Source of the DNA: Planctomycetota bacterium
GTDB taxonomy: Bacteria; Planctomycetota; JAJSAM01; JAJVHW01
Assembly (NCBI GenBank): GCA_024280885.1
Contig: JAJRPF010000044.1
Coordinates: 25,622-89,621, forward strand
Reading direction: 5' to 3'
DNA: 64,000 nucleotides
Below are positions 1 to 64,000 of this stretch, one piece after another (the first letter of the stretch is position 1; the number at the start of each line of letters is the position of its first letter). The translations under genes and the position numbers were made by a program. The notes under the pieces were generated by a model. It made no database searches. It was given only the letters and a program-made list of their open reading frames with translations, and was not told the origin of the DNA.

Positions 1-1
1 A

Positions 2-1147
2 TTGGTCGGTGGCCAGCCGTCGCGACCTCAGCGCGATGCGCTTGAGCGCGGCGCACACATCGCCGTCGGTACGCCCGGACGCTTGGTCGACCATGTCCAA
101 TCGCGTTCGCTCAAGACGGAGTCGTTGACGACGCTCGTGTTGGACGAGGCCGATCGCATCCTCGACATGGGTTTCGCGGATGAGGTCGAGGCGATCCTGC
201 GTGCGCTGCCGGTCGTACGGCAGACGGTCCTCTTCTCGGCGACGTTTCCGGAGTCGATCACGGCCATCAGCGAGGCATATCAATGCGACGCCGTTCGCGT
301 GAGGATCGCTGATCCCGACGAGGCGAAAGACGAGATCCGGCAGTTGCAGGTCGTCACGGATGCACAGGACCGCTTCCACGCCCTTTGCTGGTTGCTGCAC
401 GAGTTTCCGCACGAGTCGGCGCTCATCTTCTGCAACTTCAAGGCGACCGTCGCGGAACTCGCGACGACTCTCGCGAATGCGGACATCAGTGCGGATCGGC
501 TCGACGGTGACCTCGATCAGTTTCACCGCGACCAGGTGCTCGCGCGCTTTCGCAACGGAAGCATCCGGCTCTTGATTGCGACCGACGTTGCGGGTCGGGG
601 GATCGACATCGAGGGCCTCGATCTCGTCATCAACTACGAGCTGCCGCAGCAATCCGAGATCTACGTCCACCGGATCGGGCGCACTGGCCGCGCGGGTAAG
701 TCGGGGACCGCAATCTCGTTGACGATCGTCGGCCAAGACAAGCGCATCCGCGCGATCGAAGAACTGACCGGCGTCGAGATCGAGATCGTCGAGCGCCATG
801 CAGGCAACGAGGTCGGACTCGGCGTGCTGCTGCGCTCGCTCGCGCAGGGCGCGAAGATGGAGACGATCCTGATCTCGGGCGGCCGCAAGGACAAGGTGCG
901 GCCCGGCGATATCCTCGGCGCGTTGACGGGCGACGCGGGCGGTCTTCGCGGCAAGGATGTCGGCAAGATCGAGATCCAGGAACGCCTCTCCTACGTCGCG
1001 GTCGAGCGGACCGTTGCGCGTGCGGCCGTCGAGCGTCTCAACCGCGGCCGCATCAAGGGCAAGCGCTTCCGCGCGACGCTCGTCCGCGGAACGGCGACTG
1101 CTCGCGGATCGAATGCGGGCGACCGAAGTTCATCGAGGCGTTGGTGA
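2..1147 (+). CDS. dbpA: DEAD-box RNA helicase DbpA (5' end outside window)
   Basis: GTPGR, LVLDEAD, SAT and HRIGRTGRAG helicase motifs; C-terminal DbpA RNA-binding domain (ISGGRKDKVRPGDILGAL...GKIEI). Confidence 0.93.
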   Translation: MVGGQPSRPQRDALERGAHIAVGTPGRLVDHVQSRSLKTESLTTLVLDEADRILDMGFADEVEAILRALPVVRQTVLFSATFPESITAISEAYQCDAVRVRIADPDEAKDEIRQLQVVTDAQDRFHALCWLLHEFPHESALIFCNFKATVAELATTLANADISADRLDGDLDQFHRDQVLARFRNGSIRLLIATDVAGRGIDIEGLDLVINYELPQQSEIYVHRIGRTGRAGKSGTAISLTIVGQDKRIRAIEELTGVEIEIVERHAGNEVGLGVLLRSLAQGAKMETILISGGRKDKVRPGDILGALTGDAGGLRGKDVGKIEIQERLSYVAVERTVARAAVERLNRGRIKGKRFRATLVRGTATARGSNAGDRSSSRRW

Positions 1148-1153
1148 GAAACG

Positions 1154-1399
1154 ATGGCTGACACGCATGCGAACGATCCGCTACACGGCGTGACGCTGAA
1201 AGCCATCCTCAAGGATCTGGTCGCGCGTCGCGGCTGGGATGGCCTGGAGGAGCACGTCCGTGTGCGCTGCTTCGCGTTCAACCCGACCATCAACTCGAGT
1301 CTGAAGTTCCTGCGCCGCACACCGTGGGCTCGCCGTCGGATCGAACAACTCTACATCGGCGACCAAGAGTCCATCCGCCGCTTCGAGAGTCGAGAATAG
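1154..1399 (+). CDS. VF530/DUF2132 family small protein
   Basis: NDPLHGVTLKAIL...NPTINSSLKFLRRTPWAR signature. Confidence 0.88.
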   Translation: MADTHANDPLHGVTLKAILKDLVARRGWDGLEEHVRVRCFAFNPTINSSLKFLRRTPWARRRIEQLYIGDQESIRRFESRE

Positions 1400-1448
1400 C
1401 GCCGCTGACTTCTCGGCAGGACTGACACGCCGACGCGCAGAACCCCCG

Positions 1449-2807
1449 CTATTCGTCGCCGAGGAAGTCGGCGAGCGGGGCAAGTGCTTCCGGATCGACT
1501 GCGCGCGCGTCGGCGCGCGACGCGTACGTCCTTTCAACGCCGTTGCGCTCGACGAGGACCGTGCCGTCCTGGCTGACGACGACGCGCACGCGCTGACCGT
1601 TCTCGACGCGAACGCATTCTGTCAGCGTCTGGCGGCTCTCCATCGCGCGGTCCTCGAGTTGTTCCAGGCGGGTCAGCTCGTCGATCGGACCGCCGAAACC
1701 CCTCCACGCGACAGCGCGGACGCGCACTTCGGAGTCGCCGCCAACGCTACCTGCGTGCGGCCGAGCGGTCCGGACGGCGTTCAACTGCGTGACAAGTGTG
1801 AGCATCCCCTGATGCATCTCGTCGAGTGCGAATGGGAGTTCGTCGCCGCGGATCGTGAAGCCCGTGACCACATTGTCGGGGCCACCGAGAACGGCGATTG
1901 TGCCCGCGGCGGCTTCGTGTACGTCGATGACGGGGTGTCCCATCGCGATCCGCACGGCGATGTTCGATGTGTAGTCGCGTAACCGCGCGAGGCGGAACAC
2001 GTGCGCTCCGTCGGTTGGCACCGGAAGGAGCGCGGCCACGTCGGCGTCGGAGAGATCGATGTGCTCACCGGTCGATCGCCGTGTCACACGCGCGTCGCCG
2101 AGGCGCACCTCGAAACGGACCTGTTTCAGACGGTCCGTCGTGAGGGCGAGCTCCGGTGAGGGGGCGCCGGCAATCGGGGCGGGCACCGATGCGAAGACGC
2201 GCACCGTGCGGCTGGTGAGCGTCGGCTGCATGTCGAAGTCGGCGACGACGAGTCGGATCGACTTGCCGGAGATCTCTGCGCCACCGCCGAGGATCTCCAG
2301 TCGAAAACTCTGCGCATCTCCGTCGCCGACGATGCGGAATGTGGAGCCGGGATCCGGGGTGATCTCGGCGCCCGGTCCGCGCAACGTGCGTGTCCCGCCC
2401 TGGACGAAGATGGTGGCGCCCGGATGCACGACGCGCGTCTCACTCTCCCAGCGGTCGCCGCGAAGGACTTGCACGGGGTCGCCGTCGATCGCGAACGCGG
2501 CTTCGGTCGGACGTAGGGCGAACGTGCCGGCGCCGGCGGCGGCGAGCACGATGGCCGCTGCGGCCCAGCGCCGCAACGAGCTTGCGAAGAGCGTGCTCAG
2601 AAAGGGCCGCGCCGAGGTGGGCTTCCTGGTACCCCGGGCGCGCTCCCAAGCAGTGTCGGCGATGCGCTCCGCGGTGCCGGCGCTCGTCGCGACGTCGCTC
2701 ATTGCCGGCTGAGAAGCTGCCCGCACAGCGCGCACCACGCGGCGCATCTCTCTGCGCGCATGGTCGTCGCTGCCATCGCCGTCGTGGCGGTTGTCAGTGT
2801 TGGTCAT
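1449..2807 (-). CDS. Putative membrane-anchored anti-sigma factor (FecR-like extracytoplasmic part)
   Basis: Overlaps the end of an ECF sigma gene; short N-terminal cytoplasmic region, one TM helix (WAAAAIVLAAAGAGTFAL), beta-rich region. Confidence 0.6.
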   Translation of the reverse strand: MTNTDNRHDGDGSDDHARREMRRVVRAVRAASQPAMSDVATSAGTAERIADTAWERARGTRKPTSARPFLSTLFASSLRRWAAAAIVLAAAGAGTFALRPTEAAFAIDGDPVQVLRGDRWESETRVVHPGATIFVQGGTRTLRGPGAEITPDPGSTFRIVGDGDAQSFRLEILGGGAEISGKSIRLVVADFDMQPTLTSRTVRVFASVPAPIAGAPSPELALTTDRLKQVRFEVRLGDARVTRRSTGEHIDLSDADVAALLPVPTDGAHVFRLARLRDYTSNIAVRIAMGHPVIDVHEAAAGTIAVLGGPDNVVTGFTIRGDELPFALDEMHQGMLTLVTQLNAVRTARPHAGSVGGDSEVRVRAVAWRGFGGPIDELTRLEQLEDRAMESRQTLTECVRVENGQRVRVVVSQDGTVLVERNGVERTYASRADARAVDPEALAPLADFLGDE

Positions 2808-3453
2808 GGATCACCTCCAGGGCAACGCGGACTTGCTGGAGACCTCGGCTCACCCAAGTGCGAATGGTCGTGACGGGTGCGTCGAGGCGCTTCGCGACGG
2901 TCTCGTACGACAGTTCCTCGACGATGCGCAGCGTCACCGCCATGCGCATCCGGACTGGCAGCTTCTCGATTGCGGCGCGCGCCAGGTCGGCCTCTTCCCG
3001 CAGTTGCGCGGCACGCGGCGGCCGACTGGCGTTCCCGTCGGGCACCGTGTCTTGCTCCACGTCCGACGGCGGCGCCAATCGTCTTCGGCGCGCCTGCTTG
3101 CGTTGCCAATCGGTCGCGAGATTGAGCGCGATCGTTCCCGCCCACGTTGCGAACGACGAGCGCCCGTCGAAGCGTTCTAGATTCTTCAGCGCCTTGGTGA
3201 AGACCTCCTGGACGAGATCCTCGACCGGTCCCCGTGGGCCGAGTCGTTGCCGGATCAGGCCAGCCAGCATGCGGTGGTGACGTTCCACGAGCACGCCGAA
3301 TGCCGCGCGATTTCCGTCGCGGGCGAGATCGAGAAGCGGCCCGCTCTCAAGAGACGCGAAGTCCTCCGTCCGAGCCGGCAGGGCGTGGAGTCGCGCCGCG
3401 GCCGCCTTTGGAGCGGCGCGATCACCGGGTGCCGGGAGGGCGCTTGACGTCAA
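2794..3453 (-). CDS. ECF sigma factor
   Basis: EDLVQEVFTKA, FDGRSSFATWAGTIALN, LSYETVAKRL...WVSRG region 2 and 4 motifs. Confidence 0.9.
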   Translation of the reverse strand: MTSSALPAPGDRAAPKAAAARLHALPARTEDFASLESGPLLDLARDGNRAAFGVLVERHHRMLAGLIRQRLGPRGPVEDLVQEVFTKALKNLERFDGRSSFATWAGTIALNLATDWQRKQARRRRLAPPSDVEQDTVPDGNASRPPRAAQLREEADLARAAIEKLPVRMRMAVTLRIVEELSYETVAKRLDAPVTTIRTWVSRGLQQVRVALEVIHDQH

Positions 3454-3462
3454 CTCCGCTGG

Positions 3463-4329
3463 CTACTTGTCTTCGCCGATGATCTCGATCGATTCCGTCG
3501 CGCTGATTTCCAGCGTGCCCCCGGGGTCGGCTTCCAGGTTCCGGACGCGCACGTCGCCCGAAAATCGGAACCGATTGCGACGGCCCGCGCCCATCGCATT
3601 GGCAAAGCCCTCTTCGTTCCAGGACTTCTTCTGCTCGTCGTTCAGGGCGTTGTCCACGCGCTCCGAAAACGTCTTGCGCGCCTCGGCCATCTTCGCGCCG
3701 TCCACCTGGTGAAACATCACTGTGCCGCCGTTCGCGGTGGTGGTGGTGGACTTGGTCACCGCGCTTTTCATGGCCTCTTGGAGTACCTCGGTGGCGCCGC
3801 GGATCTCGTCCACCTGCACCGAGTTGAGCCCCAGTGTGTCGGTTGCGTACTGCCAGCGCTCTTCTTCCGGCATCGCGCGGATCTTCATGCCCTTCGCGAA
3901 GCGTTGCTGCATCCCGGTCGCTGATCGCACGTCCCACAGGCGTCCGTCGAGATCCGCGGTGCGCACCGAAATCGCATCACGCACCCCCGGTGGGGGCTCG
4001 CCGCCCGGACCGCTCTGTATCGTCCACTCCGGGACGGTGACGCCCGGCACTCCCGCAGTCGGCCGACCGGCCTCCCGCTCGCTCGCCTGTCGCGCCACCT
4101 CCAACTCGACGGCGACGATCCGCTCGCTCACGTCGGCAACCGCGTCTCGGTTCGCGGCCGCCGCATCACGCAGGGCGTCGATCCCCTTCGCCACGTCGCT
4201 GAGGCGCGTGAGGAGCACCGAATCCTCGGTCTCGGCGGGCGACGTCGAGAATGCTCCCGCGACGCCTCCAGCGACTGCGCCGAACGCGCCCGCGACGACC
4301 ACCAGACCGACGAGGTGACTTGCCTTCAT
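3463..4329 (-). CDS. Exported coiled-coil protein with Spy/CpxP (LTxxQ)-like helical region
   Basis: N-terminal hydrophobic signal/anchor; LGLNSVQVDEIR and LNDEQKKSW degenerate LTxxQ motifs. Confidence 0.55.
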   Translation of the reverse strand: MKASHLVGLVVVAGAFGAVAGGVAGAFSTSPAETEDSVLLTRLSDVAKGIDALRDAAAANRDAVADVSERIVAVELEVARQASEREAGRPTAGVPGVTVPEWTIQSGPGGEPPPGVRDAISVRTADLDGRLWDVRSATGMQQRFAKGMKIRAMPEEERWQYATDTLGLNSVQVDEIRGATEVLQEAMKSAVTKSTTTTANGGTVMFHQVDGAKMAEARKTFSERVDNALNDEQKKSWNEEGFANAMGAGRRNRFRFSGDVRVRNLEADPGGTLEISATESIEIIGEDK

Positions 4330-4540
4330 GACCGTTGCTCCCATTCAGGATCAGATGCTGAGCCTCAGCACCCCTTGGACGCGCGGGCGAGGTGGCCGTG
4401 TCGGTCATTCTGCACGCTCTCGCACGACCGGGCACACGGCCGCTCGATCCGGGCCAGAACGCAGCCTCGAAGGCGCCCGCGGACGCCGCGCCCCGTAGGA
4501 AGTGGCGCGATGGCCCGCGGGGTGTTCGGATTCGGGGTCC

Positions 4541-6214
4541 ATGCAGCGCACCGACTACGTATTCAACCTGGAAGACGTCAAGAAGTCCTATGACGGCAAG
4601 GAGGTCCTGAAGGGGATCACCCTGTCGTTCCTGCCCGGCGCCAAGATCGGCGTCATCGGCGCCAACGGCGCGGGCAAGTCCACGCTGATGCGGATCATCG
4701 CGGGCCAGGAAACCGAGTTCGACGGCGTTGCCCGGTCCGCCCCCGGCATCAACGTCGGTTACGTCTCGCAGGAGCCGAAGCTCGATCCCGAGAAGGACGT
4801 GCGCGGCAACATCGAAGACGGGCTCTCCGGCATCCGTGGGGTGCTCGCAAAGTACGAGGAACTCTCGGCGAAGCTGGGCGAGGAACTCTCCGACGACGCG
4901 ATGCAGAAGGTCTTGGACCGCATGAACGTCGTTCAAGAGGAGATCGACGCCGCCGACGGATGGCAGATCGATCTCAAGGTCGAGATTGCGATGGAGGCCC
5001 TGCGTACACCGCCCGGCGACGCGCGGATCGAGACGCTCTCTGGCGGTGAGAAGCGCCGCGTGGCGCTTGCACGCATGTTGCTCAGTCAGCCCGACATCCT
5101 GCTCCTCGACGAGCCGACGAACCACCTCGACGCCGAGTCGGTCGCGTGGCTCGAAGAGCACCTGCGCGAGTACCCGGGCACCGTCATCCTGGTGACGCAC
5201 GACCGCTACTTCCTCGACAACGTCGTCGGCTGGATGCTCGAGATCGAGCGCGGGCGCGGCATCCCTTACAAGGGCAACTACTCCGACTACCTGGGTGCGA
5301 AGGCGAAGCGCTCCGACGTCGAGTCGCGCGAGCGGCAGAAGCGCGGCAAGCATGTCTCGCGCGAACTCGAGTGGGTGCGGCAGACGCCGAAGGCGCGCAA
5401 CGCGAAGAGCAAGTCCCGTCTGCGCCGCTACGACGAGTTGCTTGCGGAAGAGTACGAGCACGCCGAGGACGAGGTCGATCTGCAGATCCCCCCGGGACCG
5501 CGCCTCGGCGAGCGCGTCGTGCGCTTCGAGAACGTCAGCAAGTCGTACGGCGATCGCAAGCTCATCGACAACCTCTCGATCGAGATCCCGCGCGGTGCGA
5601 TCGTCGGCGTCATCGGTCCGAACGGCGCGGGCAAGACGACGTTCTTGCGCCTCATCAACGCGGACATCGAGGCGGACGAGGGCAACGTCATCCGCGGTGA
5701 GACGCTGAAGGTCACGTACGTCGATCAGTCGCGCGACGATCTCGACAACGACAAGACCGTCTTCCAGGAGATCTCCGGCGGCTCCGATTGGGTGCCCTTC
5801 GGGAACAAGGCGATCCACTCGCGCGGCTACGTCAGTCGCTTCAATTTCCGCGGTCCCGATCAGCAGAAGAAGGTCGGCGACCTCTCGGGTGGTCAGCGCA
5901 ACCGCGTGCAGATGGCGAAGCTGCTGCGCCTCGGCGCCAACATGCTCATGCTCGACGAACCGACGAACGATCTCGATCTTCAGACTCTGCGCGTACTCGA
6001 AGACGCTCTCTGCGCCTTCGCCGGTTGCGCGATCATCGTGAGCCACGACCGCTGGTTCCTGGACCGCGTCGCGACGCACATTCTCGCGTTCGAGGGCAAC
6101 GGCGTCGCACGCTGGTTCGAGGGTGACTACGCGACGTACGCCGCACGTCGGGCCGAGGAGTTGGCCGCGTCCGGAGAGATCCGAAAGGGCCCGCGCCGAC
6201 GTCTGCGAGTCTGA
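4541..6214 (+). CDS. ettA: Energy-dependent translational throttle protein EttA (ABC-F)
   Basis: LKGITLSFLPGAKIGVIGANGAGKST N-terminus; two ABC cassettes (LSGGEKRR, LSGGQRNR); no TM segments. Confidence 0.95.
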   Translation: MQRTDYVFNLEDVKKSYDGKEVLKGITLSFLPGAKIGVIGANGAGKSTLMRIIAGQETEFDGVARSAPGINVGYVSQEPKLDPEKDVRGNIEDGLSGIRGVLAKYEELSAKLGEELSDDAMQKVLDRMNVVQEEIDAADGWQIDLKVEIAMEALRTPPGDARIETLSGGEKRRVALARMLLSQPDILLLDEPTNHLDAESVAWLEEHLREYPGTVILVTHDRYFLDNVVGWMLEIERGRGIPYKGNYSDYLGAKAKRSDVESRERQKRGKHVSRELEWVRQTPKARNAKSKSRLRRYDELLAEEYEHAEDEVDLQIPPGPRLGERVVRFENVSKSYGDRKLIDNLSIEIPRGAIVGVIGPNGAGKTTFLRLINADIEADEGNVIRGETLKVTYVDQSRDDLDNDKTVFQEISGGSDWVPFGNKAIHSRGYVSRFNFRGPDQQKKVGDLSGGQRNRVQMAKLLRLGANMLMLDEPTNDLDLQTLRVLEDALCAFAGCAIIVSHDRWFLDRVATHILAFEGNGVARWFEGDYATYAARRAEELAASGEIRKGPRRRLRV

Positions 6215-6338
6215 CTCGCCCGCCGATCCGGTCAGTCATTCGCGTCTCGCGAAGAAAAGCGTGTAACGCTTCGGCGTCCCCGGTCATCCAAGTGCGCGAC
6301 CGGCCGAACAGCGGCCGGACAACGCGAGGACGAGACCG

Positions 6339-6977
6339 ATGACGACGACCGCTGCACCCGATACTGAGACCATCCGCCCCACGGACGCCACTGGTGCGAG
6401 CGACATCGCGATCACGCTCTCGCTCGTCGGCACGGACCGCGCTTCGGTGCATGCGGAGCACGAGGTGCGCGGAGGTCTGGAGTCGCACCGCGAGTCGCTC
6501 ATGCGCTTCGCCCTCACCCGCACGCGAAACTACGCCGAGGCCGAGGATCTCGTCCAGGAGACGATGCTACGTGCGCTGCGGTTCTCTTCGTCGTACCGCC
6601 CCGGCACCAATCTACGCGGTTGGTTGAAGACGATCCTGCGCAACACGTGGATCAACCGCGGGCGCGCAGCAGCAATCCGACCGAAGACCCTGGCGTGCGA
6701 CGAAGCCCCGCGCATCTTCGGCGCCCTCCCGGACCGCTCCTCACACGAGACCCCCGTCCAGGCCCGCGACTTCACGGAACGCCGTGACGAAGTGGACGGC
6801 CCCGTCCACGACGCCATCGCCGCGCTCTCGCAAGAGCACCGCGACGTCCTCCTCCTCTCGGTCCTCGACGAGTTCTCGCACAGCGAGATCGCCGAACAAC
6901 TCGGCATCCCCGAGGGAACGGTGATGTCGCGCCTCTTCCGGGCAAGAGCAGCAGCAAGACGACACTTCGCGGCGTAG
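6339..6977 (+). CDS. ECF sigma factor (SigH/SigR-like), no adjacent anti-sigma
   Basis: AEDLVQETMLRA, YRPGTNLRGWLKTILRN, IPEGTVMSRLFRAR. Confidence 0.9.
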   Translation: MTTTAAPDTETIRPTDATGASDIAITLSLVGTDRASVHAEHEVRGGLESHRESLMRFALTRTRNYAEAEDLVQETMLRALRFSSSYRPGTNLRGWLKTILRNTWINRGRAAAIRPKTLACDEAPRIFGALPDRSSHETPVQARDFTERRDEVDGPVHDAIAALSQEHRDVLLLSVLDEFSHSEIAEQLGIPEGTVMSRLFRARAAARRHFAA

Positions 6978-7028
6978 CAAGGGCAGCTCGGCCGCCGAGA
7001 ACCCCCACTTCGAGTGATTCGCAGGTTC

Positions 7029-7054
7029 AAGAGGCGCGAAAGCAGGCCCGGTCT
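7029..7054 (+). repeat. Solo arm of the AAAAGGCGCGAAAACAGACCCGGTCT repeat family
   Basis: aagaggcgcgaaagcaggcccggtct matches arms at 10806, 23896 and 47078. Confidence 0.65.
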
Positions 7055-7067
7055 GGTTCCGGCGGGA

Positions 7068-7990
7068 TCATCTATCTTCACGCGCGCGGTGACGACGTGA
7101 GTCGTCGCGCTCCTTGGAACGCCACGCAGCGATGAGAGCCGCGTCGATCACGAGTTGCACTTCAAGGTCGCTCTCTTCACGTCGTGCGAGTCGCATCGCA
7201 TCCAGGGCAGACTTCTCTGTGATCCGCTCGCGATGTAGCCGATCAGCGGCGGCCAGACGCACGTCGGGATCCTCGGCGCGGAGCAACTCAAGCAACCGGG
7301 CCACGTCGAGATCCTCACCGAGCTGCGACTGCCCGCGAAGCAGGCGTGCCCGCCGTCGCAACTCCCGATCCGAGTCCGTCAGGGCGATCTCTCGCAGGGC
7401 GCCCAGATGGTGCTGGGCGCTCGAGGGCTTCATGGCGAGCGCCCGTAGCAGGACGTACCTCTGCGACGCATCGCCGTCGCGCTGCGCGCTATCGAGGTTC
7501 AGATGCACGGCGAGACCGTGCGAAGCAGCGACGAGGTGCTTCGCCGGAAGGTCCGAGAGGGCATCGAGCAGAGCGTCGCCGAGTCGCGGATCCGGTGCCA
7601 GGTTGCGATGCAACGCCGTGAGGATACCGACATCAATCCGTCCAGTGCGCAGAGCGTTGAGGACCCGGTCCGCGTCGTCGGCTTGTCGGACGCCGTGTTC
7701 GGGGAGTCGTGCGCTGGGTTGCGCGGTCGGCAGCGGAGATTCAGAACTGAACGTCCGCGTACCGGGGTCGAAGTCCCGCATTGCAGCCGCGTGGGCGTCT
7801 GCTACCGGCTGGCCGCCATGCTCGACGGTTGCGCTCGCGGCTCCCGCTCTACGCGCGCAGGGGGACGCGCGCCTCCGCCGCCGTCTGGCGGCTCGGCGTC
7901 GCGTCGCAACTCCCCTGCGAGGAGAACGAGTAGTGCGCTTCCCGCGCCCGCGAGGACGAGAGAAACGACCAGCAGGGAACGCACGCGCAT
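7068..7990 (-). pseudogene. Exported HEAT-repeat protein split by a 1-nt frameshift (real or sequencing error)
   Basis: 62-aa signal-peptide ORF (7802-7990) and HEAT-like ORF (7068-7781; LRAEDPDVRLAAADRL) join if one base is added at the G5 run 7860-7864. Confidence 0.5.
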
Positions 7991-8137
7991 GTTGCTACCC
8001 TATGTGAAGTGTCCGAAGCGCCCACGGTGTGGATTGACCGGCTCCCCTATCAGAGCGACTGACGTGAAGTTCTGATCCACGTTGCGTAGCATCGACCAAG
8101 AACACCGGGTGCTGCGCGGAGCATGGAGGCGCCTCGA

Positions 8138-9319
8138 ATGAAGGCTTACTGCTCTCAAATCGCCCTTCTGACGACCATCGTGTCGGTGGCTCTTTCATGC
8201 GCGCGCGTGGCCGAGACTGAGCCGCCGACGCGCACGTCGGACGGTTCCGCCGTCGCCGCGGAGCAACTGAGAGCGGCGGCCGCGGATCCCGAACACGAGC
8301 AGGCTTTCGTGACGTGGCTAGCAGAGCGACGCGTCTCACGAAGCTCGGCTGCGGACTCAGCTGCGGAGACCTGCATCGCGATGGTGCGGCGCACGCCGAG
8401 TGTGTCGTTTGTCCTCATCGTCAACACGAGCGATTCGACCCGCGTCGTGACCTGGGACGTGCCGAGTGACTGGACACGACAACAAGCTGCGCCTGTACTG
8501 CGAGGAGGGTCCAGCGAGGACCGGTCGCCGGGCGCGGAGATCGAACGCGCGAGGGCGGCCATCCTGCTGCAGGAGTACAGCGGTACGCACTTTGATCGAG
8601 AGTTCCGGAAGGGACCGGACGGCCGGCGCAGCGGGAGGGTGACGTTCAGCACGGGCGGAGTCGATCTCTCTCGCGCCTACTGGGCTGCGCAACTCAAGCC
8701 CGGCCGGAACTGGGAGACCACGGGTTTCAGTATTGGCTTGGTCGGAAAACGCGCAGATGGTCCGCAGAGGGCACGCGTCGCCCGTCGAGGTGTTTGCGAC
8801 TTGATGTTGCAGATTGGCACATTGGCTTCCGAACCGGACACTATCGACGGTCATGCACTGGAAGGTCGATTGGGATTGTTTCGCGCCATCGTGAGCATGG
8901 CAATGAGCCGCAAGGGGCCGCTCCAACTCGTCGTCGCGCGGTCTGCACTCGCACTCCCGTTCAGCGGTGCGATCACTCCTGAGACCTCAAGCGCGTGGCG
9001 CGACGCAGCGACTCCACTGAAATCGCTGGCCACCGGCAACCCCGGCCCGCTCGCCGACGAGTTGGACGCTGTCGATGCGCTCTGCACCGCTCTTGGCGGG
9101 GGACCGGAGCACTTGCGAGACGCACTCGAGCTCGAACTCGGACGAGACCGCCCACGGTGCGTCATCGTGAGCGCGATCGCAGACCGCTGGACGTCGGCCA
9201 GTGGTCGGGATGCAGAGGCGGCACTCCGCGTGCTTGCTGAGGAGTACGCCGCTCGGCCCGTACATGATCGGGCGACGCGTGATGTTCTCCGGAGCTACGT
9301 ACAAGCTGAAAGCGACTAA
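8138..9319 (+). CDS. Hypothetical lipoprotein
   Basis: GGAGG RBS at 8125; signal peptide ending VALSC; 393-aa ORF with no recognised family. Confidence 0.6.
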   Translation: MKAYCSQIALLTTIVSVALSCARVAETEPPTRTSDGSAVAAEQLRAAAADPEHEQAFVTWLAERRVSRSSAADSAAETCIAMVRRTPSVSFVLIVNTSDSTRVVTWDVPSDWTRQQAAPVLRGGSSEDRSPGAEIERARAAILLQEYSGTHFDREFRKGPDGRRSGRVTFSTGGVDLSRAYWAAQLKPGRNWETTGFSIGLVGKRADGPQRARVARRGVCDLMLQIGTLASEPDTIDGHALEGRLGLFRAIVSMAMSRKGPLQLVVARSALALPFSGAITPETSSAWRDAATPLKSLATGNPGPLADELDAVDALCTALGGGPEHLRDALELELGRDRPRCVIVSAIADRWTSASGRDAEAALRVLAEEYAARPVHDRATRDVLRSYVQAESD

Positions 9320-9428
9320 TGCGCCGACGAATGCGGGGAGGCAGGATGCTGGAGAGGTCGACGCATCCGACGACCACCCGCGACCCGCCAGCGGGCAGTC
9401 ACAACCCGGATGGAGGTGATGAACGTTG

Positions 9429-10010
9429 ATGGAGTCCGCGAACCCGCAACGGGGACCCGCACTAGAGGCGCTCGGTCCCCCTGCGAGGCGTTCCCAACTG
9501 TCCAGCGACCACTGCGTGAAGGGCTGGCTCTTCCGCAGAGCGCGAGCCGGCTTTGGATTGCTTCTCACCGCGTGCGTGTGTGCCGTCTCGGCTTGCTCGT
9601 CTGTAGGTCCGCGCGAACTACGAGAGTCCCTGCGCGCACATTGGGCGGAAGGGGCCGATCCAGGGGATTGGGTCGATTGGATGAACGACGCAGACGGACT
9701 GTATCGGTGGCAGCGACCGTTCTCCAAGGGCCGCACGTCACCTGCGCGGAACGGACGGTACCTGATGATGGGGTACGACGACGGACCGTACTGGGCCGAT
9801 ACCTGGACTCGGGGATCGTCCGACTTGCTGGTGCCTCTGCCGCCAGGGTTCTTCGTGCTGGTGGAAGAGGACGGTCAGCTCGCATGGTTCAGCGAGGGTG
9901 CGGAGTTGCCGAACGGTGAGGCTGGACCGAGTTGGGTGTTGATCGGCACCGACACCGACATCACCGTCGTTGATCTTCACGCTGGGACACGATTCACGGA
10001 GTCGCGATAG
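9429..10010 (+). CDS. Hypothetical lipoprotein (true start possibly GTG 9516)
   Basis: Lipobox-like LLLTACVCAVSAC; Trp/Gly/Asp-rich body. Confidence 0.5.
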   Translation: MESANPQRGPALEALGPPARRSQLSSDHCVKGWLFRRARAGFGLLLTACVCAVSACSSVGPRELRESLRAHWAEGADPGDWVDWMNDADGLYRWQRPFSKGRTSPARNGRYLMMGYDDGPYWADTWTRGSSDLLVPLPPGFFVLVEEDGQLAWFSEGAELPNGEAGPSWVLIGTDTDITVVDLHAGTRFTESR

Positions 10011-10163
10011 TTTCCGCATTCGCGTCGCGTGAGCCCGCATGGGGGTGCGCGGATGCGAGCGCCGAATAGCCTCGGAGTATCGACTCGTGCGAGCGCTGTC
10101 TCGGCGGCCCTTCTCTGCACTGGGAGCCGCGGACAGATGTTCGCTCTCGTCCGTCGCGACGTT

Positions 10164-10740
10164 CTATTTCAGCTCGACGGATGTCCAGGTGCTGGGAATG
10201 GAAACGTCGATCCCACTCGGAGCTGGGGGCTCCTCACCCTCGGGGGGCGGCGCCCCGTTCCAGAGCGGCTTCTTGCCGAGCAGGCCGGTGTTCGCGACGG
10301 CGACCGTCGTGAACGGGGGGATGTCGAGGACGTGAGGCGAGAGCCAGATCTCGTACGTCTGGAGTTCCTTCGTACTCACGAACCCACCCACGTCCGTGAG
10401 CACGGACTTGCGCCGCGACTTCCACCGCTTGCCGTCCCATGCGAAGAGCTCGACCGCGACGGAGAGTTGCTTCCCGCGCTTCGGTTTGAGAACGACGCGG
10501 CGGCTGCTCTTGTCGCGCGCGCCCGCTGCCGGATCCGGATGCGCGATCACCTCGACGGCCGTGAGCCGCCCACCGACGCCGGCGATCAGATGCCCGCTCA
10601 CGAGCACTCCGCCGCCGGCCGCGGCGACCGAGGTGTGCGCGGTTCTCGGAGCGTCGTCGGGGACGGTCTCGTCGGGTTTGCCATCGAGCTCGGGGCGGTT
10701 GAGCCAGGCGTGAGAAAAACATGCCCGGCACGGTATTCCC
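10164..10740 (-). CDS. Hypothetical protein or gene fragment (start uncertain)
   Basis: C-terminal ~180 codons have coding-like GC3 usage; no clear start or RBS. Confidence 0.3.
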
Positions 10741-10805
10741 ACTCGTTCCCGGACGACGGCGTCCCGCAGCGCCGAGAATGCCGTGATCGAGCGATTCGCT
10801 GGCTC

Positions 10806-10829
10806 AAAAGGCGCGAAAACAGACCCGGT
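10806..10829 (+). repeat. Solo arm of the AAAAGGCGCGAAAACAGACCCGGT repeat family
   Basis: aaaaggcgcgaaaacagacccggt. Confidence 0.7.
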
Positions 10830-11095
10830 ATGGTCCCGAGTATGGTTCCGGGTCTTGGTCTCTGGACAGCGCAACCAGGGCTCGTAACAGAGTGAGGCGG
10901 CGGGAGTGGATTCCGCCTGCGAAACCAGCACTCGAGACGGGCTCACTTACGAGTCGGGGTCGGCACCGAAGCGCGGTAGTGAACGCCAAGCGCAGCCCCG
11001 GTTGAGCAGCCGGAGCCGCGACCAGAGCCGAACACCCGAGCGAAGCGAGGGGTGGCGACGGAGTCGCCACAGAATGAACGAGGCCGCCCAGGACG

Positions 11096-11518
11096 TCAGT
11101 CCTCCCCGGCCTCCCCGGCCGCCCTCGCCGCCAGGATCGCCTGGATGAGCTGCGCCGGCATGTCGGGCGGTGGGTCGGCGGCGGCGGCGACGCCGCGTGT
11201 CAGCTCGACGCTGCTTCGGAACCCGATCATGTACCGCACGCAATCGGGGCAGATGGCGAGGTGGGACTCGAAGACGATGCGCTTCGCGGCAGGCAGTCGA
11301 TCGGTGATGACGTCGTCCAGGAACGCGGCGATCGCAGCGCAGGTCAGCACGATGGCGTCGCGGCGAACCTCGGTGCATGCCGCGCACACGCGGATATGCG
11401 CTTCCGCAGCCGCGGAGTCCTCGGGCGTACCGCGACCCTGCGCGAGCTTGGCCAGCAAGGCGCGTGCACGCACGCAATCATCCGGAAAATCGGCAGATGG
11501 CCGGTCGCAATCGGTCAC
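11096..11518 (-). CDS. Soluble zinc-binding anti-sigma factor with two tandem zf-HC2 motifs
   Basis: HIRVCAAC and HLAICPDC (HxxxCxxC), each preceded by an upstream Cys; 4-nt overlap with the sigma gene. Confidence 0.85.
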   Translation of the reverse strand: MTDCDRPSADFPDDCVRARALLAKLAQGRGTPEDSAAAEAHIRVCAACTEVRRDAIVLTCAAIAAFLDDVITDRLPAAKRIVFESHLAICPDCVRYMIGFRSSVELTRGVAAAADPPPDMPAQLIQAILAARAAGEAGED

Positions 11519-12114
11519 TCAAGCACTCCCGACAGGTTCTTGCGTTCGAGCAGGGCTTTTAGGAGCTGCCGTCCGCGGTGAATACGCACACGGGCGGCGC
11601 CTGACTCGATCCCGAGTGCAGCGGCCACATCGGCCGTGGACAGTCCCTCGACGTCCCTCAACACCAAAGCCGTGCGCGCTCCTTCCGGTAGCTCGTTGAT
11701 TGTCTCGCGAACGAGCCTGCGCACCTCCGCGCGTTGCGAGATTTCGGGTGGCGTGTCGGCCCACGACGCCTGGCGCGTGATGTAGTGCCCGGTGCTGTCG
11801 TACGTCGGCAGCAGATCGTCCAGGGTGGGCTCGGGATGTCGATCCCGTTTCCGGATACGGAGCAAGCAGGCGTTCACGACGATGCGATGTAGCCACGTGC
11901 CGAGCCCTGCCCGCCCGTCGAATCCGTCGAGTGCGCGGAACGCCGAGAGGAACGCCTCCTGGACGGCGTCCTGCGCGTCGGCGTCCTGCCGCAGGAGACG
12001 CTTTGCGGTGGCGAGGAGGCGGCCGCCGTGGAGCGCGAGGAGCTCGGCAAACGCGGACTCTTCACCGGCGCGCAAGCGCACCAGAAGTCCGGCGTCGGCT
12101 GTCCCTTCCAACAT
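11515..12114 (-). CDS. ECF sigma factor
   Basis: AQDAVQEAFLSAF, FDGRAGLGTWLHRIVVN, RVRIHRGR. Confidence 0.92.
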   Translation of the reverse strand: MLEGTADAGLLVRLRAGEESAFAELLALHGGRLLATAKRLLRQDADAQDAVQEAFLSAFRALDGFDGRAGLGTWLHRIVVNACLLRIRKRDRHPEPTLDDLLPTYDSTGHYITRQASWADTPPEISQRAEVRRLVRETINELPEGARTALVLRDVEGLSTADVAAALGIESGAARVRIHRGRQLLKALLERKNLSGVLE

Positions 12115-12213
12115 CGTGACGCGAGGCTACACCCGGTTCCGGCCCGCGTCACCCCGCCGCGTGAAGTCGCAGTGTCGCGCCTCATCGGCGCGCCCCTGCG
12201 TCACCTCGCAGCA

Positions 12214-13401
12214 TCACCCGGCGGTGTCTGCACGCTGTGTGCGCCGGAGCCAGAGCCAGGCGCCGAGTGTGGCGACGGTCATGGCTCCGCCGACGACGAG
12301 CAGCACGGGGTGTTGGCCGTGGAGATCCACCTGGAAGCCGATCAGTGGGCCGATCACCAGGAAGAGAGCGCGAAAGAGCAGGCTGCGCAGCGAGAGGAAG
12401 CCCGCGCGGTCGCTCGATGGGAGCAGTTTCTGCTCCTCGTGCAGCAGCGCGGGTCCACAGAGCCCGCGTTGGAGGTTGAGGCAGAAGTAGAACGCGAAGC
12501 CGAACGTCCCGAACGAGAGCGCCAGCCCGAAGTAGCCCGTGGCGACGAGCGCGACACAGGCGAGCAACGTGGGGAGCAGACCGAAGCGACCGACGACGCG
12601 ATCGCTCGTGAGCGAGGCGATCGCGACGATGAAGTTTGCGATCGCCCACATGGGGCCGATCCACGGGTCCGGCACGCCGGCTCCGGACGCGTAGAGCGGG
12701 ATCAGCCACACGGGGACGAACGACGCCATCCCGAGCAGCACGGTGAGCAGCACGATCGCCGCGAGTCGCGGATTGCCGCCGAGGACCGTGCGCAGCATGC
12801 GCACGATGCGGCGCAGATGGCCGCCGGGCTCGGGCAGGTGGCGTGCGGGCTCGACCATGCGCCAGGCGATGACGCCCGCGGCGGTCCAGACCCCGAGTTG
12901 GAGCACGAACGGTAGACGCGGCTCGAAGACGTAGAGGAGCCCGGCGAAGAGTGCGGCCGCCCCCTCCGATGTCTGCCCGAAGAAGCGAAAGCGTCCGTCC
13001 CAACGCCGGAACGAGGCCTCGTCGCCCGTCTCCTTCAGCGACTCGAACATGAGTGCGGCGTCGGTGCCCGAAATCAGCGAGATCCCGACTCCGAGCAGCG
13101 CCTCGGCGGCGGCCGCCCACCAGAAACTGTCGGCCATGCAGTAGAGGCCCCAGCCGAGCACGTTCAGGGCGCTGCCGATGAGCAGCGAGCGGCGGTATCC
13201 GAGGCGATCGGCCAGGTATCCCGACGGAAACTCGAAGAGCGCGACCGAGAGCCCGAAGAGCCCTTGCAGCAGCAGGATCTCGTGCATCGACATCCCGAGC
13301 CGTCGCTGCCAGAAGAGCGTGATGATCGCCACCGGGAAGAGCGTCATCTGCAGTCCGTGGAAGGCGCAGAGCAGGCGAGGGTTGCGATCGAGTGCGCGCA
13401 T
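12214..13401 (-). CDS. MFS transporter
   Basis: About 12 hydrophobic segments; motif A FEFPSGYLADRLGYRRSL. Confidence 0.9.
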   Translation of the reverse strand: MRALDRNPRLLCAFHGLQMTLFPVAIITLFWQRRLGMSMHEILLLQGLFGLSVALFEFPSGYLADRLGYRRSLLIGSALNVLGWGLYCMADSFWWAAAAEALLGVGISLISGTDAALMFESLKETGDEASFRRWDGRFRFFGQTSEGAAALFAGLLYVFEPRLPFVLQLGVWTAAGVIAWRMVEPARHLPEPGGHLRRIVRMLRTVLGGNPRLAAIVLLTVLLGMASFVPVWLIPLYASGAGVPDPWIGPMWAIANFIVAIASLTSDRVVGRFGLLPTLLACVALVATGYFGLALSFGTFGFAFYFCLNLQRGLCGPALLHEEQKLLPSSDRAGFLSLRSLLFRALFLVIGPLIGFQVDLHGQHPVLLVVGGAMTVATLGAWLWLRRTQRADTAG

Positions 13402-13525
13402 GGCGAAGAGCCATCGTCGGCGCTGCCCACGCGGAGTCCAATCTCCACGTTGCCGCTCGTACGCCGTATTCTGGCAGCCCGCAACTCAGCTACGGGGGCA
13501 TTGACCCCGACTCAGGAGAAAATCG

Positions 13526-14098
13526 ATGACCTTCCGGAACTCCCTCACCGCTCTTTCCCTTTCCCTCGGGCTCCTCGTCACGGGCGCCACTCTGACTGGC
13601 TGTGCACATTCGAGTGGCACGCATGACGGCATGGATTCACATGGCGCTACGGTCGCGGTGGCAGCGCTGCAGGCCAAGTCCGGCAGCAACGTGCGCGGCT
13701 GGGTGCGCTTCGAGGAGGTCGAAGGGGGCGTACAGATCACCGCGCGCATCGAGGGTCTGAAGGCGAATTCGAAGCACGCGATCCATGTCCACGAACTCGG
13801 GGATTGCTCGTCGTCCGATGGCAAGAGCGCGGGCGGCCACTACAACCCCGAGGGTCACGCACACGCTGGACCCGACGCGGCCGAGAGCCACGCGGGCGAC
13901 CTCGGTAACCTCCAGTCCGACGGCTCGGGGTCGGCGTCCTACAACCGGACGTTCGCGAACCTGAGTATCGCGGGCTCGAACAACCCGGTCATCGGCCACG
14001 CGATCATCATCCACGCGGGCGAGGACGACCTGAAGTCGCAGCCCACGGGCAACGCCGGTGGACGTCTGGCCTGCGGCACGATCGGCTTCGCGAAGTAA
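13526..14098 (+). CDS. sodC: Cu/Zn superoxide dismutase, lipoprotein
   Basis: Lipobox LTGC; HAIHVH, GGHYNP, HAGDLGNL, IIIHAGEDD, GGRLACG. Confidence 0.95.
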   Translation: MTFRNSLTALSLSLGLLVTGATLTGCAHSSGTHDGMDSHGATVAVAALQAKSGSNVRGWVRFEEVEGGVQITARIEGLKANSKHAIHVHELGDCSSSDGKSAGGHYNPEGHAHAGPDAAESHAGDLGNLQSDGSGSASYNRTFANLSIAGSNNPVIGHAIIIHAGEDDLKSQPTGNAGGRLACGTIGFAK

Positions 14099-14267
14099 GG
14101 GTCCGCGCAAGAATAACTTCCGGGATTCGGTCGGCTGCGGCGGCGTAGGACTGCGTTGCCTCTCCTCCCCGACTCGGCTCCGCAATGAGTCGCGTCGTCG
14201 ATGCGCCTTGTCCTACACCGCCTCGCTCGCCCTCGGTCCGAGGAACTTATTCTTGCGCGAACCCTAA
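14096..14267. repeat. ERIC/MITE-like nested inverted-repeat element
   Basis: 24-bp terminal IR 14098-14121 / 14242-14265 (2 mismatches); inner ctgcgttg...gactc..gagtc...gcgccttg core; TA at both ends. Confidence 0.8.
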
Positions 14268-14362
14268 CCACGGTGGCGCCCCGATACGGGCGACCCAGAA
14301 AGTGAAGTCGGGGCGGACGCGTGCAGTCTGCGTCGCCGCCCCGCTTCGTATTCAGCCCGCCT

Positions 14363-14932
14363 CTACTCCTGACGTCCTTCGATGGCGGCCAAGAGGATCG
14401 CGCTCCCGAGTATCAAGCGCGGGTCGAGTTGCGACGCCGGCTGGATCGAGACGTTCAGCTTGTAGATGAACGGGTTGAACTGCTGGCTGAACGTGGCGTG
14501 CTCCATGCCGGAGTCGCTCTTCACGCTGAAGTTCTGCGGGATGAGGTTCGAGAGCATGCGGCGCATCATCGCCATCATCATCGAGTCCTCCTCGACCTTC
14601 GCGACAGGTGTGTCGGTCGTGTCGAGCAGCTCCCACGAGTCGCGGACGATCGAACTCCAACCCTTGCGTCGCGCGGCCCCGACCGACTCGCCGGAGCGCG
14701 CGTCCACGATGTCGTAGGCCGCGCTGAAGTCGATGATGCTGCGAGCCTGGATCGTGAGCACCTCGGAGGACATGCTCTCGTCCGTGTAGATCCGGATGTC
14801 CTCCTTCAGCTTGAACGCCTTCTGCTTCGAGTAGCCGACCAGCTTCCCGCTGCCGTCATAGACGTGGAACGCCGCGCCGAAGAGCTTGAAGACCTGGCGA
14901 CGGATCGTGTATTCGCTCGATTGCAGAGGCAT
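14363..14932 (-). CDS. LURP-one/scramblase (tubby C-terminal-like) protein
   Basis: YTIRRQVFKLFGAAFHVYD...KQKAFKLKEDIRIYTDE...IIDFSAAYDIVD pattern. Confidence 0.75.
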   Translation of the reverse strand: MPLQSSEYTIRRQVFKLFGAAFHVYDGSGKLVGYSKQKAFKLKEDIRIYTDESMSSEVLTIQARSIIDFSAAYDIVDARSGESVGAARRKGWSSIVRDSWELLDTTDTPVAKVEEDSMMMAMMRRMLSNLIPQNFSVKSDSGMEHATFSQQFNPFIYKLNVSIQPASQLDPRLILGSAILLAAIEGRQE

Positions 14933-15355
14933 CTGTCTCTCTCCCGTGGGTGGCGTCGCGCCGAGGGCTGTGCCCCCAAATCGCGTCCTCCCCAGTCTTG
15001 TCGTTCGTTGTCCTATCGATCGTCCGACTCTGGCCCGCTGTGGAGCGCGATGGCGCGCCGGATGACGTGCGTGCCTGGTCGGACGACGCTCAAGCTCACG
15101 ATTCGAGCACGCGCCGGCGACCTGAGTCACGTCCGCGGGCCATGACCCTCCGGACCTCCGCCCCACGGGCCATTGTGGAGGCTATGCTCAAGAGGTTCCC
15201 CCGGGAGCATCGATCCAAGTTGTGAGCGAAGGCCACGAATTTGGAGCCGATGCTCGAGATCCAGGCGCGCGTCGAGCCCGCCTCGCCGAACCCGATCCCG
15301 CGAGACCGAGCCGCACCGGCTTGGCGCCGCCATGCAGGAAACCGAGAAAGCCGCG

Positions 15356-17266
15356 ATGACCACCGAGACCCCCTCCGCCCCTGCCGCGCACGAAACCGTG
15401 ATCGACACGACGAAGATGAACGAGGGCAAGCGCAAGGCGCTCGAACTCGCGGAGGCTTCGCGTGACGAGGGCGAGTCGTACGTCTCCCCGTCGTTCGCGG
15501 GCGGTCTCTTCATGGGCCACTACGACCTCTCGATCATCAATCCGTTCCCGGAACAGTCGCCCGAGGACCGCGCCGCCGGCGCCGAGTTCCTGGAGCAGCT
15601 CGGGGACTTCGTCGCGGAGCACGTGGACGGTGACGCGATCGATCGCGACGAGGAGATCCCAGACGCCGTGATCGACGGGCTGCGGGAGCTCGGCGCATTC
15701 GGCATCAAGATCGGCACGGAGTACGGCGGACTCGGACTCTCCCAGACCAACTACAGCAAGGCCGCGCTGCTGGTGGGTGGCGAGTGCGCGAGTACCGCCG
15801 CGCTGATCTCGGCGCATCAGTCGATCGGCGTGCCACAACCGCTCAAGCTCTTCGGCACGCCGGAGCAGAAGCAGCGCTTCATGCCGCGGCTCGCGAAGGG
15901 CGCGCTCTCGGCATTTGCACTGACCGAGGAAGAGGCCGGCTCCGATCCCGCCCGCATGACGACGACGGCCGTGAAGTCCGAGGACGGGAGCCACTACGTC
16001 GTCAACGGCGAGAAGCTCTGGTGTACGAACGGCAACCGCGCGGAACTGCTGGTTGTGATGGCGCTGACGGAGCCGAAGATCGTGCGCGGTCGCGAGCGTC
16101 CGCAAATCACGGCCTTCGTGGTGGAAGTCGACTCCCCGGGCGTCGAGATCCTGCACACGTGTCAGTTCATGGGGCATAAGGCGATCGCGAACGGTGTCAT
16201 CCGTTTCACCGACGTGAACGTCCCCGCTGAGAACCTCATCTGGGCCGAGGGACGCGGTCTAAAGGTGGCTCTCTCGACGTTGAACACCGGTCGTCTGACA
16301 CTGCCCGCCGCCGCGACCGGCGTCGCGAAGCGTTGTCTCCGGATCACGCGTGAGTGGGCCGCCAAGCGCGAGCAATGGGGTGCACCGATCGGCGAGCACG
16401 CAGCCGTCGCCGACAAGATCGCCCGCATGGCCGCGACCGTCTTCGCGATGGAGTCGATGGTGCTGCTCGCGTCGTCGCTCGTGGACAAGGGCACGGCCGA
16501 CGTCCGCATCGAGTCCGCCATGTGCAAGATGTGGGGCTGCGAGGCCGGTTGGCGCGTCATCAACGATTGCATGCAGGTGCGCGGTGGCCGCGGCTACGAG
16601 ACAGAGAAGTCGCTGCAGGATCGGGGCGTAGAGTTCTCGCCCGTCGAGCGTTTTCTGCGCGACGCGCGCATCCACACGATCTTCGAGGGATCCTCCGAGA
16701 TCATGCGTCTGCTGCTCGCGCGCGAGGCGCTCGATCCGCATCTGCAGGTCGCCGGCGCAGTCCTCGATAGCCGTCTGCCATTGGGCAAACGCGCCGCCGC
16801 CGCACTGAAGGCGGGCGCGTTCTACGCACCCTGGTATCCCGCTCGCTGGTGGCCGTTCCCCACGACCGGCGCGCGCGGGCTGCACCCGACGCTCGACGCC
16901 CACGCATCGCGCTTGGCGCGCGCATCCCAGAAGCTCGCGCGACGCCTCTTCCACGCGATGGCCCGCTACGGTCCGGCGCTCGAGGAGCATCAGGTCCTGC
17001 TCGGCCGCTTCGTCGAGATCGGCACCGAGATCTTCGCCGCATCCACGACGATCACCCGCGCGCAGGGAATGATCGACCGTGGCGAGGGGGGCGACGAAGC
17101 GCTGCGTCTGGCCGACTTCTTCTGCCGCGAGGCACTGAAGAATATCGACCTCAATCACCGCGGGATCAGCCGCAACAACGACAGCATGGCCTACGACCTC
17201 GCGCAGGACGTGACCGCTGGAAAGTACGCGTTCGCGGAAGCAGGAACGGCCCACCCGCGGACGTAG
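15356..17266 (+). CDS. Acyl-CoA dehydrogenase (long ACAD9/VLCAD-like form)
   Basis: AFALTEEEAGSD, NGEKLWCTNG, MQVRGGRGY, RDARIHTIFEGSSEI; alternative start 15332. Confidence 0.92.
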   Translation: MTTETPSAPAAHETVIDTTKMNEGKRKALELAEASRDEGESYVSPSFAGGLFMGHYDLSIINPFPEQSPEDRAAGAEFLEQLGDFVAEHVDGDAIDRDEEIPDAVIDGLRELGAFGIKIGTEYGGLGLSQTNYSKAALLVGGECASTAALISAHQSIGVPQPLKLFGTPEQKQRFMPRLAKGALSAFALTEEEAGSDPARMTTTAVKSEDGSHYVVNGEKLWCTNGNRAELLVVMALTEPKIVRGRERPQITAFVVEVDSPGVEILHTCQFMGHKAIANGVIRFTDVNVPAENLIWAEGRGLKVALSTLNTGRLTLPAAATGVAKRCLRITREWAAKREQWGAPIGEHAAVADKIARMAATVFAMESMVLLASSLVDKGTADVRIESAMCKMWGCEAGWRVINDCMQVRGGRGYETEKSLQDRGVEFSPVERFLRDARIHTIFEGSSEIMRLLLAREALDPHLQVAGAVLDSRLPLGKRAAAALKAGAFYAPWYPARWWPFPTTGARGLHPTLDAHASRLARASQKLARRLFHAMARYGPALEEHQVLLGRFVEIGTEIFAASTTITRAQGMIDRGEGGDEALRLADFFCREALKNIDLNHRGISRNNDSMAYDLAQDVTAGKYAFAEAGTAHPRT

Positions 17267-17382
17267 CCCGGTCGCCTCCCTCGTGGATCGGTTGGCGAAA
17301 TCGCTCGGGATCCGTACGCTTCGCGGCGTATGTCCAGGCAGAACCCCCGAAAGTCCTCGATTGAAGCCCCCGGAGCGGTGTT

Positions 17383-19245
17383 ATGAGCGGTGCCGTTGCG
17401 TTCGTGGTTTCCGATGTCGAGAAGCGCTATGCCGGTGTCACGGTGCTCGAACACGCGAGTGTGTCGATCCACCAGCGCCAGAAGGTCGGGATCATCGGTC
17501 GCAACGGCGCGGGCAAGTCGACGCTGATCCGACTCCTGTTGGCGCAAGAGCAACCGGATGACGGCACGATCGTCCGGGCCGACGGCCTGCGCGTCGGTTA
17601 CCTCGAGCAGCACGACGCCTTCACGCAGGAGGAGACCGCTGGCGCATTCCTCGAACGCCATACCGGCTGCGAGGGCTGGCGCTGCGGTCAGGTCGCGCAC
17701 AAGCTGGGCCTGACCCCCGAGAACCTCGCTACCACGATGAGCGAGTTGTCGGGCGGGTATCGCACGCGCGTCAAGCTGACGGCGATGCTGCTCGCGGACC
17801 CCGACTTCCTCGTGCTCGACGAGCCGACGAACTTCCTCGACCTGACGACCGTGCTGCTGCTGCAGGACTTCCTCGTGGACTTCCGCGGTGGGGTGCTCGT
17901 CGTCTCGCACGATCGCGAGTTCCTGAAGGCGTCGTGCGATCACACGCTGCTCGTCGAGCGCGGCGGTCTCACGCTCTACCCAGGCAACATCGAGGAGTTC
18001 TTCGTCTGGAAGGCCGAGCAGATGGACCTCGCGCGTCGCACGAGCGCGGCGGTCGAGGCGAAGCGCAAGCACCTGCAGCAATTCGTCGATCGCTTCGGCG
18101 CGAAGGCGTCGAAGGCCGCGCAAGCGAAGAGCAAGCAGAAGCAGATCCAGCGGTTGCAGCCCGTCACGATCGCCAATCCGTTGGCGACCGCGCGCGTGCA
18201 CATTCCGAAGGCGGGCGGACGGCCGGGTCTGGCGATCGCCGCCGAGGACATGACGATCGGCTACCCCGACCACACGATCGCGAAGGAAGTCGCGCTCGCG
18301 ATCGAGCGCGGCGACAAGGTCGCAATCGTCGGCGACAACGGACAAGGCAAGACCACGTTGCTGCGGACGTTGGCTTCCGATCTCGCGGCGCTCGCCGGCC
18401 GCGTGCGACTCGGCCACGGGACCGAGATCAGTTACTACGCGCAGCACGTCTATCAGGCACTCAACCCGAACGACACCGTCTTCGAGCACCTTGAGTTGTG
18501 CGCGCCACGCGACGTGACGCGGCAGCAGATCCTCGCGATGGCCGGGTCATTGCTCTTCCGCGGCGACGACGTCGAGAAGCGGGTCTCGGTGCTCTCGGGT
18601 GGCGAGCGGGCACGCGTCTGTCTGGCCGGCTTGCTGCTGGCGAAGAAGTCGGTGCTCATCCTCGACGAACCCACGAACCACCTGGATTTCGAGACGGTCG
18701 AAGCGCTCGGCGTGGCGCTGCGTGAATTCGACGGCGCCGTGCTCTTCGTGAGCCACGATCGGACGTTCGTGAATATGGCGGCGACGCAGATCGTCGAGGT
18801 CGATCAAGGCACTGTGCGACGTCTCTCCGGCTCGTACGCCGACTACGTCGAGCAGTTGCAACTTCGGGCGCGTAGAGCGTCTGCCCCCGTGAAGAAGAAC
18901 GCGCGGAGCGATGCTCCCGTCAACGGGAAGAAAAGCGAGAACACCGCCAAGAAATCGGGTGGCGGAGACGCCGCGAGCGCGATGGCCGAGTTGACGCCGA
19001 AGCAACTGCACGCCGAGCGGCGTCGACGGAAGAACGCGCGGCAGACCGCCGAGCGCAAGCTGCGCAATGTGGAGCGTCAGATGGCCGAACTCCAGGAGGA
19101 GCAGGCGTCGCTGCATACACGCATCGCGTCCGATGCGGCGGACCGCTCGCTCTACACGCAGCTAGCGAACGTCGAGAAGCGGCTCGCCGCCGTGGAGCCC
19201 GAGTGGCTGGAGCTCACGTCGAAGTTGGAGATGCTCCCCGTCTGA
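17383..19245 (+). CDS. ABC-F family ATPase (YheS/Uup-like)
   Basis: Two ABC cassettes (GRNGAGKS/LSGGYR, GDNGQGKT/LSGGER), LDEPTN motifs, C-terminal coiled coil. Confidence 0.92.
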   Translation: MSGAVAFVVSDVEKRYAGVTVLEHASVSIHQRQKVGIIGRNGAGKSTLIRLLLAQEQPDDGTIVRADGLRVGYLEQHDAFTQEETAGAFLERHTGCEGWRCGQVAHKLGLTPENLATTMSELSGGYRTRVKLTAMLLADPDFLVLDEPTNFLDLTTVLLLQDFLVDFRGGVLVVSHDREFLKASCDHTLLVERGGLTLYPGNIEEFFVWKAEQMDLARRTSAAVEAKRKHLQQFVDRFGAKASKAAQAKSKQKQIQRLQPVTIANPLATARVHIPKAGGRPGLAIAAEDMTIGYPDHTIAKEVALAIERGDKVAIVGDNGQGKTTLLRTLASDLAALAGRVRLGHGTEISYYAQHVYQALNPNDTVFEHLELCAPRDVTRQQILAMAGSLLFRGDDVEKRVSVLSGGERARVCLAGLLLAKKSVLILDEPTNHLDFETVEALGVALREFDGAVLFVSHDRTFVNMAATQIVEVDQGTVRRLSGSYADYVEQLQLRARRASAPVKKNARSDAPVNGKKSENTAKKSGGGDAASAMAELTPKQLHAERRRRKNARQTAERKLRNVERQMAELQEEQASLHTRIASDAADRSLYTQLANVEKRLAAVEPEWLELTSKLEMLPV

Positions 19246-19250
19246 AGCGG

Positions 19251-19364
19251 CGATACGGAGCCAGGACAACTTCGGCAGAGTTCGGAGCATGGGTAACGCA
19301 AGTGCGACGGCTCTCTCCGAACTCCGCCGAAGTTGTCCTGGCTCCGTATCGTGGCTCCGTATCG
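19251..19364. repeat. 37-bp inverted repeat plus 13-bp tandem duplication between convergent genes
   Basis: Arms 19251-19287 / 19315-19351 (1 mismatch); tggctccgtatcg duplicated at 19339-19364. Confidence 0.9.
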
Positions 19365-19892
19365 CTACAGCCCCTTCGGGTTGTCGAGGTCCACGACCTC
19401 GGGCAGGTCGAAGTCGGCCGGTGTGAGTGCCGTCTCGACGCGATCGAGGGGATCACCCGGCGCGGGCACGTAGTCCGGGTCCGGGACGCGTGGGCGCCGC
19501 CGCGGGCGAACATCGATCGGCGCTTCGTCCTCGTCATCGTCTCCGAGCACGTCTTCGACGCGCGCGATCCGGGCGCCGAGTTGACTGCACTTGCCGAAGA
19601 GCTCACGGTCGTTTGTGACGACGAGCAGACGCCGCGGATTCACCGCGTGACGGACGTCCTCGAGGATCTCGGTGTCGGCTTCGGTCTGCCCACAGTACGT
19701 AACCTTGACGCCCTCCTGGCGATGCACCGTCGGGAGATTGCGGGGACTGCCGCGTCCGTCGAAGTAGACGGTCGCGTTCGGCATGCGATCTCGTACGCGG
19801 CGTAGCAACGCATGGCGATCGCGCTCGTGGTCGCCCGTCAGCAGGCGCAACGCGAAGAGTGCGTTGTGGCCGTCGATGAGGATTGTCTCCAT
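19365..19892 (-). CDS. NYN/YacP (Rae1)-like PIN-fold ribonuclease
   Basis: ILIDGHN, VYFDG, EADTEI, VVTNDREL. Confidence 0.85.
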   Translation of the reverse strand: METILIDGHNALFALRLLTGDHERDRHALLRRVRDRMPNATVYFDGRGSPRNLPTVHRQEGVKVTYCGQTEADTEILEDVRHAVNPRRLLVVTNDRELFGKCSQLGARIARVEDVLGDDDEDEAPIDVRPRRRPRVPDPDYVPAPGDPLDRVETALTPADFDLPEVVDLDNPKGL

Positions 19893-19921
19893 GGTGGTCG
19901 TTCGTCCGTTCGGAGCGCCCG

Positions 19922-21655
19922 TCAGCGCGTGAACTGGAACGGCTCGGAGAGCCGTCCGTCGGTGCGCCGGATGCGTAACTCCAGCGTGGTCCCGACCGCG
20001 ACACCCACGAGCGACGTGGAGACATCGACCTTCATGCGTCGTGGGTTGCGCGAGCGCACGAGGGAGTCGGCGAGCGGCTCGCCATCGACCTCGATCCGGC
20101 CGCCCCCGTTCAGGCGCTTCACGCTGAGCACGAGACGTCCCTTCTTGTCGATGCGTGCGCGCCGGATCTCCGGTGGTCGATCCGACGTGATCGCCTTCAA
20201 CCCGCGTCGGTGCGGAAGCGGCTGACCGAGAAACTCCATCAGATCGAGCACGTTGTCCGGGAAGCGCAACGACACCGCGACGAATGCGAGCGCCATCTCA
20301 TCAACCGTCTGCTCACCCCACGAGATCGCTTGCGGCGGCGAACTCGGATTGAACGGGTTGTCGGCGGAGTTGTCGAACACGCATGTCAGGCGAAGGGAAC
20401 TGCCGAACGGGGCGGGCACGGCCTCCTCGAATTGATATGTGCCTTGCCAGTTGAAATCCCAATCGTTGATCTCGACTAGGCGCTGCGTCGTGCCGTCGGC
20501 GAGATCGAGATCCACTGCGATCGCCTTACCCAGCAGATGCATATGCGGGAGAACAGCGTGGACCTGTGCCGCGACCTGTACCGGAAATCCAGTGGCTTCG
20601 GCGATGAGGGCGGAAGGGCCGAGTTCCGCCGTCACTTCGTACGCCGCGTCACCGGCCGGGATCGTGAAGTTGGTGTTGATTAACGGGAGCAGATAGACGT
20701 CCTCCGGCGCGGGGTCGTCCGTGAAGTAGAGCCCGAACTCCGTCTGCTCCGCGACGGGCTCGCCGGGGATTGGGTGGTAGTGCACCTGCATGATGACCGT
20801 GGCGCCCGCGGGGATACGGATGCCGAGACCTTCCGGCAAGCGACTCGGTCGATTGCCCGGCGCCCAACCGCCGAGAACGAGACCGGCGTTGCTGTTCAGG
20901 TCGAGGTTGTTGCTGTCAATCTCGTCGAGGCCGCGTAGCCCGGGGCCGCCGAAGCACGTGTACCCGGGACCGTCCTCGGCAGCGTCCAGGGCCTGCGCTT
21001 CGTCTGTCGTGTCGATGTAGAGCACGACGTGATGCACGATTCGCCGATCGCCCGGTTGGACGTCGATCGCCTGGACGAAGACGTCCTCGCCGAAGTCGGT
21101 CTTGATCGGGAAGCAGCGATAGATGTCGTCGCCCTCGCCGGGAACACGGAATGCCTCGCCATACGAGAGGACGGCGTCGGGAGTACCGAGCGTCCAACCC
21201 TGCGCGTACTCGGGCGGCTTGGCGTTCTTGCGCGGTCGCCCTTCGAGCGCGCCTTGCTCGGACCAGCGCGCGAGCGTGGCCCACTCGCGGTCCGTCAGTT
21301 CACGTTCACCGTGGAAGCGACCAACGCCGCGCGTCGGCTGCCACGGCGGCATGCGGCCCGCGCCGATCTCCTCAAGCGCGAGATCGATCCAATCGGCCGC
21401 ATCCTCATAGTTGTCGAGCGACATCGGAGCGATGTCGCCTTCGTGATGACACGTCGTGCAGCGCCTCTGCAGGACCTTTGCCACGTGCTTGTGATACGTG
21501 GGCTTCTTCGGGACGCCCTTCACGACGGGTACCGGTCGGGTTGCGTCGGGTGCACCGGGCGCTCCGTCGCCGTCGGCTAGACCGGTCAAGGCGGCGACGG
21601 CGATGAGCGTGAACGCACAGAGCGCGCCGGGTATTGCGATGGGCAGGCGAGTCAT
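19922..21655 (-). CDS. Exported heme c + copper type II ascorbate-dependent monooxygenase-like protein
   Basis: Signal peptide; CTTCH; RMPPW; HHVVL, QVHYH, PHMHLLG, EMA copper ligands; ATG overlaps the upstream stop. Confidence 0.85.
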   Translation of the reverse strand: MTRLPIAIPGALCAFTLIAVAALTGLADGDGAPGAPDATRPVPVVKGVPKKPTYHKHVAKVLQRRCTTCHHEGDIAPMSLDNYEDAADWIDLALEEIGAGRMPPWQPTRGVGRFHGERELTDREWATLARWSEQGALEGRPRKNAKPPEYAQGWTLGTPDAVLSYGEAFRVPGEGDDIYRCFPIKTDFGEDVFVQAIDVQPGDRRIVHHVVLYIDTTDEAQALDAAEDGPGYTCFGGPGLRGLDEIDSNNLDLNSNAGLVLGGWAPGNRPSRLPEGLGIRIPAGATVIMQVHYHPIPGEPVAEQTEFGLYFTDDPAPEDVYLLPLINTNFTIPAGDAAYEVTAELGPSALIAEATGFPVQVAAQVHAVLPHMHLLGKAIAVDLDLADGTTQRLVEINDWDFNWQGTYQFEEAVPAPFGSSLRLTCVFDNSADNPFNPSSPPQAISWGEQTVDEMALAFVAVSLRFPDNVLDLMEFLGQPLPHRRGLKAITSDRPPEIRRARIDKKGRLVLSVKRLNGGGRIEVDGEPLADSLVRSRNPRRMKVDVSTSLVGVAVGTTLELRIRRTDGRLSEPFQFTR

Positions 21656-23709
21656 TCGGGGGTCTCCGCGGCTGCGTCGCCGTCCCGAGAGAGGAAGCGC
21701 GCCAACCAATCGTGGAACTCACGATACCAGACGATCGAGTTGCGCGGCTTCAGCACCCAATGGTTCTCGTCGGGGAAGTGGACGAGGCGAGCTGGCACGC
21801 CCCTGTCGCGCAGGATCGAATAGCAGAGTAAGCCCTGCGTAACGGGCACGCGATAGTCGCGCTCGCCGTGCATGACGAGCATGGGGGTCTGCATCGTCTT
21901 GGCCTGGCGCAGCGGGTTCCAGCGGTCGAGGCCCTCGTGATCGTCCCACGGGCGCCCGCCGAGCGAGAGATGGCGACTCTGGATGACATCGCTCGCGAAC
22001 ATCCCCTGCGTGTCGAAGACTCCCGCGTGATTGATGGCGCAACGGAAGCGATCGGTTTGCGTCGTCACCCACGTCGCCAGATAGCCACCGTAGGAGCCGC
22101 CGGCGATGGCCATGCGGTCGGGGTCCGCTACGCCCGCGTCGATCATCACGTCGGTCGCCGCCATCACGTCGCCGTAGGGCCGATCGCCCCATGTGCCCTG
22201 GATACAGCGCGCGAATTCCTGTCCCCACGTCGTCGATCCTTGGAAGTTGGGCGTCGCGACGACGTAGCCGGGGGCCGCGAAGAGATGGCTGTTCCAGCGC
22301 GGGTGGAATGTGTCGCCACTCGTGCCGTGGGGGCCGCCGTGGACGACGTTGACGAACGGCAGGTTCGCGTGTGTGTCGGTCAGCGGCGGCAGCACTACGA
22401 ACATCTGGATCTCTGCGCCCTCGGCGCCTTCGAACGTCGTTTCGCGGACTTCTCCGAGCGCGACTCCGTCGAGGGCCTCGTCGGTGAACTGCGTCAACGG
22501 GCGTTCCGAACCGTCCGCATTCAGCAGGAAGACCTCGGTGGGTTGCGATGTGTGATTGCGCGAGAAGAGCACGCGGCCATTCGTCAGCGCTGTGACGCCC
22601 GAGATGGAGCCGTCGCCCGCGATCTGTGTCGGAACGTCGGCCTCGCCGAGTCGGAAGAGCTCGTTGCGCGCTGCGACTCCCGCAGTCAGAACGACGCTGC
22701 CGTCGTCGCCGAGATCCCAACTCCCCGGCGAATGCTCCCAATCCGCGAGGATGCTGATCTCCGTCTGCGACGCAAGGTCGTAGCGCATCAGGCGCGTCCG
22801 ATCTGCGTAGAAATCCGGGTCGTACGTCACGCCGTAGACGATGGAACGCCCGCACGTCGCGTAGCGCGGGTCCGACGCGTTGAACGCGTCCGTCGGCGCG
22901 ATGCGTGTGCATTCGCCGCTCGCGAGATCGAGTCGCGTCACCGAGCTCCGCAGCCGGTTCGCGTCGCCATCCCACCGGATCGATGCGTACGCGATCTCGG
23001 TCCCGTCTGGGTGGACGTCGAAACTCCCGGCCGGGTCCATCATCGAGAAGAGCTCTTCCGAGTCGGGCATCAGATCGCGCAATTCGCGCGTTGCGATGTC
23101 GACGTGGAAGAGATGCGGCGTCTCGCCGGGCGTCAGCCAGTGGTCCCAATAACGGAAGACGTTGTCCTCGGTGATATTCACCTTCACGGGATCGTCGGCG
23201 CGCCGGTCGCGCTCGGTCGTCGTCGCGGCGATCGTGAGATGTCCCTTGAGCAGCATTGCGCCGACGACGAGCGCGGCGCCGTCCGGCATCCACTGCACGT
23301 CGAATGCACCGAGCGGGAGGTCGGCGACCTGCTCCGCCTCGCCACCGTCGATCGGCATCACGAACACCTGATTGCGCGGCTTCTCTGCGTCGCCGGTCTT
23401 GCGCAGGAACGCAACGCGCTTGCCGTCGGGGGACACAGACGGTTGGCCACTTGACGACACAGTCGAGGTCAGCGCGCGCGGCGCCGCGCCGCCGTCTGTC
23501 AGATCGACCAGCCAGAGCCGCGTTGTGCCCTTGTTCGCGTCCATGTCGAAGGTCGTGACGGGCACGACGGCCTGACGCTCATCCGGCGTCGGCTCGGCCT
23601 TCCCCACACGTGGAATTGCCCAGAGATCGACGGACGTCAGCGCCCGGGTGCCCGCATGTGCAGGGTGAACCAGCTTCCAATCCGTGATCGATGTCGTGGT
23701 CGATGTCAT
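21652..23709 (-). CDS. S9 family peptidase (dipeptidyl/acylaminoacyl peptidase)
   Basis: Beta-propeller (PSVSPDGKRVAF); HGGPH; GGSYGGY; DYRV; ENHW catalytic triad motifs. Confidence 0.93.
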   Translation of the reverse strand: MTSTTTSITDWKLVHPAHAGTRALTSVDLWAIPRVGKAEPTPDERQAVVPVTTFDMDANKGTTRLWLVDLTDGGAAPRALTSTVSSSGQPSVSPDGKRVAFLRKTGDAEKPRNQVFVMPIDGGEAEQVADLPLGAFDVQWMPDGAALVVGAMLLKGHLTIAATTTERDRRADDPVKVNITEDNVFRYWDHWLTPGETPHLFHVDIATRELRDLMPDSEELFSMMDPAGSFDVHPDGTEIAYASIRWDGDANRLRSSVTRLDLASGECTRIAPTDAFNASDPRYATCGRSIVYGVTYDPDFYADRTRLMRYDLASQTEISILADWEHSPGSWDLGDDGSVVLTAGVAARNELFRLGEADVPTQIAGDGSISGVTALTNGRVLFSRNHTSQPTEVFLLNADGSERPLTQFTDEALDGVALGEVRETTFEGAEGAEIQMFVVLPPLTDTHANLPFVNVVHGGPHGTSGDTFHPRWNSHLFAAPGYVVATPNFQGSTTWGQEFARCIQGTWGDRPYGDVMAATDVMIDAGVADPDRMAIAGGSYGGYLATWVTTQTDRFRCAINHAGVFDTQGMFASDVIQSRHLSLGGRPWDDHEGLDRWNPLRQAKTMQTPMLVMHGERDYRVPVTQGLLCYSILRDRGVPARLVHFPDENHWVLKPRNSIVWYREFHDWLARFLSRDGDAAAETPE

Positions 23710-23817
23710 CGCATGCTCCGTGGTGGGCCGCGCAGTGTAGCGGGCGCCGCGCCGCAGAGAGATCCCTGATAACGGTCGCTCAACGCGTGCGTCTTGTTCT
23801 GTGACGACTCATCCCCC

Positions 23818-23921
23818 AGACCGGGTCTGCTTTTGCGCCTTTTCGGTCTGGCGGGGATATCGAAGCGAAAGTAGCGCTGGACTGAGGAGTCGGAGAAAAG
23901 GCGCGAAAGGAGACCCGGTCT
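23818..23921. repeat. 104-bp element with 26-bp terminal inverted repeats (MITE/REP-like)
   Basis: agaccgggtctgcttttgcgcctttt ... aaaaggcgcgaaaggagacccggtct. Confidence 0.8.
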
Positions 23922-23929
23922 GTCCGAGC

Positions 23930-24559
23930 GTGACTGTTGACGTATTGCCGTTGCCCGTGGATCGTCGGAGTGTGAATTTGCCGCCACCGGACGACGCTGG
24001 GCTCGATGCATCCACGGAGGTTTCCACGGATACGTCCGGAGAGACGCGCTGGGCGGTGGCCGCTCGCTCGGGGGATCGCTTCGCGTTCGCACGGCTGCAC
24101 GAGCGCTTTGCGGGGCTCGTGCACGGTGTGCTGCTCGCGCGGGCGCCGGCGCGGGATGCGGACGATCTTGTGCAGGATGTCTTCGCGACCGCGCTCGAGC
24201 GGATCGACAACTTGCGTGACCCCGCGCGCTTCGGGGCGTGGATCACGCAGATTGCCCGCAATCGGGCGACGGATCATCTGCGGCGCAGCAGTCATCGGAA
24301 GAGCGAGCCGTTGCCCGATGAGGATGCGCTGCGTTCCCGCGGTGTCAGCGCGGAGCAGCGGGCGGCGGCCGCCGAGGCGCTCGCGGCGATCCGGGCGTTG
24401 CCCGAAGCGTATCGCGAAACGTTGGTTCTGCGCCTGGTGGAAGGCATGAACGGTCCCGAGATCGCGGAGCGCACCGGACTGACGCCGGGGTCGGTCCGCG
24501 TCAATCTGCATCGGGGAATGCGCCTTCTGCGCAAGCGCCTCGGTCAGGAGGTGAAGTGA
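23930..24559 (+). CDS. ECF sigma factor (start uncertain)
   Basis: DDLVQDVFATAL, FGAWITQIARN, LTPGSVRVNLHRG. Confidence 0.9.
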   Translation: MTVDVLPLPVDRRSVNLPPPDDAGLDASTEVSTDTSGETRWAVAARSGDRFAFARLHERFAGLVHGVLLARAPARDADDLVQDVFATALERIDNLRDPARFGAWITQIARNRATDHLRRSSHRKSEPLPDEDALRSRGVSAEQRAAAAEALAAIRALPEAYRETLVLRLVEGMNGPEIAERTGLTPGSVRVNLHRGMRLLRKRLGQEVK

Positions 24560-25620
24560 TGAGCGACGACCGCCCCTCGAATGACGATCGTCCGAACGAT
24601 GATCGTCCCAATGACTATCGCGCCAACGACTACCTTTGGGACGGCTCTGGTGATGCGGACCCCGATGTCGTGCGCTTGGAGGAGTCGCTCTCCATGTTCC
24701 GGTATCGGCCGGAGGCGCGCGAGGCGGTGTCCCCGGACGTGCGCGGTCGTCTGCCTGCGTTCGAGCCGGTGCGGCGCGGGGGGACGCTGCGCGCTCTTGC
24801 TGCTGCGGCGCTCATGATCGTGTCGGTCGGAGCCGCGTGGACGGTGGGGCGGTCGGCGCGCGTCGGCGTTCCCGAGGGGCCGCGCGCCGGCTGGAGTGTC
24901 GCGGTTCTGAACGGCGCTCCGCATCTGGACGGTGGAGCGTTGACCGGCGACGGCGTACTCGTCGTCGGCGGTCGTCTCGTGACCGATGCGACGTCCACGG
25001 CACGGGTGCAGGTGGCCGACATTGGTCGTGTCGATGTCGCCCCCAACTCCAGCGTTCGTCTGTTGCGCACGGGTGCCGACGAGCACCGCTTGGCGCTCGA
25101 CCATGGGATGATCGCGGCGGTCGTCACGGCGCCCCCACGGCTCTTCCTCGTGGAGACCCCGGCGGCGCTCGCTGTCGATCTCGGCTGCGCGTACGAGTTG
25201 GAAGTCGATGCCGACGGCCGCGGTGAGTTGCGCGTCCTGACCGGTTGGGTCTCGTTGGAACGCGGTGGCGGCGAGTCCGAAGTCCCGGCGGGTGCCGTGT
25301 GCCGCATCGACCCAGAGTACGGTCCCGGGATACCTCGCTACGCGTTGTCGTCTGCGTCCTATGGCGCGTTGTTGGACGCGGTGGAGCGCGGGGATCGGTC
25401 GGTCGAGATCGTCGCGCGCATCCTCGCGAGTGCGCCGCCCGCCGACACGCTCTCGCTCTTCCATCTTCTCTTCCGCGTGGATGCGGCGCAGCGCCGCGCA
25501 GTCGTCGATGCCATCATCGCTCGCGAAGAGTTGCCCGAGGGCGTCGATGTGGATGCGTTGTCTCGTCTGGATCCCGAGGCGATCGGAGTGTGGCGTGAGG
25601 ATATTCGCTGGACCTGGTAG
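24556..25620 (+). CDS. FecR-domain anti-sigma factor
   Basis: Overlaps sigma stop; YLWDGSG motif, one TM helix, FecR-like VETPAALAVDLGCAY. Confidence 0.8.
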   Translation: MMSDDRPSNDDRPNDDRPNDYRANDYLWDGSGDADPDVVRLEESLSMFRYRPEAREAVSPDVRGRLPAFEPVRRGGTLRALAAAALMIVSVGAAWTVGRSARVGVPEGPRAGWSVAVLNGAPHLDGGALTGDGVLVVGGRLVTDATSTARVQVADIGRVDVAPNSSVRLLRTGADEHRLALDHGMIAAVVTAPPRLFLVETPAALAVDLGCAYELEVDADGRGELRVLTGWVSLERGGGESEVPAGAVCRIDPEYGPGIPRYALSSASYGALLDAVERGDRSVEIVARILASAPPADTLSLFHLLFRVDAAQRRAVVDAIIAREELPEGVDVDALSRLDPEAIGVWREDIRWTW

Positions 25621-25627
25621 AGCAGAC

Positions 25628-25650
25628 TCCGACAGACCGGGTCTGTCGGA
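25628..25650. terminator. Hairpin between convergent genes; minimal core of the 26-bp IR family
   Basis: tccgacagacc-g-ggtctgtcgga, 11-bp perfect stem. Confidence 0.6.
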
Positions 25651-25661
25651 GAAGCGCCTCA

Positions 25662-28600
25662 TCAGTGAAAGTCGCGACTCGGGCGACTCCGTGGTTGCCG
25701 ATCGATCGACGGTTGCCACAGGCTTTGCGCGACGAGATGCGTTACGCCTTGCTCGACCTGCAATTTGCCGGAGATGCCGAGGAAGTTGTTGCCGCGGGCG
25801 AGGGCGCTGAAGCGATCGAAGACCTGTTTCCAGATGACGACGTTCACGAAGCCGGTTTCGTCTTCCATCGTCATGAACGTGACTCCCGACGCAGTACCGG
25901 GGCGCTGGCGGCAGATGACGATGCCGGCGAAACGTACGCGACGGCCGTCGGGCCAGGTGGTCAGCGTGCGCGCGTCGGGGAGACCCTGGTCGGAGAGCAC
26001 GTCGCGCAACTCGGCGAGCGGATGGCCGCGGGTGCTGTGGCGCGCGGCGTCGTAATCCCAACTGATGGTCTCGAGCGCGTCGAGAGCGCGCAGGTTCGCG
26101 CTGCGTTCGCGGACCTCGATCGGTAGGTATGCGCGGTCTCCGGCGACGGGGGCACTACGCACCAATGCGCGCACTTCCCAGAGTGCGTCGCGACGGGTGT
26201 CCCCGAAGATCTCGAAGGCTCCCGCTTCGGCCAACGCGATGAGTGCGCGTTCGTTGACGGTCGTGCGCGCGACGAAATCAGCGAGTGACGTGAAGGACCG
26301 GAGAGCGCGTGCCGCGGTGATCTTCTCGCGTTCGCGCGAGCCGAGTTGCTTGACGTAGCGGAGTCCCATGCGGATGGCGAAGCCGCCAGTGCTGATCGGG
26401 TCCGGCGTGAGAGTGCAATCCCACGCGCTCGCGTTCACGCCGACGGGGAGGATCGTGACGCCGTGGCGCTTGGCGTCGTCCACAAGCGTGGCCGGTTCAT
26501 AGAAGCCCATCGGCTGCGCGTTCAGCAGTGTGCATGTGAACTCGGGCAGATAGTGCCGACGCAGCCAGGACGTTGCATACGAGATCAGCGCGAAGCTCGC
26601 GGCATGGCTCTCGGGGAAACCGTACTCGCCGAAGCCGCGAATCTGCTCGAAGACGCGTTCCGCGAAGCTCGGTTCGATACCCTTGGCCGTCATGCGTGTG
26701 AGGAGCCGATCGCGATGCTTCTCGATGCGCCCGGTCTTGCGCCACGCGGCCATGTCGCGCCGTAGTTGATCAGCCTCGCCCGGCGTGTAGTCGGCAGCGA
26801 CCACGGCGAGTCGCATCACCTGTTCCTGGAAGATGGGTACGCCGAGTGTCTTCTCCAGAACGGGGATCAGGCAGGCATGCGGATAGACCACCTCTTCCTC
26901 GCCGCGACGGCGGCGCAGGTACGGATGCACCATGCCGCCAGTGATGGGGCCCGGACGCACGATGCTGACCTCGATGACGAGATCGTAGAAGTTGCGCGGA
27001 CGCAGGCGCGGCAGCATCGCCATCTGGGCGCGGCTCTCGATCTGGAAGACGCCGACCGTGTCGCCGCGACAGATCATGTCGAAGGTCTCCGAGTCGTTCG
27101 CGGGGATTGTCGCCATTGAGAGTTCGCGCTTGCGCGTCTGCCGTAGCAGATCGAAGCAGAGATGCAGATGATGCAGCGCGCCGAGACCGAGAAGATCGAC
27201 CTTGAAGAGTCCGAGCGCCTCGACGTCTTCCTTGTCCCACTGGATGACGGTGCGGTTCGGCATCGTCGCGTTCTCAATCGGTACGAGATCATGGACCGGC
27301 GCATGGCCGAGCAGGAAGCCGCCGGGATGAATGGAGAGATGCCGCGGGAAGTCGAGGATCTCGTTCGCGAGGCGCAGCAGATGCGCATGTGCACCAGTGT
27401 TGCCAATGTTGTTCATCCCAGTGTCGTTTGTCCCCGCGCGTTCGAGGGCGCTCGTATCCACTCCTTCCCAGCGTGAGAGTTGGCGCGCAAGGCGGTCGAG
27501 TCCCGTCTCCGGCATCCCGAGCGCCTTGCCGACGTCGCGCACTGCCGAACGCGGCCGGTAGCGGATGAGATTGGCGACCATCGCGGCGTGGCTGCGGCCG
27601 TACTTCGCGTAGACGTGCTGGATCACCTCCTCGCGGCGCGCGTGCTCGATGTCGAGATCGATATCCGGCGGCTCGGCGCGCTCCATCGACAGGAAGCGCT
27701 CGAAGAGCAGACCCATGCGCACCGGATCGACGGCGGTGATCCCGAGGCAGTAGCAGACGGCGGAGTTGGCGGCCGAGCCGCGACCCTGGCAGAGGATGCT
27801 CTCGTCACGGCAGAAGCGGACGATCTCCCACATCGTCAAGAAGTAGCCCGGATAATCGAGCGCGTCGATGACGGTGAGTTCCTTGTCGAGTTGATTGCGC
27901 ACCTCGGTGGGCGCAGCACTGCCGTAGCGATCCACCGCGCCGCGGCGCACCAACTCGCGTAACCATTCCGACGACGTGCGGCCGTCGGGGAGGCGCTCGG
28001 ATGGGTAGCGGTAACGGATCTCGTCCATCGAGAACGTGCAGCGCGACGCGATCTCGAGGGTGCGTTCGAGGGCGGCGGGATCGTCACCAAAGAGCGCGTT
28101 CATCTCGGCGGGAGAGGGCAGATGATGTTCGGCGTTCTGACGCAGGAGTTGGCCGGCAGCCGAGAGCGTCACGCCGTGTCGGATGCACGTCAGGATGTCC
28201 TGCAGGTCGCGGCGAGAGCGCGCGTGGTAGAGCACCTCGGTGCCAGCGACGATGGGGGTGTCGAGTTGCGCCGCGAGTCGACGCAGCCGCGCTTCGCGAG
28301 CCGGCTCGTTGGCCTGCCGGTGACGGGTGACGAGAGCGTAGATCCGATCCCCGAAAGCATCCCGCAGGTTGGAATGCGGTGCTTTGGCTCCGTACATGGC
28401 GATGAGGCCTTCGGAGGCTGCGCAGACTTCCTCCCAGGTGACGCGGCTCGCGCCCTTCTCGGAGCGCAGACGGCCGGTCGTGATCAGTTTGCAGAGGCGC
28501 GCGTACGCAGGGCGGTCGGTGGCGAGCAGTGTGATGTCGCTGAGGTCGCCATCGTGTGGCCCGACGTTTACCTGCGAGCCGACGATCAGGTGCAGCCCGT

Positions 28601-28820
28601 GCTTCTTCGCGGCGACGTGCGCGCGCACGATCCCGTACACACCGTCGCGGTCGGTCACCGCAAGCGAGCGCAACCCAAGATGGCGCGCCTCTTCCACCAA
28701 CTCGTCCGGCGCGCTCGCGCCTTCCAGGAAGGAGAAGTGTGTCTTGCACCACAGCGGGACGTAGGTGCTCACGTCGTGACTTCCCGTCTCATTCGTGACG
28801 TCATTCGCCGCACTATTCAA
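25662..28820 (-). CDS. dnaE2: Error-prone DNA polymerase DnaE2/ImuC (alternative start GTG 28772)
   Basis: PHP domain ([10 protein letters not shown]), [28 protein letters not shown]; C-terminal SRDFH signature. Confidence 0.96.
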
Positions 28821-30444
28821 GCGTTCCGTGCAGGTACCAGCGGCGCCGCCGCCGGTCGTGGAAGACCCAGAAGAGGTCGCCGCGCGCGGTCTCTGCGAAG
28901 TGGTACTCGCGGTGAATTCCCGCTTGCACGCCGCCGTACTCGCCGGGTGGCGTTCCCCACCATGCGCCCGCGAGCACGTAGGGCCCGACGGAACGTCGCA
29001 CCGGGCCGCGTTCCATCCCCGCGAGCAACCATCCGTCGGGTTCGTGGCGGGGGCGAGGCGGGAGGATTGCGGGGCGGGTGAGGATGCGTCGGATGAGGGA
29101 GAGTGGGCCGTTGGCGGCGCGCATCCGCGGGTCGGGGAAGTGCACCTTCTCGACGGGAGTGAGGGCGAACGATGCCTCGGGGAGATGGCCGCCAGCGAGT
29201 CGCGCTTGTACCACGGAATAAGGACCGAGTTGCGCGCGGACGCGGGCGAGTGCGCGGGCGGCGGCCTTCAGATCGCGGCGCGGATTCTCGCGGAAGAGGC
29301 GCAGTTGTTCGGGACGCGCATAGACGCCGCGCGCGGTCAGGATCGCCTCCTCGACGCCACGCCCGAGACCGCGGTGCATGACCATCGCTTCGAGGCGCAG
29401 ACGCAGCAGCTCGAGGGCCTGCGCCGCGTCGAGCGTCGGGGCGGCGGGGCGCGCCTCCATCAGCCGCGGGGGACCGTCCTCCATCGAGAGCCGCAAGTGC
29501 AGCGAGACGAGCGCTTCGCGGCGCGCGGCGATCTCGGCGAGAAGGGGTGGCACCGCTTCTTCGATTGCGTAGAGCAAGCGATCGGTCTTCGTCTCCGGCA
29601 TCTCGAAGTGGATGCGGCGCACCGGCGGCTCGGTGGGTGGCCGGGCGGCAAGTGGCCGGATGAGCTCCCCCGACGCGGTGCGATGCAGGGCTTCGGCTTT
29701 CTTCCCGAAACGCGTCGCGACGCCTTCGGCCGGCAGTCGCAGGAATTCGTCCACGTTGCGGACGCCGAGTCGCCGAAGAGCGTCATGCAGTTTCGGCGCG
29801 ATGTCGAGTCGCGCGAGGGGCACGCGCCCCACCAGTCGACGCTCCTCTTCCTCGTCGACGACCAGATGCGCGCCGCCGCGTGATGCGCGCGCAAGCGCGT
29901 AGGTGCCGAAGCGTCCGAAGCCGCAGACCACGCTGCCCTGGAGATCCTCGGCGACGAGTGCCGTGTGGAGCCGTTCCGCCCATTCGAGGAGCGACGGATG
30001 CAGCCGCACGAGCCCGCCCGCGTCGATCCAGAAGACGCCCGGTTCGTGGTGAGCGGGTTCGACGGCGGGGGAGAAATTGTCGAGCAGGCGCGCCACCTCG
30101 TCCACTCCCGCAGCGATCTCCTCGGGCGATACTTCGGCCGCCGCGAGCCCCGGACAGATCCCCAATGCCGCGGCGTAGCGTTGCCCGGGCAGGACACGGC
30201 TTTGGCGCCCTTCCTCGTTGACCCACAGGATGCGTCCCTGCGGGTGATCGCGGTCCACCACCGCCGCCGGGCCCGCGCTGAACTCCGGCTGCCGTCGGAG
30301 AAGCAACTGGAGCGGAAACGCTGGCAGATCAACGCACGCCAACCGCTCCCGGGGGCCGTCGAGCCGCCGTTTCTGAGTGGGTCGTTTGCCCTCGTCCTGT
30401 TCCCTGTCCGTCCGCACTGTCCGTCCGCCTCCTTCTGCAGACAT
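28813..30444 (-). CDS. imuB: ImuB, Y-family polymerase-like mutasome accessory protein
   Basis: [14 protein letters not shown]-terminus; FSPAVE; C-terminal WW...REY...LFWVF motif; directly upstream of dnaE2. Confidence 0.9.
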
Positions 30445-30453
30445 ATGTCTGTA
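30436..30453. promoter_or_regulatory. Candidate LexA (SOS) box overlapping the imuB start codon
   Basis: TGCAGAC-ATAT-GTCTGTA palindrome; matches the site upstream of lexA. Confidence 0.7.
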
Positions 30454-30481
30454 TAGCATGGCAGGGACACGATACGAACTC

Positions 30482-30722
30482 AGAGGGTGTTCCCATAAAC
30501 AGTGGGAGCGCCAGCTTGCTCGTGGAGCCTGTCAGCAAGGCGCGGTCGCGAACGCGACTCCTGACGGAGTCATCGAGCGTCCGCAACGCAGCTGACAGGT
30601 TCCACGGGCAAGCCGCTTGCGGGCGCGCGATGTGCGCCGCGAGACTGGGGCACAGGCCGTCGAGGCCGTCCGAGCGCACATCGTGTGACTGGCGCCCCAT
30701 TGTTTATGGGAACACTCTCTTA
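30482..30722. repeat. ERIC/MITE-like element between vapC and imuB
   Basis: Terminal IR 30482-30514 / 30689-30720; inner hairpin 30515-30536 / 30591-30612 with aaggcgc..cgcgactc..gagtc..caacgcag core shared with 14096-14267. Confidence 0.75.
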
Positions 30723-31124
30723 GGCGGGGAGGAGCGTGATGGGGACGTCGAGGCCCGGCGCGGCGGCCATCCGGCGGTCTTTTGTCAGGACCCGTCCACC
30801 GACGCGGGCGGCCAGTGCGACGTAGAGCGCGTCGTAGAGGGAGAGATTGCCGCGGCGCTTCCATGCTCCGTTCAGGAGGAGGCAATGGGGGATGCGTTTG
30901 ATCTGGACGAGCGCGAGCATGCGGACCAGGTTTCGAGCCTCCACTCGAGTGAGTTCTCCGTGACGTTCGCAGCGAGCCAACGCGGATAGCACCTCTGCGT
31001 CGATCAACTCGGGCGCGCACACGTATCTGGACTCGAGAGCGCGACGTACTTCCTCCGCGCCGTCCTCGCGGAGCAGCATGGCGACGAGGGCCGAGGCGTC
31101 GATGACTGTGATGCCTGGCCTCAT
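30720..31124 (-). CDS. vapC: PIN-domain toxin (VapC/FitB family)
   Basis: VIDASALV, DAEVLSAL, SLYDALYVALA, LTKD acidic PIN residues. Confidence 0.9.
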   Translation of the reverse strand: MRPGITVIDASALVAMLLREDGAEEVRRALESRYVCAPELIDAEVLSALARCERHGELTRVEARNLVRMLALVQIKRIPHCLLLNGAWKRRGNLSLYDALYVALAARVGGRVLTKDRRMAAAPGLDVPITLLPA

Positions 31125-31375
31125 GGCATCCTCTCTTCCAACTCTGCTTCGCGCTCACGACGCACCGCAGCAATCATCTCGGCGGCCGATTCGGTCGTCT
31201 TGGTGGGGCCGAGCCGGTCGAGTTCCTCGAGCCACTCTTGGACCGTGGGGAGAGCCACTTCCCGCTCCAGCAGGCCGAGCACGTAGTCGCGGAGGCTGAG
31301 ACCGTCCAACTCTGCGCGCAACCGCAACTCGGCGTGCAGCCTTTGGGGGACATTCTTGATCTGGAGGTTGCTCAT
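31121..31375 (-). CDS. FitA-like ribbon-helix-helix antitoxin
   Basis: MSNLQIKNVPQRLHAELRLRAELDGLSLRDYV; ATGA overlap with the PIN gene. Confidence 0.85.
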   Translation of the reverse strand: MSNLQIKNVPQRLHAELRLRAELDGLSLRDYVLGLLEREVALPTVQEWLEELDRLGPTKTTESAAEMIAAVRREREAELEERMP

Positions 31376-31525
31376 GGCCTCATCATAGCATGCTACTGGC
31401 ATGTTCGCGCCTCGGTGGTTCGCTGCGGTACGCCTCGTACTCCCCTACTTCCCAGGTCGCACGGCGGCGGCGAAGGTTACGCAGGTTTCTGGAACAACCC
31501 GGTCGGAGTGCCAGAGGACTCGGAG

Positions 31526-32332
31526 CTACGACGTGGGGAGCAGGGACTCCACGCCTTCGGGGGCGCGGCAGGGCAGGGCGTCGGTCCAGCGGCCGGGGCG
31601 GCGGCGGTCGCGGAGGACGTCGAGGACTGCGAGGCAGGTGCCGTGTCCGGAGTCCAGGTCGGTCGAGCCCGAATCGGTCGAACTGGGACTGAGGGGAGCG
31701 CGGCGGGCCGCGGCGCGGAGCGAGATCAGGGGCCCGAGGGAGGCTGCGTCGTCGGATTTCTCGGTCAGGCAGACGACCGCGGCTTCGTGCTCGCGGGCCA
31801 GGGCAGCGAGGCGGTTGAGGAGTGCGGGCGGAATGCGCACGCGGCTCCCGGCGGAGCCGAGGTCAAGGATCACTAGGCCGAAGGCGCCGGAGCGCACGAG
31901 CCGTTCGGCCGCGCGTGGGACGTCGGCTGACCTCGGCGCGCGAACGATCGGGAGTGCGGCGAGATCGACCCCGGTTCGGGCGGCGTCGGGAGGGAAGAAG
32001 AGGTCGGCATCGACACCCACCCAGGCCGTCGTTTCGCCACAGCGCTGCGCGTCGCGGACGAGAGCCAGCGCCAGTGTCAGCACCGCCGTCGCTCTGCCCG
32101 ATCTGTGTCCACTCGAATCACGGCCACCAGCGCGATCGATCAGGTTCTTGCCCGTGTGGGAAGAGAGCTCGACGAGTCGCCCGACGACTTCTGCGAATCG
32201 CCACCGGGCTGGGCTTTTCCCCACTGCATTCGAGCCGTGCGAAGCCGAGCGGTCCACAGTCATGCCGCGGCGCACGCCCGGCACTTGCAGCGATCCCCAA
32301 GCTTCCAGAGAACCGGATGGGAGGCGTCTCAT
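31526..32332 (-). CDS. imuA: ImuA, RecA-like mutasome protein
   Basis: GRLVELS, FFPPDAARTGVDLAALPIVR, LVRSGAFGLVILDLG; ATGA-coupled to lexA. Confidence 0.85.
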   Translation of the reverse strand: MRRLPSGSLEAWGSLQVPGVRRGMTVDRSASHGSNAVGKSPARWRFAEVVGRLVELSSHTGKNLIDRAGGRDSSGHRSGRATAVLTLALALVRDAQRCGETTAWVGVDADLFFPPDAARTGVDLAALPIVRAPRSADVPRAAERLVRSGAFGLVILDLGSAGSRVRIPPALLNRLAALAREHEAAVVCLTEKSDDAASLGPLISLRAAARRAPLSPSSTDSGSTDLDSGHGTCLAVLDVLRDRRRPGRWTDALPCRAPEGVESLLPTS

Positions 32333-32976
32333 ACGAGACTCCTGCGTACCTCGATCACACGTCCCAGGATTCTGAAATCAGCGCGCGCGGGGACGATGAC
32401 CTCGAAGTCGGGGTTCTCGGGATGCAACTCGGCCCGGCGACGCCCGCGGGGATCCTTCCCGTAGCGCAACGTCTTGACGGTTGCGTCGTCGCCGACCGAG
32501 GCCACGACGACATGACCGTCGCGCGGTCTTCCGGAACTCAGCCTTCCGGAACGGCGCACGATGACCACATCGCCGTCGAGGATGCCCGCGTCGCGCATGC
32601 TCTCGCCCACGACGCGCAACGCGAAGAGGTCATCCGCGACAACTCCGCGCGGCAGCGCCGTCATGGCGACGTGGCCGTCGGGGTCCTCGATCGCCGCGCT
32701 CAGACCGCCAGCTTGCACGCGACCGACCATCGGTACGAGTACCGGCCGGAGTTCACCCTCCGAACCATGCGGCAGGCGATAGCCGCGCGAGACGCCCGCC
32801 TCTTTCGTGAGCCGCCCGTCGGCCACCAAGCGCTCGAGGTGCGTACGGGCGGACTCGACCGCGCGTAGACCGGCCGCCTCTTGCACTTCGCGTACTGTTG
32901 GCGGCCGGCCCGCAAGCAACCGCTCACGCACGAAGCGATAGATGCGTTCCCGGGTCTCGCCGCGCGCTCTTTGCAT
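32329..32976 (-). CDS. lexA: LexA repressor
   Basis: PPTVREV wHTH; VQAG cleavage site; VGESM (Ser) and ATVKT (Lys) catalytic dyad; LHPENPDF. Confidence 0.93.
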   Translation of the reverse strand: MQRARGETRERIYRFVRERLLAGRPPTVREVQEAAGLRAVESARTHLERLVADGRLTKEAGVSRGYRLPHGSEGELRPVLVPMVGRVQAGGLSAAIEDPDGHVAMTALPRGVVADDLFALRVVGESMRDAGILDGDVVIVRRSGRLSSGRPRDGHVVVASVGDDATVKTLRYGKDPRGRRRAELHPENPDFEVIVPARADFRILGRVIEVRRSLV

Positions 32977-32994
32977 GTCGGCACAATAGCATGT

Positions 32995-33016
32995 GATACA
33001 GACGGATGTCCGTATC
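32995..33016. promoter_or_regulatory. Candidate LexA (SOS) box upstream of lexA
   Basis: GATACAGAC-GGAT-GTCCGTATC, 9-bp arms with 1 mismatch. Confidence 0.75.
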
Positions 33017-33030
33017 GTTGGCTGTGCTGC

Positions 33031-33903
33031 TTATCCCACGATGATCCGGCGATCCACCTCCATGCGCCGGCGGCGGAGGTGGAAGGTGAGGCCGACGAGC
33101 CCGAGCGCGAAGAGGGCCCACGTGCCCGGCTCGGGTGTGCGGGCGACGTCCATGCCGCCGCCCGATCCACCACCGCTATTCGCGCCGAACGTGAAGCGGT
33201 CGGCTGCCCAACGGTCCGTCTTACTGCCGACGAGTACGACGGCCTGATCGAATGCGAGGCCGCCATCGGCCGGGTCCGTGATGACGCCGAGGAAGCGCGT
33301 CGATCCGTTGCCGCCGCCCGATCCCAGCACGAAGTCACTCGTGAAGACGAGGAGCCCCGCCGCGTAGAGACGGAGTTGGCCCTCGCTCCCGACACCCGTC
33401 TCGAAGTCGATGAGATCGACGCCGAAGTGGCTGACTCCTCCGGCCGGCGACGTCGTGAAGTCCACGAGCAGGCCGCTGCGTCGTGACGTGCTGACGGCGG
33501 TGCTGTCCACGCCCCAGCTGCCGCTGCCGACGCCACCGCTCTGGCTTGTGGGCGACTCGACCTTGATGGAACTGAGTGCGCCGGTATCGCCACCGACCAC
33601 TCCGGGCGTGATCGTGCCCGTGGGCGTCGCGGAAAACTGCAGGTCGAATGCCGTGTAGCTGAACGCGGCCCCGCCGACGGTCCCGGAGCGGGAGACCGAC
33701 GCGACCGAGCCGACCGTCGGGTCGGCTGCGAATGCGCCGCCCGAGTCGATCACCGTGGAGTCGCCGCGCGTGGCGACGGCGGATTCGAAGCCTGCGCGAT
33801 CGTCGTTGAAGATGGTGTACGAGCCGCCGCGCGCGACGGTCGCGGCGAAGGTCACGAGGACGAGAGACAGGACGTACGAGAGGTGCTGAGCAAGGGAATT
33901 CAT
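33031..33903 (-). CDS. PEP-CTERM sorting-domain surface protein
   Basis: Signal peptide; Ser/Gly/Thr-rich body; C-terminal TPEPGTWALFALGLVGLTFHLRRRR. Confidence 0.9.
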   Translation of the reverse strand: MNSLAQHLSYVLSLVLVTFAATVARGGSYTIFNDDRAGFESAVATRGDSTVIDSGGAFAADPTVGSVASVSRSGTVGGAAFSYTAFDLQFSATPTGTITPGVVGGDTGALSSIKVESPTSQSGGVGSGSWGVDSTAVSTSRRSGLLVDFTTSPAGGVSHFGVDLIDFETGVGSEGQLRLYAAGLLVFTSDFVLGSGGGNGSTRFLGVITDPADGGLAFDQAVVLVGSKTDRWAADRFTFGANSGGGSGGGMDVARTPEPGTWALFALGLVGLTFHLRRRRMEVDRRIIVG

Positions 33904-35309
33904 CGGTTGTTCCTTTTGGCGTTTGTTTCTCCGGCGAGTCGCCGAATAGTGGCTTCCGTGTCGAGTACCTGAGCGTTGGTTGGTGCCAGGTGATGGGCCC
34001 AGGCGGCGAGTCGTTGCGCGGCTCCGAACGCGTCGCCGGGGGCCCGCGAGTCGCGCACCTCGGCGGCCCCACGCAGGCTCCATGCGAGATTGTTCGCGGC
34101 CATGACGAGGCCCGGGTCCCGCGCCAGTGCCGCGGTGAAATGACGCGCTGCCTCCGCGCGATCGCCCCGGCGCTCTGCAGTCATGCCGAGGACGAAGCGC
34201 GGATGAGCGTCGAGCGGGCGCGCTGCGACGTCACGGCATGCGGCCGAAGTCGCAGCGATCGGCCCGGCTGCGCGTGCGCGAAGAAGCGTCTCGGCGAGCC
34301 GCGCATCCAGCCGCTCCCGCTCGCGCTCGCGCCCCGGGAGCAGGAAGGTCGCCGCGCGATCCAGCTCGCCTGAGCCGACGTGATACCACCCAAGGAGTCG
34401 TCGGCCCGCGGCCCCCGCATCGCCATCGGGGAGTTGCTCGATGAGTTCGAGCGTCGCCGAGAGCTCCCGCGCGCGACCCCACCGAAACCCGAGCGCGAAC
34501 GCGATGTCGGGATCGTCTGGACGTGCCTGGAGCGCGCTGCGCAGATGAGCTTGCGTGAGCCCGGCGAGTTCCGCCTCTGCCGCCCTGCGCGCGTGAAGCA
34601 CGTGCGTCGCGGCACTCTCGATCTCCGGCGACCGTGCATTCAATTCGCGCTCGATTGCCTGCGAGATATCGGTGCTCTCGGCGCGTTGGAGAGCGGTTGT
34701 CAGGAGTGCTCGTACACGCTCGTCGGAGGCGTCCTGTGACTCATCGACGAAGCGCGCCGTTCGCGCGTGACGTGCTGCATCGAGAAGATCGAGCGCACCT
34801 CCATCTTCGTAGTTCGCCGCGCGCTCAAGATCGCTTGCTGCCGCGTCGAAGCGCCCGACTCGGGCGTGCAGTATCGAGCGCGCGCGCAGAAGGCCACGTG
34901 TCGCGCCGCCCTCGCGGAACGCTCGTTCAAGGATCTCTGCGGCCGTCGCGCGATCCCCTTCCGCGAGCGCCCGAGATGCCAGCGCGACGGCGGGCGCATC
35001 CCAATCCGGTGCCAGATCCGCCGCGCGCCGGAACGCCGCGTGCGCTTCTTCGCCGCGCGACTGCAGGCGCAGGCACTCTCCGAGGATCTGCCACGCGCGG
35101 GCGTCAGCCGGATGGTGCCCGAGGTGGCGGCGCATCCGGATCTCGGCTGTCGCGCTCTTCCCCGCGAGCACCTCGCGCCTCGCCAAACCCAGTTCGTGAC
35201 CAGGCGGCGCGGCTGCTCGGAGATCGCCGCGAGCACGAATAGTCAGCACGATCAGGAGGGGGGAGATGAGGAGGACGAGGGCGAACGAGATGGCGAGGAC
35301 GCGGCGCAC
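33900..35309 (-). CDS. Membrane-anchored TPR-repeat protein (start uncertain)
   Basis: N-terminal TM; TPR-like repeats (AWQILGECLRLQSRGEEAHAAFRRAADLAP; AANNLAWSL); ATGA overlap with the PEP-CTERM gene. Confidence 0.7.
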   Translation of the reverse strand: MRRVLAISFALVLLISPLLIVLTIRARGDLRAAAPPGHELGLARREVLAGKSATAEIRMRRHLGHHPADARAWQILGECLRLQSRGEEAHAAFRRAADLAPDWDAPAVALASRALAEGDRATAAEILERAFREGGATRGLLRARSILHARVGRFDAAASDLERAANYEDGGALDLLDAARHARTARFVDESQDASDERVRALLTTALQRAESTDISQAIERELNARSPEIESAATHVLHARRAAEAELAGLTQAHLRSALQARPDDPDIAFALGFRWGRARELSATLELIEQLPDGDAGAAGRRLLGWYHVGSGELDRAATFLLPGRERERERLDARLAETLLRARAAGPIAATSAACRDVAARPLDAHPRFVLGMTAERRGDRAEAARHFTAALARDPGLVMAANNLAWSLRGAAEVRDSRAPGDAFGAAQRLAAWAHHLAPTNAQVLDTEATIRRLAGETNAKRNNR

Positions 35310-35522
35310 GAGAGGATCTCCGCTGTGATGTGCAGCGATCTGCAACGATCTGCGGTGCGCTCTCCCACGCGCCCTTGGCGCGCTTTCTGTCCCACACCGA
35401 TCCTGCCCTCTAATCGCGCCACGCGCAACCCCAGCGCCTCCATCGCTCCCACCTCCGTCACTGGCAACCCCATCGCCAACAACCCCGTGGGGCGCAGCAT
35501 CCCGAGTCGCTACCGTGTCGCG

Positions 35523-36176
35523 ATGCCTCCCACCCCCGCCGCCCTCCGCGCCCTCGCGCGCCGCGACCCCAAGCTCGGCGCCGTGATGAAGACGCTCCCT
35601 GCCTATCCTGGCTTCCCGGACGGCGATCGTCGCAACGGGACGCATTGGGAGTCGCTCACACGCGCGATCGTGTTCCAACAACTCGCCGGAGCCGCGGCTT
35701 CGACGATCCACGGCCGCGTGTGTGCGCTCACCGCCGGATCGCGCTTTCCCCGCGTCGCGGAGTATCTAGAACTGGCCGACGACGATCTTCGCGGAGCGGG
35801 CCTCTCTCGCGCCAAGTGCGCCGCGCTACGCGATCTCGCCGAACGGATCGACGACGGTCGACTCCGCCTGCGCTCGATCGGCCGCCTATCCGATGCCGAC
35901 ATCATCGAGCGGCTGATCACCGTGCGCGGAATCGGCGTGTGGAGCGCACAGATGTTCCTGATGTTCCGGTTGGGACGACTGGACGTGATGCCGTCGGGGG
36001 ACCTTGGAGTGCGCGAGGGCGTGCGTCTGCTCGACAGCCTCGATGCGCGCCCTACGCCGAAGGAGACCGAGGCACGCGGTGCGGTCTGGGCCCCACTCCG
36101 CAGCGTGGGCGCCTGGTTCATGTGGCGCTTGGTGGAAGACGGACGCGCCCGCGCGCAATCACGGCGCGATGAGTGA
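35523..36176 (+). CDS. DNA-3-methyladenine glycosylase 2 (AlkA) family
   Basis: AIVFQQLAGAAA, LRGAGLSRAK, HhH motif VRGIGVWSAQMFL, GDLGVR. Confidence 0.9.
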   Translation: MPPTPAALRALARRDPKLGAVMKTLPAYPGFPDGDRRNGTHWESLTRAIVFQQLAGAAASTIHGRVCALTAGSRFPRVAEYLELADDDLRGAGLSRAKCAALRDLAERIDDGRLRLRSIGRLSDADIIERLITVRGIGVWSAQMFLMFRLGRLDVMPSGDLGVREGVRLLDSLDARPTPKETEARGAVWAPLRSVGAWFMWRLVEDGRARAQSRRDE

Positions 36177-36373
36177 CCGGTGCACGGGCGTGCGGGGTCT
36201 CGCGGGTTCGGTCCCACCGCGCCACCGCAACTTTTGCGGTCCCGCAGACGTTCTCAGGGGCGCTACGGCGCGTTGACCGGATCGGCGGCGCCCCGAGGCT
36301 TGAGCTCGGTGCCCGCACGAAGATTGATGGGGATCATCTTCGTGCCGCGCGAGGTGCCGTGAAGGAGGCAGCG

Positions 36374-38875
36374 ATGAAGTGGGCGGTTGAGAGTCGTCGG
36401 TCATGGCAGAGTTGTTGGTCCGGGGCCTCGGTGTCCGCTCGGTCTGCACGCGCTACGCTCGCATGTGCTGGCGCGCTGATGCTGATGGGGCCGGCGTACG
36501 CGCAGGAGTTCGATCGAAGAGAACTCTCGGCGCCCCCCGGTGCCGAACAATCCGAATTCGGGTTCGCGGCTGCAATCGACGCCAACATCCTGGTACTTGG
36601 CGCCCCGGGGGCCGATCTCCGCGACGGTGACGCGACGTTCACCGATGCGGGTGCGATCTATATCTACGAGCGCGTGGACGGCGCGTGGACGCTTCGGCAG
36701 CGCATCGACTCCCCGGTCCCCGTGATCGACCAGCGCTTCGGGCACGCCGTCGACGTTGACCGCACTCGCATTGTGGTCGGCGCGCCCGGGCACGCCATCG
36801 CTCGCGGTTTCGAACCCGACGGCACGGTCTTCGAGGATCTGCCAGTTCCCGGAGCCGCGTACACCTACGTCAATGGTCCGAACGGCTGGGTGCTCGAAGC
36901 CGAGTTGGCGACGGACGTCACCGGAGCCGAGGGTTGGTCGTTCGGCGCCGCCGTCGGCGTTGCGGACGACAGCATTCTCGTCGGCGCACCCGATGGGGAG
37001 CGCGTCGTCCCCTTCAATCGTGTTGACGATGCCTGGGAAGGACAGTGGCCGATCGATGGACCCTACGCCGGGAGATCGACCGGATTTGGCTCGTCGATTT
37101 CGATCGACGGGCGCGAGGCGTTCGTCGGCGCACCGGGCGCCGAGGGCGCGGGTGGCGTCGAGCGCCAGGGAAGCGTCTCGTACCTGACTGGATACGATCC
37201 TTCGTACTGGGTCCGCGTCGCGACCTTCACGGGGCCGCGACAGGCTGGCGCCGAATTCGGCACGACGATTGCCTTCTCGCAGGGCCGCCTCGCGGTCGGT
37301 TCACCGCGAGAAGACGGCGTCGGCGGGGAGTTCGATGCCGGGCGCGTCCGTATCTACGAGAAGCAGTTCATCACCCGACCGCTCTTCAAGGAAGTCGCAG
37401 TGATCGACGGCTCGAACGTCACCGCCGGAGCGCGGTTCGGAGCGCTCGTTGCGCTGCAAGGCGACTCACTTGCCATCGCGAGCGGTGACGAAAGCGCCCC
37501 GTCACTCTTCCGCCGCGCGGAGGGTGTCTGGACGCCTGTGGCCTCGCTTGCCGGGCCTACGCCGTTACGCGCGACGGCGGTCGCGATCGATCAACAATCG
37601 GTCGTCATCGGGAGTGCGGCCGCCGACGCGGCGCTCCTCTTCGGTGGAGTCAACGAGGGACCTGCGCGCTTCGAGTATCTCTACGACGCCCGCTCCCCGA
37701 TTGCGAGCGGCCAGACGAACGATGTCTCCGTCCGACCGCTCGGGGGCGAGGCGCCCGTGACCGTTGACCTGGTCTCCGGTGAGTTCCCCGTCGTGGGGAC
37801 GATCGATCAAGAGACTCTCAGCGTGCGCGGCGCGACGAAGCCCGAGGGCCGCTACGAGTACACGGTCGCGGCAACCGATGGCATCGGTCGTCGGATCGAG
37901 AGGACGTTTGTCGTGGAGGTTGTCGAGTCGCCGAGGACGCCCGAGTTCTTCGCTCTCGACGGAGTCCTGGGGCGTGGCTACGAAGGCGGCATCAGGTTCG
38001 GCTCGACGCCGCGCCTGAGCGGGAAACTTCGCGTTCTGACCGGCGGGCCTCCCCCCGGAACGGAACTCCTCGGTGACAGCGGTTCCTACTTCACCGGCAT
38101 CCCAAGTGACGTCGGGAGGAGCGATTACGTTGTTCGGTTCGAGCACTCGGACGGTCGGGTCTCCGACGACGTTCCGGTGACGATCACGGTCCGACCGCTC
38201 GTGGACCTGAGTCGCACGGGACGTTCCCGCGAGCGCGTGCGCATCGGCGCCGGCTCCGACGGCGAAGTGCTCCGCATAGTCGAGCTTCTAGCCGGCAGCG
38301 CCCTCGACGTCTCGCTCAGCGGGCCGGGCGCGGAGACCGTCTCCGTGTCGATGACGACGACCGGCGACGTGATCGGGTTGTCCCAGGACACGGTCGATCT
38401 CAAGGACTTCGTCTCGACGGCACCGGGGGCGCTGCGCGTGCAGTACGTGACGCCGACCACGGCGCGCTACTTCATCCGCCTCTCCGCCGATCAGCCGATC
38501 GCGGACGAGCTTCGGTTGAGTATTCGCGCCCGTGCGCCGCGCCGATACACCGGGACCATCCATGTGTCGCAGGATGTCGATCCTGTCGTCTTCTTCGATG
38601 CCCCGGCCCGCGCGCGTGTGTTGATCTCCGCGCGCACAGAACGCGGTAGCGCCGCGCGAATGCGGCTCGATGCGGTCCGCAATCGCAACGGCGTACTGGT
38701 CAAGCGCAAGCGCAGCCGCTTCGGCAAGCGCGTGCGCGCGAACTTCCGCGTGTCGCCCGAAGACGCGGGAGAGAGCTGGTTCATCCTGGAGTCGGCGAAC
38801 GACGCGAGTGGCGTGATTCGCTACCAGGTCCGTGTCCGAGCTGGGCGCGGCTACAGGTTCGATTTCATCCGGTAG
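36374..38875 (+). CDS. Exported FG-GAP repeat protein with Ig-like (He_PIG-type) domains
   Basis: AAGGAGG RBS; about six FGxxV...VGAP repeats; GRYEYTVAATD Ig-like segment. Confidence 0.8.
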   Translation: MKWAVESRRSWQSCWSGASVSARSARATLACAGALMLMGPAYAQEFDRRELSAPPGAEQSEFGFAAAIDANILVLGAPGADLRDGDATFTDAGAIYIYERVDGAWTLRQRIDSPVPVIDQRFGHAVDVDRTRIVVGAPGHAIARGFEPDGTVFEDLPVPGAAYTYVNGPNGWVLEAELATDVTGAEGWSFGAAVGVADDSILVGAPDGERVVPFNRVDDAWEGQWPIDGPYAGRSTGFGSSISIDGREAFVGAPGAEGAGGVERQGSVSYLTGYDPSYWVRVATFTGPRQAGAEFGTTIAFSQGRLAVGSPREDGVGGEFDAGRVRIYEKQFITRPLFKEVAVIDGSNVTAGARFGALVALQGDSLAIASGDESAPSLFRRAEGVWTPVASLAGPTPLRATAVAIDQQSVVIGSAAADAALLFGGVNEGPARFEYLYDARSPIASGQTNDVSVRPLGGEAPVTVDLVSGEFPVVGTIDQETLSVRGATKPEGRYEYTVAATDGIGRRIERTFVVEVVESPRTPEFFALDGVLGRGYEGGIRFGSTPRLSGKLRVLTGGPPPGTELLGDSGSYFTGIPSDVGRSDYVVRFEHSDGRVSDDVPVTITVRPLVDLSRTGRSRERVRIGAGSDGEVLRIVELLAGSALDVSLSGPGAETVSVSMTTTGDVIGLSQDTVDLKDFVSTAPGALRVQYVTPTTARYFIRLSADQPIADELRLSIRARAPRRYTGTIHVSQDVDPVVFFDAPARARVLISARTERGSAARMRLDAVRNRNGVLVKRKRSRFGKRVRANFRVSPEDAGESWFILESANDASGVIRYQVRVRAGRGYRFDFIR

Positions 38876-38901
38876 CATCGGACGTTCGTAGCGAACCGAT
38901 C

Positions 38902-38936
38902 AAGAGCGGCCAGGTGAGAGCCTGGCCGCTCTTTCT
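38902..38936 (+). terminator. Intrinsic terminator-like hairpin
   Basis: aagagcggccagg-tgagag-cctggccgctctt, perfect 13-bp stem. Confidence 0.7.
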
Positions 38937-39105
38937 GCGTGAATGACCTGTGCCGACCACCCCTTGGGCACGATGGGTTCGTGACGCGCATCACCGCTTC
39001 CGATAGATCTCCCGCTGACACCGCGCGGGAGGCTGCCGTCGAGCCTCCCCTCGTGCGATAATCGTAGAGCCGCCATAGTGCGGGGTTCGATGCAGAGGAG
39101 ATCCA

Positions 39106-40392
39106 ATGTCTAGCAAACCGACTGTCGCACGACTCGTGGGCGCCGTTGTTCTTGTCGCGCTGAGCGGATGTGGGGCCGATGAGGCGTCGGCGCCGCCGAC
39201 TGGGTCCGGGCCGAGTGATGGAGCCGGGGCGTCGAGCGTCTCGGCGCAGGACGACGTGGCCCGGCTTGGTGCCGACGACTCGCTGACGGCCGGGATCCCG
39301 GGCGAGGGCGACCTATCCACTGATGAGATCCGCGCGTGGCTGGACGACGCCGCGAACCATGTCGAGTTGAAGGTCGAGCTTCCGATGGGGTTGCGGCTTG
39401 CCGCGGGCCAGGAGAAGGGCCTCGGCGCCAACCCTCTGACGCGCGCGAAGATCGAACTCGGGCGGCAGCTCTACTTCGACACGCGGCTGTCCGCTGACAA
39501 CACCATCAGTTGCGCGACGTGCCATCACCCCGACACCGGGTGGACCGCCCACACGCCGACCGGCGTCGGCATTCGCGATCAGGTCGGTGGACGGAACTCG
39601 CCCGTCGCCTACAATCGCATTCTCTCGGACCTGCAGTTCTGGGACGGCCGCGCAGAGTCACTCGAAGCCCAGGCTGTCGGCCCGATCGAGAACCCGATCG
39701 AGATGGGCAACACGCACGACGCCTGTGTCGAGACGCTGCGCGGGATCGAGGGCTATCGCCTGCAGTTCGAGTCGGTCTTCGAGGGCGTCAGCATCGATGC
39801 CGTCGGACAGGCCCTCGCGGCATTCGAGCGCGTGATCGTGACGGGCCCATCGCCCTTCGATTACCACGATGACGCGACACGCTATGACGATGTGACCGAC
39901 GACGAACTCGCCGACGATCCCGAGTACGCCGCGCAGGTCGCCGCTGCGCGCGCGGCCCGCGAAGCGGCCCCGATGAGCGTGTCCGCCATCCGCGGTCGCG
40001 GACTCTTCTTCGGCAAGGCCAACTGCACGTCGTGCCACGCCGGCGCGAACCTCGCCGACGAGACGTATCGCAACCTCGGCGTCGGCATGGACGCCGCCGA
40101 ACCGGACCTCGGTCGCTACGTCATCACCAAGGTCGAGAAGGACAAGGGCGCGTTCAAGACCCCGACTGTCCGCAACTGCGAGCAGACGGCGCCCTACATG
40201 CACGACGGCAGCGTCGCGACGCTCGAAGAGGTCGTCGCACTCTACAATCAGGGCGGCCACGCCAACCCGTGGCTCGACGAGAAGGTCGTCAAACTCGACC
40301 TCTCCGATCAGGAGCAGGCCGACCTCGTCGCCTTCATGAAAGCGTGCACCGGTCCCTTCCCGAAGGTCGAGACCGGCCGACTGCCGCAGTAA
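39106..40392 (+). CDS. Di-heme cytochrome c peroxidase/MauG family lipoprotein
   Basis: LSGC lipobox; CATCH and CTSCH; QFWDGRA; FKTPTVRN; APYMHDG. Confidence 0.92.
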   Translation: MSSKPTVARLVGAVVLVALSGCGADEASAPPTGSGPSDGAGASSVSAQDDVARLGADDSLTAGIPGEGDLSTDEIRAWLDDAANHVELKVELPMGLRLAAGQEKGLGANPLTRAKIELGRQLYFDTRLSADNTISCATCHHPDTGWTAHTPTGVGIRDQVGGRNSPVAYNRILSDLQFWDGRAESLEAQAVGPIENPIEMGNTHDACVETLRGIEGYRLQFESVFEGVSIDAVGQALAAFERVIVTGPSPFDYHDDATRYDDVTDDELADDPEYAAQVAAARAAREAAPMSVSAIRGRGLFFGKANCTSCHAGANLADETYRNLGVGMDAAEPDLGRYVITKVEKDKGAFKTPTVRNCEQTAPYMHDGSVATLEEVVALYNQGGHANPWLDEKVVKLDLSDQEQADLVAFMKACTGPFPKVETGRLPQ

Positions 40393-40429
40393 GAGGGCGC
40401 CCCCACTGTTCTTGGGAGCACCCCCCTAG
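40390..40429. repeat. Minimal copy of the TAAGAGGG-type terminal hairpin
   Basis: taagagggcgccccca-ctgttct-tgggagcacccccctag resembles the arms at 30482 and 30689. Confidence 0.55.
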
Positions 40430-40449
40430 CCGGAGTGTGGGCGCGATCC

Positions 40450-40737
40450 CTACGCCAGCCCGCTCCGAATCGCGTCGTTCATCCGGCGGACCGCCGCGCG
40501 TACGCGCTCGACCGTGACGGTGCCCGAATCCCCGGTTGCGGCGACATACTCCAGCGTCGCCTCGTGCGCGCCAGGAGCCAACTCCGAGTCGAAGACCGTC
40601 TCGAGGGTGCGTAGTCCGTCGCGCATCCACTGCGGAGGAGCGACGCGCTGGAGTACCTGACCGCTCCCGGCCTGCAGTGCGTGGACGTCGGCGCTTGACA
40701 GGATTACAGGTGTAGTTACGATTACATCCGTAGTCAA
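40450..40737 (-). CDS. Possible small hypothetical protein or remnant divergent from blaI
   Basis: Coding-like GC3 in the 3' two-thirds; 5' end overlaps the BlaI operators. Confidence 0.25.
   Translation of the reverse strand: MTTDVIVTTPVILSSADVHALQAGSGQVLQRVAPPQWMRDGLRTLETVFDSELAPGAHEATLEYVAATGDSGTVTVERVRAAVRRMNDAIRSGLA
40695..40732 (+). promoter_or_regulatory. Promoter with two BlaI/CopY-type operators
   Basis: TTGACA at 40695; TACA-GG-TGTA at 40705-40714; TACA-TC-CGTA at 40723-40732. Confidence 0.8.
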
Positions 40738-40748
40738 AGGAGGGCGGG

Positions 40749-41126
40749 ATGGCGAACGTACCCCGGATCAGCGATGCGGAATGGGAAGTGATGAACGTGG
40801 TGTGGGATGACCATCCGGTCGGTGCTGCGGACGTGGTCGCGCGTCTCCTGTCCCAGCGAGATTGGTCGGACAATACTGTCAAGACGCTGCTCGGACGGCT
40901 GGTGCGCAAGGGGGCGCTCGAATTCGACGTGGAGGGTCGGCGCTATCTCTACCGGCCCAAGGTGTCGCGCGAGCGCTGTGTACGGGAGGAGAGCCGGTCG
41001 TTCGTCGAGCGCGTGTTCGGTGGGAAGGCGAGTCCGCTGCTGGCGCACATGGTGCGGGACGCGCAGTTGACGGCCGCCGAGATCGCCGAGTTGCGGCGCG
41101 TCCTCGATGGGAAGGAGGCGGTCTGA
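40749..41126 (+). CDS. blaI: BlaI/MecI/CopY family repressor
   Basis: ISDAEWEVMNVVW, WSDNTVKTLLGRLVRKG, FVERVFGG. Confidence 0.93.
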   Translation: MANVPRISDAEWEVMNVVWDDHPVGAADVVARLLSQRDWSDNTVKTLLGRLVRKGALEFDVEGRRYLYRPKVSRERCVREESRSFVERVFGGKASPLLAHMVRDAQLTAAEIAELRRVLDGKEAV

Positions 41127-43624
41127 TGCTCGAGTTGCTGCACTCCGCGTCCGTCGTCCTGGCAGATTGGTTCCTGGAGACGTCGGTTCAAGTTGCGGTT
41201 CTCGTTGCGGTGGTCTGGACGGTCTGCGCCGTTGCGGGCGAGCGCCTGACGGCGCGCTGGCGCTACGCCCTCTGGGCCCTGGTCTTCGTGCGGTTGCTCC
41301 TGCCCGTCGTTCCGTCATCGCCGGTCAGCTTGCACAACGTCGGGGGCGCCGTGGCGAGTGTTGATTCGGTGACGGATCGATCGGAAGGCGCCGCATCAAG
41401 TGCGTCGCCGAACACGGCGCGTGACCGGACCGGTCCCGCAGATCCCGATGACCGGTCGACGTCGCCGACGGCGGAGATCGCCCCCGCCGAACCAGCCGAC
41501 GACGAGCACGGCGCGGCGAGTTCTGCTCCTACGGGACACGGCTCAATCTTCGCGGCGATCGATCGCGATGGCCCTGACATCGAAGCAACCGAGAGTCGAT
41601 CAACGACCGCGTCCGCGATGTCGACGGCGTGGCCGTGGCGGTCATCGGCCCTCCTGCTCTGGCTGACGGGTGCGGCGCTTGCGCTCGGATGGACGCTCTT
41701 TCGCGAGCTCCGTTTCGTCCGGCGTCTCCGCGCGGCACGGATCGTCGATGAACCGCGCGTCGAGGCGACGCTGGCCGCGCTACTCACGCAAGCCGGCGTG
41801 ACGCGCCGCGTGCGCGTGGTACGAACCGACCTCGTCGATGGGCCTGCGCTGACGGGTGTGTTGCGCCCGCGGATTCTGATTCCAGGCCGGGTCCTCGATG
41901 GTCTCTCGGATGTCGAGTTGCGCCACGTTCTGGCACATGAGGTCGAGCACCTGCGTGCCGGGGACGTACTGCAGAACTGGGTCATGGCCGCGCTGACGGC
42001 GCTGCATTGGTTCAACCCGCTCGTGCGCCTTGCCGTCGCGCGCCTGCGGGTCGAACGCGAGGCGCTGCGCGACCTCGCGGCGTTGAGGGGGGAGCCGCAG
42101 GAAGCGCGTCAGGCCTACGGGCGGACGCTGCTGCGATTGTTGGAGTCGGGTGCGCGCCCATCGGCGCGGCCCATGGCGGTGAGCTTGCTGGAGCGTCGTC
42201 GCGACCTCAGAAGGAGAATAGAGATGATCGCTCGGGACGGAAGCGGCGGACGCCGCGCGTGGTTGGTGGGCGGGGTCGTCACGCTGGCGGTGATGGCGGT
42301 CGGGATGACGGGGGCGACGTCGGGGCCGGCCGCGGCGCAGGATGACGATGCCGGAGCGGACGTCGATCGTTCCCGCGGGTCCGGCGACGGTCGCGGGTCA
42401 CTGCCTCCGCCCGCGGATGGGACGCGCATCGTCAATATGAACCGCATGGACAAGGCCGTACTGGGAGCGTTCGTTGCAACGGAAACCGGTCGTATTCACG
42501 TCGAACGCCGTACGCCACCGCCTGTGTGGGACGCGCCGCTACGTGCGAAGCTCGATCTCCGCGTGGATCTGACGGGCGGCCGCATGACGGCAACCGCGTT
42601 CCTTGCCGAATGGAGCGAGGCCGCCGGAATCGAGGTGGTCGTGCACGAACAGTCGCGCAAGGGCGTCACCGACGCGCACGTTGTCGTCCCCGGCGGCGTT
42701 GCGAGTGCGCGTTCTCTCCTCGAGACGTGCTTGGAGCAGTTGGATCTCGCGTACTCGCAGGTCGAAGGGAATGTCGTCGTCGGCGTATCACACCAGATTC
42801 CGATCGACGCCGATCAGCGCTTCTATCGCATCGAACCGATTGTCGAGCAGGCGCTCGCGCAGATGCCTCGGAACGCTGACGACTTTGCCGTGGAGGACTG
42901 GGACGACGATGTGCTCAGCGGGCTGCGCTCCGAGTTCCGAGCGAGTGTTATGGACCTGATCCACGTCTTCGTGCCCGACGGGTCCTGGGAGGGCGAGGGC
43001 GCCAGCATGGTCGAGTGGCGCGGGCTCCTGCTCATCAATCAATCGGAGCGCGTGCATGCGCGGATCGAGGCGTTTCTGAACATGTTGTTGCGCCGCGAGA
43101 TCGCGTCGGACGCGGCTCCGGCGTGGCGCGCCGAATCGGACAAGGCGCTCTCCCGGATCGTCTCATTCCAATTCGGTGGGGCTGCTCTCGGTGACGTGGC
43201 CGCCTATCTCAGCAAGACGACGGGGATCACCGTGATCGTCCCGCTCGATGCCGCCGAGGAAGTCCCGATCAATCTGAAACTGGCCGATGTGCCCGTTCTT
43301 GTGGCGCTTCAGACCATCGCGCGGATGAGCCGCCTCCACTTGATTGTGCGAGAAGGTGCGGTCATCTTGCGGAGCGCCCCCCCGATGGTCGTGCGCCCGT
43401 ACGAAATCCGTGGTGGTCTCGTGGAGGTCGATTCGCAGGGGCAGGAGCATCCGGACCCGCTGATTAATCTCGTGCAATACTCGGCGGCGCCGCGCTCATG
43501 GGAGGAGTTCGAGAGCGCAGCCATCGTTCCCTTCGACGGCATGCTGATCGTGCGTAACACCGAGGCTGCTCACGCCAAGATCGCGGAGTTCCTTGCCGCG
43601 GCGCGGCGTGCGCTCGCGAAGTAG
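41126..43624 (+). CDS. BlaR1-type M56 metallopeptidase with C-terminal STN/secretin-N-like repeats
   Basis: RWRYALWALV, GPALTGVLRPRILIP, LAHEVEH, HWFNPL, CE-equivalent EALRD; C-terminal two repeats of an STN-like plus N-domain-like unit. Confidence 0.85.
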   Translation: MLELLHSASVVLADWFLETSVQVAVLVAVVWTVCAVAGERLTARWRYALWALVFVRLLLPVVPSSPVSLHNVGGAVASVDSVTDRSEGAASSASPNTARDRTGPADPDDRSTSPTAEIAPAEPADDEHGAASSAPTGHGSIFAAIDRDGPDIEATESRSTTASAMSTAWPWRSSALLLWLTGAALALGWTLFRELRFVRRLRAARIVDEPRVEATLAALLTQAGVTRRVRVVRTDLVDGPALTGVLRPRILIPGRVLDGLSDVELRHVLAHEVEHLRAGDVLQNWVMAALTALHWFNPLVRLAVARLRVEREALRDLAALRGEPQEARQAYGRTLLRLLESGARPSARPMAVSLLERRRDLRRRIEMIARDGSGGRRAWLVGGVVTLAVMAVGMTGATSGPAAAQDDDAGADVDRSRGSGDGRGSLPPPADGTRIVNMNRMDKAVLGAFVATETGRIHVERRTPPPVWDAPLRAKLDLRVDLTGGRMTATAFLAEWSEAAGIEVVVHEQSRKGVTDAHVVVPGGVASARSLLETCLEQLDLAYSQVEGNVVVGVSHQIPIDADQRFYRIEPIVEQALAQMPRNADDFAVEDWDDDVLSGLRSEFRASVMDLIHVFVPDGSWEGEGASMVEWRGLLLINQSERVHARIEAFLNMLLRREIASDAAPAWRAESDKALSRIVSFQFGGAALGDVAAYLSKTTGITVIVPLDAAEEVPINLKLADVPVLVALQTIARMSRLHLIVREGAVILRSAPPMVVRPYEIRGGLVEVDSQGQEHPDPLINLVQYSAAPRSWEEFESAAIVPFDGMLIVRNTEAAHAKIAEFLAAARRALAK

Positions 43625-43637
43625 CCGGGCAACCGAT

Positions 43638-43674
43638 CCCGAGAAACCCAATTCCGAGAAACTGGGCTCTCGGG
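43638..43674 (+). terminator. Hairpin after the M56 gene
   Basis: cccgagaaaccca ... tgggctctcggg. Confidence 0.4.
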
Positions 43675-43675
43675 C

Positions 43676-43700
43676 GTAACCTTCTCCGGCGCTTCCGTCA
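43676..43700 (+). promoter_or_regulatory. Candidate ECF-type promoter of the kinase-sigma operon
   Basis: GTAAC-N16-GTCA upstream of a GGAGG RBS. Confidence 0.45.
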
Positions 43701-43727
43701 CTGGTAAGTGAACGGAGGACTGCTGCG

Positions 43728-45524
43728 ATGAGTGAAACCCATAACTGCCCGAAATGTGAAACCCCCCTGCCGGCCGATGCGCCGGAGGGGACGTGCCCGA
43801 GGTGTTTGCTCGCCGCGGGTCTCGAGAGCGCGGACGGCGGCGCCACGGGCGCCGCGCCTGACCTCACGACCGTCGCGGAGCAGTTCCCCGAATTGGAGGT
43901 CCTTTCGGAGCTCGGCCGCGGGGGGATGGGCGTTGTCTACAAGGCGCGCCAGAAGAATCTCGAGCGGCTCGTGGCGCTGAAGGTGTTGCCGCGCGAGATC
44001 GTCGAGGGCGACGAGGGTTCCGTGCGCTTCGAAGAGCGCTTCACGAGAGAGGCCCGGGCGCTCGCGCGTCTCAGCCATCCGAACATCGTGGGAGTGCACG
44101 AGTTCGGTGAGCGGGAAGGCGTCTACTACTTCCTCATGGAGTACGTGGACGGCGCGAACTTGCGCCAGGCGATGCGCACCGGAGATCTCACTCCGGTCCA
44201 GGCGCTGGCGATCGTGCCGCAAATTTGCGACGCGTTGCAGTACGCGCACGACCAGGGCGTCGTGCATCGCGACATCAAGCCGGAGAACGTGCTTCTCGAC
44301 AAGCAGGGGACCGTCAAGATCGCGGACTTCGGACTCGCGAAGTTGATGACGAAGACGCCCGATGATCGGACGCTCACCCGACAGGGACTCGTGATGGGGA
44401 CGCCGCACTACATGGCGCCCGAGCAGATCGAGAAGCCGGACGAGGTCGATCATCGCGCCGACATCTACAGCCTCGGCGTCGTGCTCTACGAGATGCTGAC
44501 GGGCGAGCTGCCGATCGGGCGTTTCGCGCCGCCATCCGAGAAGGTGCGGATCGACGTGCGTCTGGACGAGGTCGTGCTGCGCGCGCTTGAGAAGGACGCG
44601 GACCGCCGTTACCAGGCGGTGATCGACGTCAAGACGGGGATCGGAGAGGCGAGCGCGGCGGAGGGCGCGGGCGACCGGGAGTTCAAGAAGGAGGCGTCGT
44701 TTCAGGTCGGCGGCGGGGACAAGAAGAGTCGAAGAAGCAGTCTCGCGATGTGGGCGTTCCTGCTCCCGATCGCCGGTTTCGGCCTCTCCGTTGTTCTGTC
44801 GATCGCAGCCACGCTCTTCGCCCCAGAGCGCACCCCCGACTCAGGGAGTGCGACGACAGCGCGTACGCTCGTGATGGGGATGAGTTCATTCTCCGGAGTC
44901 GCAGTCCTGGTCGGTCTGATCCTCGCCGTGGTCGCACTGGTCCGGATCCAGCGCAGCGGAGGGCGCTTGCACGGAACCGGTTTCGCGATTGCTGCGCTCG
45001 TGCTGCCGCTGTTGTGCTGTCTCCCCGGCGTCGGCGCTCTGTGGATGGCAACGCTGCGTTCAGAGGTGGATCACCCGGCCCCGATCCGGGACGAGACCGC
45101 ACAGATCGAGCTGAGTCGGCGCGTGTTACCGAGCGACGTTGGCGACCTCATCCATGTCGCAGATCGGACCGTGCGCATCACGCTGTCGAGTTCGGCCTCG
45201 CGCGCCGATCTCGCGGTGGACCGACGAGGCGCGGCGTTTGGCGAGCCAAACCACGATTTCGAGCCTCTTCGCGAAGGGCAGGTCTTTGTCGTCGAGCGCA
45301 TCGAGATGCGTCGCTTCAGCGGCTCAGGGGAGATCGCGCTTCACATTGGCGACGAGGTCGTGCCGTTCGGAGCGACCGCATCCTCAACCCTGACTCCGCT
45401 GTGGTCGGGCCGCTTCGATGTCGCAGCAGGGGCGGAAGCCGACGTCTGGCTGGACGGCGAGTACGGGGATGTGGCGGCGGTCGACGTCATCGGCCGTCTG
45501 TACCGCGTCCGGGAGAACGAGTGA
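43728..45524 (+). CDS. Hanks-type Ser/Thr kinase with N-terminal Zn ribbon and C-terminal DUF4190-like TM region
   Basis: CPKC..CPRC; LGRGGMGVVY, VALK, HRDIKPEN, DFG, GTPHYMAPE; TM pair GLILAVVALVRIQRSGGRLHGTGFAIAAL. Confidence 0.93.
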   Translation: MSETHNCPKCETPLPADAPEGTCPRCLLAAGLESADGGATGAAPDLTTVAEQFPELEVLSELGRGGMGVVYKARQKNLERLVALKVLPREIVEGDEGSVRFEERFTREARALARLSHPNIVGVHEFGEREGVYYFLMEYVDGANLRQAMRTGDLTPVQALAIVPQICDALQYAHDQGVVHRDIKPENVLLDKQGTVKIADFGLAKLMTKTPDDRTLTRQGLVMGTPHYMAPEQIEKPDEVDHRADIYSLGVVLYEMLTGELPIGRFAPPSEKVRIDVRLDEVVLRALEKDADRRYQAVIDVKTGIGEASAAEGAGDREFKKEASFQVGGGDKKSRRSSLAMWAFLLPIAGFGLSVVLSIAATLFAPERTPDSGSATTARTLVMGMSSFSGVAVLVGLILAVVALVRIQRSGGRLHGTGFAIAALVLPLLCCLPGVGALWMATLRSEVDHPAPIRDETAQIELSRRVLPSDVGDLIHVADRTVRITLSSSASRADLAVDRRGAAFGEPNHDFEPLREGQVFVVERIEMRRFSGSGEIALHIGDEVVPFGATASSTLTPLWSGRFDVAAGAEADVWLDGEYGDVAAVDVIGRLYRVRENE

Positions 45525-46249
45525 GTCCCGACGGACCCCGTGGCGGCGCCCGCTTCGCGACCACGCAGTGGAGCATCGTTGTCGCCGCGGCGCAGGGCGA
45601 CGATACCGCGGGGCGAGATGCGCTCGCCGCGCTGTGCAAACGCTACTGGTATCCACTCTACGCGTTCGCGCGGCGCCGCGGCGCGGGCGAGCACGCGGCG
45701 CAGGATCTGGTCCAGGGCTTCTTCGCCCTCGTGCTGGAGAAGGACTACATCGCCGCGGTGGATCGCGATCGCGGGCGCTTCCGTTCGTTCCTGATGGCGG
45801 CGTTCACGAACTACACGTCGAACGAGCGGGAGAAGGCCGGCGCCCAGAAGCGCGGCGGAGACCAGACGGTGCTCTCGCTCAACATGTCGAAGGGCGAGGA
45901 GTGGTATGCGCTCGAGCCCGCTGATTACCAGACACCCGAACGCATCTTCGAGCGTCGCTGGGCGCTGACCGTACTCGACAAGGTGCTGGCCGAGTTGCGC
46001 GCGGAGTTCGTTGCGTCGGGCAAGTCCCGGTTCTTCGCGGCGCTGCTCCCCTACGTCGTCGGCGGATCACCACTCCCCTCGTACCGCGAGGCGGGCGAGA
46101 CGCTGCGCATGACCGAAGGCGCCGTGAAGGTCGCCGTCCACCGCATGCGACGGAGATACCGCGATCTGCTGCGGGCTGCCGTCGCCGACACGGTCAGCGA
46201 CGCCGCGCAGGTGGACGACGAGTTGCAACACCTGATCAACGCTCTCTGA
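45521..46249 (+). CDS. ECF sigma factor of the planctomycete kinase-associated type
   Basis: RFATTQWSIV N-terminal motif; RGRFRSFL; FERRWA; AVKVAVHRMRRRY; GTGA overlap with the kinase. Confidence 0.88.
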   Translation: MSPDGPRGGARFATTQWSIVVAAAQGDDTAGRDALAALCKRYWYPLYAFARRRGAGEHAAQDLVQGFFALVLEKDYIAAVDRDRGRFRSFLMAAFTNYTSNEREKAGAQKRGGDQTVLSLNMSKGEEWYALEPADYQTPERIFERRWALTVLDKVLAELRAEFVASGKSRFFAALLPYVVGGSPLPSYREAGETLRMTEGAVKVAVHRMRRRYRDLLRAAVADTVSDAAQVDDELQHLINAL

Positions 46250-46275
46250 GCGGAGACCCAACCGAGCGCTGAGAT

Positions 46276-46974
46276 CTACCGTGGGTTCGTGGCCCAAAGA
46301 GTGGCGTCGGTGACGAAGCCGCGATCGGCGAGCGTGATCAACGACACGATCAGGTGCGCGCAATCCTCCGCGCGTAGCTTGGACGGGTTGAACTCGGTGG
46401 GCTCGTCGCGCCCGCCGAACCCGGTTTGCACTTCACTCGGATTGACCTGCATCACGCGAATGTCGTGCTGTCGCAACTCCGCGCGCCAGCATTCGGTCAG
46501 TGCCGAGAGGGCGAACTTGCTCGCGGCGTATGTACTGCCGCCAGGAAAGCCCTTGTTCGACGCCGTCGAGCCGACGTTCACGATCGTCCCGCCGTCGCCC
46601 GCGATGAAGAGCTTCGCGCACTCGCGCGCCATGAGCGTTGCACCGACGACGTTGGTCGCCAGCACGCGCGTCATGTCGGCGGCGTCCGTGTCCACGAGCT
46701 TCGCGAACGTCCCGAACGCCGCGTTGTTGATGAGCACGTTCAGACCGCCGAGCGCATCATTCGCCGCGGCGACAATCCGCACTGCATCGGCATCGACGGA
46801 GACATCCCCCCGGATGGCAGCGAAGCCAAACTCGTCGCGCACTCGCTGGAGCGGTTCAGCGCGCCGTCCACAGACCGCGATTTGCGCACCACCCGCCGCC
46901 ATCGCGCGCGCCGTCGCCAGCCCGATCCCGGTCGCGCCACCCGTCACCAACACCGTCGCCTGAGACAATTCCAT
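46276..46974 (-). CDS. Short-chain dehydrogenase/reductase
   Basis: VTGGATGIG, INNA, YAASK. Confidence 0.92.
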   Translation of the reverse strand: MELSQATVLVTGGATGIGLATARAMAAGGAQIAVCGRRAEPLQRVRDEFGFAAIRGDVSVDADAVRIVAAANDALGGLNVLINNAAFGTFAKLVDTDAADMTRVLATNVVGATLMARECAKLFIAGDGGTIVNVGSTASNKGFPGGSTYAASKFALSALTECWRAELRQHDIRVMQVNPSEVQTGFGGRDEPTEFNPSKLRAEDCAHLIVSLITLADRGFVTDATLWATNPR

Positions 46975-47001
46975 GAACCCCTCCGTCGCATAACCAGCCC
47001 G

Positions 47002-47103
47002 AGACCGGGTCTGTTTTCGCGCCTTTTCCGACGACGACAGTAGCCGAGATACGCCTCAGCCCCCCATTGTCGAGGCTAAAAGGCGCGAAGACAGACCCGG
47101 TCT
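47002..47103. repeat. 102-bp element with 26-bp terminal inverted repeats
   Basis: agaccgggtctgttttcgcgcctttt ... aaaaggcgcgaagacagacccggtct. Confidence 0.85.
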
Positions 47104-47124
47104 GTCTGTCGGTTTGTCAGTCGG

Positions 47125-48489
47125 TCATGAGATGTCGAGCGGAGCTATGGAGTCGGCGAACTTCGCTCTCTCCACTCCCGCCGCGTTCAGCATCGTGAGG
47201 TAGAGGTCTGCGAGCGGCGTCTCCTTGCGATGGACGATGTGGCGCCCGGGACGCACCGCCCCTCCGCCGCGGCCCGCGAGCAGGATCGGGAGATGATCGT
47301 GGTTGTGGCGATTGCCGTCGGCGATCCCGCTGCCGTACATCACGAGCGTGTTGTCGAGGAGCGTTCCATCGCCGTCGTCGACGCGTCGCAACCGGTCCAC
47401 CAGATGTGCGAACTGCTCGACGTGGTAGCGATCGATCTTGCGGATCTTCGCGTTCTTCTCCGCCTTGCCGCCGTGATGGGAGAGGCCGTGCCATCCCTCG
47501 GGGACGCCGAGCCACCCAAAGCTGCGTCCGCTCCCGGCGTTGCCGACCATCAGCGTGACGACGCGCGTCTGATCCGATTGCAATGCGAGGACGAGCAGGT
47601 CGGACATCAATCGCAGGTGCTCGCTGGGGTCCCGTGGGATGCCGCTCGGTCGATCGATCGGGAGCTGCAACTCACCGTCGTCGCGGGCTTTCTCGGCAAC
47701 CTGTATTCGACGCTCGATCTCGCGTATCCCGGATAGGTACTCGTCGAGTTTGGCGCGATCGCCTGCGCCGAGCTTGCCACCGAGCCGAGTCGCCTCTTCA
47801 CGGACGTGATCGAGCACACTCGCGCGCGTTCGCAGGCGTCGCGTGGCGTCCGCCGGGGACTCGCCCTCGCGACGGTCGAGGAAGAGCCGCTCGAAGACCA
47901 GTCGCGGATCGATCTCCTTCGCATTTGGAGTTGTCGGCGACCGCCACGAGATATTGGACGAGTACGCACACGAGTACCCCGAGTCGCATTCGCCCGATTG
48001 CGCGCCGCGTTCGAGGCCGAGTTCCAGCGACGCGAAGCGCGTCGCGCGTCCGACGCTTGCCGCGGCCACCTGGTCCACCGAGATGCCGGAGCGAATGCCC
48101 GCTCCGCCGGTTTTCACAGGGTGCGCCGCGGTCAGGAACGATGACGCGGAGCGGGCGTGGTCTCCGGGCCCGTCGCCGTGAGGGCGCCCGCCGTTGAGCG
48201 TCAATCCCGAGAGTACCGTGACGTGCTCGCGCACATCCGCCAACGGCTCGAGCGTCGCCGGGAGTTCGAACGCAGTCCCTTCCGCGACCGGTCGCCACGT
48301 CGGGACGTGTACACCGTTCGGGACGAAGATCCACACCAACCTGACCGGCGCTGCCGGACTCCCGCCCTGGCGCGCCCACGCCAGTGCAGGGCACATCGCA
48401 TCGAGCATCGGAAGTGCTACGGCCGCGCCCACCCCGCGCAGAAACGTGCGCCGCGAGAGCGCCCGCCCGATCGGATCTCGCCACGTCAT
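47125..48489 (-). CDS. DUF1552 domain protein (Tat-exported)
   Basis: SRRTFLRG; LPMLDAM; GDHAR; ISVDQVAA; CDSGYSCAY; GNRHNHDHLP. Confidence 0.9.
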   Translation of the reverse strand: MTWRDPIGRALSRRTFLRGVGAAVALPMLDAMCPALAWARQGGSPAAPVRLVWIFVPNGVHVPTWRPVAEGTAFELPATLEPLADVREHVTVLSGLTLNGGRPHGDGPGDHARSASSFLTAAHPVKTGGAGIRSGISVDQVAAASVGRATRFASLELGLERGAQSGECDSGYSCAYSSNISWRSPTTPNAKEIDPRLVFERLFLDRREGESPADATRRLRTRASVLDHVREEATRLGGKLGAGDRAKLDEYLSGIREIERRIQVAEKARDDGELQLPIDRPSGIPRDPSEHLRLMSDLLVLALQSDQTRVVTLMVGNAGSGRSFGWLGVPEGWHGLSHHGGKAEKNAKIRKIDRYHVEQFAHLVDRLRRVDDGDGTLLDNTLVMYGSGIADGNRHNHDHLPILLAGRGGGAVRPGRHIVHRKETPLADLYLTMLNAAGVERAKFADSIAPLDIS

Positions 48490-50894
48490 TCTTGCGATCC
48501 TTCCGCCGGGTCTTCGGCACTCTCCACCGCGTGCGTCTCGGCGTCTACCGAGGTGGATACCACCTCAGTCCGCTCTCCACGATGTCGACGAAACGGCACC
48601 GACGTGGCCACACCGAGGACAAGATCGCTCAGGCGATGCCCGCGCGGGCGCGCGTGTTCGACGATCGTCGAGACCACGTCGGCATCGGATGGCAACGGGC
48701 CACGGCCGAGCGCGTAGGTGAGCAGTTGGTGTGTGAGATTATCGATGAACGCATCGTCCGCGAGAAGCGCCTCGCGGAGATCCTCCGGACCGGATAGAGC
48801 GCGCCCGTCCGGGAGAGACCCGGAGGGATCGATGATCTCGCCGGTCTCACCATCGCGATCGCGCCAGCGTCCGACCGCGTCGAAGTTCTCCAACGCGAAA
48901 CCGAGCGGGTCCATCCGCACGTGACAGACCGCGCATGTCGGGTCCTTACGATGCCGGGCGAGTTGCTCGCGCATGGTGAGGTTCGCGCCGTCCTTTCCGT
49001 TCTCCTGCAGCTCTCCGACTCCGGGAGGTGGGGGCGGAGTTGGCGCACCGACAATCTGAGTCAAGAGCCACTTTCCCCGCTTCACAGGCGACGTCCGCGT
49101 CGGGTATGACGACACCGTCAAGACACTCGCGTGGCCGAGCACGCCGCCGCGTCGACCATCGGGGTACGTAGTCCGTACGAAGTCGTCACCTGTCACTCCG
49201 GAGATCCCGTAGTGCGCCGCGAGGCGCCCGTCCACGAACGTCCAGCTCGCGCTCACGATCTCGAGTGCACTCCGCTCTTCCCGCACCACGGCCGCGAGGA
49301 ATAGCTCCGTCTCGCGCTGCATCGACTGTGCGAGGTCGGCGCTCCAGGTGGGGAAACGCTCCGGGTCCGGCTGCACTGTCGCGAGCCGTCGCGTCTCCAA
49401 CCACTGCGATCCGAAGTCGCGGATGAGGGCGCACGAACGCGGGTCGCCCAACATGCGCTCAGCCTCGGCACGCAGCTCTGCGTGCAGCCGACCGGAGCGC
49501 GCGAGCATGAAGAGCCGCTCGTCCGGCATGCTGCTCCAGAGGAAGTATGAGAGCCGCGATGCGAGCGCGAACTCGTCGAGGTCGCGGACCCACGCGGGGT
49601 CCTCCGGATGTGGGTGGGCCTCGACGCGAAAGAGAAAGTGCGGCGACATCAACACCGCCTGCAGGCTCACCAGCATTCCGCGCTCGAAGGAACTCCCTTC
49701 GGCGCCTTCCTCGGCCTTCCAGAGTTCCGCCAATCGATCGACTTCCGCGTCCGTGGCCGGGCGCCGAAATGCGCGATCGCAGAGCGCGCGGAGGATCGCG
49801 ATGCGGCGCGCGTTCGCATCCTCGATGCCCTCGCCAGCCGCGAGCAATCGCCTGCGGGTCTCCGGTGGAGGACCAGTGCGTGCATCGATCGGACCGATCA
49901 GCGTGACGGACTCGATGATCAGATTCCGGTCGCGTTGCTTCGGGTCGGGACTCTTCGGCGCGTAGTAGTCGTTGACGAATGCCGCTCCGATCCGGACCGC
50001 GCCGGCGGTGAGTGCAACACGCGCTTCGACTGTGTCCAACTCGCCTTGCGTGGCGTTGATCTCGTGGACGCCGACCACTCGCCCTTCCGCGCGGAGTTGG
50101 AGTCGCGCCAGATCGGGTCCGGCTTGCTGGGCCCACGCCACCACGCGCAGGATGTACTGGCCGGCGCGCGGCACCCGGACCGTCGTCCACACTTCCCCGT
50201 TCGTCGCACAGGCGCGACCGCTTCCGATCACTCCGCCGCGCGCCGTCGTCTGCATTTGCGCGCCGGAGAAGAAGTGCGTGGGCGGGTTGTCGGGGTCCTC
50301 GTAGCGCAGCGCGATCTCGGCGATCTCCTCCGCTGCAGTGAGATATCGTTCGATCAGGAGCGGCGGCATCGTCAGCACGTCGCCGATGTTGTCGAACCCG
50401 TATCCGACGTCATCGGCTGGGAAGTCGGCGACGCCCGCGTAGTCCACTCCCAGAAGATCGCGGACTGTGTTGCGATACTCTGTCCGATTGAGGCGACGCA
50501 TCGTCACGCGCCCGGGATCGGGAGGAGCCAGGCGATCGGCGCACGCGAGCGTTGCCGAGAGCCATTCGAGGAAACGTGCCTTCTCCGCGGCGTTTGGGCG
50601 CGCTTCCGTTTCCGGCGGCATCGTCCCATCCCGCACGAACTCGGCGACTTCGTCGAACGTGCGGAAGTCGCGCACGATGGCGGCTTCGCCACCCGGATCG
50701 GCGTATGTCGAGAGGCTGAGTCCGGACTCGGGGTCCTGCGTCCCGTGGCAACCTGTGCAATGACGTTTCAGGAAGGGCGCCCCGTCGTCGGCGAACGTCG
50801 CGAGCGGCACGTCCGGCGTCGCGGCCTCGCGCTCGGGTTCCTGTGCGTTACATGCGGACAGGGCGACGATCAGGAGGAGGGGCAGGTGGCGCAC
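48486..50894 (-). CDS. DUF1587/1592/1588/1585 + planctomycete cytochrome c domain protein (start uncertain)
   Basis: CTGCH...MPP; RRLNRTEYRNT; GYGFDN; LASRLSYFLWSSMPD; TSPVKRGKW; CAVCH; GFALENFD. Confidence 0.9.
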   Translation of the reverse strand: MRHLPLLLIVALSACNAQEPEREAATPDVPLATFADDGAPFLKRHCTGCHGTQDPESGLSLSTYADPGGEAAIVRDFRTFDEVAEFVRDGTMPPETEARPNAAEKARFLEWLSATLACADRLAPPDPGRVTMRRLNRTEYRNTVRDLLGVDYAGVADFPADDVGYGFDNIGDVLTMPPLLIERYLTAAEEIAEIALRYEDPDNPPTHFFSGAQMQTTARGGVIGSGRACATNGEVWTTVRVPRAGQYILRVVAWAQQAGPDLARLQLRAEGRVVGVHEINATQGELDTVEARVALTAGAVRIGAAFVNDYYAPKSPDPKQRDRNLIIESVTLIGPIDARTGPPPETRRRLLAAGEGIEDANARRIAILRALCDRAFRRPATDAEVDRLAELWKAEEGAEGSSFERGMLVSLQAVLMSPHFLFRVEAHPHPEDPAWVRDLDEFALASRLSYFLWSSMPDERLFMLARSGRLHAELRAEAERMLGDPRSCALIRDFGSQWLETRRLATVQPDPERFPTWSADLAQSMQRETELFLAAVVREERSALEIVSASWTFVDGRLAAHYGISGVTGDDFVRTTYPDGRRGGVLGHASVLTVSSYPTRTSPVKRGKWLLTQIVGAPTPPPPPGVGELQENGKDGANLTMREQLARHRKDPTCAVCHVRMDPLGFALENFDAVGRWRDRDGETGEIIDPSGSLPDGRALSGPEDLREALLADDAFIDNLTHQLLTYALGRGPLPSDADVVSTIVEHARPRGHRLSDLVLGVATSVPFRRHRGERTEVVSTSVDAETHAVESAEDPAEGSQE

Positions 50895-51015
50895 GCGCGC
50901 CAGAGTAACGCCCCGATCCGCTCGGAGGTCTCTTCGCTTCCGTTCCGATGGCGCGACTTGCCCGCGCGCGGGCATCTGGCCGTACACTCTTCGGGCGGAC
51001 CTGAAGGAGTGTGCC

Positions 51016-51549
51016 ATGCACCCGAAATCGATCATTCTCGTGACGGCTCTGACCCTCGCGTTACCCCTCGGTCTGCTCTTCGCCGCCGAGGATCCAAGGG
51101 AGAATGTCGGCGTGGAGAAGAGCACCGTGACAGCCGACGATCTCGCGTGGATGGCCGGAACCTGGCGCAGCGCGGAAGGCCCGATGCATTTCGAGGAGCA
51201 TTGGACGGCTCCCTGGGGCGGCGGACTCGTCGCCGTCAGCCGCGGGCTCTCGGATGGGAAGGTATCGCTCGTCGAACTCTCGGCCATCGAGCTGACCGAC
51301 GACGGTCTTGTCCTGCGCCTGCGCCACTTTCATCCCGGGCTGAAGCCGTGGGACGCCGAGAAGGACGGCCCGCTCGAATGGAAGCTCGTGGCGTCGGCCG
51401 AGACGCGCGTCGTATTCGAGGACAAGGCACAAGACTTCCCGCGCCGCGTGATCTACGAGCGCAAGGGCGACGTCCTGCACGCCATTCTGGAGGGCGAGCG
51501 CGGGGGCCAACCCGTGCGGATGGACTTCGAACTCCCGCGCGTCGACTGA
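51016..51549 (+). CDS. DUF6265-like exported protein
   Basis: Signal peptide; DLAWMAGTW, EEHWTAP, DFPRRVIY. Confidence 0.7.
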   Translation: MHPKSIILVTALTLALPLGLLFAAEDPRENVGVEKSTVTADDLAWMAGTWRSAEGPMHFEEHWTAPWGGGLVAVSRGLSDGKVSLVELSAIELTDDGLVLRLRHFHPGLKPWDAEKDGPLEWKLVASAETRVVFEDKAQDFPRRVIYERKGDVLHAILEGERGGQPVRMDFELPRVD

Positions 51550-51588
51550 CTCGCGCGGATCAATTTGTCTGCGAGACGGTGCGCGCTC

Positions 51589-52302
51589 TCAGAGCCACCA
51601 GAGCTTCTCGATCGGCCACGTGATGATGTTCCAGAGGACCTGCAACGGACCGCGGGTCTGACGCTCCCGAAGACTGATACTGATGTCGGAGAGCGCCAGG
51701 TGCTCGTCGAGGAACTTGCGCCTGCCGGCGAGGAGCTCTATCCGTTCCTGTACTTCGTGGAGCGCCTTCTCGACCTTCAGCATCTCCTCGACGGTGGACG
51801 CCTTGCGAAGCAGCGCCTCGTACGACTCTCGCGCGGCGTGCGCATTCTTGAGGCGGACCTCCAGATCGACATACTCGGAGGTGACGTCTTTCCCCGAGAG
51901 ACTGCGGCGGGTGACTTCGCCGAGGGTTGCGACAGTCTCGAGCGCGGCGTCGAGGCCCGTTGAAGGGATCTTGATCTGGTAGCGCGTCTCCGACGCGGAG
52001 AGCACGAAGCCGCCGGAATCTCGCGCGATGCGCTCGATCGTCCGGCCCGCGTCGGCCAGGTCCTCGACGATCAGTCCGACATCGGCCGAGCGGATGATCT
52101 TGCGCTCGGCCTGCGCCGCCGTCGGCATGGGGGCGCCCGAGTCGTCGTCCGCGTACGATGCCCGGGAACGTAGGTCGGCCTTCGTGACCGCCGCAAATCC
52201 GTCGTGCTCCGTGCCGTTGTACCTGGCGTCGAAGTCAGCCGACTTGCATGCGGGCAGCAGCGTCGCGAGGGCGACGACAAGAAACAGGGCGAAGCACTTC
52301 AT
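51589..52302 (-). CDS. DUF4349 domain lipoprotein
   Basis: LLPAC lipobox; RKIIRSA; KDVTSEYVDLEVRL; EMLKVE. Confidence 0.85.
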   Translation of the reverse strand: MKCFALFLVVALATLLPACKSADFDARYNGTEHDGFAAVTKADLRSRASYADDDSGAPMPTAAQAERKIIRSADVGLIVEDLADAGRTIERIARDSGGFVLSASETRYQIKIPSTGLDAALETVATLGEVTRRSLSGKDVTSEYVDLEVRLKNAHAARESYEALLRKASTVEEMLKVEKALHEVQERIELLAGRRKFLDEHLALSDISISLRERQTRGPLQVLWNIITWPIEKLWWL

Positions 52303-52378
52303 CACGTGAGACTCCTTGGTTGCATCGTGTTGGACGCCGCTGAGCGACCGGCGTTCAAAGAGAACGAGACTTTGTCGT

Positions 52379-53095
52379 TCACGCCGCGTCGTGAGGCGCG
52401 GGTCCCGCGACCGCATCCGCGTGATGTGACTCATTCAACCGCACCAATTGCGGCCCGGCCGCGCTGAATCGGATCTCGGACAGAGACGCGTTTTGGCCCG
52501 CCGTCAGGCGTCCGATGTTGCGCGTCGGGATCTCCAACAGATACGCAACGAGTGCCTTGATGAGACCGCCGTGTACGACGAGCAAGAGCGTGCCGTTTGG
52601 CGCCGTCGCCGCCGCTTCATCGAGCGCCGCAACGACCCGGTTCTGAAACTCAGCGATGCGTTCGCCCGTGCCGCCACGTGGCAGGTCCTCGCCCCGCGCC
52701 AGGGCCGCGACGGTCTCCGGTTCGGTTCGCTCGACGTCCGCGAACGAAAGCCCCTCCCACGCGCCGACATCGATCTCGCGTAGTCCCGCTGTCACGCAGG
52801 GATCGAGGCCGATCCGTGCACCGACGATCTCCGCCGTCTCGGTCGCGCGTGAGAGATCGCTGGTCCACAGCGCGTCGATCTGTTCGGCCGCGAGTCGTTC
52901 CGCGAGGGTCCGGGCCTGCGCCCGTCCGAGGTCGTTGAGCGGGATGTCGCGATGCCCTTGCCAGACGTGTCGCGCGTTCCAATCCGTCGTGCCATGGCGC
53001 GCGAGCAGGAGACGCCGCGGCCGCGGTGTGCCGTCGTCGCTCGATATCGGTCCCCAGAACTTGGCCAAGATCATCCTCCTCGTTGCATGCTTCAT
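52379..53095 (-). CDS. Histidine phosphatase (phosphoglycerate-mutase-like)
   Basis: RHG-x-TDWN; SDLSRA-x-ETA; LREIDVGAWEG; VHGG. Confidence 0.9.
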   Translation of the reverse strand: MKHATRRMILAKFWGPISSDDGTPRPRRLLLARHGTTDWNARHVWQGHRDIPLNDLGRAQARTLAERLAAEQIDALWTSDLSRATETAEIVGARIGLDPCVTAGLREIDVGAWEGLSFADVERTEPETVAALARGEDLPRGGTGERIAEFQNRVVAALDEAAATAPNGTLLLVVHGGLIKALVAYLLEIPTRNIGRLTAGQNASLSEIRFSAAGPQLVRLNESHHADAVAGPAPHDAA

Positions 53096-53220
53096 GATCG
53101 TCGTCCAACGGACGACGCGGCAGAAAGCTCGCCCGACATCTGAAGATCGTCCGAGAATCCACGCTAACGGTCGGCGGCTCCCAGCGTCTTGGCTCCCGAG
53201 CGAATCACGGGAGGTGCACG

Positions 53221-54027
53221 ATGAAGCGGATCATCCGAGTCCTGGCGGCAGTCGCCGTAGCAGCCTTGATTGTCGTCGGTGCCCTGGTTGGCGAGGAACA
53301 AGACGCGTATGCCAGCGATCGCACGGGGGCGTATGCGCTGCTCGACAGCGTCACGCTGGAACCGGCCGACGGCACTGCGTCGCACGTGCGCCTCACCGGG
53401 CTCTTCTGCGTTGCGACGGGCAAGCGCGGCGGAACCTATCGCACCCCGGCGCGCGGATCGATCGTCTATGCGCTTCCGACCGACGACGCCGACAAGCAGG
53501 CCGCGGCGCAGAAATCGATTGCGGCACTGCGCGCCGCCGCCGGGACCGGTAAGATCGTCGCGTTCGGAAGCCGTTGGAGCCAGGCGGGTGTAACGGTCAC
53601 GACGGATCGCGCGCGGCAGGCCAATCCGCCCGTCTTCGACACTGGGGTCGGTGTGCGGGTCATCGAGTCGGCGAGTTACGGCGCGATTGCGTTACTGCGC
53701 TCGAACGTCAAGCTCGTCTCGCCGATCGGCGATGTGAGGATGCGCGTCCACGAGAAGTATGGCGTCATGGAACTCACGAAGATCGTCGTCGAGAACCCCA
53801 TCTCCCGACTAGACGGCCTGCGGCTGCTCTTCGAAGTCGAATTCGAGAACGGTGACGTGATCGGAAGCGGTCCGATCGTCGTCGGCGATCGTGGACGGAC
53901 GACGTACTCGGCGTGGTATCCGTTGCAGGAGAACGAGACCGTCAAGTACCGCGTGCGTGCCGTCCACGACGATCTTCCGCAGGTGAGCGTCGCGGTTGGG
54001 TCGTTCACGGTGCGGAAAGCCGAGTAG
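53221..54027 (+). CDS. Exported hypothetical protein, first gene of a coupled operon
   Basis: GGAGG RBS; signal peptide; TAGTG overlap with the next gene. Confidence 0.7.
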   Translation: MKRIIRVLAAVAVAALIVVGALVGEEQDAYASDRTGAYALLDSVTLEPADGTASHVRLTGLFCVATGKRGGTYRTPARGSIVYALPTDDADKQAAAQKSIAALRAAAGTGKIVAFGSRWSQAGVTVTTDRARQANPPVFDTGVGVRVIESASYGAIALLRSNVKLVSPIGDVRMRVHEKYGVMELTKIVVENPISRLDGLRLLFEVEFENGDVIGSGPIVVGDRGRTTYSAWYPLQENETVKYRVRAVHDDLPQVSVAVGSFTVRKAE

Positions 54028-55130
54028 TGCGCGCGTTCGCTCTCCCCGGTGCCCGGGTTCTCGTGAACGCACGGGACGCGTGGCTGCTCGGAGCTGTCGC
54101 AATCCACGTCGGGTTGTTGATCGTTGCGCCGACGCCGGGCGTCATCGGCGTCCTGTTCTGGTGGACCGCGAATACCGTCGCGCACAACTTCATACACACG
54201 CCCTTCTTTCGCGATCGACGCGCGAACGCTGCGTTCTCCTCGGGGCTCACACTCTTGCTGGGCGTTCCGCAAGCGCTGTGGCGCGCCCGGCACCTCGCGC
54301 ACCACGCCGGGTGTGACGCAGAGCTTCGGCGTGCGCCCGGACTGCGTCGCGAGACGCTGCTCGTCTGCGCATGGTGGGGTGCGTTGGTCGTGATCGTGCC
54401 GGACGTTGTCCTCTTCGCGTACGCGCCGGGCTTGCTCATCGGCCTCGCACTCTCGTGGCACCAGGGCCACTACGAGCATGCGCGTGGCGTGACGAGTCAC
54501 GAGGGGCGTCTCTACAATGCGCTCTTCTTCAACGACGGGTACCACGCTGAGCACCACGCGCGTCCCGGACGTCATTGGAGCGAACTGCCTTTCGCGCCTT
54601 CGCCCGGGGAGCGGCGATCGCGCTACCCGGCCGTCGTCCGATTTCTCGAGACGCACCCCCTTGACGCGCTCGAGCGAGTCGCGCTTCGGAGTACGATCGT
54701 GCGCGAACGATTGCTCGCCGTGCACGAGCGCGCACTGCGGGAACTGCTGCCCGCGCTACCACCCATTCGCAGGATCGTCATCGTCGGCGGCGGATTGTTT
54801 CCGCGCAGCGCGATCATCTTGCGCCGTCTCCTCCCGGACGCCCAACTTGTGATCGTGGACGCCGAGTCAGAGAGCCTTGCCGCGGCCGTGCCCCTTCTCC
54901 CGCACGGCGTCAGGACGATCCATGCACGCTTCGATCCCGCAGAGCACGTCGCCGATTTGGTCGTTCTCCCGCTCGCGTTCGTCGGTGACCGTGACGCACT
55001 CGCCGCCGATCCGACTATCGCTGCACTTGTCATCCATGATTGGATCTGGGTCCGTCGTGAGCTCTCCGCCCCCGTTGCGTGGTGGCTGCTCAAGCGGATG
55101 AACGCAATCGTGCGGGACGCCGCCGAGTGA
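54027..55130 (+). CDS. Membrane fatty-acid-desaturase-like domain fused to a SAM/Rossmann-fold domain
   Basis: His boxes HNFIH, HLAHH, HAEHH; C-terminal IVIVGGGLFPRSAIIL...LVIVD. Confidence 0.75.
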   Translation: MRAFALPGARVLVNARDAWLLGAVAIHVGLLIVAPTPGVIGVLFWWTANTVAHNFIHTPFFRDRRANAAFSSGLTLLLGVPQALWRARHLAHHAGCDAELRRAPGLRRETLLVCAWWGALVVIVPDVVLFAYAPGLLIGLALSWHQGHYEHARGVTSHEGRLYNALFFNDGYHAEHHARPGRHWSELPFAPSPGERRSRYPAVVRFLETHPLDALERVALRSTIVRERLLAVHERALRELLPALPPIRRIVIVGGGLFPRSAIILRRLLPDAQLVIVDAESESLAAAVPLLPHGVRTIHARFDPAEHVADLVVLPLAFVGDRDALAADPTIAALVIHDWIWVRRELSAPVAWWLLKRMNAIVRDAAE

Positions 55131-56902
55131 TCCAGGCTGGCAGCCTCTTCGTCGTGCTCCTCGTCGCGCGTGCGCTGACGATCATCGGGCACGAGGCCGG
55201 GTTCGCTGCCGGTGTGCAACCGATCCTCCACGGCGTGATCGAAGACGCGGCAATCGCTGCGTCTCTCGCGCTCCTCGACTCCACTCTCCGACGCCCACGC
55301 CTCACGTGGATCGTCTACGCCCTGCTCGCCGCGATCGCGGCGATCGAGGTTCCCGTCGTGCGCGCGCTGGGGACCCCGCTCACACCGGTCATGCTGCGGG
55401 GAGCGCACGTTGCGCTCGCCGACTCCATACTCAGTCACGTGACATTCGGAGCCGTTCTTCGCATCGCGACGGTCGTGGGTGTCGCCGTGTTGGTGCCCTT
55501 GGCGTGGATCCGGCTGTGCGTTCCGACGGCGAGTCGCGATCCGCGCAGAGGGCTCGCGGCATCCGTCGCGCTGCTGCTCGCGATCTCCGCGATCGGTGTT
55601 GTCATCCCCGGAGCGGCCCCTCCGTTCCACAAGAACTCCCTCGTCGCGTTGGTGGGACCGCTCACGAACGCGCCCCCGGTACGCGCGACGATTGTGCGCA
55701 TCTCCGCTCGCGAAGCGGAGGGTGCCGCGCAAGATCTCGGTGCGCTGCGCGGCATCGCGCGCGGACGTAACGTCCTCTTTGTCGTACTGGAATCGACGGG
55801 CGTTGCGCCGCTGGGTCTCTACGGGGCGGCTGGCGAAGATCCGATGCCGCGCCTCACGTCGCTTGCCCGCGACGGTCTCGTCTTCGATGCCGCGTACTCG
55901 ACGTTCCCCGAGAGCATCCGCTCGCAAGTTGCGTTCTGGGAGTCCCGCCACCCGCGCATTGGACAGATGCCGCACGACCTGGCGGACCCGCCAGTTTCGC
56001 CGCTCCCTGAGATCCTGACGCGACATGGTTACCGGACCGCGCTGGTTCACGCGGGTCACTTCGACTATCTCGGCATGCATGACTTGGTCGAGGGGCGTGG
56101 GTTCCACCTCCTCGCCGACGCCGACGACATCGTGCGCTCCGGAAGTGACGACGCCCGCGCCACGAGCTTCGGGGTCACAGAGGAGGCCGCTGTCGATCAC
56201 ATTCTGGCGTGGATCGACTCTGGCGAAGGGGCAACGCCGTGGTTCGCCGTGTACCTACCGATCGCAGGACATCACCCTTACGACACGCCGCGCGCCGGGC
56301 CCTTCCCTGCAACATCCGCACAGTCGCAGCACCGCAATGCGCTCCGCTACGCCGATGACGCCCTCGGCGCTCTGCTCGACGGACTGGCCGCGCGCGGCGT
56401 CCTCGACGACACACTCGTTGTTGTGACCGGCGACCACGGCGAGGCGTTCGGCGAGCATCCCGGCAACTACGGACACACGTTCCAACTCTTCGACGAGAAC
56501 GTCCACGTGCCCCTCGTCATCGCGCTCCCCGGATGCAACACCGCACGCCGACTCTCGCGCGTCGCGAGTCATGTCGATCTCGCGCCGACCGTATTGGACC
56601 TGCTCGACATCGCCGCGCCGAACGGCTGGGAAGGTGCGTCGCTCCTGGATCCGACACCGCGCATCGCGCTCTTCGCCACCGACTGGTCGGAACGCCTGAT
56701 CGGTCTGCGCGACGGCCGCTACAAGTTCATCCTTTCGCTCGACTCGGACACCGCGCAACTCTTCGATCTCGATGCCGACCCGGGCGAGACGACCGACCTC
56801 GCGACGCGCCTACCAGAGATCACGGCGCGGTACCGGCGTCGTCTCACAGGGAGAGATTTGGCCGCAGACACTTCAGAGATCCGCCACTCGGCACGGCGAT
56901 GA
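55127..56902 (+). CDS. Membrane-anchored LtaS/sulfatase-superfamily protein
   Basis: About 5 N-terminal TMs; VVLES; YSTFPES; TGDHGEAFGEH; SHVDLAPT; GTGA overlap. Confidence 0.85.
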   Translation: MIQAGSLFVVLLVARALTIIGHEAGFAAGVQPILHGVIEDAAIAASLALLDSTLRRPRLTWIVYALLAAIAAIEVPVVRALGTPLTPVMLRGAHVALADSILSHVTFGAVLRIATVVGVAVLVPLAWIRLCVPTASRDPRRGLAASVALLLAISAIGVVIPGAAPPFHKNSLVALVGPLTNAPPVRATIVRISAREAEGAAQDLGALRGIARGRNVLFVVLESTGVAPLGLYGAAGEDPMPRLTSLARDGLVFDAAYSTFPESIRSQVAFWESRHPRIGQMPHDLADPPVSPLPEILTRHGYRTALVHAGHFDYLGMHDLVEGRGFHLLADADDIVRSGSDDARATSFGVTEEAAVDHILAWIDSGEGATPWFAVYLPIAGHHPYDTPRAGPFPATSAQSQHRNALRYADDALGALLDGLAARGVLDDTLVVVTGDHGEAFGEHPGNYGHTFQLFDENVHVPLVIALPGCNTARRLSRVASHVDLAPTVLDLLDIAAPNGWEGASLLDPTPRIALFATDWSERLIGLRDGRYKFILSLDSDTAQLFDLDADPGETTDLATRLPEITARYRRRLTGRDLAADTSEIRHSARR

Positions 56903-56949
56903 GCTCTCGAGGGACGTCAGCTGCGCCCGGGCTGCATCGTCCGCGATCA

Positions 56950-57210
56950 GGGGCGGCAGAACCGGCTTCAAGAGGAGAGTTCATCGTCCCGCCACAGGCC
57001 AGGCACGGAGGGCGTTCTCTTGAGCTCCGCGGGATTGTCGACGTAGCCGCTCGATGCCCGGTGTGCAGCGGACCGAGGGTGTGACTGCAACCGAGCCAGG
57101 ACGCCCGCGATCACCGGGCACCATCCCCAGAGACTCTCGAACCCAACCTGAGCCAGCTGGCAATCCCATGAGGCGTCTTCGCGACTCCGACGAACTCGCA
57201 AAGACGCCTC
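56950..57210. other. Highly structured intergenic region (candidate ncRNA or repeat element)
   Basis: Nested stems 57031/57167, 57053-57063/57112-57122, 57064-57068/57085-57089, 56968-56974/57017-57023; 15-bp IR 57170-57210. Confidence 0.35.
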
Positions 57211-57374
57211 GCCGTCCCCGGTCGGATGCGGAGCAACGATGTCTCTTGTCGGGGCCAGTCAGCCCGCAGACGCCCGGGTACGATCCTCGCGACGACGTCC
57301 CGGATCTCCATCCGAACCCCGATCGCGGACGATCCGTCGTGGCCGGTTGAGCGAAACGCGGCGACACTTCTCGC

Positions 57375-58412
57375 GTGCGACATCTCCGCGCCATCCTGGC
57401 CCTTCCGTTTCTCGTCACCGTCGTGGTCCCCGCCGCCCTCGTCTGGTGGCGGTGGTCCGGCGCGTCGGAACGCAGCGCCGCGCTCGTCGTCGGAGTCGCG
57501 TGCGTCGCCCTCGGACTTGGCATCGCCGCCTGGACGATCACTCTCTTCGCGACGCGTGGACACGGAACCCTCGCGCCTTGGGACCCGCCGCAGCAACTCG
57601 TGCTGGTCGGCCCCTACCGTCACCTCCGCAACCCGATGATCGTCGCCATCATCGCTGTGCTCGCCGGAGAGGCGCTCGTCTTCTGGTCCCTGCCGCTCGC
57701 GATCTGGTGCGGTGCCTTCGCCCTGTCGAATGCGCTCTACATCCCGTTCCGCGAAGAACCGGCGCTCCTTGAGCGATTCGGCGCCGAGTACGCGTGCTAC
57801 GCGCGCAACGTCCCGGCGTTCATTCCACGGCGGTCCGCGTGGGACGGGCACGACGACGGCACGCCGCGGCGCAACGTCGACGATCTCCCGCTCGCGCATC
57901 TCCCCGCGAACCAATCCCGCGGCGTGCTCCTCGTCTGCACCGTTTCGACTCTCGCGCTCTTCGCGTTCCTCGGAACGCTCCTATGGACGACGCTCGGCAA
58001 CGGACCGGGTCCACTCTGGCTGCTCGTTTTCGGTGCGATGACGTGGGCGCTGCTCGACCTGCGCGATGCGCGTTTCGACGTATTGCGCCCCGCTCCCCCG
58101 GACCTCCTCTTCGGCCGTCTGCACGACGACGGTCGCACGTTCGAATTGCGCGATGCACCGGACGGTCAGCCCGCAGGCGGCTGGCGCTTTGTGCGACGCG
58201 AGAAAGGCACGTTCGTCCTGCTGCGACCGCGCATCGCCTCGCGCGCGCTGGTCAAACGCCATCGTCCGGACTCTGTCCCATTCCGCATGGCGACTCTCTA
58301 CGAACCGCGCGGCAAGCCGGACACCGACGGCTGGGTGCGCTACCCGGTCTCCGCGATCTTCAACGAGCCGCCCGGCGCGTGGGAGCAGGTGAGACGGAAG
58401 AGGCGCAAATGA
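57375..58412 (+). CDS. ICMT/PEMT-family membrane methyltransferase with extra C-terminal domain
   Basis: GTLAPWDPP, GPYRHLRNPM, EEPALLERFGAEYACYARNVPAFIP; plus about 175 aa of unknown function. Confidence 0.8.
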   Translation: MRHLRAILALPFLVTVVVPAALVWWRWSGASERSAALVVGVACVALGLGIAAWTITLFATRGHGTLAPWDPPQQLVLVGPYRHLRNPMIVAIIAVLAGEALVFWSLPLAIWCGAFALSNALYIPFREEPALLERFGAEYACYARNVPAFIPRRSAWDGHDDGTPRRNVDDLPLAHLPANQSRGVLLVCTVSTLALFAFLGTLLWTTLGNGPGPLWLLVFGAMTWALLDLRDARFDVLRPAPPDLLFGRLHDDGRTFELRDAPDGQPAGGWRFVRREKGTFVLLRPRIASRALVKRHRPDSVPFRMATLYEPRGKPDTDGWVRYPVSAIFNEPPGAWEQVRRKRRK

Positions 58413-58422
58413 GTCGGTCCAG

Positions 58423-59394
58423 ATGAGTCGAGCCAGAGGAGAGGTCCGGCGGGTCACCCGATACCGCGACGCGCGCACGCCCGCGGGATCGATGAACCTG
58501 ATTCACGACACCTGGGGACTGCCCGCGATCTCGCGCGGTGTGCTTCGGTGGCGAACGACAATCCCGCGCGGAGTCGCGGTCGTCACCACCATGACCGCAG
58601 TCATCGCCTCGCCAATGCTCGGGGGCATGTGGGAAGGCGTACTCCCTGTCGCGTTGGCCACGGCGTTCATCGTGTGGATGACTGCCCGGGTGCGACAGGT
58701 CCGTCGACGCACGTTGGCTGCGCAGCACAAGGACGATCCGTGGAATGCGATCCCCTACTGGCGTTCGCGCGTTGTTGCGCTGCCCGCGTGGCAGCGGTGC
58801 GCCCCGCTTCTCGGTCCCCTCGTCGTCTCGTTGGCAATGGCCGCATGGATCGCCCTCGGCGGTCAGGTCGTTCTTCCGGTCGCGCGTCTCGGCGCAGGCG
58901 TGGCGTTGGGGCTGTGGTGCGCGTATCTCGCGTATCGTCTGCAAAATGCCATCTTCCTCGGGATGACCGAGGTGCGCCTGCGCGAGGTGCCCATGCGCGC
59001 GCGAGCCCCGGTCGTGATGGACTTCGCGGTGGGCCCCCGGGGTGCCGACTTCGAGAGCATCAAGTTCGTCCTGATGCGCCTCGTGGACGTGCCTGGAGTG
59101 CGCGTGGGTCTTGGCGGCCCCTCCGGCTGGACCGGGACGTCGCATTGGGGCGAGTACGAACTCCCCTCCGACCAACCCCCGCCGGCACCAGGCGAACAGG
59201 TCGAAGTCCACTTCGACCTACCGACGAATGCGTCCGGGACCGACACGGCCCGCGACCTCCCGGTGTACTGGATGCTGGAGGTCACGGGCGACACGTCGTG
59301 CGGGCGCTACTCCGAGCGCTTTCCGATCCCGATCTACGATCTGCCCGCGGAGGGCGAAACCGCGGGGACCGAACCAGAGCCGCGCTCCGCCTGA
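58423..59394 (+). CDS. Membrane protein with C-terminal arrestin/Ig-like soluble domain (start uncertain)
   Basis: Four hydrophobic segments; VHFDLP...YWMLEV...RFPIPIY pattern. Confidence 0.55.
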   Translation: MSRARGEVRRVTRYRDARTPAGSMNLIHDTWGLPAISRGVLRWRTTIPRGVAVVTTMTAVIASPMLGGMWEGVLPVALATAFIVWMTARVRQVRRRTLAAQHKDDPWNAIPYWRSRVVALPAWQRCAPLLGPLVVSLAMAAWIALGGQVVLPVARLGAGVALGLWCAYLAYRLQNAIFLGMTEVRLREVPMRARAPVVMDFAVGPRGADFESIKFVLMRLVDVPGVRVGLGGPSGWTGTSHWGEYELPSDQPPPAPGEQVEVHFDLPTNASGTDTARDLPVYWMLEVTGDTSCGRYSERFPIPIYDLPAEGETAGTEPEPRSA

Positions 59395-59404
59395 CGCGGC
59401 GTTC

Positions 59405-62065
59405 TCAGTCTTCGATGGGCGTGTCGGCCGAGATCTGGATCACCGTTGCCCCAGCAACATGCCGGTAGCGATCTGGAACACACGTCAGCACGATCACCTG
59501 GCAGTGCTTCCCCGCGAGTGAGAGCACGGCGCCAATCGCCTGCAGCCGCGCCGGATCGCTGTACCCGAGGGCGTCGTCGAGGATCAGCGGAACGCCGTCG
59601 TCATCCGACACGATCATCGCGGCGGCGAGTCGCGTGAGCAGATCGAGTTGCTCCTGCGCACCACCGGAGAGACCGTCGTACGGCACGGTGCGCTCGTCGA
59701 GCGTGCGGTTCACGATGCGGAGATCGTCGCCCAACTCGATGTCGAACGCACCTCCGAAGACCAACTTCCCGAGCGAGACGATCTTCTCCTTCAGCGGGCG
59801 CACGTAGGCGCGCCGCGCGTCGTCGCGGTGGGCCGCCAGCGTGCGATAGAGTCGATCAGCGGAATCCGCGCGGCGTCGCAGTCCGTCAGCGAGACGACGC
59901 CCATGCAGTAGCGCCGTCTCGACGCGGTCGAGTTGCTCGGCCAACCCCTCCTGCCCCGCTTCCTTCAGACGTGTGCGGATGCGGAGGGCCTCGTCTTGCG
60001 TCGCCCGGAGTTGCGCCCGCGTCGATGTGACTGCAGCCGTAGCGGCGTCGAGCAGCCGACGTACGTCGGCCGGGCCGGTCGCGTCGAGTTCCTTGCGCGC
60101 CTCGGCGGCTTGCTCTGCGGAGCCCTTCGCGGCTGCGAGCCGTTCCTCAACGCGTTCGGAGAGCGCCGCGTCGATCACTGTCGAGCGCGCTTCTGTCAAC
60201 TCCACCGCCACGCGCGCGGCCTCGCGCTCGGCGACCTCTCGGCGGGCGCGGCAGCCCTCGGCGGCGATCTGCAGGCGCTGCACCTCATCGCGCGCGGTCT
60301 CGTGCGCACGGCGCGCGTCGTCCAAGGCGATGGCGGCGGAGTCTCTGGCTGAACTCGCGCTCGCGAGCGTCTCCTGCGCCGCGTCGAAGTCGCTCGGGAC
60401 GTCCTCGGCTCCCGCGACTGCACCACGCTCGGCGACATACGCCGCCACGCGCTGCGCGAGCTTTCCGTGCTTGCGATCGATCGCAGTACGCGAGAGATCG
60501 CGGAGATCCTGCTTCACCACCTCGTCGCGCCGGGCGACGATGCGCTCCGCCTCTTGCCGCTGCGCGAGCGCCTCTTCTGCCGCGGCGACGTCGCTTGCAC
60601 CGACCCGTTCGAGTGCATCGGCGAGCGCCGACTCCGCGTGCAGCAACTCGGCCCTCAACTGCGCGGCATCGCCCGCCGGACGTACGCTGACCTTCACAAC
60701 GCCCGGTGCCTCGATGACGACCTCGTCGAGTGCCGCGAGCGACCGCGTCTCGCCCGCGTCCATGGAACTGTCCGTGTCCCCTGTGCGCACCGACACGTCC
60801 GTCTCCGCAACGATCTCCACGCGTGGACTGCCCGCTTCGGCCCGAACGCGGGCGGCGGCCACATCGCGCTCGGCAGCGCGTAGCGCGCTCAGCGTGGCGG
60901 CGTCGATGCGCGCGTCCGCGAGCTTTGCCTCAGCCTCCTCTGCGGCCTCATCTGCGGCGACGATCCGGGCGCGACGCTCGTCGAGAGTCTGATAGTCGAG
61001 TTCGTCGCGCCGGAACGCGAGGTCGTCGCTGCGCACCGCGAAGACGGCAGCGGTCGCGGTGTCCTGGCCGCGCGCGTCCGCGAGCGCCGCAGTTGCCGCG
61101 GCGAGCGCCGTCGCGGCACGCTCTGTCGCCGGGTCGCCCGCTGTCGCCTCCTCAACGGCCAGCTTCGCCGCCTCCGCTGCTGCCGCCGCCCGTTCGACAA
61201 GGACCTCGCGAGCGCTCCGTTCGCGTGTTGCGGCTTCGCCTTGTGCGCCCGCCGCCGCTGCGTTCGCTTCGAGGCGCTCCACTTCTGCGACACGACGCTC
61301 GACGACGCGCATCTCCTCCGTCCGAAGCGCCGCGTCCGTCTCATCCTTCGCCAGCCGTGCGCGAGCATCCGCTTCCTCGCGCACGAGATCGCGGCTGCGT
61401 GCGACGTCTGCTTCGAGCCGTCGCAACCGCTCCGTGAGCTCGTCACGGCGCGCCTCTGCGTCGGTGACCGCTGCCGCCGACTCGGTGAGCGCCTTCTTCT
61501 CCTTGCCGGTTGCCGTGAAGTAGGTCTCGCGTTCCGCGCGGACCCGCTCGAAGAGCGACGCCGCGTCGTCGTCGGTCTGCGCCGAACCGGCCGCGCGGTC
61601 GAGCGCCGCAGACAGCGACCGACTCTCGGCCAGGTCCGGCAACTTCAGCTCCGCCCCTTGCTCGATTCGCAACGCCTTCCACAGATCGACATCGACCGAC
61701 TCGGCCAGGATCGCCTCGACGCGTTCGTGCGCCTCGTCCCCGGTCAGACTCTCCGCGCGCGGCGCCGTGACCGTGAGCTCCGTCTCGGCCTTCTTCATGA
61801 ACCGCTTGCGATACGTGAAGCGATACGGGCCCGCTTCGACGTCGGCCTCGACCTCGGGGCCCGCGTCGCGATGCACCGGATCGGCCGCCTTCACGCTGCG
61901 ATGCTTGCTGCGGTCCTTGTAGCCAAAGAGCAGATCGAGGGCCTGCGCGAGGCTCGACTTCCCCGCCTCGTTGGGGCCTGCAATCACGGTGACACCGTCG
62001 CCCAGGTGGACCGTGTTCTCGGCGACGCCCTTGAAGTTGCGAAGGTGAATGCGGCGCAACTTCAT
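59405..62065 (-). CDS. Rad50/SbcC-like AAA ATPase with long coiled coil
   Basis: Walker A GPNEAGKS; LSGGAQEQ signature; LILDDALGYSD Walker B/D-loop. Confidence 0.88.
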   Translation of the reverse strand: MKLRRIHLRNFKGVAENTVHLGDGVTVIAGPNEAGKSSLAQALDLLFGYKDRSKHRSVKAADPVHRDAGPEVEADVEAGPYRFTYRKRFMKKAETELTVTAPRAESLTGDEAHERVEAILAESVDVDLWKALRIEQGAELKLPDLAESRSLSAALDRAAGSAQTDDDAASLFERVRAERETYFTATGKEKKALTESAAAVTDAEARRDELTERLRRLEADVARSRDLVREEADARARLAKDETDAALRTEEMRVVERRVAEVERLEANAAAAGAQGEAATRERSAREVLVERAAAAAEAAKLAVEEATAGDPATERAATALAAATAALADARGQDTATAAVFAVRSDDLAFRRDELDYQTLDERRARIVAADEAAEEAEAKLADARIDAATLSALRAAERDVAAARVRAEAGSPRVEIVAETDVSVRTGDTDSSMDAGETRSLAALDEVVIEAPGVVKVSVRPAGDAAQLRAELLHAESALADALERVGASDVAAAEEALAQRQEAERIVARRDEVVKQDLRDLSRTAIDRKHGKLAQRVAAYVAERGAVAGAEDVPSDFDAAQETLASASSARDSAAIALDDARRAHETARDEVQRLQIAAEGCRARREVAEREAARVAVELTEARSTVIDAALSERVEERLAAAKGSAEQAAEARKELDATGPADVRRLLDAATAAVTSTRAQLRATQDEALRIRTRLKEAGQEGLAEQLDRVETALLHGRRLADGLRRRADSADRLYRTLAAHRDDARRAYVRPLKEKIVSLGKLVFGGAFDIELGDDLRIVNRTLDERTVPYDGLSGGAQEQLDLLTRLAAAMIVSDDDGVPLILDDALGYSDPARLQAIGAVLSLAGKHCQVIVLTCVPDRYRHVAGATVIQISADTPIED

Positions 62066-63186
62066 GCGCGGCTCCCCGCCAGACGGACGAGCAACGCCAG
62101 CGCGTCGCGGGCCGTCGTGTCGCCGCCTTCCGCCTCAGACCGCAACTCGTCACGCGCCGCGGCGGCAAAGCCCGAGAGATCGAGATCCGCGAAGTCCGTG
62201 TCGTCCGGGACCACCGCGAGATCGGTGTGTCGGCCCCATTCGTCCACGCCCGCGAAGACGACGCGCGCCTCCTCCAGCAACGTGTCGAGACGGGCCTTCT
62301 GCGTCAGGGTCAGCGTGCCGGTGAAGGCGACGCGCAGGATCGTCCGTTCGCGGTTGGGGAACGCATCGAGCGTTGCCTCCAGATTGTCGAGGTCGTCCAC
62401 GCCGTCGAGCGCGATCGCCCGATCCGCGAAGCACCACGTCCCGACGTCATGCGGTGTCACGCTGCACTGCTCTCCGGCGATCTCCACGACGAGCGCACGC
62501 CCCGCATCGACCTCGCGGAAATCCGTCGGCTCGGGCGCACCGGCGTACCAGATGCGTCCCGTTGCGCCGACGTCCGTCGTCGAGTGTCGATCACCGAGCG
62601 CGAGATAGTGGATGCGACCATCGGCGAGGGCCGACTCCGCTTCGGCGACGAGAATGCGCGCGGGGTCGTCGGCATCGGGCGAGAGCAGATCGACGGCGCC
62701 GTGGCCGACCATCACACGCACGATCCCCGGTGCCGGTTCGAGCCCTGCGAGCACACCACCTACGAGATCTGTGAGCGGCCGCTTCGAAGTCCACGGAGCG
62801 CCGACCACCTCGACCCCCGGCGTCACCTCCACAGGTTCCGTCGAGTCGAGCACCTGCACGTTCGTCGGCTTGCCGTCCGCGAAGGCGTCGGAGCGGAAGA
62901 TCGATGCAGCGTCGAGCGGATCGTGGTTGCCGGGCAGCAGGTAGACGGGAACCGTGAACGCCCCGAGCGCATCGAGCGCCCGCGCAACCGTCCGCCGCTC
63001 AAGCTGGTTGTGCTCGAACACATCACCCGAGACCACCGCGAACGCGCACTCCGTCTCGTCCGCAATCCGCGCGAGCGTCTTCACCGCATCGATGCGCGCC
63101 TGCGTGAAGCGCGCCTGCGCATCCTCGTCAAGGAAGTGCCGGGTCATCCCCAGTTGCCAGTCAGCGGAGTGCAGAAAACGCGTCAA
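62062..63186 (-). CDS. Mre11/SbcD-like metallophosphoesterase nuclease
   Basis: LHSADWQLG, SGDVF, LPGNHD, LGDRH; ATGA overlap with the ATPase gene. Confidence 0.9.
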   Translation of the reverse strand: MTRFLHSADWQLGMTRHFLDEDAQARFTQARIDAVKTLARIADETECAFAVVSGDVFEHNQLERRTVARALDALGAFTVPVYLLPGNHDPLDAASIFRSDAFADGKPTNVQVLDSTEPVEVTPGVEVVGAPWTSKRPLTDLVGGVLAGLEPAPGIVRVMVGHGAVDLLSPDADDPARILVAEAESALADGRIHYLALGDRHSTTDVGATGRIWYAGAPEPTDFREVDAGRALVVEIAGEQCSVTPHDVGTWCFADRAIALDGVDDLDNLEATLDAFPNRERTILRVAFTGTLTLTQKARLDTLLEEARVVFAGVDEWGRHTDLAVVPDDTDFADLDLSGFAAAARDELRSEAEGGDTTARDALALLVRLAGSRA

Positions 63187-63544
63187 GAGGGAGAGCCTAT
63201 CGTCGCCCAGGGTCAGGGGAACAACTCACGTTCGGGCCCGATCGATTCACCGCCGTCGCGTCGCCCGTCCCGGACGCCCGCCCTCGCCCTCCGGGCACAC
63301 TCAAGACACCGCCCCGCCGTCCCCGGTCGGCGGCGGAGCGACGACGTCTCTCGTCGAGGCCCGGTGGCCCGCAGACGCCGGGGTACGATCCACGCGACGA
63401 GGCTCTCTACTGGCAGCTTGGGAACAAGCGCGATGCCCGCCCGTTGTTGGTACCGGGCCAGGGGCGACCTGGGGCTACGGGACCGCGACCGCGCGGTCGA
63501 CGCGGAACACACGGTCCCGTACGATGACGCCGTGCGCGAAACAC

Positions 63545-63616
63545 CGAAGTACTGAACCCGGATGAATTCTTCGGACCACCCCACGTCCGAAGAATTCATC
63601 CGGGTTCAGTACTTCG
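63545..63616. repeat. Perfect 32-bp inverted repeat with 8-nt loop
   Basis: cgaagtactgaacccggatgaattcttcggac-caccccac-gtccgaagaattcatccgggttcagtacttcg. Confidence 0.95.
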
Positions 63617-63648
63617 CGAGCCGCTATTCTCATGCAGAGGAAGGGGTG

Positions 63649-64000
63649 ATGATGCGTACCGATCCGAGAGTGGAGCGCCGCCGACGAGCGGCGCTGGGAC
63701 TAAGCCTGGTCGCAATCGTTCTCGCGGTCGTGCTCTGGCGGAGCGCGGCGACGGTTGATCCCGCACCTGCTAGGCCTGAACAAGTGCAACAAGCTCCGTC
63801 GCGCGCCAACTCCACGCCACAGTCACGCGTTCGCGTCAGTGTGCCAGCGCCGAGCGAGCCGCTGGCGGCAGAGGTCGCAGACACTGCTCCGCCGCTCCCC
63901 TCGGAGCCGGAGTGCGTGGACCTCGTCGTTCGCGATGTCTGGAACGACGCGCCCGTCACGTCGATCACGTTCGAGCTGGGGGGCGCGGCGACCGAGGCGG
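63649..64000 (+). CDS. Membrane-anchored hypothetical protein (runs off the window)
   Basis: Purine-rich RBS; MMRTDPRVERRRRAALGLSLVAIVLAVVLW then a Pro/Ala-rich linker; frame open to the end. Confidence 0.6.
   Translation, partial: MMRTDPRVERRRRAALGLSLVAIVLAVVLWRSAATVDPAPARPEQVQQAPSRANSTPQSRVRVSVPAPSEPLAAEVADTAPPLPSEPECVDLVVRDVWNDAPVTSITFELGGAATEA

Follow-up and report, generated by a model that had tools for sequence, protein, structure and literature searches.

The LexA2 protein of Pseudomonas putida was reportedly described by Abella et al. in 2004 as a derivative of the Gram-positive LexA. The box reported for it is GTAC-N4-GTGC, and Abella reportedly found in 2007 that this LexA, which heads a mutagenesis cassette, regulates little else. 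The cassette itself, lexA2-imuA-imuB-dnaE2(imuC), is repressed by its own LexA2 and is damage-inducible (PMC3901139, PMC5261740). LexA proteins of Bacillus subtilis and Actinobacteria use the Gram-positive SOS (Cheo) box, CGAAC-N4-GTTCG (Table 1, PMC9578287). In Mycobacterium tuberculosis, imuA'-imuB and dnaE2 are split and an SOS box is present on each piece (PMC3901139, PMC3919608).

The locus analysed here lies in a 64-kb window, the whole stretch of 64,000 nucleotides from a Planctomycetota bacterium. As in P. putida, lexA is the first gene of the cassette and has a dyad of the AC-N4-GT type in its own promoter, a likeness drawn from gene order and dyad type, LexA2 protein orthology apart. 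Unlike in P. putida, the cassette is divided into two units with one box each, and the boxes, CGGAC-ATCC-GTCTG and CAGAC-ATAT-GTCTG, have the AC-N4-GT core alone in common with the P. putida box. The likeness to the Cheo box extends to the 5 + 4 + 5 dyad geometry, the outer C/G, the AC...GT and a preference for an ATAT-like spacer; the imuB core CAGACATATGTCTG has 10 of 14 bases in common with the Gram-positive CGAACATATGTTCG. However, half-site positions 2-3 are changed from GA to AG or GG (AGAC/GGAC, not GAAC), and the protein differs from Gram-positive LexA in its recognition helix and in the linkage of its gene to imuA-imuB-dnaE2. Among the matches listed from a plasmid collection were Gram-positive LexA proteins only (34-41 % identity), the closest named ones being from Streptomyces and Bacillus (36-40 % identity). 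The detached mutasome parts each retain a LexA box as in M. tuberculosis ('persistent LexA regulation'), but the boxes there belong to the global LexA of the host, here to a cassette-encoded LexA. According to the original prediction, the RGAC-N4-GTCY variant is not known to have been described; full-text searches of the accessible papers likewise found no CAGAC/GTCTG LexA box. A self-repressed mutagenesis cassette is a kind of system already known, which the present case extends and does not overturn.

Two palindromes had been predicted at 32995-33016 and 30436-30453, and both were confirmed at these positions. The first, GATACAGACGGATGTCCGTATC, ends 19 nt upstream of the lexA start codon (ATG 32976, minus strand), the second is TGCAGACATATGTCTGTA. 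A search for TACRGAC-N4-GTCYGTA with up to two mismatches yielded these two matches in 64 kb, with 0.19 expected, and one of 100 shuffles attained two matches with the same pattern and mismatch limit. With a clade matrix built from the sites of relatives alone, the sites of the window left out, the palindromes occupied the top two ranks in the window at 34.7 and 28.4 bits; the third-ranked match scored 13.3 bits, and the best of 50 shuffles 14.7 bits. This third match (window position 476) was discarded, as it lies within a helicase ORF and below the shuffle maximum. The Gram-positive motif GAAC-N4-GTTC occurred once in the window, at 34917, which is chance level. Judged by sequence, it is almost certain that the LexA encoded in the mutagenesis cluster binds both palindromes.

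The lexA gene (32329..32976, minus strand) codes for a protein of 215 aa with a LexA DNA-binding domain (PF01726, 27.2 bits against a cut-off of 23.7) and an S24 peptidase domain (PF00717, 74.1 bits). It can be aligned to E. coli LexA over the full length, residues 8-88 with the DNA-binding domain (1lea), and scores 123.2 with TIGR00498 against an equivalog cut-off of 110.95. The cleavage site A89-G90 and the catalytic S126 and K168 are shared by all 31 homologues compared and align with A84-G85, S119 and K156 of E. coli LexA. The stop codon of lexA is overlapped by the imuA-like gene (31526..32332, minus strand), whose 268-aa product matches RecA/ImuA weakly. The lexA operator (32995..33016, minus strand) was supported by pattern match, clade matrix and conservation, and reads GATACGGAC-ATCC-GTCTGTATC on the coding strand. 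An extended -10 element, TGCTATTGT, conserved in relatives, is located at 32983..32991 on the minus strand. The lexA ATG follows only 6 nt past this element, so the lexA mRNA is predicted to be leaderless; among relatives, TG-n-TAnnnT stands at a constant distance from the lexA ATG. The operator spans about -40 to -19 of the predicted leaderless promoter, and its left half, cGGACA, 18 nt upstream of the -10, also serves as a -35-like element.

In the second unit, the operator (30434..30455, minus strand; TATACAGAC-ATAT-GTCTGCAGA on the coding strand) was supported by the same three lines, pattern match, clade matrix and conservation. It shares bases with the -10 hexamer TATACA (30450-30455) and with the predicted transcription start. 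The original prediction had placed this site over the start of imuB, a view that has to be given up: the ATG at 30459 is instead part of a conserved TGnTAnnnn extended -10, CATGCTATACA. The element itself, TGCTATACA, occupies 30450..30458 on the minus strand and is conserved in relatives. Two start codons were rejected for imuB, the ATG at 30459 chosen by the ORF finder, which falls inside the promoter, and an ATG inside the box (30442-30444), from which leaderless translation is unlikely as this ATG is missing in several relatives. The likely start is GTG 30417, preceded by the Shine-Dalgarno sequence GAAGGAGG at 30428-30435; all relatives compared had an imuB start with a Shine-Dalgarno sequence 25-45 nt beyond the position of the in-box ATG. 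The gene imuB thus positioned (28813..30417, minus strand) encodes a Y-family IMS domain protein. The following dnaE2 (25662..28820, minus strand; 1336 bits with NF004225) codes for an error-prone DNA polymerase III alpha homologue and overlaps the imuB stop codon. Scans for sigma-70 consensus promoters and for terminators at the sites found none, so the promoter model is built on the conserved extended -10 elements.

Conservation was studied in the 12 closest relatives, whose LexA proteins are 56-84 % identical to that of the window and which, where a name is given, belong to the Planctomycetota. The box was present at the lexA promoter in 12/12, with position and core kept, and at the imuB promoter in all ten for which the imuB region was compared; boxes lined up with a -10 element, TGnTAnnnT, that is itself conserved. 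In the LexA tree the variant clade is monophyletic (SH-aLRT 99). These counts bear out the original view that a second operator would hold imuB-dnaE2 under LexA control, and the sequence comparison supports that both sites behave as LexA operators. From the proposed motif TAC(A/G)GAC-N4-GTC(T/C)GTA, the part C(A/G)GAC...GTC(T/C)G persisted; the lexA boxes of the nearest relatives did not keep the outer TAC/GTA. Nor is the spacer a free N4, as it was written: almost every relative has ATCT or ATAT, and the wider family has AWWT. The clade form of the box is RC(A/G)GAC-AT(C/A)T-GTCTG(Y). A metagenome scan with the clade alignment gave 6 distant loci only, a search of viral contigs with the 18-mer box gave 3 matches, roughly as by chance, and in a search of sequencing runs the sequence of the region was found in DNA metagenome runs only.

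The wider family of cassette-linked LexA proteins places the box in context. Its operator, according to a matrix from 72 loci, is the 22-bp palindrome ATACCAGAC-AWWT-GTCTGGTAT; 72/81 loci, from ~12 phyla, have the palindrome ATACCAGACAWWTGTCTGGTAT in the 350 nt that precede lexA. A box of the family type, spelled out, is ATACCAGACAAATGTCTGGTAT. The LexA gene has imuA and/or imuB beside it in 78 of 80 genome loci, in most dnaE2 as well. We define the operator class by the 10-base core C-A-G/T-A-C...G-T-C/A-T-G, spaced by A-W-W-T and located ahead of lexA or of a cassette gene that has become detached. The core of the imuB box, CAGACATATGTCTG, agrees with the family core in 14/14 positions and that of the lexA box in 12/14, the deviations being CGGAC and the spacer ATCC. 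The family-wide matrix scored the sites of the window poorly (the lexA box 2 bits), so that their tie to the family is through the 10-base core. Compared with the wider family, the clade of the window is without the ATAC/GTAT flanks, has CGGAC in the promoter-distal half of the lexA box, has its -10 located 4-7 nt more distant from the box and keeps a conserved second box at imuB. The idea of a lineage-specific SOS box holds for the flanks and the CGGAC half-site, which are special to the clade, but not for the core CAGAC-AWWT-GTCTG, which occurs in ~12 phyla. The box is a Planctomycetota variant of the CAGAC-N4-GTCTG operator and no stand-alone new motif. Operator type tracks LexA phylogeny and helix-3 type. 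The recognition helix had been considered to fit an altered specificity; AVESAR(T)HL alone is no explanation, as AVESARAHL LexA proteins are also found with the standard CCAGAC...GTCTGG. A simple helix-to-box code was dropped, AVESARAHL proteins occurring with both box types.

Half-sites in the family switch between CAGAC and CATAC independently of each other. Such independent changes break the pairing of a hairpin and thus fit recognition by a protein dimer. They bear on a reading without a regulatory protein, in which the palindromes would be matches by chance or repeats of a structural kind (hairpins, terminators, mobile-element ends); a window full of dispersed inverted-repeat elements might lend it some credit. 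Against it stand, besides these non-compensatory half-site changes, the pattern and matrix statistics relative to shuffles, the constant placement relative to -10 elements in 12 relatives, and the lack of a T-run and of a terminator call at the sites. It is extremely improbable, and the conservation data effectively refute it.

In 1.32 Mb around 80 related cassettes, 65 boxes were located upstream of lexA and 10 elsewhere, all of the latter by cassette genes: eight precede an imuA or dnaE2 that is detached from the cassette, one stands in the lexA-imuA interval, and a distal one is 643 nt upstream of lexA. Detached cassette pieces bring their own box. Shuffled loci gave zero boxes, and no box was seen at unrelated genes in the 1.32 Mb; likewise, the clade matrix gave no box at any non-cassette gene within the 64-kb window. 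The local evidence points to a cassette-dedicated regulator rather than to an SOS box at recA, uvrA, ssb and radA, the wider reading drawn from the original prediction, and the regulon more likely than not consists mostly or only of the cassette. In Sideroxydans, a comparable case, a laterally acquired LexA is reported to have rebuilt a full regulon. The LexA of the window might be the sole global SOS repressor of its lineage, with boxes also at recA, uvrA, ssb and other repair genes, a possible but doubtful reading. In its favour, the protein scores above the LexA equivalog cut-off. According to one paper, the E. coli box is not the one used by LexA of Planctomycetes, and Chromatiaceae are without other LexA homologues (PMC3108266). 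As Chromatiaceae carry the cassette LexA, it may be the only LexA in some lineages. The absence of non-cassette boxes from the window and from the 1.32 Mb around 80 cassettes speaks against this, as does the position of lexA, which always heads the cassette; the P. putida LexA so placed regulates little else (PMC3901139). We consider it unlikely that the cassette-borne LexA is the only one of the lineage and that C(A/G)GAC-N4-GTCTG has come to serve a wider SOS regulon with recA, uvrA, ssb and further genes. If this were true, a mobile mutagenesis module would have supplied the global damage repressor of its host, and induction would be ordered into early and late by the weaker lexA box and the near-perfect one at imuB.

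What the window very probably contains is an SOS mutagenesis cassette that regulates itself and is divided into two transcription units, both repressed by LexA. The first, lexA-imuA, would be transcribed from a leaderless extended -10 promoter whose spacer and -35 region are filled by the operator CGGAC-ATCC-GTCTG; the second, imuB-dnaE2, would use another extended -10 promoter, where the operator CAGAC-ATAT-GTCTG overlaps the transcription start as well as the -10 hexamer. Each dyad, whose 5-bp half-sites 4 bp apart present the geometry of the Gram-positive SOS box, would be bound by a dimer of the LexA encoded in the cassette, and RNA polymerase would thereby be blocked. Upon DNA damage, RecA filaments would promote self-cleavage of LexA at A89-G90 via S126 and K168, and both units would be de-repressed. 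The imuB box is nearer to the consensus than the lexA box, a difference in strength that is partly circular, the matrix being made from the same kinds of site. By analogy to E. coli SOS boxes, the polymerase genes are predicted to be held tighter and released later than the lexA unit. We infer LexA binding, transcription starts, RecA-dependent cleavage and induction timing. The operator provides a concrete target for a LexA lineage that accompanies the imuA-imuB-dnaE2 mutasome across at least a dozen mostly uncultured phyla, and makes damage-inducible mutagenesis genes predictable in metagenomes. Breaks in the cassettes of the clade come from inserted toxin-antitoxin modules, a repeat element, a 4.5-kb stretch of unrelated genes and an inversion. 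The internal operator probably allowed the cassette to fragment in the Planctomycetota clade without loss of damage control, and the clade would exemplify how a second operator frees a mobile operon to break apart with this control kept.

In the window the two units are separated by a toxin-antitoxin pair (30720..31375, minus strand), consisting of a FitA/VapB-like antitoxin (31121-31375) and a PIN toxin (30720-31124). The pair has its own extended -10 at 31382-31390 and is without a LexA box. That such a pair lies between the sites here and in several relatives could point to a non-LexA regulator of the palindromes, for example the VapB/FitA antitoxin or a host factor, the more so as LexA binding is deduced here from sequence. 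Such a regulator is very improbable, however: boxes also occur where the toxin-antitoxin pair is absent (loci L089 and L001 and nearly all of the wider family), lexA is the sole gene always adjoining the box, and the antitoxin promoter bears a different palindrome, ATAGCATGCTAC, unlike the LexA boxes. Between the PIN gene and the imuB promoter, an inverted-repeat element of ~245 bp with 28-nt arms is located at 30479..30723 (no strand assigned). Dispersed inverted-repeat elements are abundant in the window.

Both palindromes of the original prediction, TAC(A/G)GAC-N4-GTC(T/C)GTA, were present at its coordinates, upstream of lexA (32995-33016) and at imuB (30436-30453); with up to two mismatches allowed, the 64 kb had no further copy of the pattern, whose expected number was 0.19. 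A matrix of 22 columns, derived from 22 sites in relatives with the window sites left out, ranked the imuB site first (30434, 34.7 bits) and the lexA site second (32995, 28.4 bits). The third match of 13.3 bits was rejected; it lay inside a helicase ORF and under the best of 50 shuffles (14.7). The gene lexA (32976-32329, minus strand) encodes 215 aa with a LexA DNA-binding domain and an S24 peptidase, scoring 123.2 bits on TIGR00498 (cut-off 110.95). Across 31 aligned homologues, neither the cleavage site A89-G90 nor the catalytic residues S126 and K168 varied, and E. coli LexA aligned end to end with identical residue numbering in the DNA-binding domain. On the same strand lie an imuA-like gene (32332-31526), a FitA/VapB-like antitoxin with a PIN toxin (31375-30720), imuB (ending at 28813) and dnaE2 (28820-25662; 1336 bits on the 'error-prone DNA polymerase' model). 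A PEP-CTERM protein gene (33031-34083), also kept in four relatives (L088, L090, L092, L093), stops 15 nt short of the lexA operator, thus the lexA promoter is confined to about 55 nt.

The octamer ATAGCATG (coding strand CATGCTAT) had exactly three copies in the window, against 0.26 expected, in the upstream regions of imuB (30453-30460), the antitoxin (31385-31392) and lexA (32986-32993). These copies read as the extended -10 elements, TG-n-TAnnnn, of three putative promoters. Only 6 nt separate TGCTATTGT from the ATG of lexA, thus its mRNA is probably leaderless. The lexA box spans about -40 to -19 of the predicted promoter, and its left half, cGGACA, is -35-like, with 18 nt between it and the -10. 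The imuB element, TGCTATACA, extends into the left arm of the box there; that box would consequently cover both the -10 and the transcription start predicted for imuB. The box had been placed over the imuB start; the ATG at 30459, opening the longest ORF, belongs to the promoter element, and GTG 30417, after the strong Shine-Dalgarno sequence GAAGGAGG at 30428-30435, is the likelier start codon. A generic sigma-70 scan of the region called no promoter, thus the promoter model rests on conservation. The antitoxin ATG follows its -10 by 6 nt as well, and the transcript looks leaderless like that of lexA; its -10 element sits within the palindrome ATAGCATGCTAC, possibly an operator for the antitoxin itself. 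Either side of the predicted imuB GTG stands a direct repeat, CGGACGGACA (coding strand, 30405-30414 and 30418-30427), including operator-like CGGAC(A) half-sites and partially conserved in close relatives. It could provide additional half-sites, be a feature of the 5' leader or simply be a coding repeat (RTxRT).

Twelve close relatives (loci L001-L003, L014 and L087-L094) carry a LexA 56-84% identical to that of the window. The named ones are Planctomycetota, one record being labelled PLA2, and their 12 LexA proteins with that of the window, 13 in total, form one clade (SH-aLRT 99). All 12 have a box upstream of lexA, with the consensus nAnnCGGAC-ATnT-GTCTGCnTn; in nine aligned loci of the leaderless type it is followed by TG-n-TAnnnT and, 6-7 nt on, by the ATG. 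The imuB box was present in 10 of 10 relatives with the imuB region in sequence, as a near-invariant TATACAGAC-AT(A/C)T-GTCTGCATA behind a TGnTA element and amid divergent surroundings. This comparative evidence strongly supports a role of the palindromes as LexA operators, including the second operator proposed at imuB. The TAC/GTA flanks of the proposed motif are common to the two window sites and are not conserved at the lexA boxes of the relatives.

A family scan with one genome per species yielded 80 loci with a LexA 53-73% identical, from Planctomycetota, Acidobacteriota (many Vicinamibacterales), Verrucomicrobiota, Nitrospirota, Hydrogenedentota, Binatota, Gemmatimonadota, Myxococcota, Thermodesulfobacteriota, Spirochaetota, Chloroflexota and Chromatiaceae. 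In 78 of the 80, imuA and/or imuB adjoins the LexA gene, in most also dnaE2. In 72 of 81 loci, an iterated matrix located ATACCAGAC-AWWT-GTCTGGTAT in the 350 nt that precede lexA, usually about 37 nt ahead of the start codon; in many loci its outer ATA and TAT coincide in part with a TTGAYA -35 and a TATnnT -10. Each half-site switches independently between CAGAC and CATAC, which spoils hairpin pairing and fits binding by a protein dimer. Across 1.32 Mb of family loci the matrix found 65 boxes in front of lexA and 10 more, none of these 10 at unrelated genes, and no box in shuffled loci. All 10 were by cassette genes: eight precede a detached imuA or dnaE2 (L010, L026, L027, L033, L041, L047, L050, L064), one lies in a short lexA-imuA gap (L037) and one precedes lexA at a greater distance (L066). 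The imuB box of the window is thus one case of a general rule. Near-identical cassette LexA proteins occurred across MAGs assigned to different phyla (L005/L019, L006/L007/L008, L069/L077/L043/L058), shared by Hydrogenedentota and Nitrospirota or by Thermodesulfobacteriota, Chloroflexota and Binatota. Either the cassette has recently moved between lineages by lateral transfer, or the MAGs contain binning errors.

Against the 14-base family core, CAGAC-ATAT-GTCTG, the imuB box has no mismatch; the lexA box departs from it twice, in CGGAC and in the spacer ATCC. Clade boxes are without the ATAC...GTAT flanks of the family, hence the window lexA box scores just 2 bits on the family matrix. Box type tracks LexA type: AVQTAREHL proteins occur with ATACCAGAC, Vicinamibacterales proteins with AVRTAQQHL have AACAT(T/A/G)C-AAAT-GTATGTT, and the clade, with GL(R/K)AVESAR(T/V/A)HL, has the variant box. 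Aligned to E. coli LexA, the clade residues A39, E41, S42 and T45 occupy positions which we take to be base-contacting in that protein. A single-helix code for the box difference was ruled out by AVESARAHL proteins outside the clade that have the standard box.

LexA2, described as a derivative of the Gram-positive LexA, has the boxes GTAC-N4-GTGC in P. putida and TGTACAAATGTACA in Xanthomonas. The lexA2-imuA-imuB-dnaE2 operon of P. putida shares the design of the window: the LexA gene heads the mutasome cassette, and its product represses this cassette through its own box (PMC3901139, PMC5261740). Split cassettes with an SOS box on each piece are also known (PMC3901139, PMC3919608). The box studied here is that of a self-regulated mutagenesis cassette, a kind of system already known. 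With the B. subtilis box, CGAAC-N4-GTTCG (PMC9578287), the window-type box has the AC-N4-GT core in common and 10 of 14 bases identical; among the matches listed from a plasmid collection, the nearest named LexA proteins were from Streptomyces and Bacillus (36-40% identity). A partial literature search found no description of a CAGAC/GTCTG LexA box, an absence that is weak evidence. As a lineage-specific new motif the original prediction did not hold; it stands when narrowed to a variant, in this clade, of a box that is widespread, and this box appears to be unpublished so far.

The cassette LexA might also repress a global regulon beyond the cassette. According to PMC3108266, the LexA of Planctomycetes works with a box other than that of E. 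coli, and Chromatiaceae are without other LexA homologues. Since the family scan found cassette-linked LexA in Chromatiaceae, it may be the only LexA in some hosts. These points speak for a global role, which we regard as unlikely. Cultured members of this group, Thiorhodococcus, Thiocystis and Thiococcus (L020, L039, L064, L066), possess both the cassette-linked LexA and the family box, in contrast to the absence of LexA homologues from Chromatiaceae stated in PMC3108266.

In the window, L087, L088, L091 and L093, the imuA-imuB interval holds one or two toxin-antitoxin pairs (two in L088). L089 has none and retains the internal imuB box, thus the box is older than the insertions. The stretch from imuA to the imuB operator is a recurrent landing site of RHH/MazE-PIN pairs in the clade. 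In L002 and L014 it is occupied by unrelated genes over 4.5 kb, a Ser/Thr kinase and an HNH protein among them. L003 has imuB-dnaE2 in inverted orientation to lexA, and the intergenic region that they share carries two boxes. An inverted-repeat element of about 245 bp (30479-30723), absent in the relatives, sits 19 nt ahead of the imuB extended -10. Its terminal inverted repeats are 28 nt long and 89% complementary, further inverted repeats lie inside it, and a third, diverged arm is located about 10 kb distant (40402-40423). It resembles a dispersed element of the MITE or REP type.

What the first reader, a model, noticed from the sequence alone, without database searches (positions are those of the whole stretch)
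30482..31525. FitA/VapC toxin-antitoxin module embedded inside the lexA-imuA-imuB-dnaE2 SOS cassette
Seen: co-directional RHH antitoxin (31121-31375) and PIN toxin (30720-31124) plus a 240-bp IR element sit between imuA and imuB. Known: imuA-imuB-dnaE2 is normally contiguous. The TA pair has its own -10 and a TAGCATGCTA palindrome (31386-31395), similar in style to RHH antitoxin operators. Inference: lexA-imuA read-through could couple DNA-damage induction to a PIN RNase (damage-induced dormancy with mutagenesis), or the module may stabilise the cassette. The imuB promoter would compensate for the interruption.
Basis: partly seen in the sequence, partly recalled or inferred. Interest (0 to 1): 0.75.

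Follow-up and report, generated by a model that had tools for sequence, protein, structure and literature searches.

The report
Toxin-antitoxin pair inside SOS mutagenesis cassette
An intact toxin-antitoxin gene pair really does sit between two genes of a DNA-damage-induced error-prone-polymerase cassette and has been inherited there across an uncultured planctomycete lineage, but some close relatives have lost it, and the neighbouring "inverted-repeat element" is just a recently inserted miniature transposon.

Summary
On the minus strand the order is lexA, imuA, an RHH antitoxin, a PIN toxin, a 237-nt inverted-repeat element, imuB and dnaE2.

The PIN toxin has a VapC fold and its four acidic residues are invariant among relatives. 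The pair is under purifying selection and matches its neighbours in dS and GC3.

Of 12 cassettes from the same uncultured lineage (one contig labelled Planctomycetota):
- six carry this RHH-PIN pair between imuA and imuB;
- three carry a different AbrB/MazE-PIN pair at that junction (one carries both);
- one carries another PIN pair between imuB and dnaE2;
- two carry none, and one of those nests inside the RHH-PIN group, so it lost the pair.

All 12 keep a second AGAC-N4-GTCT LexA-type box and promoter in front of imuB. About 40 outgroup cassettes have imuA and imuB contiguous, and the 12 examined for boxes have none before imuB.

The IR element is a MITE of an IS5-family element. It is inserted at the PIN stop codon and is absent in a 95-97% identical strain.

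Best reading: a long-resident, dispensable VapBC-type module sits in a promoter-bearing spacer. SOS coupling by read-through from lexA-imuA, as in E. coli dinB-yafNO, is plausible but untested. Interest is moderate.

The parts
32329..32976 (-). Cassette-linked lexA (215 aa)
   Evidence: Pfam Peptidase_S24 74 bits plus LexA_DNA_bind 27 bits. It overlaps imuA by ATGA.
32999..33012 (.). LexA-box-like palindrome CGGACATCCGTCTG upstream of lexA. It is followed by the extended -10 TGCTATTGT (32983-32991), and the ATG lies 6 nt after the -10.
   Evidence: One of only two exact matches to CRGACANNNGTCTG in the window. It is conserved upstream of lexA in clade loci. AGAC-N4-GTCT palindromes also lie upstream of cassette lexA in outgroup phyla.
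31526..32332 (-). imuA (268 aa)
   Evidence: Weak RecA-like Pfam match. Homologues are 55-96% identical and always lie next to lexA in cassettes.
31441..31480 (-). Conserved non-coding block GTAACC-N14-GCGACCTGG..GTAGGGG. It resembles an ECF-sigma promoter (AAC-N16-CGAC). Its function is unknown.
   Evidence: Conserved in the window, L117, L017, L018 and L019 and in L026, which carries only the AbrB/MazE-PIN pair. Absent in L016 and L122. The ECF-sigma resemblance is from my own knowledge.
31382..31395 (-). TAGCATGCTA palindrome (31386-31395) overlapping the extended -10 TGCTATGAT. Candidate TA promoter and operator.
   Evidence: AGCATGCTATGAT is invariant in six loci, although the coding dS is about 1 and the stretch is made of A/T-ending codons in a gene with GC3 0.79.
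31121..31402 (-). RHH antitoxin, either 93 aa from ATG 31402 or 84 aa from ATG 31375
   Evidence: FitA-like_RHH, E 5.7e-5. The AF2 model has an N-terminal extended segment followed by helices 11-23 and 28-41, then two C-terminal helices. dN/dS is 0.06-0.33.
30720..31124 (-). PIN (VapC-type) toxin, 134 aa
   Evidence: PF01850, 58 bits. D9, E44, D98 and D116 are invariant. AF2 pLDDT is 94.8. The best Foldseek matches are PAE0151 and M. tuberculosis VapC toxins. dN/dS is 0.09-0.30.
30483..30719 (.). MITE (237 nt, about 23-28-nt terminal inverted repeats). It is inserted at the PIN stop codon and flanked by TAA (30720-30722) and TGA (30480-30482).
   Evidence: The empty site in L117 (95-97% identical) reads CCCGTC-TGA-GTTCAC. 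Copies 99.5% identical lie at other flanks in L119 and L120, and a 1.48-kb IS with the same ends is in L118. The L118 IS carries DUF4096 plus DDE_Tnp_1 transposase.
30438..30455 (-). imuB promoter: -10 TATACA (30450-30455) overlapping the LexA-box-like palindrome CAGACATATGTCTG (30438-30451)
   Evidence: An exact palindrome. TATACAGACAT[AC]TGTCTG is conserved in front of imuB in all clade loci, including the TA-less L122 and L123. L024 has the same box type in its divergent lexA/imuB spacer. It is absent before imuB in the 12 outgroup cassettes examined.
28813..30417 (-). imuB (534 aa from GTG 30417, SD AAGGAGG 30428-30434)
   Evidence: Pfam IMS. The start is inferred from the SD and from the 534-aa call in L117.
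25662..28820 (-). dnaE2 (imuC), 1052 aa
   Evidence: Pfam PHP, DNA_pol3_alpha, finger, HHH_6 and OB.

Best explanation
The pair is an intact type II toxin-antitoxin module of the VapBC/FitAB kind.

Inferred mechanism, from family knowledge:
- The RHH antitoxin would bind the invariant AGCATGCT palindrome that overlaps the module's own extended -10. This would repress its own promoter.
- The antitoxin's C-terminal helices would neutralise the PIN toxin.
- The toxin would be a Mg2+-dependent RNase using D9/E44/D98/D116.

What the comparisons show:
- The module sits in the spacer between two separately LexA-boxed transcription units of a mutagenesis cassette: lexA-imuA, and imuB-dnaE2.
- It has been inherited vertically with the cassette through an uncultured lineage (one related contig is labelled Planctomycetota).
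- It is an accessory part of the cassette. At the same junction some relatives carry a second, unrelated PIN pair (AbrB/MazE type), some carry only that one, and two carry none.
- imuB has its own LexA-box promoter in every member, including the basal one with a divergent layout. The spacer was therefore probably a permissive landing site, and the insertion cost nothing.

SOS coupling (inferred): no terminator lies in the 123 nt after imuA. LexA cleavage after DNA damage could therefore add read-through transcription of the pair on top of its own promoter, as in E. coli dinB-yafNO.

The 237-nt inverted-repeat element is a MITE of an IS5-family element. It landed on the TGA stop codon of the toxin gene in this strain only. 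It leaves a stop codon (TAA) in place and adds a strong hairpin between the toxin gene and the imuB promoter.
For: Identity and intactness:
- Pfam PIN 58 bits and FitA-like RHH E 5.7e-5; ATGA overlap.
- D9, E44, D98 and D116 are invariant in 11 homologues.
- AF2 pLDDT 94.8 with VapC structures as best matches.
- The antitoxin model has RHH-like helices.

Long residence:
- The same pair sits at the same junction in L016, L017, L018, L019 and L117.
- Identities track ImuB: ImuB 91/84/77/77% against PIN 83/76/61/60%.
- dN/dS is 0.06-0.33, and dS (0.7-1.7) is like that of lexA, imuA, imuB and dnaE2.
- GC3 is 0.79, against 0.77-0.81 for the neighbours.
- Flanking chromosomal genes are syntenic.

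Accessory nature:
- An AbrB/MazE-PIN pair occupies the junction in L019 (second pair), L023 and L026.
- L024 has another PIN pair between imuB and dnaE2.
- L122 and L123 have none.
- L122 nests inside the RHH-PIN group on the ImuB tree: 100/100 for the group, 91/87 as sister of the window.

Two LexA-boxed units:
- The exact palindromes occur only at 32999-33012 and 30438-30451.
- They are conserved in all clade loci.
- In 12 outgroup cassettes checked for boxes, none has one before imuB; nine have one or two AGAC-N4-GTCT palindromes upstream of lexA. imuA and imuB are contiguous in about 40 outgroup cassettes.

Own promoter: TCATGCC...AGCATGCTATGAT is invariant.

No terminator-like site in 30200-33200.

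MITE: empty site in L117; other copies and the parent IS.

Precedent: yafNO is transcribed both from the SOS-regulated dinB promoter and from its own autoregulated promoter (PMC2814082).
Against: - Toxicity, neutralisation, operator binding and LexA binding are all untested.
- The RHH Pfam score is below the curated cut-off, and the antitoxin's fold search gave no significant match.
- The antitoxin start is unresolved, and the putative operator may lie inside the coding sequence.
- No RNA data exist.
- The terminator scan finds only canonical T-tailed hairpins, which may be rare at 67% GC, so its negative result is weak.
- The repeated presence of PIN pairs in or beside mutasome cassettes could mean more than passive residence: L020, L114, L024, L039, L041, and a second PIN pair downstream of dnaE2 in L018.
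- The clade sample is 12 metagenomic contigs, several of them short.
Confidence: 0.7

Rival explanations
1. The pair is functionally integrated as an SOS brake. It is selectively retained because damage-induced read-through from the LexA-controlled lexA-imuA unit (or antitoxin degradation under stress) releases the PIN RNase. The RNase transiently halts translation and growth while the ImuA-ImuB-DnaE2 mutasome works.
For: - The pair is maintained at one junction over divergence where dS is saturated, under purifying selection.
- 10 of 12 clade cassettes keep at least one PIN pair inside the cassette.
- No terminator was found after imuA.
- The same RHH-PIN family sits 4 nt after the stop of a LexA-boxed dnaE2 in the unrelated L020.
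- An RHH-PIN pair lies between imuB and dnaE2 in a Geminicoccaceae genome.
- The dinB-yafNO precedent.
Against: - L122 lost the pair, and L123 has none, yet both keep the junction around it intact: lexA, imuA, the imuB promoter and the start of imuB, plus full imuB and the start of dnaE2 in L122.
- The TA promoter has no LexA box.
- Two unrelated antitoxin types and different positions suggest turnover rather than one co-adapted part.
- In this strain a MITE hairpin sits right after the toxin gene, and its absence from the near-identical L117 marks it as a recent insertion.
- There are no expression data.
- The enrichment of TA pairs near cassettes was not significant in my small control: 4 PIN hits in about 1.2 Mb of outgroup loci.
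Confidence: 0.2
2. The pair acts as a cassette stabiliser. By post-segregational-type killing it protects the imuA-imuB-dnaE2 segment against deletion, or against loss when the cassette moves on mobile DNA.
For: - The review PMC3901139 reports cassettes on plasmids and in many configurations across bacteria.
- TA pairs of several kinds lie inside or at the edges of cassettes in different phyla.
Against: - Here the cassette lies in a conserved chromosomal neighbourhood (HhH-GPD, TPR, PEP-CTERM genes) with host-like GC3, not on a mobile element.
- The pair was deleted cleanly in L122 while the cassette stayed. Loss of the TA alone is therefore tolerated, and the cassette persists without it.
Confidence: 0.08
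3. The pair is a domesticated or inactive module. The PIN protein is no longer toxic, and the RHH protein serves mainly as a transcription factor for the cassette region.
For:
- The operator-like palindrome is very strongly conserved.
Against: - All four acidic residues are invariant here.
- The fold is confidently VapC-like.
- Both genes are under purifying selection with the typical overlapping arrangement.
Confidence: 0.04

Closest known systems
E. coli dinB-yafN-yafO-yafP operon (SOS-regulated type II TA inside a translesion-polymerase operon)
   Same: - A type II TA pair lies co-directionally inside a LexA-controlled error-prone-polymerase gene cluster.
- The pair has its own antitoxin-autoregulated promoter, and an SOS promoter further upstream can read into it. 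This two-promoter arrangement is shown for yafNO in PMC2814082.
- The gene content of the dinB operon varies among strains (PMC3105422 abstract), like the presence or absence seen here.
   Different: - The toxin here is a PIN/VapC RNase with an RHH antitoxin, not the ribosome-dependent YafO with YafN.
- The host cluster is lexA-imuA-imuB-dnaE2, not dinB.
- The pair lies between two LexA-boxed units rather than downstream of the polymerase gene.
- Co-transcription is not shown here.
VapBC / FitAB type II toxin-antitoxin systems (solved examples: FitAB-DNA 2bsq, M. tuberculosis VapBC complexes, PAE0151 2fe1)
   Same: - PIN fold with four acidic residues.
- An upstream, overlapping antitoxin gene with an N-terminal RHH-type DNA-binding part and C-terminal helices.
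- A palindrome at the promoter.
   Different: - Sequence identity to solved VapCs is only 13-32%.
- The antitoxin scores below Pfam's cut-off.
- The RNA target, toxicity and operator binding are unknown.
lexA2-imuA-imuB-imuC (dnaE2) mutagenesis cassette, e.g. Pseudomonas putida
   Same: The same four genes lie in the same order with a cassette-linked lexA and a LexA box before it. PMC3901139 describes the P. putida cassette as one LexA2-controlled transcription unit, and notes split configurations where each part has its own SOS box.
   Different: - Here the cassette is split into two co-directional LexA-boxed units, with a TA pair (and in this strain a MITE) in the spacer.
- The box is AGAC-N4-GTCT.
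IS5-family MITEs
   Same: - About 240 nt, non-coding, with 23-28-nt terminal inverted repeats and a TNA flank.
- Several near-identical copies exist.
- A full-length IS with the same ends carries DUF4096 plus DDE_Tnp_1.
   Different: The subgroup was not assigned. The left copy of the flank reads TAA and the right TGA, so the duplication is either inexact or has since mutated. Both are stop codons.

Membership tests
VapBC/FitAB type II toxin-antitoxin | Toxin with PIN-domain fold | tested here: met
   PF01850 scores 58.1 bits against a cut-off of 23.6. The AF2 model has pLDDT 94.8 and pTM 0.88. Foldseek top hits are PAE0151 (E 4e-8) and M. tuberculosis VapC30/11/15.
VapBC/FitAB type II toxin-antitoxin | Four conserved acidic active-site residues | tested here: met
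   D9, E44, D98 and D116 are invariant in an alignment of 11 homologues with 48-82% identity.
VapBC/FitAB type II toxin-antitoxin | Small antitoxin gene immediately upstream, translationally coupled | tested here: met
   The antitoxin stop and the toxin start overlap as ATGA at 31121-31124. The same arrangement occurs in the relatives.
VapBC/FitAB type II toxin-antitoxin | Antitoxin with an N-terminal ribbon-helix-helix DNA-binding domain | tested here: inconclusive
   PF22513 FitA-like_RHH gives E 5.7e-5 but 23.4 bits, below the 27-bit cut-off. Relatives carry precomputed PF22513 hits. The AF2 model (pLDDT 74) has an extended N-terminus followed by two helices. Foldseek finds no significant match, though FitA, Arc, CopG and AtaR head the list.
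VapBC/FitAB type II toxin-antitoxin | Autoregulation through an operator palindrome at its own promoter | tested here: inconclusive
   AGCATGCT plus TATGAT are invariant in six loci. Binding is untested, and the site may lie inside the coding sequence if ATG 31402 is the start.
VapBC/FitAB type II toxin-antitoxin | Toxicity of the PIN protein and its neutralisation by the antitoxin; RNase activity | not testable with these tools
   This needs expression assays.
SOS-regulated TA (dinB-yafNO type) | LexA-controlled promoter upstream, in the same orientation | tested here: met
   The palindrome CGGACATCCGTCTG plus an extended -10 lie before lexA. The same box type occurs before cassette lexA genes across phyla. 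Actual LexA binding is not tested.
SOS-regulated TA (dinB-yafNO type) | Co-transcription with the SOS genes and induction by DNA damage | not testable with these tools
   No RNA runs hold the stretch. No terminator-like site was found, which is weak evidence only.
imuA-imuB-dnaE2 mutagenesis cassette | lexA, RecA/SulA-like imuA, Y-family-like imuB and DnaE-type polymerase genes, co-oriented | tested here: met
   Pfam. Orthologous cassettes were found in more than 50 loci.
MITE of an IS5-family element | Terminal inverted repeats, no coding capacity, short length | tested here: met
   The arms are 28 nt and 89% complementary. The element is 237 nt. The overlapping 123-aa ORF has no Pfam hit.
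MITE of an IS5-family element | Empty site in a close relative and short target flank | tested here: met
   L117 (95-97% nucleotide identity) reads ...CCCGTC TGA GTTCAC.... The window reads ...CCCGCC TAA [element] TGA GTTCG.... Other copies are flanked by TTA or TAA.
MITE of an IS5-family element | Multiple copies at different sites, and a full-length IS with the same ends | tested here: met
   L119 and L120 carry 99.5% identical copies with different flanks. L118 has the same ends about 1.48 kb apart, enclosing DUF4096 (77 bits) and DDE_Tnp_1 (33 bits) ORFs.

The most novel reading that the evidence does not exclude
PIN-type toxin-antitoxin pairs may be a selectively retained accessory of ImuA-ImuB-DnaE2 mutasome cassettes in several phyla. 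They occur at the imuA|imuB junction in this planctomycete lineage, at imuB|dnaE2 in Alphaproteobacteria such as L114, and directly after dnaE2 in L020. In that reading, damage-induced transcription or antitoxin turnover releases an RNase that arrests growth while error-prone synthesis proceeds. SOS mutagenesis and transient dormancy would then be hard-wired together.
Probability: 0.15. Interest if true: 0.8.

Novelty: new variant of a known kind. Interest (0 to 1): 0.45.

Why it matters
SOS-induced mutagenesis and toxin-mediated growth arrest are usually studied apart. E. coli dinB-yafNO is the one well-known case where a TA pair rides in an error-prone-polymerase operon.

Here a VapBC-type pair has stayed inside the other widespread mutagenesis system, ImuA-ImuB-DnaE2, over long evolutionary time. 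I found no paper describing that.

The lineage offers natural controls: an RHH-PIN pair, an AbrB/MazE-PIN pair, both, or none, all with the same two LexA-boxed promoters. That makes 'passenger or partner?' directly testable.

If the pair is only a passenger, the case still shows how a promoter-bearing spacer inside an operon-like cluster becomes a landing pad for selfish modules and MITEs.

Tried and rejected
- **TIR as LexA boxes.** I first took TGTTC-N4-AAACA in the element's arms for a pair of LexA boxes of the Verrucomicrobia type (from memory). Rejected: the arms are the ends of a mobile element found elsewhere, and the cassette's conserved box is AGAC-N4-GTCT.
- **Structured RNA.** Rfam gave only sub-threshold miRNA-like noise on the hairpin. 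The strong fold is explained by the MITE's nested inverted repeats.
- **Coding ORF in the element.** The 123-aa ORF at 30329-30700 has no Pfam hit.
- **'Every clade member keeps at least one PIN pair at the junction'**, suggested and the tree. Rejected by L122 and L123.
- **Conserved hairpin in the GTAACC...GCGACC block.** The candidate stems differ between loci, by inspection. It remains unexplained.
- **Candidate third box.** A 2-mismatch palindrome at 10130-10143 has no recognisable repair gene next to it. Dropped.
- **Close relatives in the species-representative genomes.** None found; the best DnaE2 match was 68%. The TIR pattern gave only a chance hit there.
- **Tools.** I therefore could not count MITE copies or PIN pairs in the window's own genome.
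- **RNA evidence.** No RNA runs were found. The DNA holders are metagenomes, and I did not lay them.
Full report
**1. What is there**

On the minus strand the window carries, in order:
- lexA (32976-32329);
- imuA (32332-31526);
- a small RHH gene (31402 or 31375 to 31121);
- a PIN gene (31124-30720);
- a 237-nt inverted-repeat element (30719-30483);
- imuB (30417-28813);
- dnaE2 (28820-25662).

Pfam confirms each gene:
- LexA: Peptidase_S24 plus LexA_DNA_bind.
- ImuA: a weak RecA-like match.
- Antitoxin: FitA-like_RHH, E 5.7e-5, 23.4 bits, below the 27-bit cut-off.
- Toxin: PIN, 58 bits.
- ImuB: IMS.
- DnaE2: the full DnaE domain set.

The antitoxin and toxin genes overlap by ATGA. The palindrome TAGCATGCTA is at 31386-31395 and overlaps an extended -10, TGCTATGAT.

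**2. The toxin-antitoxin pair is intact**

- In an alignment of 11 homologues (48-82% identity), D9, E44, D98 and D116 are invariant.
- The AlphaFold model of the PIN protein is confident (pLDDT 94.8).
- Its best structural matches are PAE0151 and M. tuberculosis VapC toxins, with FitB further down the list. PAE0151 is also the only sequence-level PDB match.
- The antitoxin model (pLDDT 74) has an extended N-terminus, two helices as in ribbon-helix-helix proteins, and two further C-terminal helices.
- The antitoxin's fold search is not significant, although FitA, Arc, CopG and AtaR head the list. The RHH assignment is likely but not proven.

**3. It is an old resident, not a recent insertion**

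The closest PIN homologues (83, 76, 61 and 60% identity) all lie in the layout lexA-imuA-RHH-PIN-imuB(-dnaE2). These are on metagenomic contigs L016-L019, one of them labelled Planctomycetota. A 95-97% identical strain, L117, has the same layout.

Several measures agree that the pair has co-diverged with the cassette:
- Divergence of the pair tracks that of the cassette. ImuB is 91/84/77/77% identical, PIN 83/76/61/60%, and the antitoxin 88/87/56/58%.
- dN/dS is 0.06-0.33 for both genes.
- Their dS (0.7-1.7) is like that of lexA, imuA, imuB and dnaE2 (0.65-1.1).
- GC3 (0.79) matches the neighbours (0.77-0.81).
- The chromosomal flanks (HhH-GPD, TPR and PEP-CTERM genes) are syntenic.

**4. But it is an accessory**

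ImuA homologues led to further cassettes of the same clade, which has 100/100 support on an ImuB tree.
- L023 and L026 carry a different pair at the same junction: an AbrB/MazE-type antitoxin plus an unrelated PIN, with its own TATAAT-like -10 and ATCGTTTAACGAT palindrome.
- L019 carries both pairs in tandem.
- The basal L024 has lexA-imuA divergent from imuB, and a third kind of PIN pair between imuB and dnaE2.
- L018 has an extra RHH-PIN pair after dnaE2.
- L122 and L123 have no TA at all between imuA and imuB.
- L122's ImuB is 88% identical to the window's. It nests inside the RHH-PIN group (100/100) as sister of the window plus L117 (91/87). It has therefore lost the pair while keeping lexA, imuA, imuB and the visible start of dnaE2.

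In total, 10 of 12 clade cassettes hold at least one PIN pair. The pair is nonetheless dispensable and subject to turnover.

**5. Regulation**

*The LexA-type box.* The exact palindrome CRGAC-A-N3-GTCTG occurs only twice in 64 kb.
- One copy lies before lexA (32999-33012). It is followed by TGCTATTGT, and the ATG comes 6 nt after the -10.
- The other lies before imuB (30438-30451) and overlaps the -10 TATACA.
- Both are conserved in all clade loci, including the TA-less ones and L024.

*Outgroups.* I checked 12 outgroup cassettes for boxes.
- Nine have one or two AGAC-N4-GTCT palindromes upstream of lexA. They are from Myxococcota, other Planctomycetota, Hydrogenedentota, Vulcanimicrobiota and Acidobacteriota.
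- Three have no box of this type upstream of lexA.
- None has a box before imuB.
- In about 40 outgroup cassettes imuA and imuB are contiguous.

So this box travels with the cassette's own lexA. The second copy, with the imuB promoter, is a feature of this clade.

*Order of events.* L024 already has two units, so the split probably came first and gave a spacer where insertions are harmless. Split cassettes with separate SOS boxes are known in general (PMC3901139).

*The TA pair's own signals.* TCATGCC-NNN-AGCATGCTATGAT is invariant in six loci. The stretch is made of A/T-ending codons in a GC3-rich gene, which argues for a DNA-level role as operator and -10. It contains no LexA box.

*The antitoxin start.* Two starts are possible.
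- ATG 31375 (84 aa) would give a leaderless mRNA from TATGAT.
- ATG 31402 (93 aa) has a GAGG 7 nt upstream.
- The extension MPxACY from ATG 31402 is conserved with synonymous changes.
- In L020 ATG 31402 is the only in-frame ATG.

*Other points.* A further conserved block, GTAACC-N14-GCGACC (31455-31480), resembles an ECF-sigma promoter (my own knowledge) and is unexplained. No terminator-like site lies between lexA and imuB, so SOS read-through from lexA-imuA into the pair is plausible. No RNA data were available.

**6. The inverted-repeat element is a MITE**

- L117 shows the empty site...CCCGTC-TGA-GTTCAC-TGTCCCTGCC.... The window reads ...CCCGCC-TAA-[GAGAGTGTTCCC...GGGAACACCCTC]-TGA-GTTCG....
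- Two other contigs (L119, L120) hold 99.5% identical copies with different flanks (TTA).
- L118 has the same ends about 1.48 kb apart. They enclose DUF4096 and DDE_Tnp_1 transposase ORFs, marking an IS5-family element, and are flanked by TAA and TGA.
- The element therefore inserted at the toxin's stop codon (TNA target). A stop codon was retained.
- It added a strong hairpin (-153 kcal/mol, z -9.7) upstream of the imuB promoter.
- It is strain-specific and unrelated to the TA pair's biology. It might hinder any transcription running from the pair into imuB.

**7. Wider pattern**

PIN pairs also lie in or next to cassettes elsewhere:
- The same RHH-PIN family (49-53% identity) sits 4 nt after the stop of a dnaE2 that is preceded by a GAAC-N4-GTTC box, in L020.
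- An RHH-PIN pair lies between imuB and dnaE2 in a Geminicoccaceae genome, L114.
- PIN pairs sit divergently just upstream of lexA in two Vicinamibacterales genomes, L039 and L041.
- A DUF6036/AbiEii-like nucleotidyltransferase pair lies between imuA and imuB in L033.

Earlier AI notes of this scan report more cases at imuB|dnaE2 in Alphaproteobacteria and Chloroflexota. These are leads only. I checked only L114 myself.

My small control does not show significant enrichment: 4 PIN hits in about 1.2 Mb of outgroup loci. The next most similar PIN homologue (50% identity, L022) lies among glycosyltransferase genes.

**8. Literature**

Full-text searches found no paper linking TA pairs to imuA/imuB/dnaE2 cassettes. 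Two comprehensive surveys of DnaE and Y-family neighbourhoods do not mention toxins or PIN.

The nearest precedent is E. coli dinB-yafNO-yafP. There yafNO is transcribed both from the SOS-controlled dinB promoter and from its own autoregulated promoter (PMC2814082).

**9. Verdict**

- Most likely (0.7) this is an intact VapBC/FitAB-type module that has long resided in a promoter-bearing spacer of a split, doubly LexA-boxed mutagenesis cassette.
- It is dispensable and subject to replacement and loss.
- It possibly receives extra SOS-driven transcription.
- A dedicated SOS 'growth brake' role is not excluded (0.15-0.2) and would be of real interest.
- The MITE is ordinary.

Noticed in passing
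window 32999-33012 and 30438-30451; L002, L035, L037, L053, L060, L061, L063, L079 upstream of lexA: The candidate LexA box of this cassette (AGAC-N4-GTCT, often CCAGACA[AT]ATGTCTGG) is not specific to this organism. It precedes the cassette-linked lexA in several phyla. It therefore looks like the operator of the LexA that travels with the cassette, comparable to P. putida LexA2. Only this clade has a second copy before imuB.
   Followed up: partly
window 31441-31480 (-): A conserved non-coding block, GTAACC-N14-GCGACCTGG..GTAGGGG, lies at or just after the imuA stop. It occurs in most clade loci, including L026, which carries only the AbrB/MazE-PIN pair. Its spacing fits an ECF-sigma promoter (AAC-N16-CGAC). 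No consistent hairpin was found and its function is unknown.
   Followed up: partly
window 23801-25620 (+): An ECF-type sigma factor ORF (23801-24559) is followed by an overlapping putative anti-sigma ORF (24556-25620), convergent with dnaE2. I read this from the translations only and ran no family search. It may be relevant to the ECF-like motif above, but this neighbourhood is not conserved in L018 or L019.
   Followed up: no
window 32983-32991, 31382-31390, 30450-30458 (-): Three extended -10 elements (TGCTATTGT, TGCTATGAT, TGCTATACA) precede lexA, the antitoxin and imuB. At lexA and at the antitoxin (ATG 31375) the ATG lies 6 nt downstream, which suggests leaderless mRNAs. imuB instead has an SD (AAGGAGG) and a GTG start.
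   Followed up: partly
L033:7754-8750 and 10590-13099: A Vicinamibacterales cassette has a 151-aa ORF plus a DUF6036/AbiEii-like nucleotidyltransferase ORF between imuA and imuB. Between imuB and dnaE2 it has a roughly 3-kb block that includes a 534-aa ORF read by eye as methylase-like (no family search run). This is another invaded cassette.
   Followed up: partly
L114:1-4035: A Geminicoccaceae (Alphaproteobacteria) contig has the 3' end of imuB, then an RHH antitoxin, then a PIN toxin, then dnaE2, with only 36 nt between the PIN gene and dnaE2.
   Followed up: partly
L020:2380-6396: A dnaE2 (42% identical to the window's) is preceded by CGAACATATGTTCG plus a -10 and an apparently leaderless ATG. 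An RHH-PIN pair of the window's family follows 4 nt after its stop. No imuB was detected in the locus.
   Followed up: partly
L045:1110-1439: A Latescibacteria cassette has a TfoX_N-domain gene between imuA and imuB, and a roughly 4-kb insert between imuB and dnaE2.
   Followed up: no
window 32281-32323 versus L117:669-777: The lexA-imuA junction differs between the window (ATGA overlap) and the 95-97% identical L117 (66-nt gap, different ImuA N-terminus). There is a local indel or rearrangement here.
   Followed up: no
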